45,861 nt of DNA, from NCBI GenBank assembly GCA_963752595.1, contig CAVVYZ010000012.1, positions 1-45,861 of the forward strand, read 5' to 3'. A program made the translations under genes and the position numbers. The stretch comes from an uncultured delta proteobacterium. Lineage in GTDB: Bacteria > Desulfobacterota > Desulfomonilia > UBA1062. Positions 1 through 45,861 of the stretch are shown here, one piece after another (positions within the stretch are counted from its first letter, which is position 1; each line of letters starts with the position of its first letter). The notes beneath the pieces are model-generated. The model was not told the origin of the DNA and did no database searches. It saw only the letters and a program-made list of their open reading frames with translations.

Positions 1-1198
1 CCAGAGAGCGGATCGACTTCTGGAAGGCCTCTTTATAATTCTTGCCGATGCTCATTACCTCGCCAACGGCTCGCATCTGGGTGCCGAGCTTGTCCGGAGA
101 GCCCTTGAACTTCTCGAATGCCCAGCGTGCGAATTTGATGACCACATAGTCGCCCCACGGCTCGTACTTGTCGAGGGTGCCGCTCCTCCAGTAGGGGATG
201 TCCTCGAGGTTGAGGCCCGCTGCCAGCTTCGATGAGACAAGTGCAATGGGAAAGCCTGTTGCCTTGGATGCGAGTGCGGACGAGCGGGATGTCCGGGGGT
301 TGATCTCGATGACCACGACCCTGCCGGTCTTGGGATCATGGGCGAACTGGACGTTGGTCCCGCCGATGACCTCGATGGCCTCCACGATGTCGTACGAATG
401 CTTCTGGAGCCTTGCCTGGAGTTCCTTGTCGATGGTGAGCATGGGCGCGGAGCAGAAGGAATCGCCGGTGTGGACACCCATGGCGTCTATGTTTTCGATG
501 AAGCATACCGTGATCATATTGTTCTTGGCATCGCGCACGACTTCGAGCTCGAGCTCTTCCCAGCCCAGAACCGATTCTTCCACGAGCACCTGGCCGATGA
601 TGCTGGCGGAAAGGCCCCTGCTCGTGACTGTCTGCAGCTCCTCGACATTGTATACCAGCCCGCCGCCGGTGCCTCCCATGGTATAGGCAGGCCGGATGAC
701 CACCGGATATCCGAGCTCTGATGCGATCTTCTCCGCTTCTTCAACCGTATATGCCAGCTCGCTCTTCGGCATCTCGATGCCGAGGCGGTTCATGGTCTCC
801 TTGAATGCGCTTCTGTCTTCGCCCCGCTGGATGGCATCCACATTGACCCCGATGACCTTTACCCCGTACTTGTCGAGGATGCCTTCGCGGTAGAGATTCG
901 AGGTGAGATTCAGGCCCGATTGTCCTCCGAGATTCGGGAGGATGGCATCAGGGCGCTCCTTGGCAATGATGGCTTCCAGGGTCGGGATGTTGAGCGGCTC
1001 GATATAGGTCGCATCCGCCATGCCCGGGTCGGTCATGATGGTTGCCGGGTTCGAGTTGACGAGCACTATCTCATACCCGAGCTCCCTCAGGGCCTTGCAC
1101 GCCTGGGTTCCCGAATAGTCAAACTCACATGCCTGCCCGATGATGATGGGACCCGAGCCGATGATCATGATTTTGTGGATGTCGTTTCTCTTTGGCAT
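1..1198 (-). CDS. carB: Carbamoyl-phosphate synthase large subunit (5' part; runs off window start)
   Basis: Reverse strand from ATG at 1198 reads MPKRNDIHKIMIIGSGPIIIGQACEFDYSGTQACKALRELGYEIVLVNSNPATIMTDP, the canonical CarB N-terminus; SD-like AGGGGAG upstream. Absent from the ORF track, presumably because no stop codon falls in the window. Confidence 0.97.
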   Translation of the reverse strand, partial: MPKRNDIHKIMIIGSGPIIIGQACEFDYSGTQACKALRELGYEIVLVNSNPATIMTDPGMADATYIEPLNIPTLEAIIAKERPDAILPNLGGQSGLNLTSNLYREGILDKYGVKVIGVNVDAIQRGEDRSAFKETMNRLGIEMPKSELAYTVEEAEKIASELGYPVVIRPAYTMGGTGGGLVYNVEELQTVTSRGLSASIIGQVLVEESVLGWEELELEVVRDAKNNMITVCFIENIDAMGVHTGDSFCSAPMLTIDKELQARLQKHSYDIVEAIEVIGGTNVQFAHDPKTGRVVVIEINPRTSRSSALASKATGFPIALVSSKLAAGLNLEDIPYWRSGTLDKYEPWGDYVVIKFARWAFEKFKGSPDKLGTQMRAVGEVMSIGKNYKEAFQKSIRSL

Positions 1199-1562
1199 AC
1201 ATACTCCCCTATTGATGAATAACTTCCCTTGTTCTTTTTCCGGCTCCAGTCGACCTATCAGCTGGGATCAGGGCTTCGCAACTCTTTTTCCAGAACAAAA
1301 AAGCGGAACACGCATTGGGCCCCTCTGGAGATCAATATTAATTTAAGCGGAAGAACTATAGGAAAGCATGGTCATTCAAGTCAAGTTAAAACAAAGAAAT
1401 ACGACTGCTTCTTTTGCGGTCAGCTATCAGGGAAAACCCTAGAGCTGATATAGGGTTTTGGAGTGCAATTTCAGGTCACAAAAGATACGGCCTTTCCCCT
1501 TCCGATCCCCTGATATCGAGGAGGGAAGGGGTCAGGCACGCTGTTCACTGTCTGAAAAAAAT

Positions 1563-2575
<1,013 letters not shown>

Positions 2576-2590
2576 ACTATCGCCTCCTTA

Positions 2591-3148
2591 TCAATTGTCA
2601 TCCAGACGATACTTGTGGGCCACAAGCAGGTCGTAGTTTGTCTTGAGAGCCTGGTGGAGCCGGGCATTTTCGAGGGCCATGGCGCTCAGATTGGCAACGG
2701 CTTCCAGGAATTTCGTTTCCTGTTGATTGAATTCCCTGACCTTGTCCGTGTAGACCCGCAAGACCCCGATGACATTCTTTTCAACCTTCAGGGGGACACG
2801 ATAACCGACTTTGATCCCCTCCGCCTTTGCTCCTGCTCCGTACTGGAAGTCAGGGTCGGTCTGGGCGTTCTTGATCCAGATGAGCTGGCCCGTGAGGGCC
2901 TTCTGGTCGAGACCGCTTTCCTTGACGAGCACCGGGCCTTTTCTGATATAGCCCTTGGAAAGGCCGTAGGCGGCACCCATGATGAGGGACTTTTTCCGGG
3001 AATCGAGGAGACGGATGGAAGAAGCCTTGGCCGACATGGTCAGGGCAACCGATTTCACGATCTCCTCAAGCACCGTGGTCATATCGAGCGAGGCATTGAC
3101 CACCTTCACCACCTCGTAGAGTGCCTGGAAATAATCTTTTTCTTTCAC
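2591..3148 (-). CDS. Stand-alone GAF domain protein
   Basis: ASLDMTTVLEEIV...SIRLLD...AAYGLSKGY...VPLKVEKNVIGVLRVYT...FLEAVANLSAMALENARLH is a GAF pattern; GTG start at 3148 after a purine-rich SD (alternative ATG at 3169). Confidence 0.85.
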   Translation of the reverse strand: MKEKDYFQALYEVVKVVNASLDMTTVLEEIVKSVALTMSAKASSIRLLDSRKKSLIMGAAYGLSKGYIRKGPVLVKESGLDQKALTGQLIWIKNAQTDPDFQYGAGAKAEGIKVGYRVPLKVEKNVIGVLRVYTDKVREFNQQETKFLEAVANLSAMALENARLHQALKTNYDLLVAHKYRLDDN

Positions 3149-3511
3149 CTTTCTTCTCCTCTCCTCCATTTATTTTGTTGTCCCACAGGTGTCTTTCCTT
3201 GATTGGTTCTCATGTGGTATTTCTTCACCCCCATGATTATGCTATATTCTGTAAATATCCAACATACATATGAGTCAAGATACCTTTTCGGATTACGCAA
3301 TAATTTTCTGAAAAATACAGAAATCCGGTGAAAACTCAATGATCGCGGTTGCGATGTGTACTTCAGTCCTTGATTATTTCCCGTGGCTGCCCAAGTCAAG
3401 GCTATATCGCTACCCGAAGTGTCAATGTGCATGGAATCATGTGCTTGAAAATGAGCCTGTTCCGTGCAATACTCTTTTTTGCAGTCCATGCACGGGAGGA
3501 AAGGTTCGCAC

Positions 3512-5172
3512 ATGAGAAGTGATCAATACCAAGAAATCTTTTGAGAAGGCACCCCACCGTTCCCTGCTCAAGGCAAACGGCTCACCGACGAAGAGATACC
3601 ACGGCCGTTTGTCGGGATCGTGAACTCGGCCAACGAGATAATCCCCGGTCATATACACCTGGACAGGATGGTCCAGGCCGCAAAGGACGGCGTGCGCATG
3701 GCGGGCGGAACGCCCATGGAGTTCTCCGTCATCGGCATCTGCGACGGGATCGCCATGAACCACGAAGGGATGAAGTACTCTCTCCCTTCCCGGGAGATCA
3801 TTGCGGATTCCATCGAGATCGTGGCCATGGCCCATGCCTTTGACGCACTCGTGCTCATCCCCAATTGCGACAAGATCGTGCCCGGCATGCTCATGGCGGC
3901 GCCTGCGCCTCAACATCCCGGCCATCGTCGTCAGCGGCGGCCCCATGCTGGCGGGTCTGCACCGGGGCAAGGCCGTGGACCTCATCACCGTGTTTGAAGG
4001 CGTCGGACGGTTCAAGGCCGGGAAGATGACCGAGGATGAGCTTGAAGGAACTCGAAGGATGCGCCTGTCCCCGGCTCGGCACCTGCGCAGGCATGTTCAC
4101 GGCCAACTCCATGAACTGTCTCACCGAGGCCATCGGCATGGGCCTGCCGGGCAACGGCACCATCCCCGCGGTCTTCTCTGAACGGATCCGTCTCGCAAAG
4201 AAGGCGGGCATGAAGATCATGGAGCTCATGGAGAAAGGCATCACGCCCGCGGGAAATCGTGACCCCGAAGGCATTCAGGAACGCCATCGCCGTGGACATG
4301 GCCTTCGGTTGCTCGACGAACACGGTTCTTCATCTGCCGCCATGCGCTACGAGGCAGGCATCGATCTCGACCTCGATGATTTCGACAGGATGAGCAAGCG
4401 GCGCCCCATATCTGCAACATGTCTCCCGCAGGGCCGCACTATCATCGAGGATCTCTACCGGGCAGGCGGGGTCCAGGCGGTGATGAAGAGGCTGAGCCGG
4501 ACGGCATCCTGGATAGGGAGAGTTATGACCGTTACCGTTCGCCGTTGAAAGACAATCTCGCACGGGCCGAGATCATGGGGGACGACGTGATACGCCCCCT
4601 GGATAACCCCTATCATCGGGAAGGCGGGATCGCCATTCTCCGCGGAACCCTTGCCCCGGACGGCGCAGTGGTGAAGCAGTCGGGCGTCCTGCCCGAAATG
4701 ATGCAGCGCGAAGGCACGGCCAGGGTATATGATTCCGAAGAGGATGCGACCGCCGCGATCATGTCGCGGGGCGATCCGCGCAGGAGACATCGTAGTGATC
4801 AGGTACGAAGGCCCCAAGGGCGGGCCGGGCATGCGCGAAATGCTCACGCCCACATCGACCATTGCCGGGATGGGACTGGACAGGGATGTCGCCCTGATCA
4901 CGGACGGCAGGTTTTCCGGCGGCACGCGCGGTGCCGCTATCGGCCATTGTTCGCCCGAGGCGGCTTCCGGCGGTGCCATAGCACTGGTGAAAGACGGCGA
5001 TCGCATCAGGATCGATATCCCGGCACGGAAACTCGACCTCCTCGTGGATAAAGGCGAGCTCGAAGAGCGCAGGAAGGCCTTCTGCCCGCCTGAGAAAAAG
5101 CTTACCGGCGTACTGAAGCGTTATGCTGCGGCAACCCTGTCTGCAGATAAGGGTGCCAGGTACAGGGATTGA
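3512..5172 (+). CDS. ilvD: Dihydroxy-acid dehydratase (multiple frameshifts)
   Basis: Fragments contain [55 protein letters not shown] and [13 protein letters not shown]; ATG at 3512 after GGGAGGA. Confidence 0.95.
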
Positions 5173-6189
5173 TGAAAGAGGCACGGTACTGGAAAGGACT
5201 TGATAACAGCAGCCGCGTGCAGTGTGAGCTGTGTCCGCACCAGTGCACCATCGGACCTGAAAAAACCGGCGTATGCGGGGGGAGGCAGAACAAAGGAGGG
5301 GTGCTCCGGAGCCTTGTATGGGGAAGGAGCGTTGCGGGAAACGTCGATCCCATCGAGAAAAAGCCCCTGTACCACTTTTTTCCGGGTTCGCTGGCCTTCT
5401 CCATCGCCACGGTGGGATGCAACCTGCGGTGTACCTTCTGCCAGAACAGCGACATCTCCCAGTACCCGATCCATACCGGGAAGATCACCGGTGATGAGCT
5501 GCTGCCGGAGGACGTTGTCCAATCCGCCATCAGCAAGGGATGTGCAAGCATTTCCTATACGTACACCGAGCCCACGGTTTATCTGGAGTATGTGATCGAC
5601 ACTGCCCGGATCGCTCATCAGAGCGGCATCGCCAATGTCATGGTCACGAACGGGTATATCAACCCGGATATAGTCAGGCAGGACCTTGCCGGGCTCATCG
5701 ATGCCGCGAACATCGACCTCAAGTCCTTCTCGGACGGATTTTACAAAAGGCTGTGCTCCGCGAAGCTCTCTCCTGTCCTCGATGCCATAAGCGCATACCA
5801 TGAGGCAGGGATATGGATCGAGATCACAACGCTTATCATCCCGGGCGAGAACGATTCAAAGGAAGAGCTGCGGGAGATCGCCAGGTTCATCAGGTCTTTG
5901 AGCCAGGACATCCCCTGGCACTTAAGCCGGTTTTATCCCCGGTACCTTTATGACAAAGCTTCTCCTACCCCGGTGGAAGAGCTGGAGGCTGCACGGGAGA
6001 TAGGATTGAGCGAGGGGCTTTTGTACGTGTACACCGGGAATGTTGCAGGGCATGCGGGTGAGAATACATTTTGCCAGCGGCTGCGGGCAGCGGATCATCG
6101 CCAGGATGGGGTTTTCCATCATGGAAAAGGCGATGCGCGGGAAGAGATGCAGCCGTTGCGGTCAAACCATACCAGGGAGGTTTAAGTGA
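5172..6189 (+). CDS. amrS: AmmeMemoRadiSam-type radical SAM enzyme (PflA-like family)
   Basis: N-terminal CELCPHQC, DPIEKKPLYHF, radical SAM GCNLRCTFCQN, YTYTEP. After an indel near 6075 the C-terminus continues ...CSRCGQTIPGRFK* (stop 6187-6189). Confidence 0.85.
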
Positions 6190-6353
6190 AAAACCGGAAT
6201 TACATGCTCAAGGTCGTTGATGCCAAGAAGGCCGACATCAGAAAGGCCCTCAAAGAGGCAGGGATCGAGGTCCGGTCCATAACTGAAATCTATTCCGAAG
6301 ATGCAGTGGGGAAGGGAGGCGAAGGAGACGATGCCGCGAAAACGAACGACTGA
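6186..6353 (+). CDS. Small hypothetical protein (55 aa)
   Basis: GTG start overlaps the amrS stop (GTGA), with SD AGGGAGG 5 nt upstream; reads VKNRNYMLKVVDAKKADIRKALKEAGIEVRSITEIYSED...; its end overlaps the aminopeptidase start. Below the ORF-track length cutoff. Confidence 0.65.
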   Translation: MKNRNYMLKVVDAKKADIRKALKEAGIEVRSITEIYSEDAVGKGGEGDDAAKTND

Positions 6354-7692
6354 TAAAATAGACCTTTCACAGAAGATCAAATCCGGATGGGAGATTCTTG
6401 AAGGCAAGGTGGGCGATATCGAGTCCTATAACAAAGGCTATATCCGGTTTCTGACAAAAGTGAAAACCGAGCGGGAGGCAGTGGCCTATATCCGTGAACA
6501 GGCCCGGGGCGTAAAAGGCCTGCACCTCATCGAGAACAGGGGCAAGGCGATCGCCGTATGCAGGAAAGGCAAGGCACCGCTTCGCGACGGGGTGAATATC
6601 GTGATCGCCCACATCGACAGCCCGCGCCTCGACCTCAAGGCAAACCCCCTCTACGAGGATACGGATTTTGCCATGCTCAAGACCCACTACTACGGGGGGA
6701 TCAAGAAGTATCAGTGGCTGGCCCGGCCTCTTGCCATCCACGGGGTCGTCGGCAAGGAGGACGGGAGCCTTGTCAATATCACCATCGGCGAAGAAGAGAA
6801 TGACCCCTGTTTCACCATCGAGGATCTTCTTCCCCATCTGGCGGCGAATGCCCAGTATTCGAAGAAGCTCTCCGAGGCATTCCAGGCCGAGAAGCTCAAC
6901 ATCATCATCGGTTCCAGGCCGGACTTCAAGATCAAGGACAACAAGGTCAAAGAGCACATTCTTGCGCTGCTCCACGAGAAATACGGGATAATCGAGCAGG
7001 ACTTCGTCTCCGCCGATCTTGAGATCGTCCCTGCCGGCCCTGCCCGAGAGGTGGGCATCGACCGGTCGCTGGTCGGCGGCTACGGTCAGGATGACCGGGC
7101 CTGTTCCTGGGCCGCATTCTCCGCTGTCCGGGATGCTCATTCGGTCTCCCGTACATCCATCACCATGCTCGTGGACAAGGAGGAGATCGGCAGCGAGGGG
7201 AACACCGGTGCAAAGAGCATGTTTATCGAGGAAGTACTATGGGAGCTTGCAGAACTTTTCAAGGAGAACATTGTCCCTTCCCGGGTCCTGTTCAGATCAA
7301 AGGCCATCTCCGGCGATGCGAACGGCGGTCTGGACCCGGATTATCCCGAGGTTCATGAGAAGACGAATGCCGCGCGGATTGGCTATGGCGTGTGCGTCAC
7401 GAAGTTCACCGGTTCGCGGGGCAAGGTGGGTTCCAATGAGGCCCATGCGGAGTACATGGCGCAAACCAGGTCCTATCTGAACCGGAATGCCGTCCCCTGG
7501 CAGACGGGAGAGCTGGGCAAGGTCGATGAGGGAGGCGGCGGGACGGTGGCGAAGTATCTCGCCGAATACGGCATGGATATCGTCGATATGGGGCCGCCGC
7601 TCCTTTCCATGCATTCTCCGTTCGAGCTCTCCTCCAAGGTGGATACCTATTCCACCTATCTGGCATATCGTGCATTCATGGAGGAGGTATGA
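6331..7692 (+). CDS. M18 family aminopeptidase
   Basis: Motifs AHIDSPRLDLK, THYYGGIKKYQW, YGQDDR, DKEEIGS and SMHSPFE; start MPRK at 6331 after AAGGAG. Confidence 0.92.
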   Translation: MPRKRTTDKIDLSQKIKSGWEILEGKVGDIESYNKGYIRFLTKVKTEREAVAYIREQARGVKGLHLIENRGKAIAVCRKGKAPLRDGVNIVIAHIDSPRLDLKANPLYEDTDFAMLKTHYYGGIKKYQWLARPLAIHGVVGKEDGSLVNITIGEEENDPCFTIEDLLPHLAANAQYSKKLSEAFQAEKLNIIIGSRPDFKIKDNKVKEHILALLHEKYGIIEQDFVSADLEIVPAGPAREVGIDRSLVGGYGQDDRACSWAAFSAVRDAHSVSRTSITMLVDKEEIGSEGNTGAKSMFIEEVLWELAELFKENIVPSRVLFRSKAISGDANGGLDPDYPEVHEKTNAARIGYGVCVTKFTGSRGKVGSNEAHAEYMAQTRSYLNRNAVPWQTGELGKVDEGGGGTVAKYLAEYGMDIVDMGPPLLSMHSPFELSSKVDTYSTYLAYRAFMEEV

Positions 7693-8332
7693 AGGAAAAG
7701 GTGCTGCATCATGTCGGTTCACTCATGGGAGGGCTGGTTCACAACCTGAACACTCCCTCATGTGGATCATGGGGAGGGCACAGCTCGTCCAGTCGAGGAA
7801 CGAGAAGCTCGATACGGACAAGGGGCTTACCCCGGAAGAGCTCGCGGTCGTCAAGGAGAAGAACAGCAAGGACCTCCACTCCATCCAGGAGGGCGCAGAC
7901 AAGATCGACCAGATTCTGAAAGCTCTGGGCTACAAGATCCAGATGGTCAGCGAGGGGTATACCTCCATCGAGCTCAAGGAATACCTGGAGATGGAGCTCA
8001 ATTTTCTCATGGCGGATATGCGCTTCAAGCACGAGACGAAGCGGGAGGTGAAGATCGACTCACGGTCCTGCTATGTGAAGAGTGACTACAGTGCCTTATC
8101 ATATGCCGTTACCGGCGTCATCAGCACGATCATCAACGCCACGGAGAGAGGAAGGGCCCTGAATATCACCATGGACAGCGGGACCATCAGGATCGGATGT
8201 CCGGATCTCGTCCTTTCACCCGATCTCAAGCTGGAGGTTGAAGATAAATGCTGCGGGCTCAAAAACAGGGCTGACATCGCAGTAGACGGGACAAAAGGGT
8301 TCGAAGTGTCTATCTGGATAAAGGACAACTGA
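7689..8332 (+). CDS. Histidine-kinase-like protein with H-box but degenerate ATPase domain (one indel near 7757)
   Basis: Joining frames gives [35 protein letters not shown]...; HNLNTPL resembles a HisKA H-box; ATGA and TGATG overlaps with its neighbours. Confidence 0.6.
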
Positions 8333-8802
8333 TGCCGACAACCGAAACGCTGACGTGCCCTGCCTGCGGGCACGGCATCACCCGGTACAGAAACCCTGTA
8401 CCGACCGTGGATACCATCATCGAGTATGCATCGGGGATCGTGCTTATTCAAAGGAAGAACCCTCCTCATGGCTGGGCTCTGCCCGGAGGGTTCGTGGATT
8501 ACGGCGAGACCGTCGAGCATGCCGCCATGCGCGAAGCGGGCGAGGAGACGGGGCTTGACCTCCGGCACATGCGGATGTTCCACGTATACTCGGACCCCGG
8601 GAGAGACCCGAGACAGCACACCATCTCCATAGTCTTCACAGCGGAAGGCTCAGGCGAGCTCGTGGCCGGGGATGATGCCAAAGGGGCGGCCGTATTTTCC
8701 GAAGGCCATCTCCCGGAGGATATCGCGTTCGATCACTCCAGTATTATCAGAGACTATTATTCCTGGAAGCACGGGAAAAAAGAAGGGATGGTCCGGCAAT
8801 AA
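8332..8802 (+). CDS. NUDIX hydrolase with N-terminal CPACG knuckle
   Basis: Nudix box [28 protein letters not shown], plus RDPRQHT and AFDH motifs. Confidence 0.92.
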
Positions 8803-11377
8803 TGAACGGGAAAGAAGTCTATCTCATCGACGGCAGCTCGTACATTTACCGGGCGTTCTATGCCATGAGGAACCTCTCGACCTCCAAGGGCCTGCCCACC
8901 AATGCAGCCTATATCTGCTCCCGGATGCTGATCAATCTCCTCAAGGAGAAGAATCCCGAGCACATCTGCTTCGTGCTCGATTCCAAAGGCCCCACCTTCC
9001 GCCACGAGCTGTACAAGGATTATAAGGCTACGAGGCAGAAGATGCCCGAGGACTTGAGCGTCCAGATTCCCTATATCCTCCGGATCGTCGAGGCTCTGGG
9101 CATACCCCTGACGAGCAGGCAGGGCTTCGAGGCCGACGACATCATCGCAACCCTGGCCGCAAGGTGCGGCAAAGGCTGCCACGTGTTCATCGTCTCGGGA
9201 GACAAAGACCTCATGCAACTAGTGGACGATGACGTCGTGGTATGGGATACCCTGAGCAACAAGGTGTATGACCGCCAGGGAGTATTCGAGAAGTTCGGGG
9301 TCTACCCCGAGTTTATCCCGGACCTGCTGGCTATCATGGGGGACTCATCGGATAACATACCCGGGGTGCCCGGGATCGGAGCCAAGGGTGCTGCCTCGAT
9401 CATCCAGGAAAAAGGGCACGTACAGGACATCCTCGATCACATCGATTCCCTCACCGCGCCCAAACAGCGAAAGGCACTGGAAGAAAACAGCGGGCAGGCC
9501 CTTGAGGGCCTCAGGCCTCGTCACGCTCGACAGGGACGTGCCCCTCGACTTCGGCGTAGATGACCTGGTGAAACGTGCGCCGGATAAGGAGGAACTCGCC
9601 AGGCTCTTCACCGACCTCGAGTTCAAGGCCCTGCTGTCTGAGCTGGATATCGAGCACCCTGCTTCCGCACCTGCCAAGCATGATGGTGAAATAGAATTCG
9701 CCTGCAGGGCGGACCTTGCGGGAGAGCTCGGCATGTACGTCGCCGAAGGAGCCGGGTCGGCGCTCACGCAAGGCGAAACCACCTATGTCTGTTTCGAAAG
9801 TGAACTTTACCTCGACCCTCTGAAAAATACCGAGGCCCATATCACCATGCACGATGCCAAGCAGGCCTTTGTATCGGCCATCAGGCAAGGGATTGATATC
9901 AGGGCAGGCATCGATGACGTCATGCTCGGCGCCTACTGCATCGATGCGGCGAGCGGGAGCGTGCCTCTTGAAGACCTCGCGAAGATGTACCTGGACAAGC
10001 ATGTCCTGAGGCTCAAGGACCTGACAGGTTCGGGAAGGAGCTTCAGGGAGTTCTGCGACATCGACCGGAACGACCTTGCCGGGTGCATGGCCGGGTATGC
10101 AAGCGTGCTGGTTCCCCTGAAAGGCAAGATCTCGGAGCGCATGGAGAAGGTGGGGGTGGATAAAATCTACGCCGATATCGAAATCCCGCTCACCAGGGTG
10201 CTCGCCTCGATGGAGGCCGGCGGGGTTCTCATAGACCTGAATGGCCTGCAGAAGATATCCAAAGAGATAACCGGCTTCCTCGACGATATGGAAGGACGGA
10301 TCTACGGCATGGCAGGGGAGAAATTCAACATCAACTCCCCGAAGCAGCTGGGCGAGATCCTGTTCGAGAGATTGAAGCTTCCGGTGGGGAAGAAGACCAA
10401 AACCGGGTATTCCACGGACAGCAAGGTACTGGAATCCCTTGCATTCCGGCATGACCTCCCGGCCCTCATCCTGGAATACCGGATGTATGCAAAGCTGAAA
10501 AACACCTATGTGGATGCCCTGCCTCACGATGATAGATCCCGAGGACGGGCAGGATCCACACCCGGTTCAACCAGGCCAGTCACGGCAACGGGCCGCATCT
10601 CTTCCTCCGAGCCGAACCTGCAGAACATCCCCATCCGCTCGGAAATGGGCAGGCGGATCCGGGAGGCCTTCATAGCGCCCGCAGGGCTATACGATCCTGA
10701 GCGCCGACTATTCCCAGATCGAGCTCCGCATCCTGGCCCACATCACCGGTGACGAAACCCTGATGCAGTCCTTTACCGAGGGCCTGGACATCCATGCCAG
10801 GACCGCTTCCGAGATCTTCGGCATCCCCCTTGACGAGGTGACCGACAATCATCGCAGGGTGGCAAAGACCATCAATTTCGGCATCATGTACGGCATGGGC
10901 CCCCACAAGCTCTCGCAGGAGCTGGGGATCAAGAGGGATGTGGCCAAGCTCTACATCGACAACTACCTCGCCAAGTATCCCCGGGTGAAAGAGTACATGG
11001 ATGCCGTATCGTCCAAGGCAGAGGAGGACGGATGCGTCACGACCCTGCTGGGCAGGCGGAGGTCGCATCCCCGAGATCAGGTCCTCGAATTTCAACGAGC
11101 GCGAGGCGGGCAGGAGGATCGCCATCAACACCCCGATCCAGGGAACCGCGGCCGACATCATCAAGATGGCCATGGTGAGGATCCATGAGCGCCTGCAAGG
11201 GTATAAGCAGCAGGATGATCCTCCAGGTCCATGACGAGCTGGTGTTCGAGGTTGCAGAAGACGAGCTCGAATTGCTGACCAGGCTCGTGCAGGGACGAAA
11301 TGGAGAATGCCTATCCCCTCGATGTGCCCATCAGAGTCGACATCGGTACCGGCAGAAACTGGGCCGAAGCGCATTAA
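8802..11377 (+). CDS. polA: DNA polymerase I (several frameshifts)
   Basis: 5'-3' exonuclease LIDGSSYIYRAF, EADD and GDSSDNIPGVPGIG; polymerase TATGRISSSEPNLQNIP, DYSQIELR, KTINFGIMYG, QVHDEL; ends NWAEAH* at 11377. Confidence 0.96.
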
Positions 11378-11415
11378 AATCAAGATTGAAAAACATAAGA
11401 TTTTGAACAGGAAGG

Positions 11416-11439
11416 CGGGGCAGGCAATTGCCTGCCCCG
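11416..11439. terminator. Probable bidirectional intrinsic terminator
   Basis: Perfect 24-bp palindrome CGGGGCAGGCAATTGCCTGCCCCG between the convergent polA and acyl-CoA dehydrogenase genes. Confidence 0.75.
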
Positions 11440-11456
11440 TTTGATTATTGATTCTC

Positions 11457-12605
11457 TTAGCGCATTCCGAGGACTGCCCTGGAGACGACGACCCTCATGA
11501 TCTCGTTGGTGCCTTCGTAGATCTGGGTGATCTTGGCGTCTCTCATGAGCCGCTCCACGGGGTATTCCGAGCTGTAGCCGTAGCCGCCCAGGATCTGGAC
11601 TGCCTCGATGGAGGCATCCATGGCCGTATCGGAGGCAAACATCTTTGCCATGGCGGCTTCCTTCTCGAAGGGCAGGTGGTTGCTCTCGAGCCATGCAGCC
11701 TTCAGGATGAGGAGCTCGGATGCGTCGATGCGGGTGGCCATGTCGGCCAGCTTGAACTGGGTGGCCTGGAAGGCGGAAATGGGCTTGCCGAACTGGACCC
11801 TTTCCTTGGAATAACTGACCGACTCTTCAAGAGCGGCCTTGGCGATGCCCAGGGCCTGGGATGCGATGCCGATGCGGCCGGAGTCCAGCGTGGTGAGCAT
11901 CTGCTTGAAGCCCGAGCCCGGATCGCCCAGGATGGCGTCCTTGGGGATTCCGGCGTCCTGGAACACGAGCTCTGAGGTGCCCGAGCCGCTGATGCCTAGC
12001 TTTTCTTCGACCTTGCCCACGGAGAAGCCCTCGGTCTCCTCAAGGTCGATGACGAACTGGGTGATGCCTTTGTATCCTTTGGTTTTATCGGTAACTGCAG
12101 CGATAACCGCATATTTGGCGATATTGCCGTTGGTGATGAACTTTTTCTCGCCGTTGATGATCCAGTGAATCCCCGTCCAGGACTGCCGTGGTCTTCATGC
12201 CGGCCGGGTCGGAGCCGGCGTTGGCCTCGGTGAGGCCGTAGCAGCCGCATGCTTCTCCGCTGGCAACCGGGGTGCTGAATTTCTTTCTCTGCTCCTCGGT
12301 CCCGAAGTTGAAGACCGGGAAGCCGTAGAGGGAATTGTTCACCGACATGATCACGCCGTGGCTTGCGCATCCTCTCGAAATTTCCGTGAGGATCAGGGCA
12401 TAGGCCACATAGTCCATGCCTGCTCCGCCGTACTCGGCCGGGATGGCCACACCCATGAAGCCGTTCTCTCCCATTTTCTTCAGCACTTCGTCGCTGTGCC
12501 GGTGGTTCTTGTCCACCTCGGCTGCTATGGGTTTGAGCTCCTGGTCGGCGAATTTCCGCGCCATTTCTTTTACCATCTTGTGCTCATCGCTTAATGAAAA
12601 TCCAT
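11457..12605 (-). CDS. Acyl-CoA dehydrogenase (short/branched-chain-like; one frameshift near 12165)
   Basis: Start MDFSLSDEHKMVKEMARKFA after AGGAGG; motifs IPAEYGGAG, GLTEANAGSD, ERVQFGKPI, GGYGY and RDAKITQIYEGTNEI. Confidence 0.93.
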
Positions 12606-12695
12606 ATCTATCCTCCTAATTGGTAGTGAAACAAGTTATGCCCCGGATCCTGATCCGCCGTACCGGAAAAGCGCATGAGAAAGAGCAGTACCACC

Positions 12696-12742
12696 TGAAT
12701 GAGCATTCATTTTCTATAGACCTTTTCCGGCATTCGTGTCAA
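12696..12742 (-). promoter_or_regulatory. Sigma70-type promoter of the acyl-CoA dehydrogenase with downstream palindromic operator
   Basis: TTGACA on the minus strand at 12742-12737; perfect inverted repeat TGAATG-AG-CATTCA at 12696-12709 near the expected start site. Confidence 0.55.
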
Positions 12743-12797
12743 CATGATCCATATTGAGAATCGAAGGAGTTCTCTGTAATATGCTTCATATAAATAC

Positions 12798-12827
12798 TTT
12801 ACCGGGGTCAGGAGTTTAGTATATAAT
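12798..12827 (+). promoter_or_regulatory. Putative serC promoter
   Basis: TTTACC-N18-TATAAT upstream of SD GAGGAGG. Confidence 0.4.
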
Positions 12828-12863
12828 TAATTTCTCAACCCTTATTGAGGAGGAACAAATAGT

Positions 12864-13946
12864 ATGAGAAGTGTGTTCAATTTTAACCCAGGGCCGGCGG
12901 TATTGCCCGAGCCTGTTATAGAAAGCACGAGCAAAGCCGTATTGAATTTCGCGAATACCGGCATGTCCATCATGGAAGTGAGCCATCGGTCCAAAGAGTT
13001 CGATGCATTGCTCGTTGAAACCGAGTCTCTTCTGGCAGAGGTCATGGGTATCCCGGAGAATTACAAGGTTCTCTTTCTCCAGGGCGGCGCGAGTCTTCAG
13101 TTCGCCATGGTCCCCATGAATCTTCTTACCTCGGGCAAGGTTGCCGACTATATCGACACCGGCAACTGGTCGACGAACGCCATCAAAGAGGCCGTGAAGA
13201 TCGGGAAGGTAAATGTCGCTGCATCCACCAAGGACGACAAGTATACCAGGATACCTGCCCAGAGCGAGCTGAAGCTGACCCCCGATGCGGTCTACTGCCA
13301 TATCACTTCCAACAACACCATCGAAGGGACCCAGTATCATACCTTCCCGGACACGGGCAATGTCCCCCTTGTGGCCGACATGTCCTCAGACATCCTTTCC
13401 AAGAAAGTCGATGTGAGCAGGTTCGGGGTCATCTATGCCGGCGCCCAGAAAAACATGGGGCCTGCAGGGGTCACGATCGTGGTCATCCGGAAAGACCTTG
13501 CCGACCTGGTGCCTGAGAATGTTCCCGTGATGCTGAAATACTCCACGCACATCAAGGCGAGCTCAACATACAATACCTGCCCGGTGACCTCGATATTCGT
13601 TGTCCACGAGGTATTGAAATGGCTCAAGGATATCGGCGGGGTGGCTGAGATGGAAAAGATCAACAAAAAGAAGGCTGCCATAATCTACGATGTGCTGGAC
13701 AACAACAAGTTCTACAGGGGAACGGTACAGAAAGACTCCCGGTCGCTGATGAACATCCCCTTCAGGCTTCCCGCTGAAGATCTGGAAAATGAATTCATCT
13801 CCCAGGCCTCCAAGAAGAACCTGAAAGGCCTCAAAGGACACCGCTCGGTGGGCGGCATCCGTGCGTCGATCTACAACGCATTCCCGGTCGAGGGAGCCCA
13901 GGCGCTTGCCGACTTCATGGCCGAATTCGCGAAATCCCATTCGTAA
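12864..13946 (+). CDS. serC: Phosphoserine aminotransferase
   Basis: FNFNPGPAVLP, SHRSKEF, FLQGGASLQF, YAGAQKNMGPAG (PLP lysine), GHRSVGGIRASIYN. Confidence 0.97.
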   Translation: MRSVFNFNPGPAVLPEPVIESTSKAVLNFANTGMSIMEVSHRSKEFDALLVETESLLAEVMGIPENYKVLFLQGGASLQFAMVPMNLLTSGKVADYIDTGNWSTNAIKEAVKIGKVNVAASTKDDKYTRIPAQSELKLTPDAVYCHITSNNTIEGTQYHTFPDTGNVPLVADMSSDILSKKVDVSRFGVIYAGAQKNMGPAGVTIVVIRKDLADLVPENVPVMLKYSTHIKASSTYNTCPVTSIFVVHEVLKWLKDIGGVAEMEKINKKKAAIIYDVLDNNKFYRGTVQKDSRSLMNIPFRLPAEDLENEFISQASKKNLKGLKGHRSVGGIRASIYNAFPVEGAQALADFMAEFAKSHS

Positions 13947-13950
13947 CAGC

Positions 13951-13993
13951 AAGACGGGCAGAGGTGTAATCCTCTGCCCGTCTTTCCCTTTTT
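13951..13993 (+). terminator. Intrinsic terminator after serC
   Basis: Stem AAGACGGGCAGAGG / CCTCTGCCCGTCTT followed by a T-rich tract. Confidence 0.85.
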
Positions 13994-14058
13994 TATCCCA
14001 CCTCCGGAGTATTCGTATGTCCTCGTGTAGAAGTTTATGATACAACTTCCAGAAATGT

Positions 14059-14089
14059 TTGACATTTCAAATAACTAACGTTATATAAC
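14059..14089 (+). promoter_or_regulatory. TetR gene promoter with overlapping operator
   Basis: TTGACA-N17-TATATA, with the palindrome ATAAC-TAAC-GTTAT (14071-14084) lying between the -35 and -10 boxes. Confidence 0.6.
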
Positions 14090-14113
14090 ATTCTATGAAA
14101 TGAGAGGTTTTCT

Positions 14114-14785
14114 ATGCCGGTGAAGAATAAGTTCAGTTCTGAAGACATCATTAACGCAGCCTTCGCCATTTCCCGCGACCAGGGGGTTGAGAGCTGCTCT
14201 GCGCGTGCCATTGCAAACAAGCTGAAATCTTCGACCATGCCGATCTACTCGAGCCTCAACTCCATGAAGGAGCTCGAAGATGAGGTGATCAAGCGGGCCA
14301 TAGACCTCCTGATCAGCTATCAGACAAAGGAGCGGACCGGTGATGTTTTCCTGGATATGGGCATCGGCTACATCATGTTTGCCAAGATGGAGAAGCACCT
14401 CTTCAGGCTGCTGTTCCTCTCGGAGAGGAAAGAGGGGTATGAGGAAAAGAGGAAGCGTTTCAAAGAATATGTGATAGAGTCACTGCTGCAGAAACTGAGC
14501 GACTTTGAACCCTTGAAGGCATTCACCGATGACCAGAAGCGTGGGCTCATGGACCGGATGTGGATTTTCAACCACGGGCTCGCCATGCTCCTGAATTATT
14601 CCATCATCGAAGACCTCGACGAAAAACAGATTGCCGAGCTGCTCCTGGATACCGGGATATTTGTCATCACTGGAGAGAGAATGAGGGAGCAGGTCTACAA
14701 GAACAAAGATGTAAAGAAGTTTCTCAAGAGATCGGGCTTTGAATATTTATGCGATCAGAAGGGGGTCGATTTCAAATTGTTCTGA
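14114..14785 (+). CDS. TetR/AcrR family regulator
   Basis: N-terminal HTH IINAAFAISRDQGVESCSARAIANKLKSSTMPIYS and a WHG-like C-terminal segment (MWIFNHGLA). Confidence 0.9.
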   Translation: MPVKNKFSSEDIINAAFAISRDQGVESCSARAIANKLKSSTMPIYSSLNSMKELEDEVIKRAIDLLISYQTKERTGDVFLDMGIGYIMFAKMEKHLFRLLFLSERKEGYEEKRKRFKEYVIESLLQKLSDFEPLKAFTDDQKRGLMDRMWIFNHGLAMLLNYSIIEDLDEKQIAELLLDTGIFVITGERMREQVYKNKDVKKFLKRSGFEYLCDQKGVDFKLF

Positions 14786-14976
14786 TACGGGATCGATCTG
14801 GGATCGGCTGGAGAATATAAGCAAGAGTAACATTCTTTGCATTACACCTTTAAGCAGGATAATAAGGTCCTTGCATCGACCGGAAACTGCTTACGGATAT
14901 TCTCATTTCATTGGATCATAAACAGAGTATGATTCAAAGGGCATAACGTTGATTTTTTCATTGTTGGGGAGGGAAT

Positions 14977-15855
14977 ATGGTTTCTCGATCAAATGCGATA
15001 CGGGCTTGTATGGTAATTATGATTCTATCCGTGTCTTTTACGGGATGTTCGACGAATAAACTCATGGTCAAGTCCATGGACCCGCTCATGGAGGAGATGA
15101 ATACGGCCGTGAACAGGAACCCGGATGTGGACATGGTGCGGGATGCACTTCCGGCGAATCTTATCCAGCTCGACGGATTCATTGCCGCAGCGCCGGAAAC
15201 CAAGCTCCTCCTCCGTGCATCCGAGGCATATTTCGGCTACTCGTTCGCATTCGTGGAGGATACCGATAAGGATAGGGCGGGCTATCTCTACCTCAAGGCA
15301 AGGAATTATGCGCTGCGGGCCCTGACCGGAAGCGAATCCTATGAACAGGATATCAGCAAGCCCATTGAGGAATTCAGGACATACGTCAATGATCTCGGAA
15401 AAGGCGATGTCCCTGCACTGTACTGGTCCGCAAACTGCTGGATGGCGTGGATAGCCCTGAACCTGAGCAATCCGGCCGTGCTCATGGATGTGCCCAAGGT
15501 CGAGGCCATGCTCCAGAAAGTCGTAGAGCTGGACGAGAAATTCTATTACGGTGCTGCCCACGCAACACTGGGAGCCTTCTACGCATCCCGGTCCAAAACC
15601 ATCGGCGGGGATCCGGATAAGGCGAAACAGCATTTCGATCGGGCATTCCAGATCTCGGAGTCGAAGCTGCTCTTCATCCATCTGCTCTATGCCCAGTACT
15701 ATGCCTACCAGATCCAGGACAGGGATCTGTTCGAACAAACGCTCCAGAAGGTGATATCAACACCCGTGAACTTCTTCCCGGAAAAGAATTTTGCCAATGA
15801 AGTTGCCAAGAGGAAGGCAAGGGTGTTGCTGAATAATATTGATGAATACTTTTAG
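14977..15855 (+). CDS. TPAT system TatT component (helical lipoprotein)
   Basis: Lipobox-like FTGC after a hydrophobic signal; helical TPR-like body (YYGAAH...GGDPDKAKQHFDRA); sits directly upstream of dctPQM. Confidence 0.85.
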   Translation: MVSRSNAIRACMVIMILSVSFTGCSTNKLMVKSMDPLMEEMNTAVNRNPDVDMVRDALPANLIQLDGFIAAAPETKLLLRASEAYFGYSFAFVEDTDKDRAGYLYLKARNYALRALTGSESYEQDISKPIEEFRTYVNDLGKGDVPALYWSANCWMAWIALNLSNPAVLMDVPKVEAMLQKVVELDEKFYYGAAHATLGAFYASRSKTIGGDPDKAKQHFDRAFQISESKLLFIHLLYAQYYAYQIQDRDLFEQTLQKVISTPVNFFPEKNFANEVAKRKARVLLNNIDEYF

Positions 15856-15898
15856 CGGGGCTTAAAAGCAAAGCGAATACAGAGGGGGTTCAACCGGT

Positions 15899-16957
15899 AT
15901 GAAAAAGATGCTGTATGGATTTCTGGTTCTCATCTCAATGCTGTTCTTCATCTGTCAGGGTGCATATGCGTCCGGTCAAGCGGGCAAAGTCACGATAAAG
16001 ATAGCGACGATTGCTCCCAAGGGATCGAACTTCATGAATACCTACGAAGAGCTGGTTCGACAGATAAAAGCAAAGACGAACGGCCAGGTCGATTTCAAGA
16101 TCTACTGGGGAGGCGTGCAGGGCGATGAGAAGGACGTCCTGAGGAAGATAAAGCTCGGGCAGCTTCACGGCGGAGGCTTCATGGGCCCCGGCCTGGGAGA
16201 GATCGTTCCCGAGGTGCGGGTTACGGAGCTTCCGTACCTGTTCAGGAATTACCAGGAGGTGGCATACGTCCGGGCAGGCCTGAGAGACACCATGAACAAG
16301 CTCTTTGAGGAAAAGGGATATGTCGTGCTCGGGTGGATGGACTTAGGCTTCCTCTATACCTTCTCCAAGACACCGCTCACCTCGCTGGAGATCGCACGGA
16401 AGCAGAAGTGGTGGACACTGGAAGGCGAGCCTATCGGGCGCGAGATGTTCAATGTCCTCGGGATATCGCCCATCTCCCTTTCCATTACCGATGTCGCTAC
16501 ATCCCTTTCAACCAATATGGTCGATGCTGCAAACACCACGCCCTACGGTGCAGTGGCCTTCCAGTGGTACTCGAAATTTAATTACATGAACGAATTTCCC
16601 ACCTCGAATATCGTGGGCGCCACGATCATAACGAAGAAAATGTGGGATAAGATCTCGCCTGAGAACCAGAAGATCATGATGCAGGTCTCGCACGAATGCC
16701 ACGGGAGGCTCGTGGAGGCGACTCGCAAAGAGGATGCTCAGTGCGTGCAGATCCTCCGCAAAGCAGGCATCAAGGTCATCCGCAACAACGGCAATCTCAA
16801 CAAGGATATGAAGTACATCTTCGATGCAGCGAAAACGACTAGGGAAAACCTGGTAGGCAAGCTCTATCCCCGGGAACTCCTCAACCGGACGCTCGCACTG
16901 CTCGAAGAGTACCGGCGTGCCCATCCCAAAGACACTGCCGTGATCCACATCCAATAG
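15899..16957 (+). CDS. dctP: TRAP substrate-binding protein DctP (TatP-like)
   Basis: Signal peptide; KIATIAPKGS, TNGQVDFKIYWGGVQGDE, LRKIKLGQLHG, ELPYLF. Confidence 0.9.
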   Translation: MKKMLYGFLVLISMLFFICQGAYASGQAGKVTIKIATIAPKGSNFMNTYEELVRQIKAKTNGQVDFKIYWGGVQGDEKDVLRKIKLGQLHGGGFMGPGLGEIVPEVRVTELPYLFRNYQEVAYVRAGLRDTMNKLFEEKGYVVLGWMDLGFLYTFSKTPLTSLEIARKQKWWTLEGEPIGREMFNVLGISPISLSITDVATSLSTNMVDAANTTPYGAVAFQWYSKFNYMNEFPTSNIVGATIITKKMWDKISPENQKIMMQVSHECHGRLVEATRKEDAQCVQILRKAGIKVIRNNGNLNKDMKYIFDAAKTTRENLVGKLYPRELLNRTLALLEEYRRAHPKDTAVIHIQ

Positions 16958-16970
16958 GGGGGTTGAGGCG

Positions 16971-17534
16971 ATGCGGTGCACCCAGTGCGGAAGCGACAAC
17001 CTAGGCGGGATGACAGAAATATGCCCTGAGTGCGGCGGGAGGATCTCCCCTCCGCACGGCCTGCTCAAGGTCATTTCCTGGGTGGAGGATGCTGCCATCT
17101 CCTTCATGCTGCTCAGCATGATCCTGATCGTGCTCGTTCAGATTTTCTTACGCAATTTTTACTCCACCGGGGTTTCCGGCGGAGCTGAGATCGTGCGTCA
17201 TCTCGTGCTCTGGGTTGCTTTTCTCGGCGCAGGCATCGCTGCCCGGGAGCGGAAACACATCAAGATCGATATCGCCCAGAGGATGCTCTCGCCCCGCCTG
17301 AGGTATCTTGCGGAATTCATTACCGACCTCTTCACGACGGTTATCTGCGGGATCCTCCTGTACGCATCCATCCAGTTCGTCATTTCCGACCGCGATACGG
17401 GTACGACCATCGCCTTCTTCAATATATCGATCTGGGTACTCGAGCTGGTAATACCGCTTGGTTACTCCGCGGTCACGATCCGGTACTGCATATACTGCCT
17501 GCAGTCTCTCGTGAAACTTGTGAAGGGGGTGTGA
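16971..17534 (+). CDS. dctQ: TRAP small permease DctQ with N-terminal CxxC...CxxC extension
   Basis: Four hydrophobic helices, EIVRHLVLWVAFLGAGIAARERKHIKID; the N-terminus is CTQCG...CPECGG. Confidence 0.88.
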   Translation: MRCTQCGSDNLGGMTEICPECGGRISPPHGLLKVISWVEDAAISFMLLSMILIVLVQIFLRNFYSTGVSGGAEIVRHLVLWVAFLGAGIAARERKHIKIDIAQRMLSPRLRYLAEFITDLFTTVICGILLYASIQFVISDRDTGTTIAFFNISIWVLELVIPLGYSAVTIRYCIYCLQSLVKLVKGV

Positions 17535-17538
17535 GGCC

Positions 17539-18816
17539 ATGATCACCGCGCTGATTATCCTGTTTCTCCTCATGATGTTCCTCGGCGCCCCCATGTTTGC
17601 TATCCTGGCGGCCTTTGCACTGCTCGGGTTCTACATCTCCGACATCCGGTTCGCCGCCCTGATCGTCGACATCTACAGCCAGTTTTCCAATAACCCCGTG
17701 CTGTATACCATCCCCATCTTCACCTTTGCAGGGTTCATCCTTGCCGAGAGCAAGGCCTCCATCCGGGTGGTGAACTTCTCGCAGGCGATCCTCGGGTGGC
17801 TTCCCGGAGGACTAGCCATTGTGGCCCTGGTGGCGTGCGCCTTTTTCACCACCTTTACCGGAGCATCCGGCGTGACCATCATTGCGCTGGGAGGGCTGCT
17901 CTATCCGGCGCTCATGAAGGGGAAATATTCCGAAAATTTCAGTCTCGGGCTCCTGACGACCTCCGGCAGCCTGGGTCTGCTCTTCTTCCCGAGCCTGCCC
18001 ATCATCATCTATGGCGTGGTGTCGGAGACGAGCATCACCCAGCTCTTCGCGGCAGGGATCATCCCCGGGATCTTCCTGATGATCGTGCTGTCGATCTACA
18101 GCTCCTTTGTCGCGAAGAAAACCAAAGCAGAAAGAACCAAAACCTCCATGAAGGAGATCATTGCAACGACACGGGCCGCCAAATGGGAGCTTTTCATCCC
18201 CGTGATGCTCGTAGTGGGAATCTTCGGCGGGTTCGTGACCCTGGGCGAGATCGCTTCCATCATGGTGGCATATGCGTTCATCGTGGAGGTGTTCATTCAC
18301 AGGGACATCCGTATCAGGCAATTTCCGGTTATCATCCGCGAGAGCATGGTGCTGGTCGGCGCAATATTCATCATCTTCAGCTCAGCACTGGCGCTGACTA
18401 CCTACATGATCGACGCCGAGATTCCCATGAAGATACTCGATGTGCTCAAGGTGCACCTCACCTCCAAGATCACGTTCCTCATAGCGCTGAACATATTCCT
18501 GCTCTTCGCAGGCAGCCTCATGGAGATCTACGGAGCGCTCGTGGTCGTGGTGCCGCTCATCGTGCCTATCGCCCAGGAGTACGGCATCAATCCCGTGCAC
18601 CTGGGGATCATCTTTCTGACCAACCTGGAGATAGGGTACTCGATGCCTCCGGTGGGCCTGAACCTGATCATCTCCTGCATCAGGTTCCAGAAGCCCGTTA
18701 CAAGCCTTTATCGGGCTTGCCTACCTTTCATCGTCATCATGATTATTGCGCTGATGGTGATTACCTATGTGCCTTGGATGAGCCTGGCGCTCATCGAGCG
18801 CTTCGGCATCCGGTAA
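17539..18816 (+). CDS. dctM: TRAP large permease DctM
   Basis: Highly hydrophobic 425 aa; IPIFTFAG, TGASG, GLLFFPS, GINPVHLGIIF, PPVGLNL. Confidence 0.93.
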   Translation: MITALIILFLLMMFLGAPMFAILAAFALLGFYISDIRFAALIVDIYSQFSNNPVLYTIPIFTFAGFILAESKASIRVVNFSQAILGWLPGGLAIVALVACAFFTTFTGASGVTIIALGGLLYPALMKGKYSENFSLGLLTTSGSLGLLFFPSLPIIIYGVVSETSITQLFAAGIIPGIFLMIVLSIYSSFVAKKTKAERTKTSMKEIIATTRAAKWELFIPVMLVVGIFGGFVTLGEIASIMVAYAFIVEVFIHRDIRIRQFPVIIRESMVLVGAIFIIFSSALALTTYMIDAEIPMKILDVLKVHLTSKITFLIALNIFLLFAGSLMEIYGALVVVVPLIVPIAQEYGINPVHLGIIFLTNLEIGYSMPPVGLNLIISCIRFQKPVTSLYRACLPFIVIMIIALMVITYVPWMSLALIERFGIR

Positions 18817-18834
18817 AGGAGGGGAACTATCGTA

Positions 18835-19266
18835 TCAGGCGACTTCGACGAGTTCGATGTCGAATACAAGCGTTTTCCCTGCAAGGGGGTGATTGGCGTC
18901 GAGGCGCACCGATTCATCCTGGATCTCGCTGACCACGACGGGAAGCTCTTCTCCGTTATTGTCCACGATGATAAGCCTCATGCCCGGTTCGGGGCTGATA
19001 TCTTCGGGAAAATGCTCTTTCGGCATTTCGACGACGAGGTTGTCGTTGTAGGGTCCGTAGGCTTCTTCGGGTTTGATAGAGATTGTCTTCTTTTCGCCGA
19101 CGTTCATGCCGACAGCCGCTTCTTCGAAACCCGGGATCACCTCGTTGCCTCCGAGGGTGAATTCAAGAGGATCCCCACCTACTGAAGAGTCGAAAACCAT
19201 ACCGTCCTCAAACCGGCCGGTATAGTGCACTTTTACGGTATTGCCATTTTTAACTGATTCAGTCAT
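18835..19266 (-). CDS. FKBP-type peptidyl-prolyl isomerase (SlyD/SlpA-like, no His-rich tail)
   Basis: VKVHYTGRFEDGMVFDSS...IPGFEEA...PEEAYG...LDANHPLAGKTLVFDIEL; start MTES after GGAGG. Confidence 0.92.
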   Translation of the reverse strand: MTESVKNGNTVKVHYTGRFEDGMVFDSSVGGDPLEFTLGGNEVIPGFEEAAVGMNVGEKKTISIKPEEAYGPYNDNLVVEMPKEHFPEDISPEPGMRLIIVDNNGEELPVVVSEIQDESVRLDANHPLAGKTLVFDIELVEVA

Positions 19267-19490
19267 TCTTTTTCCTCCGGGAGTTTGGATATTCTTTTCA
19301 AACGTAACAGATACGGGTATAAAACACAAAAGGAATAAATTCATATGCTTCATACGTTCCGTGATCTGTACCTTGAAAGAACTTACGATCAAATCATTGA
19401 TATAGGTATTCCTTTGAGAATGTCCATACCTTCAGGTATACTATTTTTTCACATGACTGATTCTCTCGAAGGAAGGGAGGCTTAAGCGGC

Positions 19491-20204
19491 ATGGCCAAGG
19501 TCGAGTATGTACTGGACGAAGGCGTTTCAATCGTCACCATGAACAGTGGGGAAAACCGGTTCAATATGGGCTTTATCGAAGAATTCATGGCAGTGCTCGA
19601 TGCAATCGAACATCAGACCGATGCGAAGGCCCTGGTGGTCAGATCAGCCCATGACAAGATCTTCTGCAACGGGATCGACCTCGACTGGCTCGTTCCCGTA
19701 GCTAAGGCAAACGACACCGAAACGATCAGGAAATTCTGCTTTGCCCTCAACGGCCTGCTCCGTAGGCTCCTGACCTATCCCATGCCCACAATCGCAGCAA
19801 TTACCGGGCATGCCTTTGCAGGGGGAGCCATCATGACCTGCTGCTTCGATTTCCGCTTCATGCGCTCGGACAGGGGCTTTTTCTGCTTCCCCGAGGTAGA
19901 CCTCGGCATACCCTTCTGGCCGGGCATGGTGGCCATGGTGAAAAAGGCCATCCCTCAGCACACCCTCGATGAATTATACTACCTGGGCAAGCGCATGAGC
20001 GGCAAAGAATGCGAGGAGCACCACATCGTCATGAAGTCTTGCCCCATGGATGAGCTTATGCCCACAGTCCTCTCTTTTGCGAAAGGGCTGAACAAGATCC
20101 GCCGGTATTATAAAGCTCAGAAGGACAGGATGAATGCCGGCATCATGCGCATCATCGACGAGGAAGACCCGGCGGTGATCGGAAAAGGCTCGATCTCGGC
20201 ATAA
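19491..20204 (+). CDS. Enoyl-CoA hydratase/isomerase family protein (delta3-delta2 isomerase-like)
   Basis: ENRFN, FCNGIDL, AAITGHAFAGG, FPEVDLGIPF. Confidence 0.88.
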   Translation: MAKVEYVLDEGVSIVTMNSGENRFNMGFIEEFMAVLDAIEHQTDAKALVVRSAHDKIFCNGIDLDWLVPVAKANDTETIRKFCFALNGLLRRLLTYPMPTIAAITGHAFAGGAIMTCCFDFRFMRSDRGFFCFPEVDLGIPFWPGMVAMVKKAIPQHTLDELYYLGKRMSGKECEEHHIVMKSCPMDELMPTVLSFAKGLNKIRRYYKAQKDRMNAGIMRIIDEEDPAVIGKGSISA

Positions 20205-20331
20205 GAGATTCATCCCAAACGGAGCGCCGCGCGATTATCTTCCGGGAGGAGAGAATTCTTTCTTCCGTGCTTGGAGGTCCGACCAATTTATGGTATGAGG
20301 ATAGTACCTTTCCGATCCGCGAGGAGGATGT

Positions 20332-21891
20332 ATGGCAGAGAAGAATTATGTCCTGGCTATCGATTCCGGCACGCAGAGCATCCGGGCAGTGCTCTTTGAC
20401 ATTCAGGGCAACGAGGTTGCCATAGAGCAGGCGCATTACGGGCCGTATCTATCGCTGAAACCCGGTTGGGCCGAGCAGAGGACAGAAGACTACTGGTCAA
20501 AGCTCTGCGAGGTCACCAAAGGCCTCATGGCCAAGATCTCCATAGACCCGCAGGACATAGCGGCAGTGGGCATAACCACCCAGCGCGGCACGGTCATCCC
20601 CATGGACAAGGACGGCAATGCCCTGAGGAACGCCATCATCTGGCTCGATCGCAGAACCGTCTCCAGCCCTCCTCCTTTCGGCATCGCAGAAAAGCTGATC
20701 TTCGGTGCTGCCGGCCTGCTCGATGCCATGAGGTATGCCCAGAAGCACTCGTATTTTTTATGGATCATGCAGAACGAGCCCCGCATCTATGAAAAGACGC
20801 ACAAGTTCGTCCAGGCCTCCGGGTTTTTCGTACGGAAGCTCACCGGCGAGTTCCATGATTCCATCGGCATGGTCACCGGGATCTGGCCCTTTGATTACAA
20901 GAAGCTCAAGTGGCACCCTATCAATCTCGCCTACGGTCCGCTGGGCATGATGAAAGAGCAGTGCGTCACCCTGTTTCCCCCGAATGAAGTCCTGGGGCGT
21001 ATCACGAAACAGGCTGCGGCCGAGACAGGCCTGCCCGAAGGGCTGCCGGTCGTGGTGGGCGCCGGCGACAAGCAGAGCGAGCTCTTAGGAGCAGGCGCGC
21101 TGGACCAGAGGATCGCGGAGATCAGCTTCGGAACCGCCACCGCCATGCATGTGATGACCAAAAAGTACATCGTCGATAAGGACATGCGGTTTTTCACCTG
21201 GCCCGCTGCGATCCCGAACACCTGGGACATCGAGATGTTCATCTTCCGCGGGTTCTGGATGGTTACCTGGTTCAAAGAGGAATTCGGGCACCGTGAGGCG
21301 CAGGAAGCCCTGAACCGGGGCGTTGCGCCCGAGGCGATCTTCGATGAGGTCATCCGGGACATTCCGCCCGGCTGCATGGGCCTCATGCTCCAGCCCTACT
21401 GGTCTCCCATGGTTTATAACAAGTATGCGAAAGGCTCGATCATCGGCTTCACCGACGTTCACACCCGGGCACATATCTATCGCGCCATCCTCGAAGGTAT
21501 CGGCTTCGAGCTCAAGCGCCTTGCCGAGATCGTCCAGAAGAGGATCGGCGTCCGGTTCGAGGAGATCAGGGTAGGCGGCGGCGGATCGAAGAGCGACGTG
21601 GCTGTCCAGATTGCAGCGGACATGTTCGGTCTGCCGGTTTCGCGCATGGCGACATCCGAGATCTCTGCCCTGGGCGCTGCCATGGATGCAGCGGTTGCCG
21701 TGAAGATGCACACGGGCTTCGAAGACGCGGTCAAGGCCATGGTCAGGAAGGGCAGGACCTTTGAGCCGAACTCTTCGAGCAGGGACATCTACAACGACCT
21801 GTTCAACGAGGTATACATGAAGACCTATACCGCCGTTGAACCCCTGAACCGGAAGATCGCCCAGATCACGGGCTATCCTGCGGAAGATTAA
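20332..21891 (+). CDS. FGGY-family carbohydrate kinase
   Basis: LAIDSGTQSIRA, PGWAEQ, TTQR, AIIWLDRR, GAGDKQ, RAILEG, GGGSKS. Confidence 0.92.
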   Translation: MAEKNYVLAIDSGTQSIRAVLFDIQGNEVAIEQAHYGPYLSLKPGWAEQRTEDYWSKLCEVTKGLMAKISIDPQDIAAVGITTQRGTVIPMDKDGNALRNAIIWLDRRTVSSPPPFGIAEKLIFGAAGLLDAMRYAQKHSYFLWIMQNEPRIYEKTHKFVQASGFFVRKLTGEFHDSIGMVTGIWPFDYKKLKWHPINLAYGPLGMMKEQCVTLFPPNEVLGRITKQAAAETGLPEGLPVVVGAGDKQSELLGAGALDQRIAEISFGTATAMHVMTKKYIVDKDMRFFTWPAAIPNTWDIEMFIFRGFWMVTWFKEEFGHREAQEALNRGVAPEAIFDEVIRDIPPGCMGLMLQPYWSPMVYNKYAKGSIIGFTDVHTRAHIYRAILEGIGFELKRLAEIVQKRIGVRFEEIRVGGGGSKSDVAVQIAADMFGLPVSRMATSEISALGAAMDAAVAVKMHTGFEDAVKAMVRKGRTFEPNSSSRDIYNDLFNEVYMKTYTAVEPLNRKIAQITGYPAED

Positions 21892-21920
21892 ATCTCCTCT
21901 TTGCAAACGTAAAGAACACC

Positions 21921-21960
21921 AGCCGGTCATTCCTATTAAAAATGGGCATGGCCGGCTTCT
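21921..21960 (+). terminator. Probable terminator after the FGGY kinase
   Basis: Hairpin AGCCGGTCAT...ATGGCCGGCT followed by a pyrimidine run. Confidence 0.5.
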
Positions 21961-22100
21961 CTATACGTCTTTCGAACCTTTCACCTCCCCCCAAGATAAC
22001 TATTCATAATTTTAAAGGGAAATGCCGATTTACCCCTTGACATTATGAGACAGTTCAAGCACATACACAAAACTAGATTAGGAGAAATCCTTTAATTGAA

Positions 22101-23282
22101 ATGAGAAGGCTTACTGGGGAAATATTTACACTAGGTGTACTCTACCTCCTATGCATCCCGGGGGTTGTCCTCGCGTCGTCTTTGCAGATTTCCTGGAATC
22201 CCAATACCGAAACCGATCTGAGCGGGTATAAGATTTATTACGGAAACGCCTCGGGAGTGTATACTTCTTACATAAATGTCCGGAACAATACCTCTGTGGC
22301 CATCGGCGGGTTTTTCGAAGGAAGGACGTATTACATCGCCGTCACCGCCTATGACTACTCCGGCAACGAGAGCGGCTATTCCCAGGAGGTCAGCGTCTCC
22401 ATCCCGGAAGGCCGGCCGGGGATTCTCAACACGATTTTCAGCTGGGCTGCAAATCTGCTCAGCGGGTGGCAGGGAATCGGATCTCAGCTTTCCCAATATA
22501 ACCTGAAGGATTTTTCCACGTCGAATCAGCAGGAGATCGAGTATCTGCTCAGCATGGTGTGGGTTAGTGAGTCGTCGGTGGTTCCCGGTACGGATCAGCT
22601 GGTTGTAGACCAGTCGGGATACATGGTCCGGGATATCATTGCCGAGGTCGGCATACCCCTGGATCTCGCGTCTGTCTATCCGGATGGGACATATTTCTTC
22701 CTCCCTATCACCGAGGCAGCATCAGGCGTTCAGGACAATACGTTTTTCTCATGGGAGCCCGGTGCGTATCTTTTTATGGTTGCAGACTCTTCAGGCGAGC
22801 TCCTGCACATCCTCAGGGTGTCCGCGCTTGAAAATTTGAGCGTTGGAGGTGAATATGAGGGCGGGGTAGAGTTCTTCATCGAAGACCCGGACCTCGGCAT
22901 CACCCTCGCACTGTCTCCCAATGCCATCTGGGGCAATGTCCCCATCGGCATCGGGATGGGCTTCTCCGAAGGGAACCCGGCCAGCGCACTCTTCTGGAAC
23001 AACGGAGGCGCCATAGAATTCACCATCGCCCCCTACGGCCTTATCCTCTCGGAGCCTGCTGAGGTTGGATTGGTATTCAGCGGCTCCTCTCCTTCAGTCG
23101 AATACTATGATGAAACCGAGAAAGCCTGGGTGCCCATCCAGGATGTGCGCGAAGAAGATGGAATGGTAATCTTTTCCACCCAGGCCCTGGGTCGGTTTAA
23201 GGTGTATTCTGCAGCGCAGGGCGAGGGCTCCTACGATTCACAAGGCGGAGGCGGATGCTTCATCTCCACCTGCGCCGGATAG
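22101..23282 (+). CDS. Secreted fibronectin type III domain protein with C-terminal GGGGCFIST (CFI-box-like) tail
   Basis: Signal peptide; FN3 ISWNPNTETDLSGYKIYYG...TYYIAVTAYDYSGNES; ends SQGGGGCFISTCAG*. Confidence 0.8.
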   Translation: MRRLTGEIFTLGVLYLLCIPGVVLASSLQISWNPNTETDLSGYKIYYGNASGVYTSYINVRNNTSVAIGGFFEGRTYYIAVTAYDYSGNESGYSQEVSVSIPEGRPGILNTIFSWAANLLSGWQGIGSQLSQYNLKDFSTSNQQEIEYLLSMVWVSESSVVPGTDQLVVDQSGYMVRDIIAEVGIPLDLASVYPDGTYFFLPITEAASGVQDNTFFSWEPGAYLFMVADSSGELLHILRVSALENLSVGGEYEGGVEFFIEDPDLGITLALSPNAIWGNVPIGIGMGFSEGNPASALFWNNGGAIEFTIAPYGLILSEPAEVGLVFSGSSPSVEYYDETEKAWVPIQDVREEDGMVIFSTQALGRFKVYSAAQGEGSYDSQGGGGCFISTCAG

Positions 23283-23430
23283 CAAAGAATCAAATCCCAA
23301 GCTCCCAAGCCCTCCGACACGTTCATCAAAGCCCCAATCATCTCCATAACAAAGGAGCAAAAGCACGCAGCACGAATTTCACTCCAACTCTTGCAAACAT
23401 GAAAGACCTCTGCTAATACTTCGCAATATT

Positions 23431-23518
23431 GCCGGAGTGGTGGAACTGGTAGACGCGTCGGACTCAAAATCCGAAGAGCCTTGCGCTTGTGGGGGTTCGA
23501 GTCCCCCCTCCGGCACCA
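23431..23518 (+). tRNA. tRNA-Leu(CAA)
   Basis: GCCGGAG/CTCCGGC acceptor stem, D loop with TGGTAGAC, anticodon arm TCGGA-CT-CAA-AA-TCCGA, long variable arm, GGTTCGAGTCC T arm and encoded CCA. Confidence 0.97.
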
Positions 23519-23579
23519 TGAATTCAATGACTTACAAGGCGCAGGTGCCGATTACTAACGTTCTTTTTTTCTGATTGCG

Positions 23580-24002
23580 GAAATAAAGCACGGGTTTATT
23601 AAGGCCTGCTACAATCCAGTAGAGGACCTGGTGAAGATGCCGAACAAGGCCGCATTTGTGAACTTGGAAGAGTATTACAGTACCCTCTATCATGAGCTGA
23701 CTCACGCTGCAGGCGCACTATCCAGACTCAATCGAGAAACCCTTTCAACACCGGCGACTTTCGGATCGAAGAGCTACGCCCGAGAAGAGCTTATAGCTGA
23801 GAAGGGAGCAGCTTACCTGTGCACGATCACCGGCATTGCCCACGCCACAATTGAGAATTCAGCGGCATATATCCAGGGATGGAGGGACACGATCAGCAAG
23901 GACTCAAGACTTGTCGTCCTGGCCGCAGCACAGGCCCAGAAAGCAGTCAACCACATCATCGGCCAGCAAGAAGGTGATGATCACGAGGAAGAGCAGGGGT
24001 AA
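23580..24002 (+). pseudogene. C-terminal zincin metallopeptidase half of an ArdC-like antirestriction/polyvalent protein
   Basis: ACYNPVEDLVKMP...F...YYSTLYHELTH...RLNR...FGSKSYAREELIAE...ENSAAYIQGW...AAAQAQKAV; the N-terminal ssDNA-binding domain is missing. Confidence 0.8.
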
Positions 24003-24020
24003 TATCACGCCCCTTAAGGC

Positions 24021-24046
24021 CGCCGGGCTTCGCCCGGCCTGTTTTT
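24021..24046 (+). terminator. Probable intrinsic terminator
   Basis: GCCGGG-CTTCG-CCCGGC hairpin followed by TGTTTTT. Confidence 0.55.
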
Positions 24047-24258
24047 CAAAGCTAATACGGAAACTGTCACATATACGTCAGGTACATTCTCTTCGCAGGA
24101 TTTTGGGAACTTTATGCCACTGGTTGCTATTTTTGTGGTACAATAGAAATAATTAAAAATGACAATGGATTGAAATGAAGAGGAGATGGGGAGCCCTCAA
24201 AATCAGTAAACTGATGAAACATCCCTCTTTCCCTAACTCAATTTGAAGGTAAGATGTT

Positions 24259-25242
24259 ATGCTTTATGGGAAAACAACTTATACTGAAGAACCATTTGAA
24301 CTTGAGAAAGAATTAGAAGAATCCATAATTGAAGTTGCCGGAGAGCTGTTCGGCAGGAATCGCATCTACCTGGATGTCAAAAAGAAAATCGGTGCAAAGG
24401 GTAAGGTTAACAACATACCCGATGGTTATCTTATTGATCTATCAAGCACTAAAGAGCCGAAATTGTATGTGGTTGAGGTTGAGCTTGCGAAACATGACCC
24501 GCTTAAACATGTATCCGTTCAGGTTCTTGAGTTTTCGTTATCTTTTGAAACAGCCCCTATTCTTGTTAAAAACATTCTGAAAGAATCTTTATTGTCGGAT
24601 AATACTGCTGTATCAAGATGCCAGAAATACGTGCAGGAAAATGGATATGATAATATAGACGTCCTCCTGGAAAAGATAATTTATGGCTCAGGTAAATTTA
24701 ATGCCTTGGTAATTATAGATGGATTATTACCCGAGCTTGAAACTGTCCTAATAAGCCGGTTCAAATTTCCAGTAGAGATATTGACCATTGAGCGATACCG
24801 ATCAAAATCAGGAGAAAGGCTCTATCGCTTCCAGCCTTTCTTAAATGACCTTACATCAACGGAAGAATCCAAGCTACCTCCGCTCGATCCATCAGAAATA
24901 GACACAATCGTTGTCCCTGCAAAGGAAGATGGTTTCAATGAAGTATTCATAGGACAGAATCGTTGGTATTCAATACGAATTCACGCAAGCATGATCCCCA
25001 AAATAAAATACATAGCAGTATATCGTGTTGCGCCTGAATCAGCCATAACCCATATAGCTAAGGTTGCATCTATCGATCTATGGGAGGACACAAACAAGTA
25101 TGTGGTGAATTTCGCATCTCCAGCAGAAGAAATAAAACCGATCAAACTCATAGCCAAGAGTAAAGTAAAGGCCCCTCAGGCTCCTCGGTATACTTCTAAG
25201 GATAGAATTGATTCAGCAAAGAATCTTGATGAGGTTTTTTAA
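24259..25242 (+). CDS. Putative PD-(D/E)XK-like nuclease fused to a C-terminal nucleic-acid-reader domain
   Basis: N-terminal ELEKELE...IPDGYLID...YVVEVELAKH...HVSVQ; separate C-terminal domain DTIVVPAKEDGFNEVFIGQNRWYSIRI...KYIAVYRVAPESAITHIA; AT-rich DNA. Confidence 0.55.
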   Translation: MLYGKTTYTEEPFELEKELEESIIEVAGELFGRNRIYLDVKKKIGAKGKVNNIPDGYLIDLSSTKEPKLYVVEVELAKHDPLKHVSVQVLEFSLSFETAPILVKNILKESLLSDNTAVSRCQKYVQENGYDNIDVLLEKIIYGSGKFNALVIIDGLLPELETVLISRFKFPVEILTIERYRSKSGERLYRFQPFLNDLTSTEESKLPPLDPSEIDTIVVPAKEDGFNEVFIGQNRWYSIRIHASMIPKIKYIAVYRVAPESAITHIAKVASIDLWEDTNKYVVNFASPAEEIKPIKLIAKSKVKAPQAPRYTSKDRIDSAKNLDEVF

Positions 25243-25280
25243 ATATAAGAATTGGTTTAAAATTAGAGAATGAGCCGGAA

Positions 25281-26783
25281 ATGACCAACGGTACGACTAC
25301 CCTTAACCAACTTGAATCCCATCTCTGGGAAGCCGCCAATATCCTGCGCGGCCCGGTGGATGCCGCCGACTTCAAGACCTACGTCTTCCCGCTGCTCTTC
25401 TTCAAGCGCATCTCGGATGTGCATGACGAGGAATACGCGGCCGCGCTGGCGGAATCCGGCGGCGACGAGGAATACGCCCAGTTCCCGCAGAACTACCGCT
25501 TCCAGATTCCCGGAGGGCTGCCACTGGAGCGATGTGCGCGCGGTCACGACCAACGTCGGCCAGGCGCTGCAGAAGGCCATGCGCGGCATCGAGAAGGCGA
25601 ACCCGGAAACGCTCTACGGCATCTTCGGCGATGCGCAGTGGACCAACAAGGACCGCCTGCCCGATTCGCTGCTCCGCGACCTCATCGAGCACTTCTCGCG
25701 CATCAACCTCGGCAACCAGGCGGCGCAGGCGGACATCCTCGGCCAGTCCTACGAATACCTGATCAAGAAGTTCGCCGACCCACGAACAAGAAGGCGGGCG
25801 AGTTCTACACCCCGCGCTCGGTCGTGCGGCTGATGGTCAACATCCTCGACCCCAGGGAAGGCGAGTCCATCTACGATCCCGCCTGCGGCACCGGCGGCAT
25901 GCTGCTGGAGGCCATCCACCATGTCCGCGAGAACCACGGCGACGACCGCACGCTCTGGGGCAAGCTCTTCGGCGCAGGAGAAGAACCTCACCACCTCCGC
26001 CATCGCCCGGATGAACCTCTTCCTGCACGGCGCGTCGGATTTCCAGGTCGTGCGCGGCGACACGCTGCGCCAGCCGGCGTTCTTCTCCGGCGACAACCTC
26101 GCCACCTTCGACTGCGTCATCGCCAATCCGCCCTTCTCGCTGGAGAAGTGGGGCGACGAGGTCTGGACCAGCGATCCCTACGGCCGCAACTTCGCCGGCA
26201 TGCCGCCGGCCAAGAGCGGCGACTACGCCTGGGTGCAGCACATGATCAAGTCCATGGCGCCCGACGACCGGCCGCATGGCCGTGGTGCTGCCGCACGGCG
26301 CGCTCTTCCGCATGGGCAAGGAAGGCGAGATCCGGCAGAAGATCCTCGGCATGGACCTGCTCGAAGCCGTCATCGGCCTCGGGCCGAACCTCTTCTACGG
26401 CACCGGCCTGGCCGCCTGCATCCTCGTCTTCCGCCAGCGCAAGGCGAAGGACCGGAAGAACAAGGTGCTCATCCTCGACGCCTCGAAGGAGTTCAAGACC
26501 GGCCGGGCCCAGAACGAACTGCTGCCCGAGCACGTCGAGCGCATCTACGGCTGGTATCGCGACTACAAGGACGTGGAAGGCGTCGCCCGCGTGGTCACGC
26601 TGGACGAGATCGCCGCCAACGACCACAACCTGAACATCCCGCGCTACGTCGAGCCGAAGATCGAGCAGGAAGTGCTCACGGTGGAGGAGGCGATGAAGCG
26701 GCTGCAGGAGAGCGCCGAGGCGGCCTTTGCGGCGGAGGAGAAGCTCGATCGCCATCCTCAAGCGGGAGGGTCTGCTGATATGA
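25281..26783 (+). CDS. hsdM: Type I R-M methyltransferase subunit M1 (NPPF; predicted m6A), frameshifted by indels
   Basis: LESHLWEAANILRG, GEFYTPRSVV, IYDPACGTGGML, IANPPF at 26125-26136; the true stop ...AILKREGLLI* overlaps the M2 start (ATGA). Confidence 0.92.
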
Positions 26784-28279
26784 CCGCCCGCATCACCCAG
26801 CAGCAGCTCGAATCCTACCTCTGGGGCGCGGCCGCGCTCCTGCGCGGGACCATCGACGCCGGCGACTACAAGCAGTTCATCTTCCCGCTGCTGTTCTACA
26901 AGCGGCTGTGCGATGTCTTCGACGAGGAGACGCAGACCGCGCTGGCGGAGTCCGGCGGCGACGACGAGTTCGCCGCCTACCCGGAGAACCACCGCTTCCA
27001 GATCCCGCCCGAGGCCCACTGGCGCGAGGTGCGGCAGGCCGCCAAGAACGTCGGCCAGGCGCTGCAGTCCGCCATGCGCGCCATCGAGACCGCCAACCCC
27101 GACAAGCTCTACGGCATCTTCGGCGACGCCCAGTGGACCAACAAGGACCGCCTCTCCGACGCCATGCTGCGCGACCTGGTCGAGCACTTCAGCACGCTCG
27201 AACTCACCGTCGCCAACCTGCCCGAGGACGAGCTGGGCCAGGGCTACGAATACCTGATCAAGAAGTTCGCCGACGACTCCGGCCACACCGCCGCCGAGTT
27301 CTACACCAACCGCACCGTCGTCCACCTGATGACCGAGATGCTCGAGCCGCAGCCGGGCGAGTCCATCTACGACCCCACCTGCGGCTCCGGCGGCATGCTG
27401 CTCTCCTGCATCGCCCACCTGCGCCGGCAGGGCAAGGAGTGGCGCAACGTCCGGCTCTACGGCCAGGAGCGCAACCTCATGACCTCCTCCATCGCCCGGA
27501 TGAACTGCTTCCTCCACGGCATCGAGGACTTCCGCATCGAGCGCGGCGACACCCTGGCCGAGCCGAAGTTCGTCCAGGGCGACCGCCTCATGCGCTTCGA
27601 CGTGGTGCTGGCCAATCCGCCCTATTCCATCAAGCAGTGGGACCGCGACGCCTTCGCCTCCGACCCCTGGGGGCGCAACCTCTACGGCACCCCGCCGCAG
27701 GGCCGGGCCGACTACGCCTTCTGGCAGCACATCCTGTGCAGCCTCGCGCCCAAGACCGGCCGCTGCGCCATCCTCTTCCCGCACGGCGTCCTCTTCCGCC
27801 AGGAGGAGGCGGAGATGCGGCGCAAGCTCATCGAAGCCGACCTGATCGAGTGCGTCCTCGGCCTCGGGCCGAACCTCTTCTACAACTCGCCGATGGAAGC
27901 CTGCGTCGTCATCTGCCGCACGGCCAAGCCCAAGGCGCGCAGGGGCAAGATCCTCTTCATCAACGCCGTGAACGAAGTCACCCGCGAACGCGCCCAGAGC
28001 TTCCTCACCGACGACCACATCGAGCGCATCGTCGACGCCTACCGAGACGTTCAAGGACGAGCCCGGCTTCACCCGCGTGGCCACGCTGGAGGAGATCCGC
28101 GCCAAGGACGGCAACCTGAGCATTCCGCTGTATGTTTCGCCCTGCTGAACCTCAAGGCGTGATGGAAAACGACAGCGGCCAACGGCGGACCTGCGTTGGA
28201 TCGAGTGCTCTCCGACTGGCTGGAAAGCTCGCGCCTCGTGCGGCAGTCATTGGCTGCCATCCTGAAGGAGCACCCATGA
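26780..28279 (+). CDS. hsdM: Type I R-M methyltransferase subunit M2 (NPPY; predicted m4C)
   Basis: MTARITQQQLESYLWGAAALLRG, AEFYTNRTVV, IYDPTCGSGGML, LANPPY at 27614-27625; C-terminus after indels ends ...AAILKEHP* with an ATGA overlap. Confidence 0.92.
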
Positions 28280-29832
28280 CCGGGAAACGGCGCATCTTCA
28301 TAAGCTCGGTGCAGAAGGAGCTTGCTCCCGAGCGCCGTGCCGTGCGCGATTTCATCGCAGGTGACGCGCTCTTGCGCCGCTTCTTCGATGTGTTTCTATT
28401 CGAAGACCTCCCTGCTTCCGGCCGGAGGCCCGATGAGCTGTACCTGTCGGAGGTGGACCGCTGCGCCATCTATCTCGGCCTGTTCGGCAACGAGTACGGC
28501 TACGAGGATGCAGCCGGGATCTCGCCCACCGAGCGCGAGTTCGACCGCGCCACTGCCATGGGCAAGGAGCGGCTCATCTTTGTCAAAGGCAGTGACGACA
28601 AGGCCCGCCATCCGAAGATGCAGGCCCTGGTCGCCAAGGCGAGCGCCCAGCTCAACCGCCGCCGGTTCGGCAGCCTCCCGGAGCTGACCGCACTGGTCTA
28701 TGCCGGTATCGTCGATTATCTCGTCGCAGGCGGCGCCGTGCGTACCCGTCCTTTTGACGCCGCTGCCTGCCTTGATGCCACGATAGACGGCCTTTCTCCG
28801 GAAAAGCTGGCCGATTTCCTTGCTCGGGCACAGCACAGCCGCGGCTATGCCCTCGGCCCGGATACGCCCATGCACAAGGCGCTGGCACACCTGAACCTGT
28901 TAGAAGGGGACCACCCCAGCCACGCTGCCGTGCTTCTCTTCGGGAAGGAGCCCCAGCGTTTTCTCATCAGCTCGGAGGTGAAATGCCTCCACTTCCACGG
29001 TACCGAGGTCCGCAAACCCATCCCCTCCTACCAGGTCTACCGGGGCACGGTTTTCGAGCTGGTGGACCAGGCCGTGGACTTCGTCATGTCCAAGATCAAC
29101 CGGAGCGTGGGCACCCGCTCCGGAGGTCCGACGGCGCCGGTGACCTATGAAGTGCCCCGCGACGCCGTTGCCGAGGCCATCGTGAATGCCATTGCCCACC
29201 GGGACTATGCCTCCGATGCCTCGGTCCAGGTCATGCTTTTTGCCGACCGTCTCGAAGTCTGGAACCCGGGCCATCTGCCCCCCACGCTGACCCCAGAGGC
29301 GCTCCGGCATCCGCACGCCTCCATCCCCCGGAACCCGCTCCTGGCCGACCCGCTCTTCCTCACCCGCTACATCGAGAAGGCCGGCACCGGCACCCTCGAC
29401 ATGATCGCTCTGTGCCAAGAGGCGGGCCTGGCTTCGCCCGGCTTCCGGCAGGACCACGGCCAGTTTGTCCAGACCCTTATGCGTCCGCCTGCGGCAGCCG
29501 CACAAGTCGCTGCAGAGGTCCTTACCGACGATAAACACCTCTGGGACTTTGCACTGGCCGGCATTGCCCGGGCCTTCCCGGCCGCCACCGCACAAGTCAG
29601 CGCACAAGTCGCCGCACAAGTCGCGCTCTTCTGCCGCGAGCCGAGATCGGCGCGGGAGATCATGGATCACTTGGAGCTGAAGCACTGGAAGACCTTCCAG
29701 GGAAACTACCTCAACCCGCTGATACAGGGCGAGCTGCTGGAGCGCACCATCCCGGACAAGCCCACCAGCCGCCTCCAGAAATACCACCTCACCGTTCAAG
29801 GACGGACCTGGCTCGCCGGGGGGAAGCCATGA
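28276..29832 (+). CDS. DUF4062 (TIR/deoxyribosyltransferase-like) + HATPase_c_4 (RecG C-terminal-like) + C-terminal HTH protein
   Basis: RIFISSVQKELAPER...YLSEVDRCAIYLGLFGNEYG...SPTEREFDRA (DUF4062-like); EAIVNAIAHRDY...DRLEVWNPG...RNPLLA...IEKAGTG; C-terminal LERTIPDKPTSRLQKYHLT. Confidence 0.8.
   Translation: MTGKRRIFISSVQKELAPERRAVRDFIAGDALLRRFFDVFLFEDLPASGRRPDELYLSEVDRCAIYLGLFGNEYGYEDAAGISPTEREFDRATAMGKERLIFVKGSDDKARHPKMQALVAKASAQLNRRRFGSLPELTALVYAGIVDYLVAGGAVRTRPFDAAACLDATIDGLSPEKLADFLARAQHSRGYALGPDTPMHKALAHLNLLEGDHPSHAAVLLFGKEPQRFLISSEVKCLHFHGTEVRKPIPSYQVYRGTVFELVDQAVDFVMSKINRSVGTRSGGPTAPVTYEVPRDAVAEAIVNAIAHRDYASDASVQVMLFADRLEVWNPGHLPPTLTPEALRHPHASIPRNPLLADPLFLTRYIEKAGTGTLDMIALCQEAGLASPGFRQDHGQFVQTLMRPPAAAAQVAAEVLTDDKHLWDFALAGIARAFPAATAQVSAQVAAQVALFCREPRSAREIMDHLELKHWKTFQGNYLNPLIQGELLERTIPDKPTSRLQKYHLTVQGRTWLAGGKP
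29587..29622 (+). repeat. 3 x 12-bp in-frame tandem repeat (NNCGCACAAGTC)
   Basis: ACCGCACAAGTC AGCGCACAAGTC GCCGCACAAGTC encodes TAQV-SAQV-AAQV; a fourth copy lies near 29497. Confidence 0.8.
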
Positions 29833-31052
29833 ACGCCGTGCTCCATCAGCTTGGCAGCCTCCGGCCCAACCCTGACTGGGCCAGCCTCCCGATCTTTGAA
29901 CGCAAGGGCTGGAAGCGTCTACCGTTCGGCAAGTTCGCAGACAGCATCAATGAACGGGTTGATCCTGCAAATGCCGCGGAGGAAAGCTACGTGGGCCTGG
30001 ACGATCTCGATCCCGGCAGTCTGCATATCCGGCGCTGGGGCAAGGGCAGCGATGTCATCGGCATCAAGCTCCGCTTCCGGAAAGGAGACATCATTTTCGG
30101 ACGCCGGAGGGCCTACCAGCGAAAACTGGCCGTAGCAGAGTTCGACGGGATCTGCTCGGCCCATGCAATGGTAGTCAGGGCAAAGCCGGACATGGTGCTG
30201 CCGGAATTCCTGCCGTTCTTGATGATGAGCGATAAGTTCATGAATCGGGCTGTGGAGATCTCCGTAGGCTCTCTTTCACCCACTATCAACTGGACTACGT
30301 TGAAGCTCCAGGAGTTCGACCTCCCACCGATCGAGCAACAACGACGAATCGTAGAAGTTCTTTGGGCTACGGATGATGTCATCCATTATGAAAATCATTT
30401 ACTTTATTCATCACATACCGCCTACGAGACGAAGGCTAATGATTTTTTCTTTGGCCATGATCAGAAGCATAGCTTATTTAATCCAAAATGGAATACGGTG
30501 CGGTTACAGGATGTCAATGATCCCAATTCGCCAATCCGATATGGAATTGTTCAGGTAGGAGCGTATTGCAAGTCAGGTATCCCAACTGTTGCGATCAAGA
30601 ATCTATCTGGTAATTTCAAAGATGATCTACATTATACAGCGCCTGAAATAGAAGCGCAGTATTCAGGTAGCAGGGTTAAGCCTAAGGATTTGCTACTCTC
30701 AATAAAGGCTACAATCGGTGAAGTTGCAATCGTGCCTGAATATTTTGAGGGGAACATTAGCCGAGACATTGCCCGAATTAGATGCAACTCGTTTGTTGAT
30801 CCTCGATTATTTCTTCACTTATTTCGATCTAATCGTTACAAATCATATATTGACAAGTATGTTGTTGGATCTACACGGAAGGAAATATCCATTCATCATC
30901 TTCGGAAATTTGAGGTCCCAATCCCGCCACCTAAAGCAGTTCAATACTTCCTTGAGTCTGTTGAGGAAATTTTAAAAACTTTTTCATCGATATATGCTCA
31001 TTCTAGGGCATCAATAGAATTAAGAAACAGTATTATCGGAGGAGTATTCTAA
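29829..31052 (+). CDS. hsdS: Type I R-M specificity subunit
   Basis: Two TRDs, each followed by a conserved-region-like helix (LPPIEQQRRIV; VPIPP); KGDIIFGRRRAY in TRD1 and DLLLSIKATIGEVAIV in TRD2. Confidence 0.92.
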   Translation: MNAVLHQLGSLRPNPDWASLPIFERKGWKRLPFGKFADSINERVDPANAAEESYVGLDDLDPGSLHIRRWGKGSDVIGIKLRFRKGDIIFGRRRAYQRKLAVAEFDGICSAHAMVVRAKPDMVLPEFLPFLMMSDKFMNRAVEISVGSLSPTINWTTLKLQEFDLPPIEQQRRIVEVLWATDDVIHYENHLLYSSHTAYETKANDFFFGHDQKHSLFNPKWNTVRLQDVNDPNSPIRYGIVQVGAYCKSGIPTVAIKNLSGNFKDDLHYTAPEIEAQYSGSRVKPKDLLLSIKATIGEVAIVPEYFEGNISRDIARIRCNSFVDPRLFLHLFRSNRYKSYIDKYVVGSTRKEISIHHLRKFEVPIPPPKAVQYFLESVEEILKTFSSIYAHSRASIELRNSIIGGVF

Positions 31053-34044
31053 TGTTCACAGAGTCAAGTACCGTCGAACAGATGATCCTCGATAGCGTTG
31101 CCGTCCAGCCCAGTAAAGAACCGGTTCCGGCGCATGATCACATGGCACCGGGCTGGGGCGAGTCCCTCGGACGACGAGTTGCGGCCGGCCCGCTGGGAGC
31201 TACCTGCCCGCCGCCCAGCTCCCGCGCCAGAGCGGCGACGTGATGGTGGAGCCGTGGGTGCGCGAGGCGCTCATCCGGCTCAACCCCGAGATCGCCGCCC
31301 AGCCCGACCGCGCCGACGAGGTCATCTACAACCTGCGGGCCATGCCTCCTCTCCGTGCAGGCCGACGGCCTGGTGCGGGCCAACGAGAACTTCATGGCCT
31401 GGCTGCGCGGCGAGAAGACCATGCCCTTCGGCCCCAACGGCGAGCACGTGCCCGTGCGGCTGGTGGATGCCGCCAACCCGGCCAACAACCGGCTCACCGT
31501 GATGCAACCAGTGGACCTACCAGGCCGGCGCGGTGGAGAAGCGGTTCGACGTGGTCTTCCTGGTCAACGGCCTGCCGCTGGTCATCGGCGAGGCCAAGAC
31601 GCCCACGCGCAGCGCGGTGACCTGGTTCGACGGCGCCTTCCAGATCAACGAGATCTACGAGAAGCAGGTCCCGGCCATGTTCGTGCCGAACGTCTTCTCC
31701 TTCGCCACCGAGGGCAAGCCTGTTCCGCTACGGCTCCATCCGCATGCCCATCGACATGTGGGGGCCGTGGCGCGACGAGGAGAACCAGGAGGAAGGCCAG
31801 CTGCACCACGTGCAGGCCACGGTGGAGAGCATGCTCCGGCCCGAGGTGGTGCTGGACATCCTGCAGAACTTCACCCTCTTCGCCACGGACAAGAAGCACC
31901 GGCGCATCAAGATCATCTGCCGCTACCAGCAGTACTACACCACCAACCAGATCGTGGACCGCGTGGTGAAGGGCTACCCGAAGAAGGGCCTGATCTGGCA
32001 TTTCCAGGGCAGCGGCAAGTCGCTGCTGATGGTCTTTGCCGCGCAGAAGCTGCGGATGCACCCGAAGCTGGGCAACCCCACGGTGATGATCGTGGTGGAC
32101 CGCATCGACCTCGACACGCAGATCACCGCCACCTTCAACGCCGCCGACGTGCCGAACATGGTCGGCGTGGCCACGCGCCAGGAGTTGCAGACGCTGCTCG
32201 GGCAGGACGTGCGCAAGGTGCTCATCACCACCATCCACAAGTTCGGCGAGGCCGGCGGCAGGCTGAACGAGCGCTCGAACATCATCGTGATGGTGGACGA
32301 GGCCCACCGCACCCAGGAAGGCGACCTGGGCCGCAAGATGCGCGAGGCGCTGCCCAATGCCTTCCTCTTCGGCCTCACCGGCACGCCCATCAACCGCGCC
32401 GACCGCAACACCTTCTGGGCCTTCGGCGCCGACGAGGACGAGAAGGGCTACATGAGCCGCTACTCGTTCCAGGACTCCATCCGCGACAAGGCCACGCTGC
32501 CGCTGCACTTCGAGGCGCCGGAGGTGAAGCTGAAGATCGACAAGGCCGCCATCGACGAGGCCTACAAGCAGATCACCGGCAACCTGAGCGAGCAGGACCG
32601 CGACGACCTGGCCAAGCGCGCCGCCAAGATGGCCGTGCTGGTGAAGAACCCCGAGCGCGTCCGCGCCGTGGTGAAGCACATCGTCAAGCACTTCCAGACC
32701 AAGGTGGAGCCGAACGGCTTCAAGGCGCAGGTGGTGGTCTTCGACCGCGAGTGCTGCGTGCTCTACAAGCAGGTGATGGATGAGCTGATCGGCCCGGAGG
32801 CCAGCGCCATCGTCATGACCGCCGCGCAGGGCGACCCGCCGGAGTGGAAGCAGCACGTCCGCGACAAGGACGCCGAGGAGAAGCTGCTCGACCGCTTCCG
32901 CGACCCGGCCGACCCGCTCAAGTTCGTCATCGTCACCAGCAAGCTGCTCACCGGCTTCGACGCGCCCATCCTGCAGGTGATGTATCTCGACAAGCCGATG
33001 AAGGACCACAACCTCCTGCAGGCCATCTGCCGCACCAACCGCACCTTCGGCCAGGAGAAGACCCACGGCCTGATCGTGGACTACATCGGCATCTTCGACG
33101 ACGTGGCCCGGGCGCTGGACTTCGACGAGAAGGCCGTGCAGCAGGTCGTCTCCAACATCGACGAGCTGCGCAAGGCGCTGCCCGTGCAGATGCAGAAGTG
33201 CCTGGCCTTCTTCCCCGGCGTGGACCGGACGCGTCGGCGGCTACGAGGGGCTGATGGCCGCGCAGCAGTGCCTGCCCAACAACGAAGTGCGGGACAAGTT
33301 CGCCGCCGAATACATCGTGCTCGGCACCATCTGGGAGGCGCTCTCGCCCGACCCGTGCCTCAGCCCCTACGAGAAGGACTACCGCTGGCTGACGCAGGTC
33401 TACGAGTCGGTGAAGCCGCCCAGCGGCAACGGCAAGCTGCTCTGGCACGCCCTCGGCGCCAAGACCGTCGAACTGATCAACCAGAACGTCCACGTCGAAT
33501 CGGTGCGCGACGACGTCGAGACGCTGGTGCTGGACGCGCAGGTGCTGGAGGAAATCCTGAAGGACGCCGATCCCGGCAAGAAGGCGCAGGGAGATCGAGA
33601 TCAAGCTCATCGCCCGCCTGCGCAAGCACCTGGGCAACCCCAAGTTCATCGCCCTGGGCGAGCGGCTGGAGAAGATCAAGGAGCGCCACGAGCAGGGCTT
33701 CCTCACCAGCCTGGAGTTCCTGAAGGCAGATCCTCGAACTGGCCAAGGAAGTCGTCGAAGCCGAGAAGGAGACCGATCCCGAGGAGGAGCGCGACCGGGC
33801 CAAGGAGGCCCTGACGGAGCTGTTCAACGAGGCCAAGAGCAAGAACACCCACATCATCGTCGAGCGCATCGTCGCCGACATCGACGAGATCGTGAAGAAG
33901 GTCCGCTTCCCCGACTGGCAGCACACGAGCCAGGGCGAGCGCCTGGTGCAGAAGGAACTCCGCCGCACGCTGCTCAAGTACAAGCTGCACACCGACCAGG
34001 AGCTGTTCGACAAGGCGTACGGCTACATCCGGCAGTATTACTAG
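31052..34044 (+). CDS. hsdR: Type I R-M restriction subunit (several indels)
   Basis: Nuclease RFDVVFLVNGLPLVIGEAK, Walker A WHFQGSGKS, VVDRIDLD, DEAHR, GLTGTP, LLTGFDAP, QAICRTNR; ends YGYIRQYY* at 34044. Confidence 0.93.
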
Positions 34045-34187
34045 GTGCAGGAGAGAGGATCTCTGGGTAGCTGGACATGAGAATCGAGATTAATAAGATT
34101 AGAAGTGTACCGATTTTAGGGCGGACTAAGATAAGTACCTTTCTCAAGTTCTCGGGAAATATTTATTGATAAGATGAAAGGGAATCT

Positions 34188-34261
34188 ATGGAAAATAGAT
34201 TCGAGGGAGCAATAGCAGTTTTAGACATCCTTGGTTTCCGGTCGCTAATGGAAACAATGGA
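34188..34261 (+). pseudogene. 5' stub of a cyclase-like (DILGF motif) gene truncated by the IS3 element
   Basis: ATG at 34188 after GAAAGGGAA reads MENRFEGAIAVLDILGFRSLMETME and then runs into the IS inverted repeat. Confidence 0.45.
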
Positions 34262-34327
34262 AGAGGTGGCTCCGGTTGTTTGGACAGGGGATGGCGATTT
34301 ATAAGTGGAGCCTTGCCGCTATTCCCA

Positions 34328-35158
34328 TTAAGCTGCATCGGGCATACTCTCCCGATAACCGAAATAAATCTCATCCGGGGTTGATCTGTCAAGTTTAGAG
34401 TGTGGTCTGTGATGATTGTAAAAAGTCAGATAGCGTTCCAAGCCGCTCCTTGCTTCACTGACACTGTCATAGGCGTGCAGATAGACCTCCTCATACTTGA
34501 TGCTTCTCCAAAGCCTCTCTACGAACACATTATCACGCCGGCATCCTCTCCCGTCCATGCTAACGGCAATACCCTTTTCTTTCAAAAGATCAGTGAATTC
34601 CACGCTGGTAAACTGGCTGCCCTGGTCGGTATTGAAGATCTCGGGCGTGCCGTAGAGGCCGAAGGCTTCCCTCACCGCATCGATACAGAAATCTGTGCTC
34701 AGCGTATTAGATAGCCTCCATGAGAGTACCTTTCGTGTTGCCCAGTCCATTACCACGAAAAGATAGACAAAGCCCCGCTTCATCGGAATATAGGTGATGT
34801 CTGCTGCCCAGACGTGGTTTGGTCTATCTATCTTTATATTCCTAAGCAGATAGGGGTAGACTTTATGAGCAGGGTGACGCTTGCTGGTATTGGGCTTACA
34901 GTAAAGGGCATTGATGCCCATCTTTTTCATCAGAGTGCTTGTGTGACGACGACCGATCTTATGCCCTTCACGTCTGAGTATACTCATAAGCATGCGGGCC
35001 CCGGCAAAGGGATATTCAAGGTGCAGCTCATCAATCCTGCGCATCAGCACAAGATCGGAAGGCGTAGCCGGCCGTGGCAGGTAATATACGCTCGAACGCG
35101 GCAGCTTCAAGGTACGGCACTGTTTCGCTACCGGCATTTTGTGGCTGGGATTTATCAT
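34328..35158 (-). CDS. IS3 transposase OrfB (DDE integrase core)
   Basis: WAADITYIP, FNTDQGSQFTS, DNVFVERLWRSIKYE, YNHHRPH. Confidence 0.95.
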   Translation of the reverse strand: MINPSHKMPVAKQCRTLKLPRSSVYYLPRPATPSDLVLMRRIDELHLEYPFAGARMLMSILRREGHKIGRRHTSTLMKKMGINALYCKPNTSKRHPAHKVYPYLLRNIKIDRPNHVWAADITYIPMKRGFVYLFVVMDWATRKVLSWRLSNTLSTDFCIDAVREAFGLYGTPEIFNTDQGSQFTSVEFTDLLKEKGIAVSMDGRGCRRDNVFVERLWRSIKYEEVYLHAYDSVSEARSGLERYLTFYNHHRPHSKLDRSTPDEIYFGYRESMPDAA

Positions 35159-35451
35159 TTTCTTGCGCTCAATCGACCCACTTTGATGAGCGCATGCTCA
35201 AAAAAATCATTCTCCAGGGTCAGCTCTCCAATCTTGGCATGCAGATCCTTTAAGTCCGGCTCCTTGTCCTTCTTAGAACCGTCAAAGACCGTAGATGCAC
35301 CATCGAGCATCTGCTGCTTCCAGTCCGATATCTGGTTGGGGTGTACATCAAACTGTTCAGCTAACTCCACTAGCGTTTTATCCCCCTTGATTGCTGATAA
35401 TGCCACTTTCGCTTTGAAACTTGCCGAGTGATTCCGTCGCTTCCTCTTCAT
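35155..35451 (-). CDS. IS3 transposase OrfA (HTH)
   Basis: RRNHSASFKAKVAL...ELAEQFDVHPNQISDWK...LHAKIGELTLENDF; T7 slippery run at 35200-35206 on the minus strand. Confidence 0.93.
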   Translation of the reverse strand: MKRKRRNHSASFKAKVALSAIKGDKTLVELAEQFDVHPNQISDWKQQMLDGASTVFDGSKKDKEPDLKDLHAKIGELTLENDFFEHALIKVGRLSARK

Positions 35452-35575
35452 GCTCTTGCTCCTTTCTTTGACCGTATTTCATCGGCCTGTTTTGAGCAAG
35501 ACCCACTAATAGACCTGTCCGAATTTGCGGAGCCACTTCTGCTTTCCGGGATACTCTCGATAGGGTTAAAAGGGA

Positions 35576-37315
35576 TCAACCCATGATAGATGCCTGTGCC
35601 CTGATAAGGTCATGAAGTGTTACAATGCCGACAATCATTCCTGTCTTTTTATCAAGCATGATGATGCATCCATGGGGGGATTCGATGAACCTGTTGCCCA
35701 CCTCTCGGACGGTCTGTTCTGGATGGCAGTTCACAGCGGCATAGAATTCAGGGACAGCCTTGTGTTTGAGAATGGATTCGATCTGCTCACGGGTGATAAG
35801 CTCGATGCGTTCATTATTCAGCACTAATGGAAAGCAGTTGTAAGGGTGTCTTTCGAGAAATTCTCTGAGATAGCTCTCAGACAGGCTCCTTACTATGACC
35901 GGATGAGGATTGGCAATGGACGAGATGGGAAGATTTTGCCAACTCCTGATATCGATGGGTGGCCTGATTTTTATCAGCTCATGCCCATCTTGCAGGAGTA
36001 TCGAGTCGTAAAAGTTTGCTTTTGTAGCAGCGTGTGAAATGACTACACTGATGATTGTCCCTACCATCAGGGCAGGGACAATGGAAAACTGGTGGGTCAT
36101 CTCGAACACGATCAGAAGAGAGGTAAGAGGTTCTCTGACTACAGTCCCGAGACAGGTGCTCATTCCCACTGCCGACAGCACGATCCTGTCTGATGGTGAT
36201 AGGGGCATCCAGAGACCGGCGATCCCGCCGATGAAATATCCGCACATGCCTCCGATGAAGAGCAAGGGCGAGAATACCCCGCCACACCCCCCGAAGGCGA
36301 GAGAGACGACGGTTGCCAGGACCTTGGCGACCACGAGAATCCCTGCAACCCACCAGATGAAATTATTGTCCAGGGCATTCGAGAGATCTTGATACCCCAG
36401 ACCGAAAACACCCAGCTTCCCGGTGGTATAAAAGCAGCAGACCCCGATTATCCATACGATGAAGCCACCACAACAGGGTTTGAGCCAGGCCGGAATAGCA
36501 TGCTGTCTCCTGGCCTGCAGCCGGAAAAAGAGAGTCATACGCTGAAAGATCACCCCGATAAGTGAAGCAACGACTGCGACAATCGGAACGATGAGATAAT
36601 GCACCGGAGATATCGAATCGACTGATGGGAGTCTGAAAGCAGGCTGCTCGCCGATGAGAGCGAATACGACAAATGCACCGATTACCGAAGAGAGCACTAT
36701 TCTGCCTACGAAACGACTGTTGATATCGCCTACGATCTCTTCGAGAATAAAGGCGATTGCTGCCAGAGGTGCATTGAAGGCAGCAGCTATCCCAGCTGAA
36801 GCGCCTACGATGACGGCGCTCCGCCGCCGCCGTACCGGTGTCCCGAGAGAACCTGAGATATTTGATGCAATGCCCCCGCCGATATAGATTGTGGGGCCTT
36901 CACGACCCAGGCTGGCACCGCCGCCTATACTTAAGACGCCGGCAATAAATTTGACGATAACAGGAGCCCAGGGGATATATCCCACTTCCTTCCAGTAGGC
37001 TTCCTTGAGTTGTGGGATACCGCTTCCCGCTGCATCCGGGGCATACTTTGACAGCAGGATGCCGACTAGGAGCGATGATCCCATGATCAGGAGGAAGCTC
37101 GAAAGTAGAAAGAGGGGTAGTGAGTAAGAAGAAAAGACAACATAGGTGTGCTCATAGGCAAGATTGAGCAGGACCATGAAAGCGACCCCCGATGCTCCTG
37201 CCGCCAGTGCATAGATGATTGTCTGCACCAGGGTACGGGTATTATCCGGGAGACCCCGTAAAAAAGAAATAACTGAGTATAAAGAATCTTTCCTGCCCAT
37301 TTCCTCAATGTTCAT
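35576..37315 (-). CDS. ClC-family Cl-/H+ antiporter with C-terminal CBS domains
   Basis: GSGIP, GREGP (gating Glu), FILEE (proton-Glu position), GGVFSP, FYDS; CBS tail ending VGIVTLHDLI. Confidence 0.92.
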   Translation of the reverse strand: MNIEEMGRKDSLYSVISFLRGLPDNTRTLVQTIIYALAAGASGVAFMVLLNLAYEHTYVVFSSYSLPLFLLSSFLLIMGSSLLVGILLSKYAPDAAGSGIPQLKEAYWKEVGYIPWAPVIVKFIAGVLSIGGGASLGREGPTIYIGGGIASNISGSLGTPVRRRRSAVIVGASAGIAAAFNAPLAAIAFILEEIVGDINSRFVGRIVLSSVIGAFVVFALIGEQPAFRLPSVDSISPVHYLIVPIVAVVASLIGVIFQRMTLFFRLQARRQHAIPAWLKPCCGGFIVWIIGVCCFYTTGKLGVFGLGYQDLSNALDNNFIWWVAGILVVAKVLATVVSLAFGGCGGVFSPLLFIGGMCGYFIGGIAGLWMPLSPSDRIVLSAVGMSTCLGTVVREPLTSLLIVFEMTHQFSIVPALMVGTIISVVISHAATKANFYDSILLQDGHELIKIRPPIDIRSWQNLPISSIANPHPVIVRSLSESYLREFLERHPYNCFPLVLNNERIELITREQIESILKHKAVPEFYAAVNCHPEQTVREVGNRFIESPHGCIIMLDKKTGMIVGIVTLHDLIRAQASIMG

Positions 37316-37481
37316 GACGGATTATACCATTTCACCAGGCATGAAAAACGGATACGCTACACTGTAAGCAAGGTCAAGTCCCCTCTTCTTACTCCGCGAA
37401 TGAAATATCTCCCGTGCTTAGGCCCCTCGGTTTGCTGCACAGGCTGGATGAAGAGGCAGTTGCGCGAATAGCCTCCCGGTA

Positions 37482-38691
37482 TCACCGGTTATCATGCTCG
37501 ACAGCATCGTTCAGCCGGTCCTGAAAATCCGGTATGGCTGCACTTATCCTTACCCATGCACTCATCATTGGAATGCCGATGGGGTCTGATGAGAATTTTC
37601 GCGTGGCCTCCTTGAGCGAGCTCACGAATGCCTCTGTTGCCTCGATCTCGCTGTGGCGGTCATATGAGATCCCGTTCAGAAGAGACAGCGCATTGTATTT
37701 TTCAATGGCGAGCCGGGATTCCTCGATGTAGGAGGTGAACATTGTCCTGAAGAAGGAATCGCTAAAGACCATGCCTCCCTGGCTTAAGATCCGTAGCAAG
37801 GTCTCGGCGATATCCGTGGCCATAAGGTTGAGCCCTGCGCTGGAATCGATTTTTTGGAGCCCTTGATGCTTGTGCTCATAATTTTCAGCGATCTCGACCT
37901 GGCAGATCCGGTTTGGAGCGGTCCGGTGATATACTTCGTTGAGCATTGATACTTCCAGACCCCAGGTCGGAGAGATGCGGATGCCGCGGGCAATAGTGGA
38001 GAGCATGGCAAACTCTCCCGAGAGTGCATACCTGAACGACCCCAAATATTCGAGGAAGGGGTTGTAGCCCACGATCCGTTTCAAGGTATTGATAACAGGG
38101 AGGTAGAAGAGCCTCGTAACCCGGCCATAGAGTCTGTTCGTCACCCGGGCGTAGTACCCCTTGCTGAAATCATAGTCGAGTGCTGGGTGTACTACAGGGT
38201 AGATGAGCCGGGCAAGGATCTCCCGGGAGTAGTTTATGATGTCTGTATCATGCAGGGCGATGGCGTCCACGTCCTTATCGGCCAGGATGTAGCCAAGTGT
38301 CATCCACACGGACCGCCCTTTGCCGGGTACTTCCAGCTTGAAATCATTGCCCCTGAGCTCCTTATAGAGTGCTTGCAGCCTGGGGCCGTCATGCCAGACG
38401 ATCCTTACTCCGGACGATACCTCCGCCATGATCTTCTTCACCCGTTTGAACTGACCTTCATCTGCTCTATCGAGAGAGAGCACGATCTTATCGAGGTACG
38501 ATACCTGCTTGAGCTCGGAAAGGATCTTGGGCATGGCCGGGGTATCGAACTCCGATACAAGGGCAGGCAGCAGCAGGACCATCTTGCGTTTTGTAGATAT
38601 CTCATAGAGCTCGTTTTCAATCTCTCCCACCGGTCTTTGCCGTAGTTTCTGCAGAGTTGCTATCATGCCGTGCTGATAGAAAATCCGCCAT
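37482..38691 (-). CDS. gpgS: Glucosyl-3-phosphoglycerate synthase (GpgS-type glycosyltransferase)
   Basis: True start MADFYQHGMIATL (1-nt indel near 38680) after AGGAG; GKGRSVW, ALHDTDI, KGYYARV, YGRVTRL, FRYALSGEF, WGLEV, YEHKHQ. Confidence 0.72.
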
Positions 38692-38702
38692 AATACTCCT
38701 CC

Positions 38703-39949
38703 TTACTTCCAGATTTGTATGAGATAGTCCTTCAGGGCTTCGAAGGACCTGGACCTGTTCCTCAAAGAGCGCCTCAGCCTGAGCGAATCCTTATCCTTGA
38801 GCTCGTTCACCAGGGATGCGACCCTGGCGTAATAGAGGGGGACCATGGTGTTCAGGAGCTTCATCCGCTGGCGGGGCGTCGAGTGAAAGGCGTTGGCATA
38901 CCGGTAGACGGTCCGTACCCAGGTATCGACGGGCAAGAGGAAATCCTCTTTGCCTGCTGTCATGGGCCAATGCTTTGATGATTGCCAGATCCTTTTCTTC
39001 CAGGATTTGCTGCCATATGCCGCCGAAGTTCCAGAACCCGGTCTGGAAGTACTCGATGAGATCATCCTGATTAATCTCAAAGGCCGGCGGCTCCTCGTGA
39101 TGGGTAATCGCCTAGCGTGGGCACATCGCGAAGGCATTTGGATCTGTTTCCAGTAATCTTCATGTATCTCCATGAGCTGGAAGATGGTCCCCACCACCTG
39201 CCGGTACATGGGCCCGAGGTCTGCGGACGGGTCTTTCTGGCCGTGGATCTTGACACCAAGCCTTGCCTGGCAGATATTGAACCCGCCTACGATGGCGTTG
39301 TGGTCATCCAGATGTCGATTCCGAACCGCGCCATATCGGTCTCCCAGACATTTCCTGGTCGAGGTAATGCTTCACGAGCTTGAGGAAAGCCCGAAGTCCC
39401 CGCCGATAGGCTGGCGGATCGCATCCCGTACAGGGAGCGGGTGAGATTGTAGGCGATGGTGTTGGTGATGGTGGCATCGAATTTGTAGCGAGATAGTCGG
39501 GCGCGACAAAATCATAGCCTTCCAGTACCGGATCAATGAGATTCTTGACCCATAGTGGTGATGATGGAGATAAGGTCGGAATCAAATACTGCCACAGCCT
39601 TGGGTTTCAGGAAGGCAGCCACCTCGAATACGGCCCGGAGCGCCGAGCCTTTGCCGGGAAGGCCCCGATAGACGGTCACGATCTTCTCGATGTTGAAAGA
39701 TTTACCGTCATAGGATCTGGCGATGTCGCGGGTATCGTCGGTGGAGCCGCCGTCGGAGATCATGATCAGTGCACGCGCATCGGGGTAATGGGTTTCAAGA
39801 CCGCCGCAGATCGTCTTGACCACATGCCTGATGGAGCCGTCACAGTGGTAGCAAGGTATGCCGATGACGATATCGGCGTACCCGAGGCGCTCGATCTTTT
39901 CCCTGACATAGTCCCTGAGTGCTGTCGAGAACCTTCGTGTATCCGTCAT
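38703..39949 (-). CDS. GT2/Mgs-like glycosyltransferase, probable single-step glucosylglycerate synthase (multiple indels)
   Basis: ADIVIGIPCY...SDGGSTDDT...GKGSAL...DSDL, then YDFVAP, RQPIGGDFG, FGIDIWMT, KIH and MYRQVVGTIF spread over shifted frames. Confidence 0.65.
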
Positions 39950-40022
39950 GATGAACCTCCCCCATGAATAGGATCTGTAACCTGGATAACCTTAAAAATT
40001 TCGGCGCTCATACCCTTTCATC

Positions 40023-40811
40023 TCAGCCGAGAAGGGCGCATACAGTCTCGTTCCAGCCTCTGCTACCTGGAAAAGGGGCCCGGATAAGGTTCGGCAGCTG
40101 GATGTCCTCAAAGGAGCCGCCCGGATTGGGAATCAGAACCGGTATGTCCACCTGTTTGAGCATCGGCAGGTCGTTGAAGCTGTCCCCTATGCCGATGCTC
40201 GTAACCTGAGATGAATGCACACTCTCAAGTATTGCCTTCGTCATCCTTACGGCTTTGCCCTTGTCGTTCTTATGGCTTATGAAATGAAAAAACCTCCCTC
40301 CCCGCGTTATCTTGATACCTGCATCCCAAGCTACCTCTTCCAGGTAGGGGAGCTGTTCTTCACAATCGATGAGGAACGGTTCCGTATACTCCCTGAATTT
40401 TGCCAGCCTTGCCGCCTGGAGGGATAATCCTGTCCGCCATGCGATCTCTTCTGCAGCCATGTCTCCGAAACCGCGGATCGGGTAGTCGTCTCCGAGTTGT
40501 TTCATGAACGATCTGATGCGGTGATAGGAAATGCCGAGCCGGATGCAAAGATAGTTATCGAAGCCCTTTTGGAACCTCAAACCCTTGTATGCGGCTGGAA
40601 AGAACACTCCTCCTCCATTTTCCACTATAAAAGGTTCGTCCATGCTCGTTTCTTTCCGGAATGCATCGACTTCCTTCCGAGTCTTGCTGGTGCACAGAAC
40701 CAGCGGTATGCGGTGATCCTGTATCTTCCTGAGGGCAGGGACCGCCTCCTCATAGGAGTAATCATCATGATTCAGAAGGCTCCCGTCCAGATCAGTGAAA
40801 ATTACCAACAT
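40023..40811 (-). CDS. Glucosyl/mannosyl-3-phosphoglycerate phosphatase (HAD IIB)
   Basis: IFTDLDGSLLNH, CTSKT, IVENGG, REYTEP, GGRFFH, DKGKAV, GDSFNDLPML. Confidence 0.88.
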   Translation of the reverse strand: MLVIFTDLDGSLLNHDDYSYEEAVPALRKIQDHRIPLVLCTSKTRKEVDAFRKETSMDEPFIVENGGGVFFPAAYKGLRFQKGFDNYLCIRLGISYHRIRSFMKQLGDDYPIRGFGDMAAEEIAWRTGLSLQAARLAKFREYTEPFLIDCEEQLPYLEEVAWDAGIKITRGGRFFHFISHKNDKGKAVRMTKAILESVHSSQVTSIGIGDSFNDLPMLKQVDIPVLIPNPGGSFEDIQLPNLIRAPFPGSRGWNETVCALLG

Positions 40812-40881
40812 ATGATATCCTCACCTCTTGTGCCTCATACTGCATAGGCACTTTTTGTGATCCATCAAACGATTGTTCCGC

Positions 40882-42164
40882 TCATTTCTCTCCGGTCTGC
40901 TCTTGTTGCATCCGGGATAATATTTGAGTTGCAGGCAAGTATACGGAGAACCGGGTTCCTTTCCCGGGCTCACTCTCTGCCGTGTTGGTGCCGCCGTGAT
41001 CCTTGATAATCCCGTGAACTGTTGCAAGCCCCATCCCTGTGCCTTTTCCGACTTCCTTGGTAGTGAAGAAGGGCTCGAAGATATGATCCAGCACTTCAGG
41101 GTCAATACAGGCACCTGTATCTTTCACTGTAAGCTCCAGATACTCGCCTGCCGTCAGTTCAGTTTGAGGAGCTCTATCTTTAAGGTGTTTAGCAGAAAGG
41201 TGTATCTCTATAATGCCCGTCTTTGATTCAGGGGCATCCGCAGCATTTCTGCACAGGTTCGTGATGGCCTGTTGTATCTGTGTTGCATCGCCCAGGATCG
41301 TATCGGATACGGCATCGATCTGTGTATGGATTTCAATGGTGCTCGGCAGGGAGGATCTTAAGAAAGCAAGCGTCAGCGGCTTCATCTTTACCGGGCAGTT
41401 CGTTCTCTCTCTGCGCCTGTTGAAGGTGAGGATCTGCTGTATGAGATCTCTTTGCCGGTATGCTGCCTGGATCACCTCCTGAAGGATCTGATGAGAAGAT
41501 GATCCTGGATCGGTATCCTCCGGAAGCGTCTCGGCGTTGATGACAATCGGAAAGAGGGTATTGTTCAGATCATGTGCTATCCCCTCTGCAAACCCGCCGA
41601 GGGCTTCCATTTTCCTGGCCTGGATGATCTTGGACTCGAGATCTGCCTTTTCTTTTTCCGCCTGCTTGCGATCCGATATCTCCTTTTTGCGCTGCTCGTT
41701 TCTTGCCGACAGTTCGTTGTCCGTTCTCTTACGATCTCGTCCAAATGGTCCCAGTGTCTCCGGAGTTCTTCCTTCTGTCCGCAGGCCTGATCATTGATCG
41801 CGTCACGTTCCATCAATGCTTTTTCTAGGCTGTCCAAGAGAAGGATGACCAGATGTGCCATCACGGCACCGGCAAGCAGAGTTATCATCGTCGATGCCAT
41901 TATGTAGAGCACTCTTTGTCCCGGCAGGATCAGGTACAGCTCGAAAACAGCCATAGCTACGAAAATACCTGCTGTGGTCCAGAGAAGAGCCTTGCGCCGT
42001 GTCCAGATGCAGAACAGCAGAGGCAATACATAAGTCAGCGGGAAGAATACTTCGTTAGAGATGACAAGACGAATCAGCCCCCAGGCAACGATGATCCCGA
42101 TCGTCATGGCCCAGGCAGCAGCTCCCGATGGTTTATGTTGTAGTAGTCGCAGAAGTTTTTTCAT
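40882..42164 (-). pseudogene. Degenerate membrane sensor histidine kinase (frameshift near 41700, internal deletions, no receiver)
   Basis: N-terminal TM helices; MEALGGFAEGIAHDLNN H-box, QAITNLCRNAADA, FEPFFTTKEVGKGTGMGL. Confidence 0.7.
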
Positions 42165-42370
42165 GGTTATAAAAATGGTCCTTTATCTTGTCGGAAAAGA
42201 AATACATTCTTCATCCAAGTCATCGATACATTGTGATCCGGTTGAAACGACCCCCACAGTTTTCAGTTGTTAAACCTTTGACCTGATTCGGATAGGATCC
42301 TTAATGGAAAATGAGTGCCGGGACTGGTACGCCCGGCACCATCGGAATCTTAAGAAAGAGCTTCAACGGT

Positions 42371-42413
42371 AAAAAAACAAAAAAGCCGCTATCCGTTACC
42401 TCCGGATGGCGGC
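42371..42413 (-). terminator. Intrinsic terminator overlapping the 3' end of the putative aptamer
   Basis: Minus strand GCCGCCATCCG-GAGGTAA-CGGATAGCGGC followed by TTTTTTGTTTTTTT. Confidence 0.85.
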
Positions 42414-42452
42414 CCGACCATCACTATCCTTCGGCATTGAGCCGAACCCTTG
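42408..42452 (-). ncRNA. Putative Na+/Li+ riboswitch aptamer (DUF1646- or nhaA-I-like motif)
   Basis: Minus strand AAGGGTTCGGCTCAATGCCGAAGGATAGTGATGGTCGGGCCGCC: TTCGGC/GCCGAA hairpin, a GUGA-capped small stem and a 3' TGGTCGGGCCGCC that I recall as typical of these motifs; it lies between a promoter and a terminator. Confidence 0.55.
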
Positions 42453-42467
42453 TTATCTTTACTTTGT

Positions 42468-42496
42468 TTTTTACAATAAGGGCGATGTCTTGTCAA
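42468..42496 (-). promoter_or_regulatory. Sigma70 promoter driving the riboswitch leader
   Basis: Minus strand TTGACA (42496-42491), 17-nt spacer, TAAAAA; the predicted start is ~10 nt before the aptamer. Confidence 0.6.
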
Positions 42497-42606
42497 GGCG
42501 GTTAATATAATATATGATCTTAACCTATTAATAAACAAGTATGTATTGATTAATATTCAAATGATTGGTATACAAATGAACAAAGATTCTTCGGGAAGAG
42601 AGACAT

Positions 42607-43119
42607 ATGGGTAGAAAGACCTTAGTAATAGCCGACATCATCGACAACCTGCGCCGGGTATTCCAGGTGGTCAACGAACAGTCCAAGAAGGCTGAGTTCG
42701 CGACCGGACTAACCGGCCCCCAACTCTGGGCCATCAAGATCATAGCCGATTCCGGCCCGATCAGGGTCTCGGACCTGGCCGGCAAGATGTACCTTCATCC
42801 GGCCACGGTAGTGGGCATACTCGACCGGCTCGAATCCCACGGTATGGTGGAAAGGGTTCGCTCCACGGATGACCGGCGGGTCGTGAAGGTTGATCTGACC
42901 GATTCCGGACATGAACTCGTCTCCAAGTCACCGGAGGTTGCCCAGGGCCTGCTCGTCGCCGGATTAGAAGTCCTGCCGGGCAAAGAACTCGAAAGCATTG
43001 CGACCGGGCTGGATCACCTTGTGAAGATACTGGGCGCTCAGAAGCTTCCGCCACAGCTGATCCTTTCACCGGAAGTCAATCTATCAAGGAAGAAAGCGAG
43101 GGCGATTCATAAAATGTAA
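42607..43119 (+). CDS. MarR family transcriptional regulator
   Basis: GLTGPQLWAI...VSDLAGKMYLHPATVVGILDRLESHGMVERVRSTDDRRVVKVDLT. Confidence 0.93.
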   Translation: MGRKTLVIADIIDNLRRVFQVVNEQSKKAEFATGLTGPQLWAIKIIADSGPIRVSDLAGKMYLHPATVVGILDRLESHGMVERVRSTDDRRVVKVDLTDSGHELVSKSPEVAQGLLVAGLEVLPGKELESIATGLDHLVKILGAQKLPPQLILSPEVNLSRKKARAIHKM

Positions 43120-43256
43120 AAATTGAGTGGATTGGGACGCCTATGTTTTCTCCGCGTCGGTTTCACTTAGGAGAAAACCGTCTTTTGTTTGGAAGGGATA
43201 AATAATTCTGAAGAGGAGAAGCTGTTCATTCTACTACGGAAGTTATGTGAGGAATT

Positions 43257-43735
43257 ATGAAATTGACGGGGAAACTTGTGAATATTCTAAAGGATCGTAA
43301 GGCATTATTTTCCTTGTTCCTTTATTTGGCCCTACTGGTTGGTTCCGGTATTTACTGGAGTCTGGATCTTCAAAAGAATGATACTGCCGGAATCTCGAAG
43401 GAGCGGAGCAGGATTACTACCGGGCTGCCCGGAAAATTCTGGATAAAACGATAGACACAAAAGGGAAGGGGTATACTGTTGAAAAGGGAGCTACCTTTTC
43501 GGGCCTGCTGAAAGAAAACGGCGTGCCCAAGGAGGAAGCGCTGTTCATAAACAATAAAACAAAATCCATTTTTGATTTTTTCAGGACCCCGCCGGGAAAC
43601 GAGATTCGATTGATTATCCGCTCGAAATCAGGATCTCATCAAGATTGATCACGAGATTTCCGACCTGGAATATCTTGAGATAAAAGTTCTGACGACCGGA
43701 TTACAGCGCTCAGGATTGAGAAAGATGAAGAGTAG
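43257..43735 (+). pseudogene. Fragment of an M23/OapA-like peptidoglycan peptidase N-terminus
   Basis: TM anchor, then in a shifted frame YTVEKGATFSGLLKENGV...SIFDF...PGNEIRL, ending before any catalytic domain. Confidence 0.45.
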
Positions 43736-44091
43736 AATAGTATTACTGCTGCTTATAGCAACTGTTTCCAGAGACACCTGCTTTGATCGGCTGCCCTGGA
43801 CCGGTAAGCAATGGGATGTCGTGTAAAAAATCTGTGTCTGTAATAATCTTTATTTTATCCTTTCAAAGGATATCCTATCAGTTTCCTATTGGATGGGGCG
43901 GAGAAGGAAGGGATAATAATGAGAGGGATACACAAGTCATTATGCCTGCCAAGCTTATATACTTTCCATATTATTCCTGGTCCATTTTCATCTTCCATCA
44001 GCACAAGGTAGGCATCAAACCACTAAAATGTAAAAAGATGATAATTGTGAACTGTTTCTTAAAAGGGAAAATACGAAGTAATTGTGGAAAC

Positions 44092-45552
44092 CTAGTACTA
44101 CAGTAGTGGAGTAGGACATCGGACTTTGGATTCCTATATGCATTTTTTGAGAGAGAAACTCAGGAGAGGAGCACGCAATGGGAGAAGAAGACGAAGGACG
44201 ATGGAGCAGTGGTCTCAGGCTTTTGAAGAGATAGAGAGCCGAATACATCATCTGTTTGCCCGGTATCAAAGCCGAGAGCGGGCGATGCAATATATGAAGA
44301 GGACTCTGAGCCCTGTGGAGCGGAAGAATTCCTGGCAGCCGGCAGAGGCAGCGGAAGAGAAAGACCCTTACCGAATCCGGTATCTGCTGGGGAAAGCGGA
44401 CTGGGACCCGGACGCCATGAGAGATGATCTTATCGAGTACATGGGGATCACGTTCAGGATACTGATGGGGTCATTGTGGTGGATGAGACGGGATTCTTAA
44501 AGAAAGGCACGCGCTCGGCAGGGTTTGCCGTCAGTACAGCGGGACTGTGGCGAATTGAGACAGCCAGATCGGCGTGTTTGCAGCATATGTCACCGCTAGT
44601 GACCATATACTTATTGACCGGGAGCTCTATCTGCCCAAAGAGTGGATGGAAGATGCCAAGAGGCGGTCATCGGTAGGGATCCTGAGAGAGGAAGTTCAGC
44701 AAGCCGAAGCTTGCCCGGATGATGATAGAGCGGATTATCTTCTCCGGCCTTGCGTTCAAGTGGGTAGCCGGTGACTCCGTGTACGGCGATGACCGCAGCT
44801 TACGCATATGGCTTGAGGAGAGGGAAAGGCATATGTGTTTGCCGTGTCGGGAAAGGAATAAGTCTTTGTTGGATTTAACCGATACCGGGTTAGCGATATC
44901 CTCGCATCTCTGCCCAAGAAGGGCTGGTGAGGATGAGCGCAGGGGATAAATCGAAAGGACCGCGGATGTATAACTGGTTACTCCTTGAAACCAACTCCCC
45001 ATTACGCAAGGGATGGAAGAGATGGCTGCTGGTGAGGCGGAGCGTGAATGATCCCAAAGAGATTAAAGCACACGTTGCCTGCGCTCCTGCACAGACAGAG
45101 CTCTCCGAGCTCGACCGGATTGCCGGGGTCCGGTGGGCTATTGAGGTGAGCTTTGAGGATGCGAAGCAGGAGACCGGGCTTGACGAGTATGAGGTCCGGT
45201 CCTTTTCCGGGTGGTACCGGCACATACACATTCTAATGTTTGCCTATGCCCTTGGGAGTGTGCTCAAGGGGAGCGCCGGGAGGCGGTTAAAAAAACCAGC
45301 CTGTCAGCAAGGGGAGCCTTGCTCACTTCAAACGGCATTAAGTCTTGGGCTCCTGTCTCCCTTTCAACAGTGGGAGAGGATAAGGCAGACTCCTGTGGGA
45401 TCCTCCCTGAGGGAGAGTAGAAGCTTCCCAGAACTGATACTTACCTGGTCCCATTTCCAAAGGACTCATTGGGCCATTGCCAGGTATTACCATTACAAAA
45501 AACAACATGCCCTGGATTCACTGTCTGAAGCTTTACTACTGTGAGTACTCAG
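44092..45552 (+). mobile_element. Decayed IS701-family element
   Basis: Left end CTAGTACTACAGTAGT and degenerate right end ACTACTGTGAGTACTCAG; transposase fragments ERKNSW, WDPDAMRDDL, VDETGFLKKG, DRELYLPKEW, AGDSVYG, RWAIEVSFEDAKQETGLDEYEVR. Confidence 0.85.
44201..45544 (+). pseudogene. IS701 transposase pseudogene
   Basis: Split across at least 5 ORF pieces, with deletions and substituted consensus residues. Confidence 0.8.
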
Positions 45553-45861
45553 GGAAGGGGTGTAGCTATTTCAGGCACTCTTTTAAATAGACAGCATGCA
45601 TTAGAAAACAACTGATTCGCTATGTGGATCTGAGTGACTCAATATAATCCCTATGCAATTATTCGTCAAAACATCTTTTTCAAGATATAGCCGGGTTAAC
45701 AAAAAACAATGACCATGTTTTACAAACAGTGCACTCGCGATAGAATTTGCATCCGTCTTTATGGACGCGCTCCTTTGTGCCCATGTTTATCACAAGTGAT
45801 ATTAATGGGGGTGTTGCCGTCACAGGAGAGGCACTTGAAGTAATAACCGAATTTGCCGTAC

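Follow-up and report, generated by a model that had tools for sequence, protein, structure and literature searches.

The window, by which we mean the whole analysed stretch of 45,861 nucleotides (contig CAVVYZ010000012.1) from an uncultured delta proteobacterium, carries a tRNA-Leu gene, a mobile-element remnant, a putative nuclease gene termed ORF327, a type I restriction-modification (R-M) operon with a DUF4062 gene embedded in it, and an IS3-family element that cuts a further reading frame (Table 1). Every gene in 24259..34261 lies on the plus strand, as a sequence-only reading of this DNA had stated. The gene content that it had proposed was also recovered, since Pfam and PADLOC identified two HsdM paralogues, HsdS, HsdR and the DUF4062 gene, the latter as a DUF4062-HATPase_c_4-Fic-like_C protein. 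The overlaps it had described are present, namely ATGA at 26780-83 (M1/M2), 28276-79 (M2/DUF4062) and 29829-32 (DUF4062/S) and TAATG at 31050-54 (S/R), the stops of the first two being in frame only after allowing for frameshifts. ORF327 and the stump at the right end both stand outside this chain, with gaps of 38 nt to M1 and 143 nt to hsdR, respectively, and have a GC content of ~39-42% vs ~65% for the core. Promoter and terminator scans of the locus gave results near chance level.

Table 1. Features of the tRNA-Leu island and their positions in the window.
Feature	Position	Strand	Remarks
tRNA-Leu(CAA)	23431..23518	+	ARAGORN; integration hotspot, left end of island
ArdC-type metallopeptidase (MPTase-PolyVal) fragment	23631..24002	+	mobile-element remnant; PF18818, E 1e-26
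Terminator-like hairpin	24022-24046		3' of ArdC-type fragment; terminator scan at chance level
ORF327	24259..25242	+	predicted N-terminal PD-(D/E)XK-fold nuclease (P54-D55...E73-x-E75) and C-terminal PUA/ASCH/EVE/YTH-like domain
HsdM1	25281..26783	+	NPPF, m6A-type; 5 one-base frameshifts in assembly
HsdM2	26780..28279	+	NPPY, m4C-type; 3 frameshifts near 3' end
DUF4062 gene	28276..29832	+	DUF4062/NIR (TIR-like NADase, predicted)-GHKL ATPase (PF13749)-winged helix (PF21247); 518 aa, intact, M2-S slot; Pfam
HsdS	29829..31052	+	conserved m4C-type TRD1; low-GC, recently swapped TRD2
HsdR	31052..34044	+	nuclease and helicase motifs found; 7-8 one-base frameshifts
5' stump	34188..34261	+	24 codons, hydrophobic-D-x-x-G-F motif, cut by IS3
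IS3-family element (orfA/orfB)	34262..35540	-	island right end; 27-nt inverted repeats, no target duplication

The segment from ~23.5 to 35.6 kb is an insertion, a 12-kb island, because in the congener G009 the same tRNA-Leu lies only ~110 bp from clc, which represents the empty site; in the window, clc follows the IS3 element. Another genome (G004) harbors a different type I system at the same tRNA, in opposite orientation and with embedded KilA-N and reverse transcriptase genes. Among the matches listed for 40 relatives, no extended DNA match to the R-M core was found and ORF327 DNA was matched, at 67%, in one of them. No further copy of the tRNA 3' end turned up near the island, and Pfam revealed no integrase among its ORFs.

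The core of the island was compared with the m4C/m6A two-methyltransferase subgroup of type I R-M systems, for which the available text of Morgan 2016 (PMC5100572) gives as defining features an upstream NPPF and a downstream NPPY methyltransferase, the gene order M1-M2-S-R, a cytosine-type TRD1 and 45-55% identity between M1 and M2, each being closest to its own group. All of these were found here. The motif-IV segment of M1 matched 7vru_A, the NPPF chain, with E 7e-41 vs 5e-32 for 7vru_B, and M2 matched 7vru_B with E 3e-188 vs 2e-132 for 7vru_A. M1 and M2 are 46-48% identical over two C-terminal frameshifted pieces, and values of 54-56% were obtained against intact M1 relatives. S.PacII (7vru_C) matched HsdS with E 5e-57, most strongly over TRD1, a domain that is 44-79% identical to those of family members and has a GC content of 58% vs 39% for TRD2. 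The latter domain found no match among the m4C/m6A family members compared. HsdR is 89-93% identical to its intact relatives at loci L199 and L200. The core thus resembles PacII (PDB 7VRU/7VS4) in the order M1(NPPF)-M2(NPPY)-S-R, in methyltransferases that sort to their own groups and in an m4C-type TRD1, and differs from it in the new TRD2 for the adenine half-site, the DUF4062 passenger in the M2-S slot and the frameshifts in the assembly. Judged by its sequence, it belongs to the m4C/m6A two-methylase type I R-M systems, a kind already described; close homology to PacII suggests that it confers m6A/m4C methylation and restriction. More than 300 systems of this kind are held in REBASE according to the same source, which in its accessible part also reports that interspersed ORFs are common and that ORFs between M2 and S occur in two of ten systems. 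A plasmid search returned three records with M2-family genes.

The gene in the M2-S slot had been read as an abortive effector, and this reading has gained strength from three 2026 preprints whose available texts describe DUF4062 domains as anti-phage NADases that need a conserved Glu (10.64898/2026.06.25.731849; 10.64898/2026.05.01.722283; 10.64898/2026.09.04.749371). The N-terminal domain scored 74 bits with PF13271 (cut-off 24.7). In the structural model, which is poor in the GHKL part (mean pLDDT 68.5), this domain has a fold like that of nucleoside deoxyribosyltransferases and TIR domains, and DIP2311 (3LMM) was matched over the entire protein. Homologues numbered 6673 among 7998 scored. 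In an alignment of 50 of them, E88 was present in 49, F89 in all and F8 in 49; we equated E88-F89 and F8 with E87-Y88 and F11 of Eva01 by motif description, not by direct alignment. The protein therefore shares with Evangelion, Swarozyc and PsAvs2/Vulcan/Vesta, the NIR NADase defences of these preprints in the order cited, an N-terminal PF13271 domain of TIR-like fold, a defence-island context and the conserved Glu with a following aromatic residue. It differs from them, as far as their accessible texts go, in its partner region: the DUF4062 domain is followed by ~420 aa of GHKL ATPase and winged helix, and the short unannotated AUX region of Eva01 is absent. The terms 'HATPase' and 'RecG' do not occur in the main texts of the three preprints, which list architectures in figures and supplements.

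The C-terminal part of the protein has its counterpart in Schlatpase (SLFN + PF13749 GHKL with or without HTH; 10.64898/2026.05.29.728809; PDB 3LMM), with which it shares the GHKL-winged helix chassis and the E-x3-N catalytic pair, E300 and N304 being present in 50 of 50 homologues. According to the available text of that work, binding of ATP to the GHKL domain of SLFN-Argonaute (RzAgo) drives tetramers through E314/N318, and Schlatpase has been reported fused to or beside HsdS. In its accessible part, a BREX survey counts at least 1017 taxa in which Schlafen-kinase-wHTH genes adjoin core loci; DUF4062-GHKL-winged helix genes likewise lie within or next to R-M and BREX-related operons. Unlike Schlatpase, the window protein has no Argonaute sensor and gave no PF04326 match for an SLFN/AlbA_2 domain, in whose place DUF4062 stands, so that a NADase would replace the Schlafen RNase. 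Since E88 is conserved, the GHKL chassis is shared and E300/N304 are invariant, the protein is best understood as a Schlatpase whose RNase has been swapped for a NADase. Family membership and conserved residues point to a NADase with a GHKL switch, for which oligomerisation is predicted by analogy. Our literature search, whose coverage excluded most subscription journals, found no paper on DUF4062-PF13749 proteins.

How closely this gene is tied to R-M operons was assessed from the neighbourhoods of its homologues (95 of 97 flanking ORFs and 8 others were scanned; no ORF was called at L130). An R-M or BREX-related neighbour accompanied the homologue at 21 of 66 non-redundant metagenome loci, spread over several unrelated classes, and in 8 of 24 genome loci such a gene lay within 1.5 kb. 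A sample of 400 genomes of the phylum contained the methyltransferase family in 10 cases, the DUF4062 family in 23 and both in one (0.6 expected, Fisher p 0.45). Among 21 M2-family loci from three samples of the phylum (~1140 genomes), a single one, L199, had a DUF4062 gene, 53% identical to that of the window and adjoining a 92%-identical M2. The M2-S slot of these 21 loci was occupied by DUF4062, SLFN-GHKL, Bro-N, DUF6088 with AbiEii, YhcG or nothing, and GmrSD was also met; SLFN-GHKL genes of the Schlatpase type were seen in slots of this R-M family at three loci (L205, L252 and L253). Among the 66 metagenome loci, two of the closest DUF4062 homologues, at L102 (79%) and L104 (69%), are in the same slot, each behind a 90%-identical M2. 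A quick tree, built after the removal of 14 near-duplicate loci and without L111, whose sequence has an internal stop, placed the window, L102, L103, L104 and L106 in a supported group of five and separated L199 from it by supported branches. Because L199 branches apart in this tree, either the gene entered the slot two or more times, or it disappeared and was later reacquired. One DUF4062 lineage may nevertheless be co-inherited with this R-M family, since the closest homologues share the slot within the supported five-member group. Together, these observations fit a portable cargo gene with a liking for R-M operons.

The same distribution, with about a third of the DUF4062 homologues in DNA-modification operons, is also compatible with a guard role. 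In this alternative, the DUF4062-GHKL-winged helix protein would be kept inactive by M1M2S/R or watch over it, in the manner of PrrC or Ronin, destroying NAD+ when a phage anti-restriction protein blocks the complex, while ORF327 and the stump would remain unrelated neighbours. The gene is indeed embedded, and the ATGA overlaps on both of its sides show translational coupling; it recurs in the same slot at L102, L104 and L199, and homologues sit between M and S in other type I systems at L165, L173 and L221. PrrC-EcoprrI and Ronin (PMC12707154; 10.1101/2023.04.06.535777) provide a precedent for an effector gene within a type I operon, as does, in the available text cited above, Schlatpase at HsdS. 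However, the Ronin effector is always linked to hsdMS in the accessible account, a constant linkage that the DUF4062 gene lacks, most of its homologues being outside type I operons. Moreover, its R-M-like hosts come from classes without kinship (type I, IIG, SNF2-PLD and DUF499/DUF1156), which makes a shared binding surface unlikely, and the 400 genomes show no association between the DUF4062 and methyltransferase families. We therefore consider a guard of this particular complex unlikely and favor the portable cargo gene.

A second alternative concerns the state of the operon itself. Compared with intact relatives, M1, M2 and R contain about 15 (15-16) one-base indels (5, 3 and 7-8, respectively), 14-15 of which, all but one, are +1 insertions, and ORF327, the DUF4062 gene and hsdS are free of them. 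This confinement, along with an island right end already shortened by IS3, would be expected if the R-M core were a decaying pseudogene cluster in which only these three genes had stayed intact. Against decay, the indels are biased towards insertions, the in-frame parts that were checked contain no nonsense codons, as in M2 with 421 in-frame codons without a stop, and substitutions follow a purifying pattern, M2 having 82 synonymous vs 38 amino-acid differences to L104. The same defect affects polA, broken into three parts, and further genes in the window (gapA, ilvD and one for an acyl-CoA dehydrogenase) are partial or split. For these reasons the frameshifts are probably assembly errors, and decay appears very unlikely. 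Contigs of relatives from four public runs differ at the same indel places, judged from 12 of 175 rows. Conserved genes with many metagenome look-alikes are plausibly the hardest to polish, which would spare the other genes.

For ORF327, the sequence-only reading had proposed a nuclease joined to a reader domain. Pfam, PADLOC and NCBIfam gave no match. A confident structural model (pLDDT 88.6) has a restriction-nuclease fold at residues ~7-196 and a PUA/ASCH/YTH/EVE-like barrel at ~208-321, and fold searches supported both parts with borderline scores of Z ~8: HamA (Z 8.4, rmsd 4.1, 160 aa) and NucS (Z 8.2, 3.1, 108 aa) for the nuclease, ZmASCH (Z 8.0, 3.2, 105 aa; Foldseek E 3e-4) for the reader. 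These borderline scores agree across many members of the matched families. The ESM Atlas returned clusters without a name and a pointer to NucS_C at 0.88. Residues P54, D55, E73, E75 and W236 were invariant in 58 sequences of the family; the E-x-E element presumably resembles BamHI-type sites, and W236 is taken by us to match the aromatic cage of EVE/YTH domains.

ORF327 has 2625 homologues. In 80 genome loci, their neighbours were highly diverse, no m4C-family (M2-family) methyltransferase was found beside a homologue and type I M-like matches occurred near seven, all of at most 36% identity. Conversely, all 21 sampled M2-family loci were devoid of ORF327, and the ORF327 family was present in one of 400 other genomes of the phylum. 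At least 30 of the 80 loci had R-M or BREX neighbours of types I, II, IIG, III, ISP or IV, in a scan of every flanking ORF of 100 aa or more (142) and of 32 of the 107 second neighbours, picked mainly by length. With the PUA-superfamily type IV restriction endonucleases VcaM4I, YenY4I and ScoA3V (PMC6765204, PMC7641849), ORF327 has in common a PUA/ASCH/EVE-like reader and a nuclease, and the accessible part of Bell 2020 (PMC7641849) lists many EVE-nuclease fusions. It departs from the enzymes of Lutz 2019 (PMC6765204), whose available description has N-terminal readers and genes usually away from methyltransferases, in its C-terminal reader, its PD...E-x-E motif and its frequent position next to methyltransferase genes. 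We infer from its fold that ORF327 is a candidate stand-alone type IV-like, modification-dependent nuclease. Because members of its family occur alongside m6A, m4C or 5mC methylases, depending on the locus, its target is more likely to be a modification of phage DNA or a mark limited to certain contexts. No paper on the family was found in the literature search described above, with the same limits of coverage.

The stump had been labelled cyclase-like, a label that was not confirmed: just 24 codons precede the left end of IS3 at 34262 and no search assigned them to a family. Its D-x-x-G-F motif presumably resembles that of cyclases. Pfam, PADLOC and NCBIfam gave no match, and neither did a word-indexed search, which is weak evidence. 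Running phmmer on 1.84 billion representatives returned a single match, a repetitive protein that was judged spurious. The continuation was not found beside other IS3 copies or elsewhere in the genome assembly (84% complete). A similar motif opens an unannotated 303-aa protein at L105, with a weak score that 23 of 2000 shuffles equalled. As it stands, the stump is non-functional.

Taken together, these results lead us to view the locus as a tRNA-Leu island in which a described two-methylase type I operon is accompanied by independent, swappable defence passengers that do not form one machine, a reading to which we assign a probability of roughly 0.7. We prefer a mosaic over one new system because the extra genes mostly occur apart from the core in other genomes. 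The DUF4062 gene and ORF327 are predicted to be candidate anti-phage genes in their own right. The idea that all parts form one co-evolved, multi-layer system is hardly credible: co-orientation, short gaps and complementary predicted activities would suit it, but ORF327 and DUF4062 occur together only in the window among the 238 loci compared, 11 further loci contained neither ORF327 nor a DUF4062-domain protein, ORF327 and the core differ by ~25 points in GC and the stump amounts to 24 codons. The proposal of an undescribed composite system thus found no support, as the dual-methyltransferase core belongs to a named and characterised subgroup in the text of PMC5100572 and the accessory genes move independently, largely failing to recur with such R-M loci. 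The role that had been assigned to each gene stays plausible; their union in a single undescribed system is unsupported.

In such a mosaic, M1 would methylate adenine and M2 cytosine as members of an M1M2S complex, and incoming DNA that lacks methylation would be cleaved by HsdR. The DUF4062 protein would be a one-gene abortive effector whose winged helix or GHKL part senses a cue, upon which, by analogy with NIR NADases and the SLFN-GHKL switch, ATP binding would drive oligomerisation and the TIR-like domain would then hydrolyse NAD+. It is co-translated with hsdM2 and hsdS but probably needs no R-M subunit. ORF327 would work on its own as a nuclease recognising a modified base absent from the host, and the stump is what IS3 has left. 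A bolder generalisation would see in the DUF4062-GHKL-winged helix proteins a large class of ATP-switched NADase guards in restriction operons, interchangeable with Schlafen RNases on the shared chassis and lethal to the cell once restriction is blocked, and in ORF327 a separate type IV class that recognises base modifications of phages through a C-terminal PUA domain; we regard this as doubtful.

Several genomes contain a lone NPPY methylase together with two cytosine-type recognition domains. In the accessible text of Morgan 2016, a natural all-m4C type I system had not been observed. The lone-NPPY systems are predicted to be of this natural all-m4C kind and may matter more than the locus itself.

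The combination of genes at the locus is in itself of little weight, being that of a known R-M operon that served as a landing site for cargo. The DUF4062-GHKL-winged helix family, which counts thousands of proteins, would extend the newly described NIR NADases by an ATP-switched architecture and would reveal which cue the common GHKL-winged helix chassis detects, NAD+ being easy to follow as a readout. Members of the ORF327 family, for which three libraries hold no family model, may be modification-dependent nucleases of a new kind or may read a DNA mark not yet characterised.

Type I loci were found in which a methylase resembling M2, the m4C-type HsdM with the NPPY motif, stands without an adjacent M1, the m6A-type HsdM. 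In four of these (L206, L256, L257 and L259), both halves of HsdS showed likeness to the m4C-type TRD1 (31-57% identity), and in L258 the S protein was of half size. No M1-like match (>=50%) was found in a search of genomes G354, G122, G505, G698, G743 and G803, of which G122 is 98% complete. The lone-NPPY loci are candidates for natural all-m4C type I systems, of which Morgan 2016 (PMC5100572) reported no observed case. The same study describes M2 of PacII and of DbaKI as inactive by itself. The S of L260 is of the ordinary two-type kind, and L254, similar at first look, does carry an M1.

Lone-methylase loci in other genomes (adjacent M1 absent) and fragmented features of the window
Feature	Location	Remark
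Lone NPPY methylase, type I locus L206	G354:C7	
Lone NPPY methylase, type I locus L207	G122	
Lone NPPY methylase, type I locus L256	G505	
Lone NPPY methylase, type I locus L257	G698	
Lone NPPY methylase, type I locus L258	G625:C114	
Lone NPPY methylase, type I locus L259	G743	
Lone NPPY methylase, type I locus L260	G803	
gapA	window 1630-2475	partial or split
ilvD	window 4419-5051	partial or split
polA	window 8802-11188	three pieces
Acyl-CoA dehydrogenase	window 11457-12576	partial or split
ArdC-type metallopeptidase fragment	window 23631-24002	immediately upstream of defence cargo
IS701-family transposase	window 43783-45544	fragmented; close to contig end

ArdC-type metallopeptidases are an anti-restriction-associated family. 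Because the assembly is rich in indels, other findings of broken genes in this genome call for caution.

The GHKL part of the window's DUF4062 protein (28276-29832) matched Argonaute-associated SIR2-PNTD models (PADLOC, E 4e-16), suggesting that this chassis carries SIR2 NADases too. A DUF4062-GHKL gene also occurs in a defence-like island that holds an unannotated 303-aa protein (L105:8187-9098), for which no family was found in Pfam. This protein begins with the D-x-x-G-F motif, as does the window's IS3-interrupted stump.

An unrelated type I operon occupies the same tRNA-Leu site in L011 (G004:C12:34000-53999); between its hsdS and hsdR, a KilA-N gene is embedded together with a reverse transcriptase of 1268 aa. 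At two further loci, the tRNA-Leu 3' end is copied downstream of the tRNA, by ~11 kb in L017 (G007) and ~6 kb in L019 (G006), which suggests that these copies are attR sites belonging to other islands of the tRNA-Leu hotspot.

Follow-up and report, generated by a model that had tools for sequence, protein, structure and literature searches.

White et al. (2022; PMC9646797) reported that most nhaA-I RNAs sense Li+ (Li+-I riboswitches), and that rare, terminator-bearing variants, described there from Deltaproteobacteria only, sense Na+ (Na+-II riboswitches). For the Li+-I RNAs, which are nhaA-associated and carry no terminator, the same work proposes translational control. Introducing C54U (mutant M4) into the D. 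propionicus switch widened its response to Li+, Na+ and NH4+. Position 54, located by comparing the wild-type and M4 templates, is the base immediately 5′ of the CGGGCC loop. The printed constructs also differ at the foot of stem P1, where pair 5 reads G5-C in all three Li+-I RNAs and C5-G in Na+-II; that this pair would be a second subclass difference is a reading of the present analysis and is not claimed in PMC9646797.

The targets tabulated in PMC9646797 for 944 nhaA-I RNAs include otsA (16), a putative glycosyl transferase (5), a citrate-transporter-like protein (5) and mscS (3), and the authors suggested that trehalose-linked members may sense Na+. Weinberg et al. (2017; PMC5737381) noted rare signalling and peptidoglycan targets for nhaA-I, and Na+-I switches have been linked to other osmoprotectants (PMC9337991). 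Glucosylglycerate is a salt-driven anionic solute that replaces glutamate under nitrogen limitation in other bacteria (PMC5381378), and is made by GpgS(-GpgP) and Ggs routes (PMC3736172).

The stretch analysed here (the window) comprises 45,861 nucleotides from an uncultured delta proteobacterium. An Rfam search of the whole window returned an nhaA-I match (RF03057) at 42449-42404 on the minus strand, which scored 40.5 bits against a gathering threshold of 37 (E = 9.7e-05) and covered model positions 1-55 of 55; the only other Rfam match was a tRNA. This RNA is a genuine copy of the known cation-riboswitch family nhaA-I. A preliminary description, made from the letters alone, had seen a resemblance to both the nhaA-I (Li+) and DUF1646 (Na+) motifs. 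Searched with both models, the locus retained the first identity and lost the second: DUF1646/Na+-I (RF03071) was rejected, as its covariance model gave no match there at E ≤ 10.

Table 1. Features of the switch region and downstream genes (G000, this genome; other G numbers, related genomes; L numbers, switch loci).
Feature	Position	Strand	Basis
Divergent MarR-family regulator	42607-43119	+	PF01047; 83% in G004, 73% in G001
Predicted sigma-70 promoter, TTGACA-17 nt-TAAAAA	42468-42496	-	Sequence; TTGAC kept in same-subtype copies
nhaA-I family aptamer	42404-42449	-	P1 with U5-A, AGG linker, P2 with CGGGCC loop, U54; Rfam and fold
Intrinsic terminator (hairpin 42415-42383, U-tract 42384-42371)	42371-42415	-	5′ arm shares bases with the loop and 3′ strand of P2
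Membrane histidine kinase gene, split in two overlapping frames (41577-42164, 40882-41610)	40882-42164	-	HisKA, HATPase_c
gpgP/mpgP-family HAD-IIB phosphatase, intact	40023-40811	-	TIGR01486, 228.8 bits, cut-off 164.75
ggs-like GT2 glycosyltransferase, putative glucosylglycerate synthase	38703-39949	-	tblastn, three frames, to intact G004 orthologue
gpgS-like glucosyl-3-phosphoglycerate synthase	37482-38691	-	NF040724; 93% to G004
ClC-family chloride channel/antiporter with CBS domain	35576-37315	-	PF00654, PF00571

The P1 foot of the window RNA is a pyrimidine-purine pair, as in the Na+-II construct, and at both compared positions (pair 5 and U54) the RNA equals M4. The overlapping terminator expected of Na+-II is present and its C54 is replaced by U. 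From Li+-I the RNA has U54, but it also has a terminator and no nhaA downstream; a search for NhaA in this genome (84% complete) gave no match at E<1e-20. Because U5-A and a terminator occur together with U54, the RNA misses one defining feature of each subclass and, judged by sequence, falls between the two that were tested without being exactly either. Covariation in P1 and P2 was examined in 126 distinct pyrimidine-purine copies among the matches listed, a set in which the search pattern and kinship inflate the pairing counts: P1 pair 5 was paired in 126/126 copies (shuffle mean 112.2, maximum 119), P1 pair 9 in 124/126 (76.8, 89) and P2 pair 3 in 126/126 (106.8, 113).

The promoter, structured RNA and U-tailed hairpin of the preliminary description were all recovered in place on the minus strand. 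A consensus promoter scan did not call the TTGACA-TAAAAA site, whose -10 box is without its last T. The prediction is nevertheless supported by conserved spacing, since TTGAC lies 43-53 nt 5′ of the aptamer in 12/12 same-subtype copies from this genome and its relatives (47 nt in seven of them) and at that distance in 0/8 other-subtype copies. In a wider sample, TTGAC occurred upstream in 19 of 123 copies, versus one in a control window, among the matches listed. A divergent promoter-like site at 42490-42518 (+; score 10 of 12) has a -35 box that overlaps that of the switch promoter, and marR stays together with the operon in G001 and G004. Given the overlapping -35 boxes, MarR could form a second layer of control over the switch promoter.

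The terminator ends in a tail with 13 U in 14 nt and folds at -19.7 kcal/mol (z -3.84; equally stable shuffles 1/200); a consensus terminator scan did not call the hairpin, the stem of which is bulged. Because its 5′ arm recruits the P2 3′ strand along with the conserved loop, aptamer P2 and terminator cannot coexist. With the terminator formed, the leader reaches -31.9, against -21.1 when P2 is enforced, so the predicted default state is OFF. As modelled, this overlap is laid out as in a transcriptional ON switch, and the mutually exclusive arrangement proposed earlier is borne out by the re-pairing of the P2 loop and 3′ strand in the terminator fold. A second GC-rich hairpin lies at 42315-42340 (-), 30 nt past the terminator, and is partly kept in G004.

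The kinase and solute genes are present downstream as the preliminary description had them, except that the kinase is split into two frames and ggs is broken by about 11 single-base indels relative to a relative's sequence. The assembly has many single-base indels, with 46 gap openings in the 3.7 kb over which contigs C12 and C14 overlap, and the breaks are therefore plausibly sequencing or assembly noise; they may also reflect decay of the locus. The end of C14, which overlaps window positions 42205-45861 at 96.9% and carries an identical switch, had been a candidate second genomic copy (L003). It was rejected as a duplicate of the window end, which leaves four distinct switch copies in this genome rather than five.

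JGI assigns the name glucosylglycerate synthase to ggs homologues at 62-77% identity. The host is likely deltaproteobacterial, since close Ggs homologues are labelled Deltaproteobacteria/Syntrophaceae and a same-genus protein has cluster mates that carry the label Deltaproteobacteria. Against solved structures, the Ggs orthologue gave weak matches to mycobacterial GpgS alone (6 sequences, E about 1e-7), so the name Ggs rests on the source names together with gene context. The gpgS gene has a 394-aa frame open from 38666, with one indel in the first codons; its best family is NF040724 (E 2.2e-92), at 310 bits against a curated cut-off of 700, and the gpgS-operon product could be a related sugar-glycerate instead of glucosylglycerate. 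Spacers measure 70 nt (kinase-gpgP), 73 nt (gpgP-ggs), 11-36 nt (ggs-gpgS; 36 nt, or 11 nt to the homologous gpgS start) and 166 nt (gpgS-clc). In the window, clc is preceded by an extended -10-like site at 37329-37321, and it lies 3′ of the operon in 2/4 relatives with fully read regions; control of clc by the switch is uncertain.

Elsewhere in the genome, a second gpgP (5′-truncated) and gpgS, 79-85% alike and accompanied by neither ggs nor a switch, lie at G000:C8:5365-7407, where they are fused to unrelated high-GC DNA. An IS3-like element occupies window positions 34328-35451 (-), and other parts of the genome contain copies related to it. The window also holds what we take to be a broken transposase-like gene (44126-45544, +) and presumably type I restriction-modification-like genes interrupted by frame breaks (26276-33814, +).

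RF03057 matches were found in 10/61 related genomes, and the pyrimidine-purine subtype accounts for 12 distinct copies in this genome and its relatives. Copies at L011, L012, L014 and L020 head the phosphatase or ggs gene, as does the window copy via the kinase; of the remainder, four head an NhaD/ArsB-like permease and three a Pal lipoprotein. A terminator test was passed by 9/12 subtype copies versus 1/8 other copies. Several of the relatives' copies that head the operon have a weak U-tail, with no terminator call at L011 and L020 and a weak one at L012 and L014. The genome also contains two pairs of a CBS protein and an NhaD/ArsB-like permease (G000:C26:11059-13024 and G000:C24:39280-41090), with a switch at the C26 pair only. 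Within the family, the G5-C subtype (L001:1640-1987 on G000:C1, L008, L010 and L013) heads an unnamed 115-aa membrane protein, behind which some genomes have a second switch and then a Pal lipoprotein.

The orthologous operon is intact in 12/52 family genomes (ggs 67% or more), and five of the 12 (G001, G004, G019, G034 and G112) have the switch immediately before gpgP-ggs-gpgS or ggs-gpgS. The order is switch-gpgP-ggs-gpgS in G019 and G034 and switch-gpgP-ggs-gpgS-marR-clc in G001; G004 has a divergent marR followed by switch-ggs-gpgS-clc, and its leader aligns with the window leader. A loose pattern search of 122 class genomes gave matches no commoner than a reversed control and was used solely as a pointer to G112. 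The remaining seven operons have no switch, no other Rfam element upstream at gathering score and a promoter-like site directly 5′ of gpgP; the solute genes thus do not require the switch. The link between switch and solute genes, drawn earlier from the co-orientation of kinase, glucosylglycerate genes and ClC, is therefore conserved in some relatives, whereas the kinase was rejected as part of the module. It adjoins the switch in no other locus examined, and its N-terminal part occurs in 2/122 class genomes, in G004 on another contig; by this comparison, the kinase was added at this locus in the present genome only.

A GTDB pattern search for the pyrimidine-purine subtype gave at least 121 loci with at least 128 copies, and a control search of metagenomes for the G5-C pattern gave at least 120 loci. 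Eighty loci of each were taken with flanks, and 75 (subtype) and 67 (G5-C) had at least 600 nt downstream; targets were scored within 2.5 kb downstream on the same strand, with Pfam applied to 72 and 68 first ORFs. The subtype records listed come from delta/Thermodesulfobacteriota, Omnitrophota, Elusimicrobiota, Verrucomicrobiota, Nitrospirota, Planctomycetota, Spirochaetota, Acidobacteriota and others. Among the matches listed, position 54 was U in 121/128 subtype copies and C in 7/128, and terminator-like platforms accompanied 85/125 subtype versus 8/116 G5-C copies, a count that left out seven copies with short flanks.

The contrast in targets is suggestive and not a test, because source (GTDB versus metagenomes) and taxonomy differ between the samples, and kin among the loci are not independent: among the matches listed, NhaA lay downstream in 0/75 subtype versus 21/67 G5-C loci, glucosylglycerate genes in 11/75 versus 2/67, GT20 trehalose-phosphate synthase in 19/75 versus 2/67 and MscS in 6/75 versus 0/67. 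Other targets of the 75 subtype loci listed were CPA (4), NhaD/ArsB-like (4), Na/Ca exchanger (3) and NhaB (1). The nhaA counts argue for a salt or osmotic role of the subtype rather than lithium detoxification. The 11 listed gpgS loci span three phyla (9 Verrucomicrobiota, 1 Acidobacteriota, 1 Thermodesulfobacteriota), and gpgS lies 61-231 nt downstream in eight of them; one of the 11 (L036) carries the Na+-II base C54, and a terminator call was absent in 10 of these 11 distant copies and present in the Thermodesulfobacteriota record only. Together with the five switch-headed operons in relatives, they uphold the connection between a cation switch and glucosylglycerate genes made in the preliminary description. 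Rising salt likely turns on predicted glucosylglycerate genes directly in several unrelated bacterial groups.

Several listed subtype loci stand out individually. At L064:4070-5740, nhaB lies directly behind the switch; PMC9646797 states that the motif never occurs with nhaB. Recurrent targets outside the published table are SPFH/HflK at six loci (L040, L041, L047, L067, L068 and L079; five Omnitrophota) and small pentapeptide-repeat proteins at six (L078, L085, L086, L098, L103 and L109). Tandem switches, each with its own terminator, form triplets at L073:501-794, L091:3998-4306 and L104:879-1289 and a doublet at L139:298-466. Both aptamers of the doublet have C54 and would be tandem Na+-II, an arrangement not found according to Table 3 of PMC9481103.

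We consider it rather probable that the window RNA is a transcriptional ON switch responding to intracellular Na+, with read-through into the predicted glucosylglycerate genes as salt rises. In this model the sequence, family membership, fold geometry and synteny are established here, and the start site, ligand, read-through and product are inferred. Going by the conserved -35 box, transcription would begin about a dozen bases 5′ of the aptamer. Folding predicts that, in the absence of ligand, the terminator prevails as the more stable structure and captures the loop and 3′ strand of P2; by extension from the tested D. propionicus homologue, transcription would then end at 42371. Cation binding would hold P1/P2 and block the terminator, permitting read-through into a presumed co-transcript of kinase, gpgP, ggs and gpgS. 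Judging from their families, GpgS with GpgP, or Ggs in one step, would then yield an anionic compatible solute. The Na+ model is favoured by an architecture shared with the Na+-activated D. propionicus switch (PMC9646797 and its supplement), and U54, the Li+-I state, counts against it.

By analogy with M4, the window RNA may be less selective in vitro than Na+-II. On an unlikely extension of this point, it would be a natural M4 equivalent, activated by Na+, Li+ and NH4+ alike and reading the total small-cation load. It has the M4 genotype at pair 5 and position 54, M4 responds to all three ions (PMC9646797), and U54 predominates among the subtype copies listed. However, the sequence departs from the D. 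propionicus RNA at many other bases, glucosylglycerate as a solute used under nitrogen limitation (PMC5381378) is a poor fit to NH4+ induction, and Na+ is likely dominant in cells anyway. U54 and the match to the nhaA-I model would also suit a conventional Li+-I riboswitch, inducing the solute genes in a lithium-stress response, and PMC9646797 raises possible Li+ control of trehalose synthesis. This seems very unlikely given U5-A where the three tested constructs have G5-C, the terminator platform, and the lack of nhaA downstream of the 75 subtype loci listed; the single NhaB among them is a partner that PMC9646797 denies the motif.

There is likewise only a slight probability that a real switch controls the inserted kinase only, or belongs to a decaying locus, with the solute genes transcribed separately or not at all. 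The kinase region puts 1.56 kb between terminator and gpgP and contains a weak terminator-like site (41862-41844), the kinase and ggs are broken, and the gpgP-gpgS copy on C8 is switch-less. Set against this, the spacers are short, the one between kinase and gpgP gave no promoter in a consensus scan, the switch itself is unbroken and has a strong tail, and the indel-rich contig overlap indicates that the breaks may be sequencing noise.

A broader proposal, to which we give not quite even credence, is that the P1-foot pair (pyrimidine-purine versus G-C), and not position 54, splits nhaA-I into a lithium-detoxification branch and a much larger sodium/osmotic one that spans multiple phyla. In Desulfobacterota-like bacteria, Verrucomicrobiota, Omnitrophota, Elusimicrobiota and further little-studied groups, the latter would directly turn on mechanosensitive channels, Na+ transporters and the synthesis of compatible solutes (glucosylglycerate, trehalose). 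The 'rare' Na+-II would then be a widespread RNA salt sensor, with this locus its first glucosylglycerate example. Control of these genes by the window switch would provide a direct ion sensor for glucosylglycerate synthesis. The natural sequences combine the stem base and terminator of Na+-II with the U54 of Li+-I, and their targets differ from those of the G5-C subtype; such combinations offer a cheap route to how RNA distinguishes Na+ from Li+.

The preliminary description had regarded cation-riboswitch control of glucosylglycerate synthesis as new. No paper linking nhaA-I or Na+-II switches to glucosylglycerate was found in the literature searched, which left subscription journals and the supplementary gene list of PMC5737381 uncovered, and the portions consulted of PMC9481103 and PMC11259077 hold nothing on glucosylglycerate as an nhaA-I target. 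The PMC5737381 supplement, which lists genes near nhaA-I RNAs, may already show the association. The claim is also narrower than first put, because PMC9646797 tabulates trehalose synthase and a 'putative glycosyl transferase', and the surprise is limited by the RNA family, the ON-switch mechanism and the trehalose link having been published.

Compared with the described GpgS-GpgP and Ggs pathways (PMC3736172, PMC5381378), the window likewise clusters gpgP, ggs-like and gpgS-like genes, with predicted enzyme products; riboswitch control of these pathways was not found in the literature searched. With Na+-I (DUF1646, RF03071; PMC9337991), it shares an ON switch operating by aptamer/terminator exclusion, and some Na+-I members control the osmoprotectant genes ablA, eam and dapB, but the RF03071 model does not match this locus and the loop sequence differs. 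It resembles Li+-I (RF03057; PMC5737381, PMC9646797) in passing the Rfam model, in U54 and in the same P2 loop, and differs in pair 5, the terminator platform and the absence of an nhaA target. With the D. propionicus 'hypo' Na+-II switch (PMC9646797) it shares the nhaA-I core, pyrimidine-purine P1 foot, promoter near the aptamer and terminator overlapping P2, and, going by the names of same-genus proteins, probably a deltaproteobacterial host. In contrast, the window has U54 where D. propionicus has C54, and heads solute-synthesis genes where the latter heads a hypothetical gene. Whereas terminator-bearing variants were confined to Deltaproteobacteria in PMC9646797, they appear here also in records of Omnitrophota, Elusimicrobiota, Nitrospirota, Planctomycetota and Spirochaetota.
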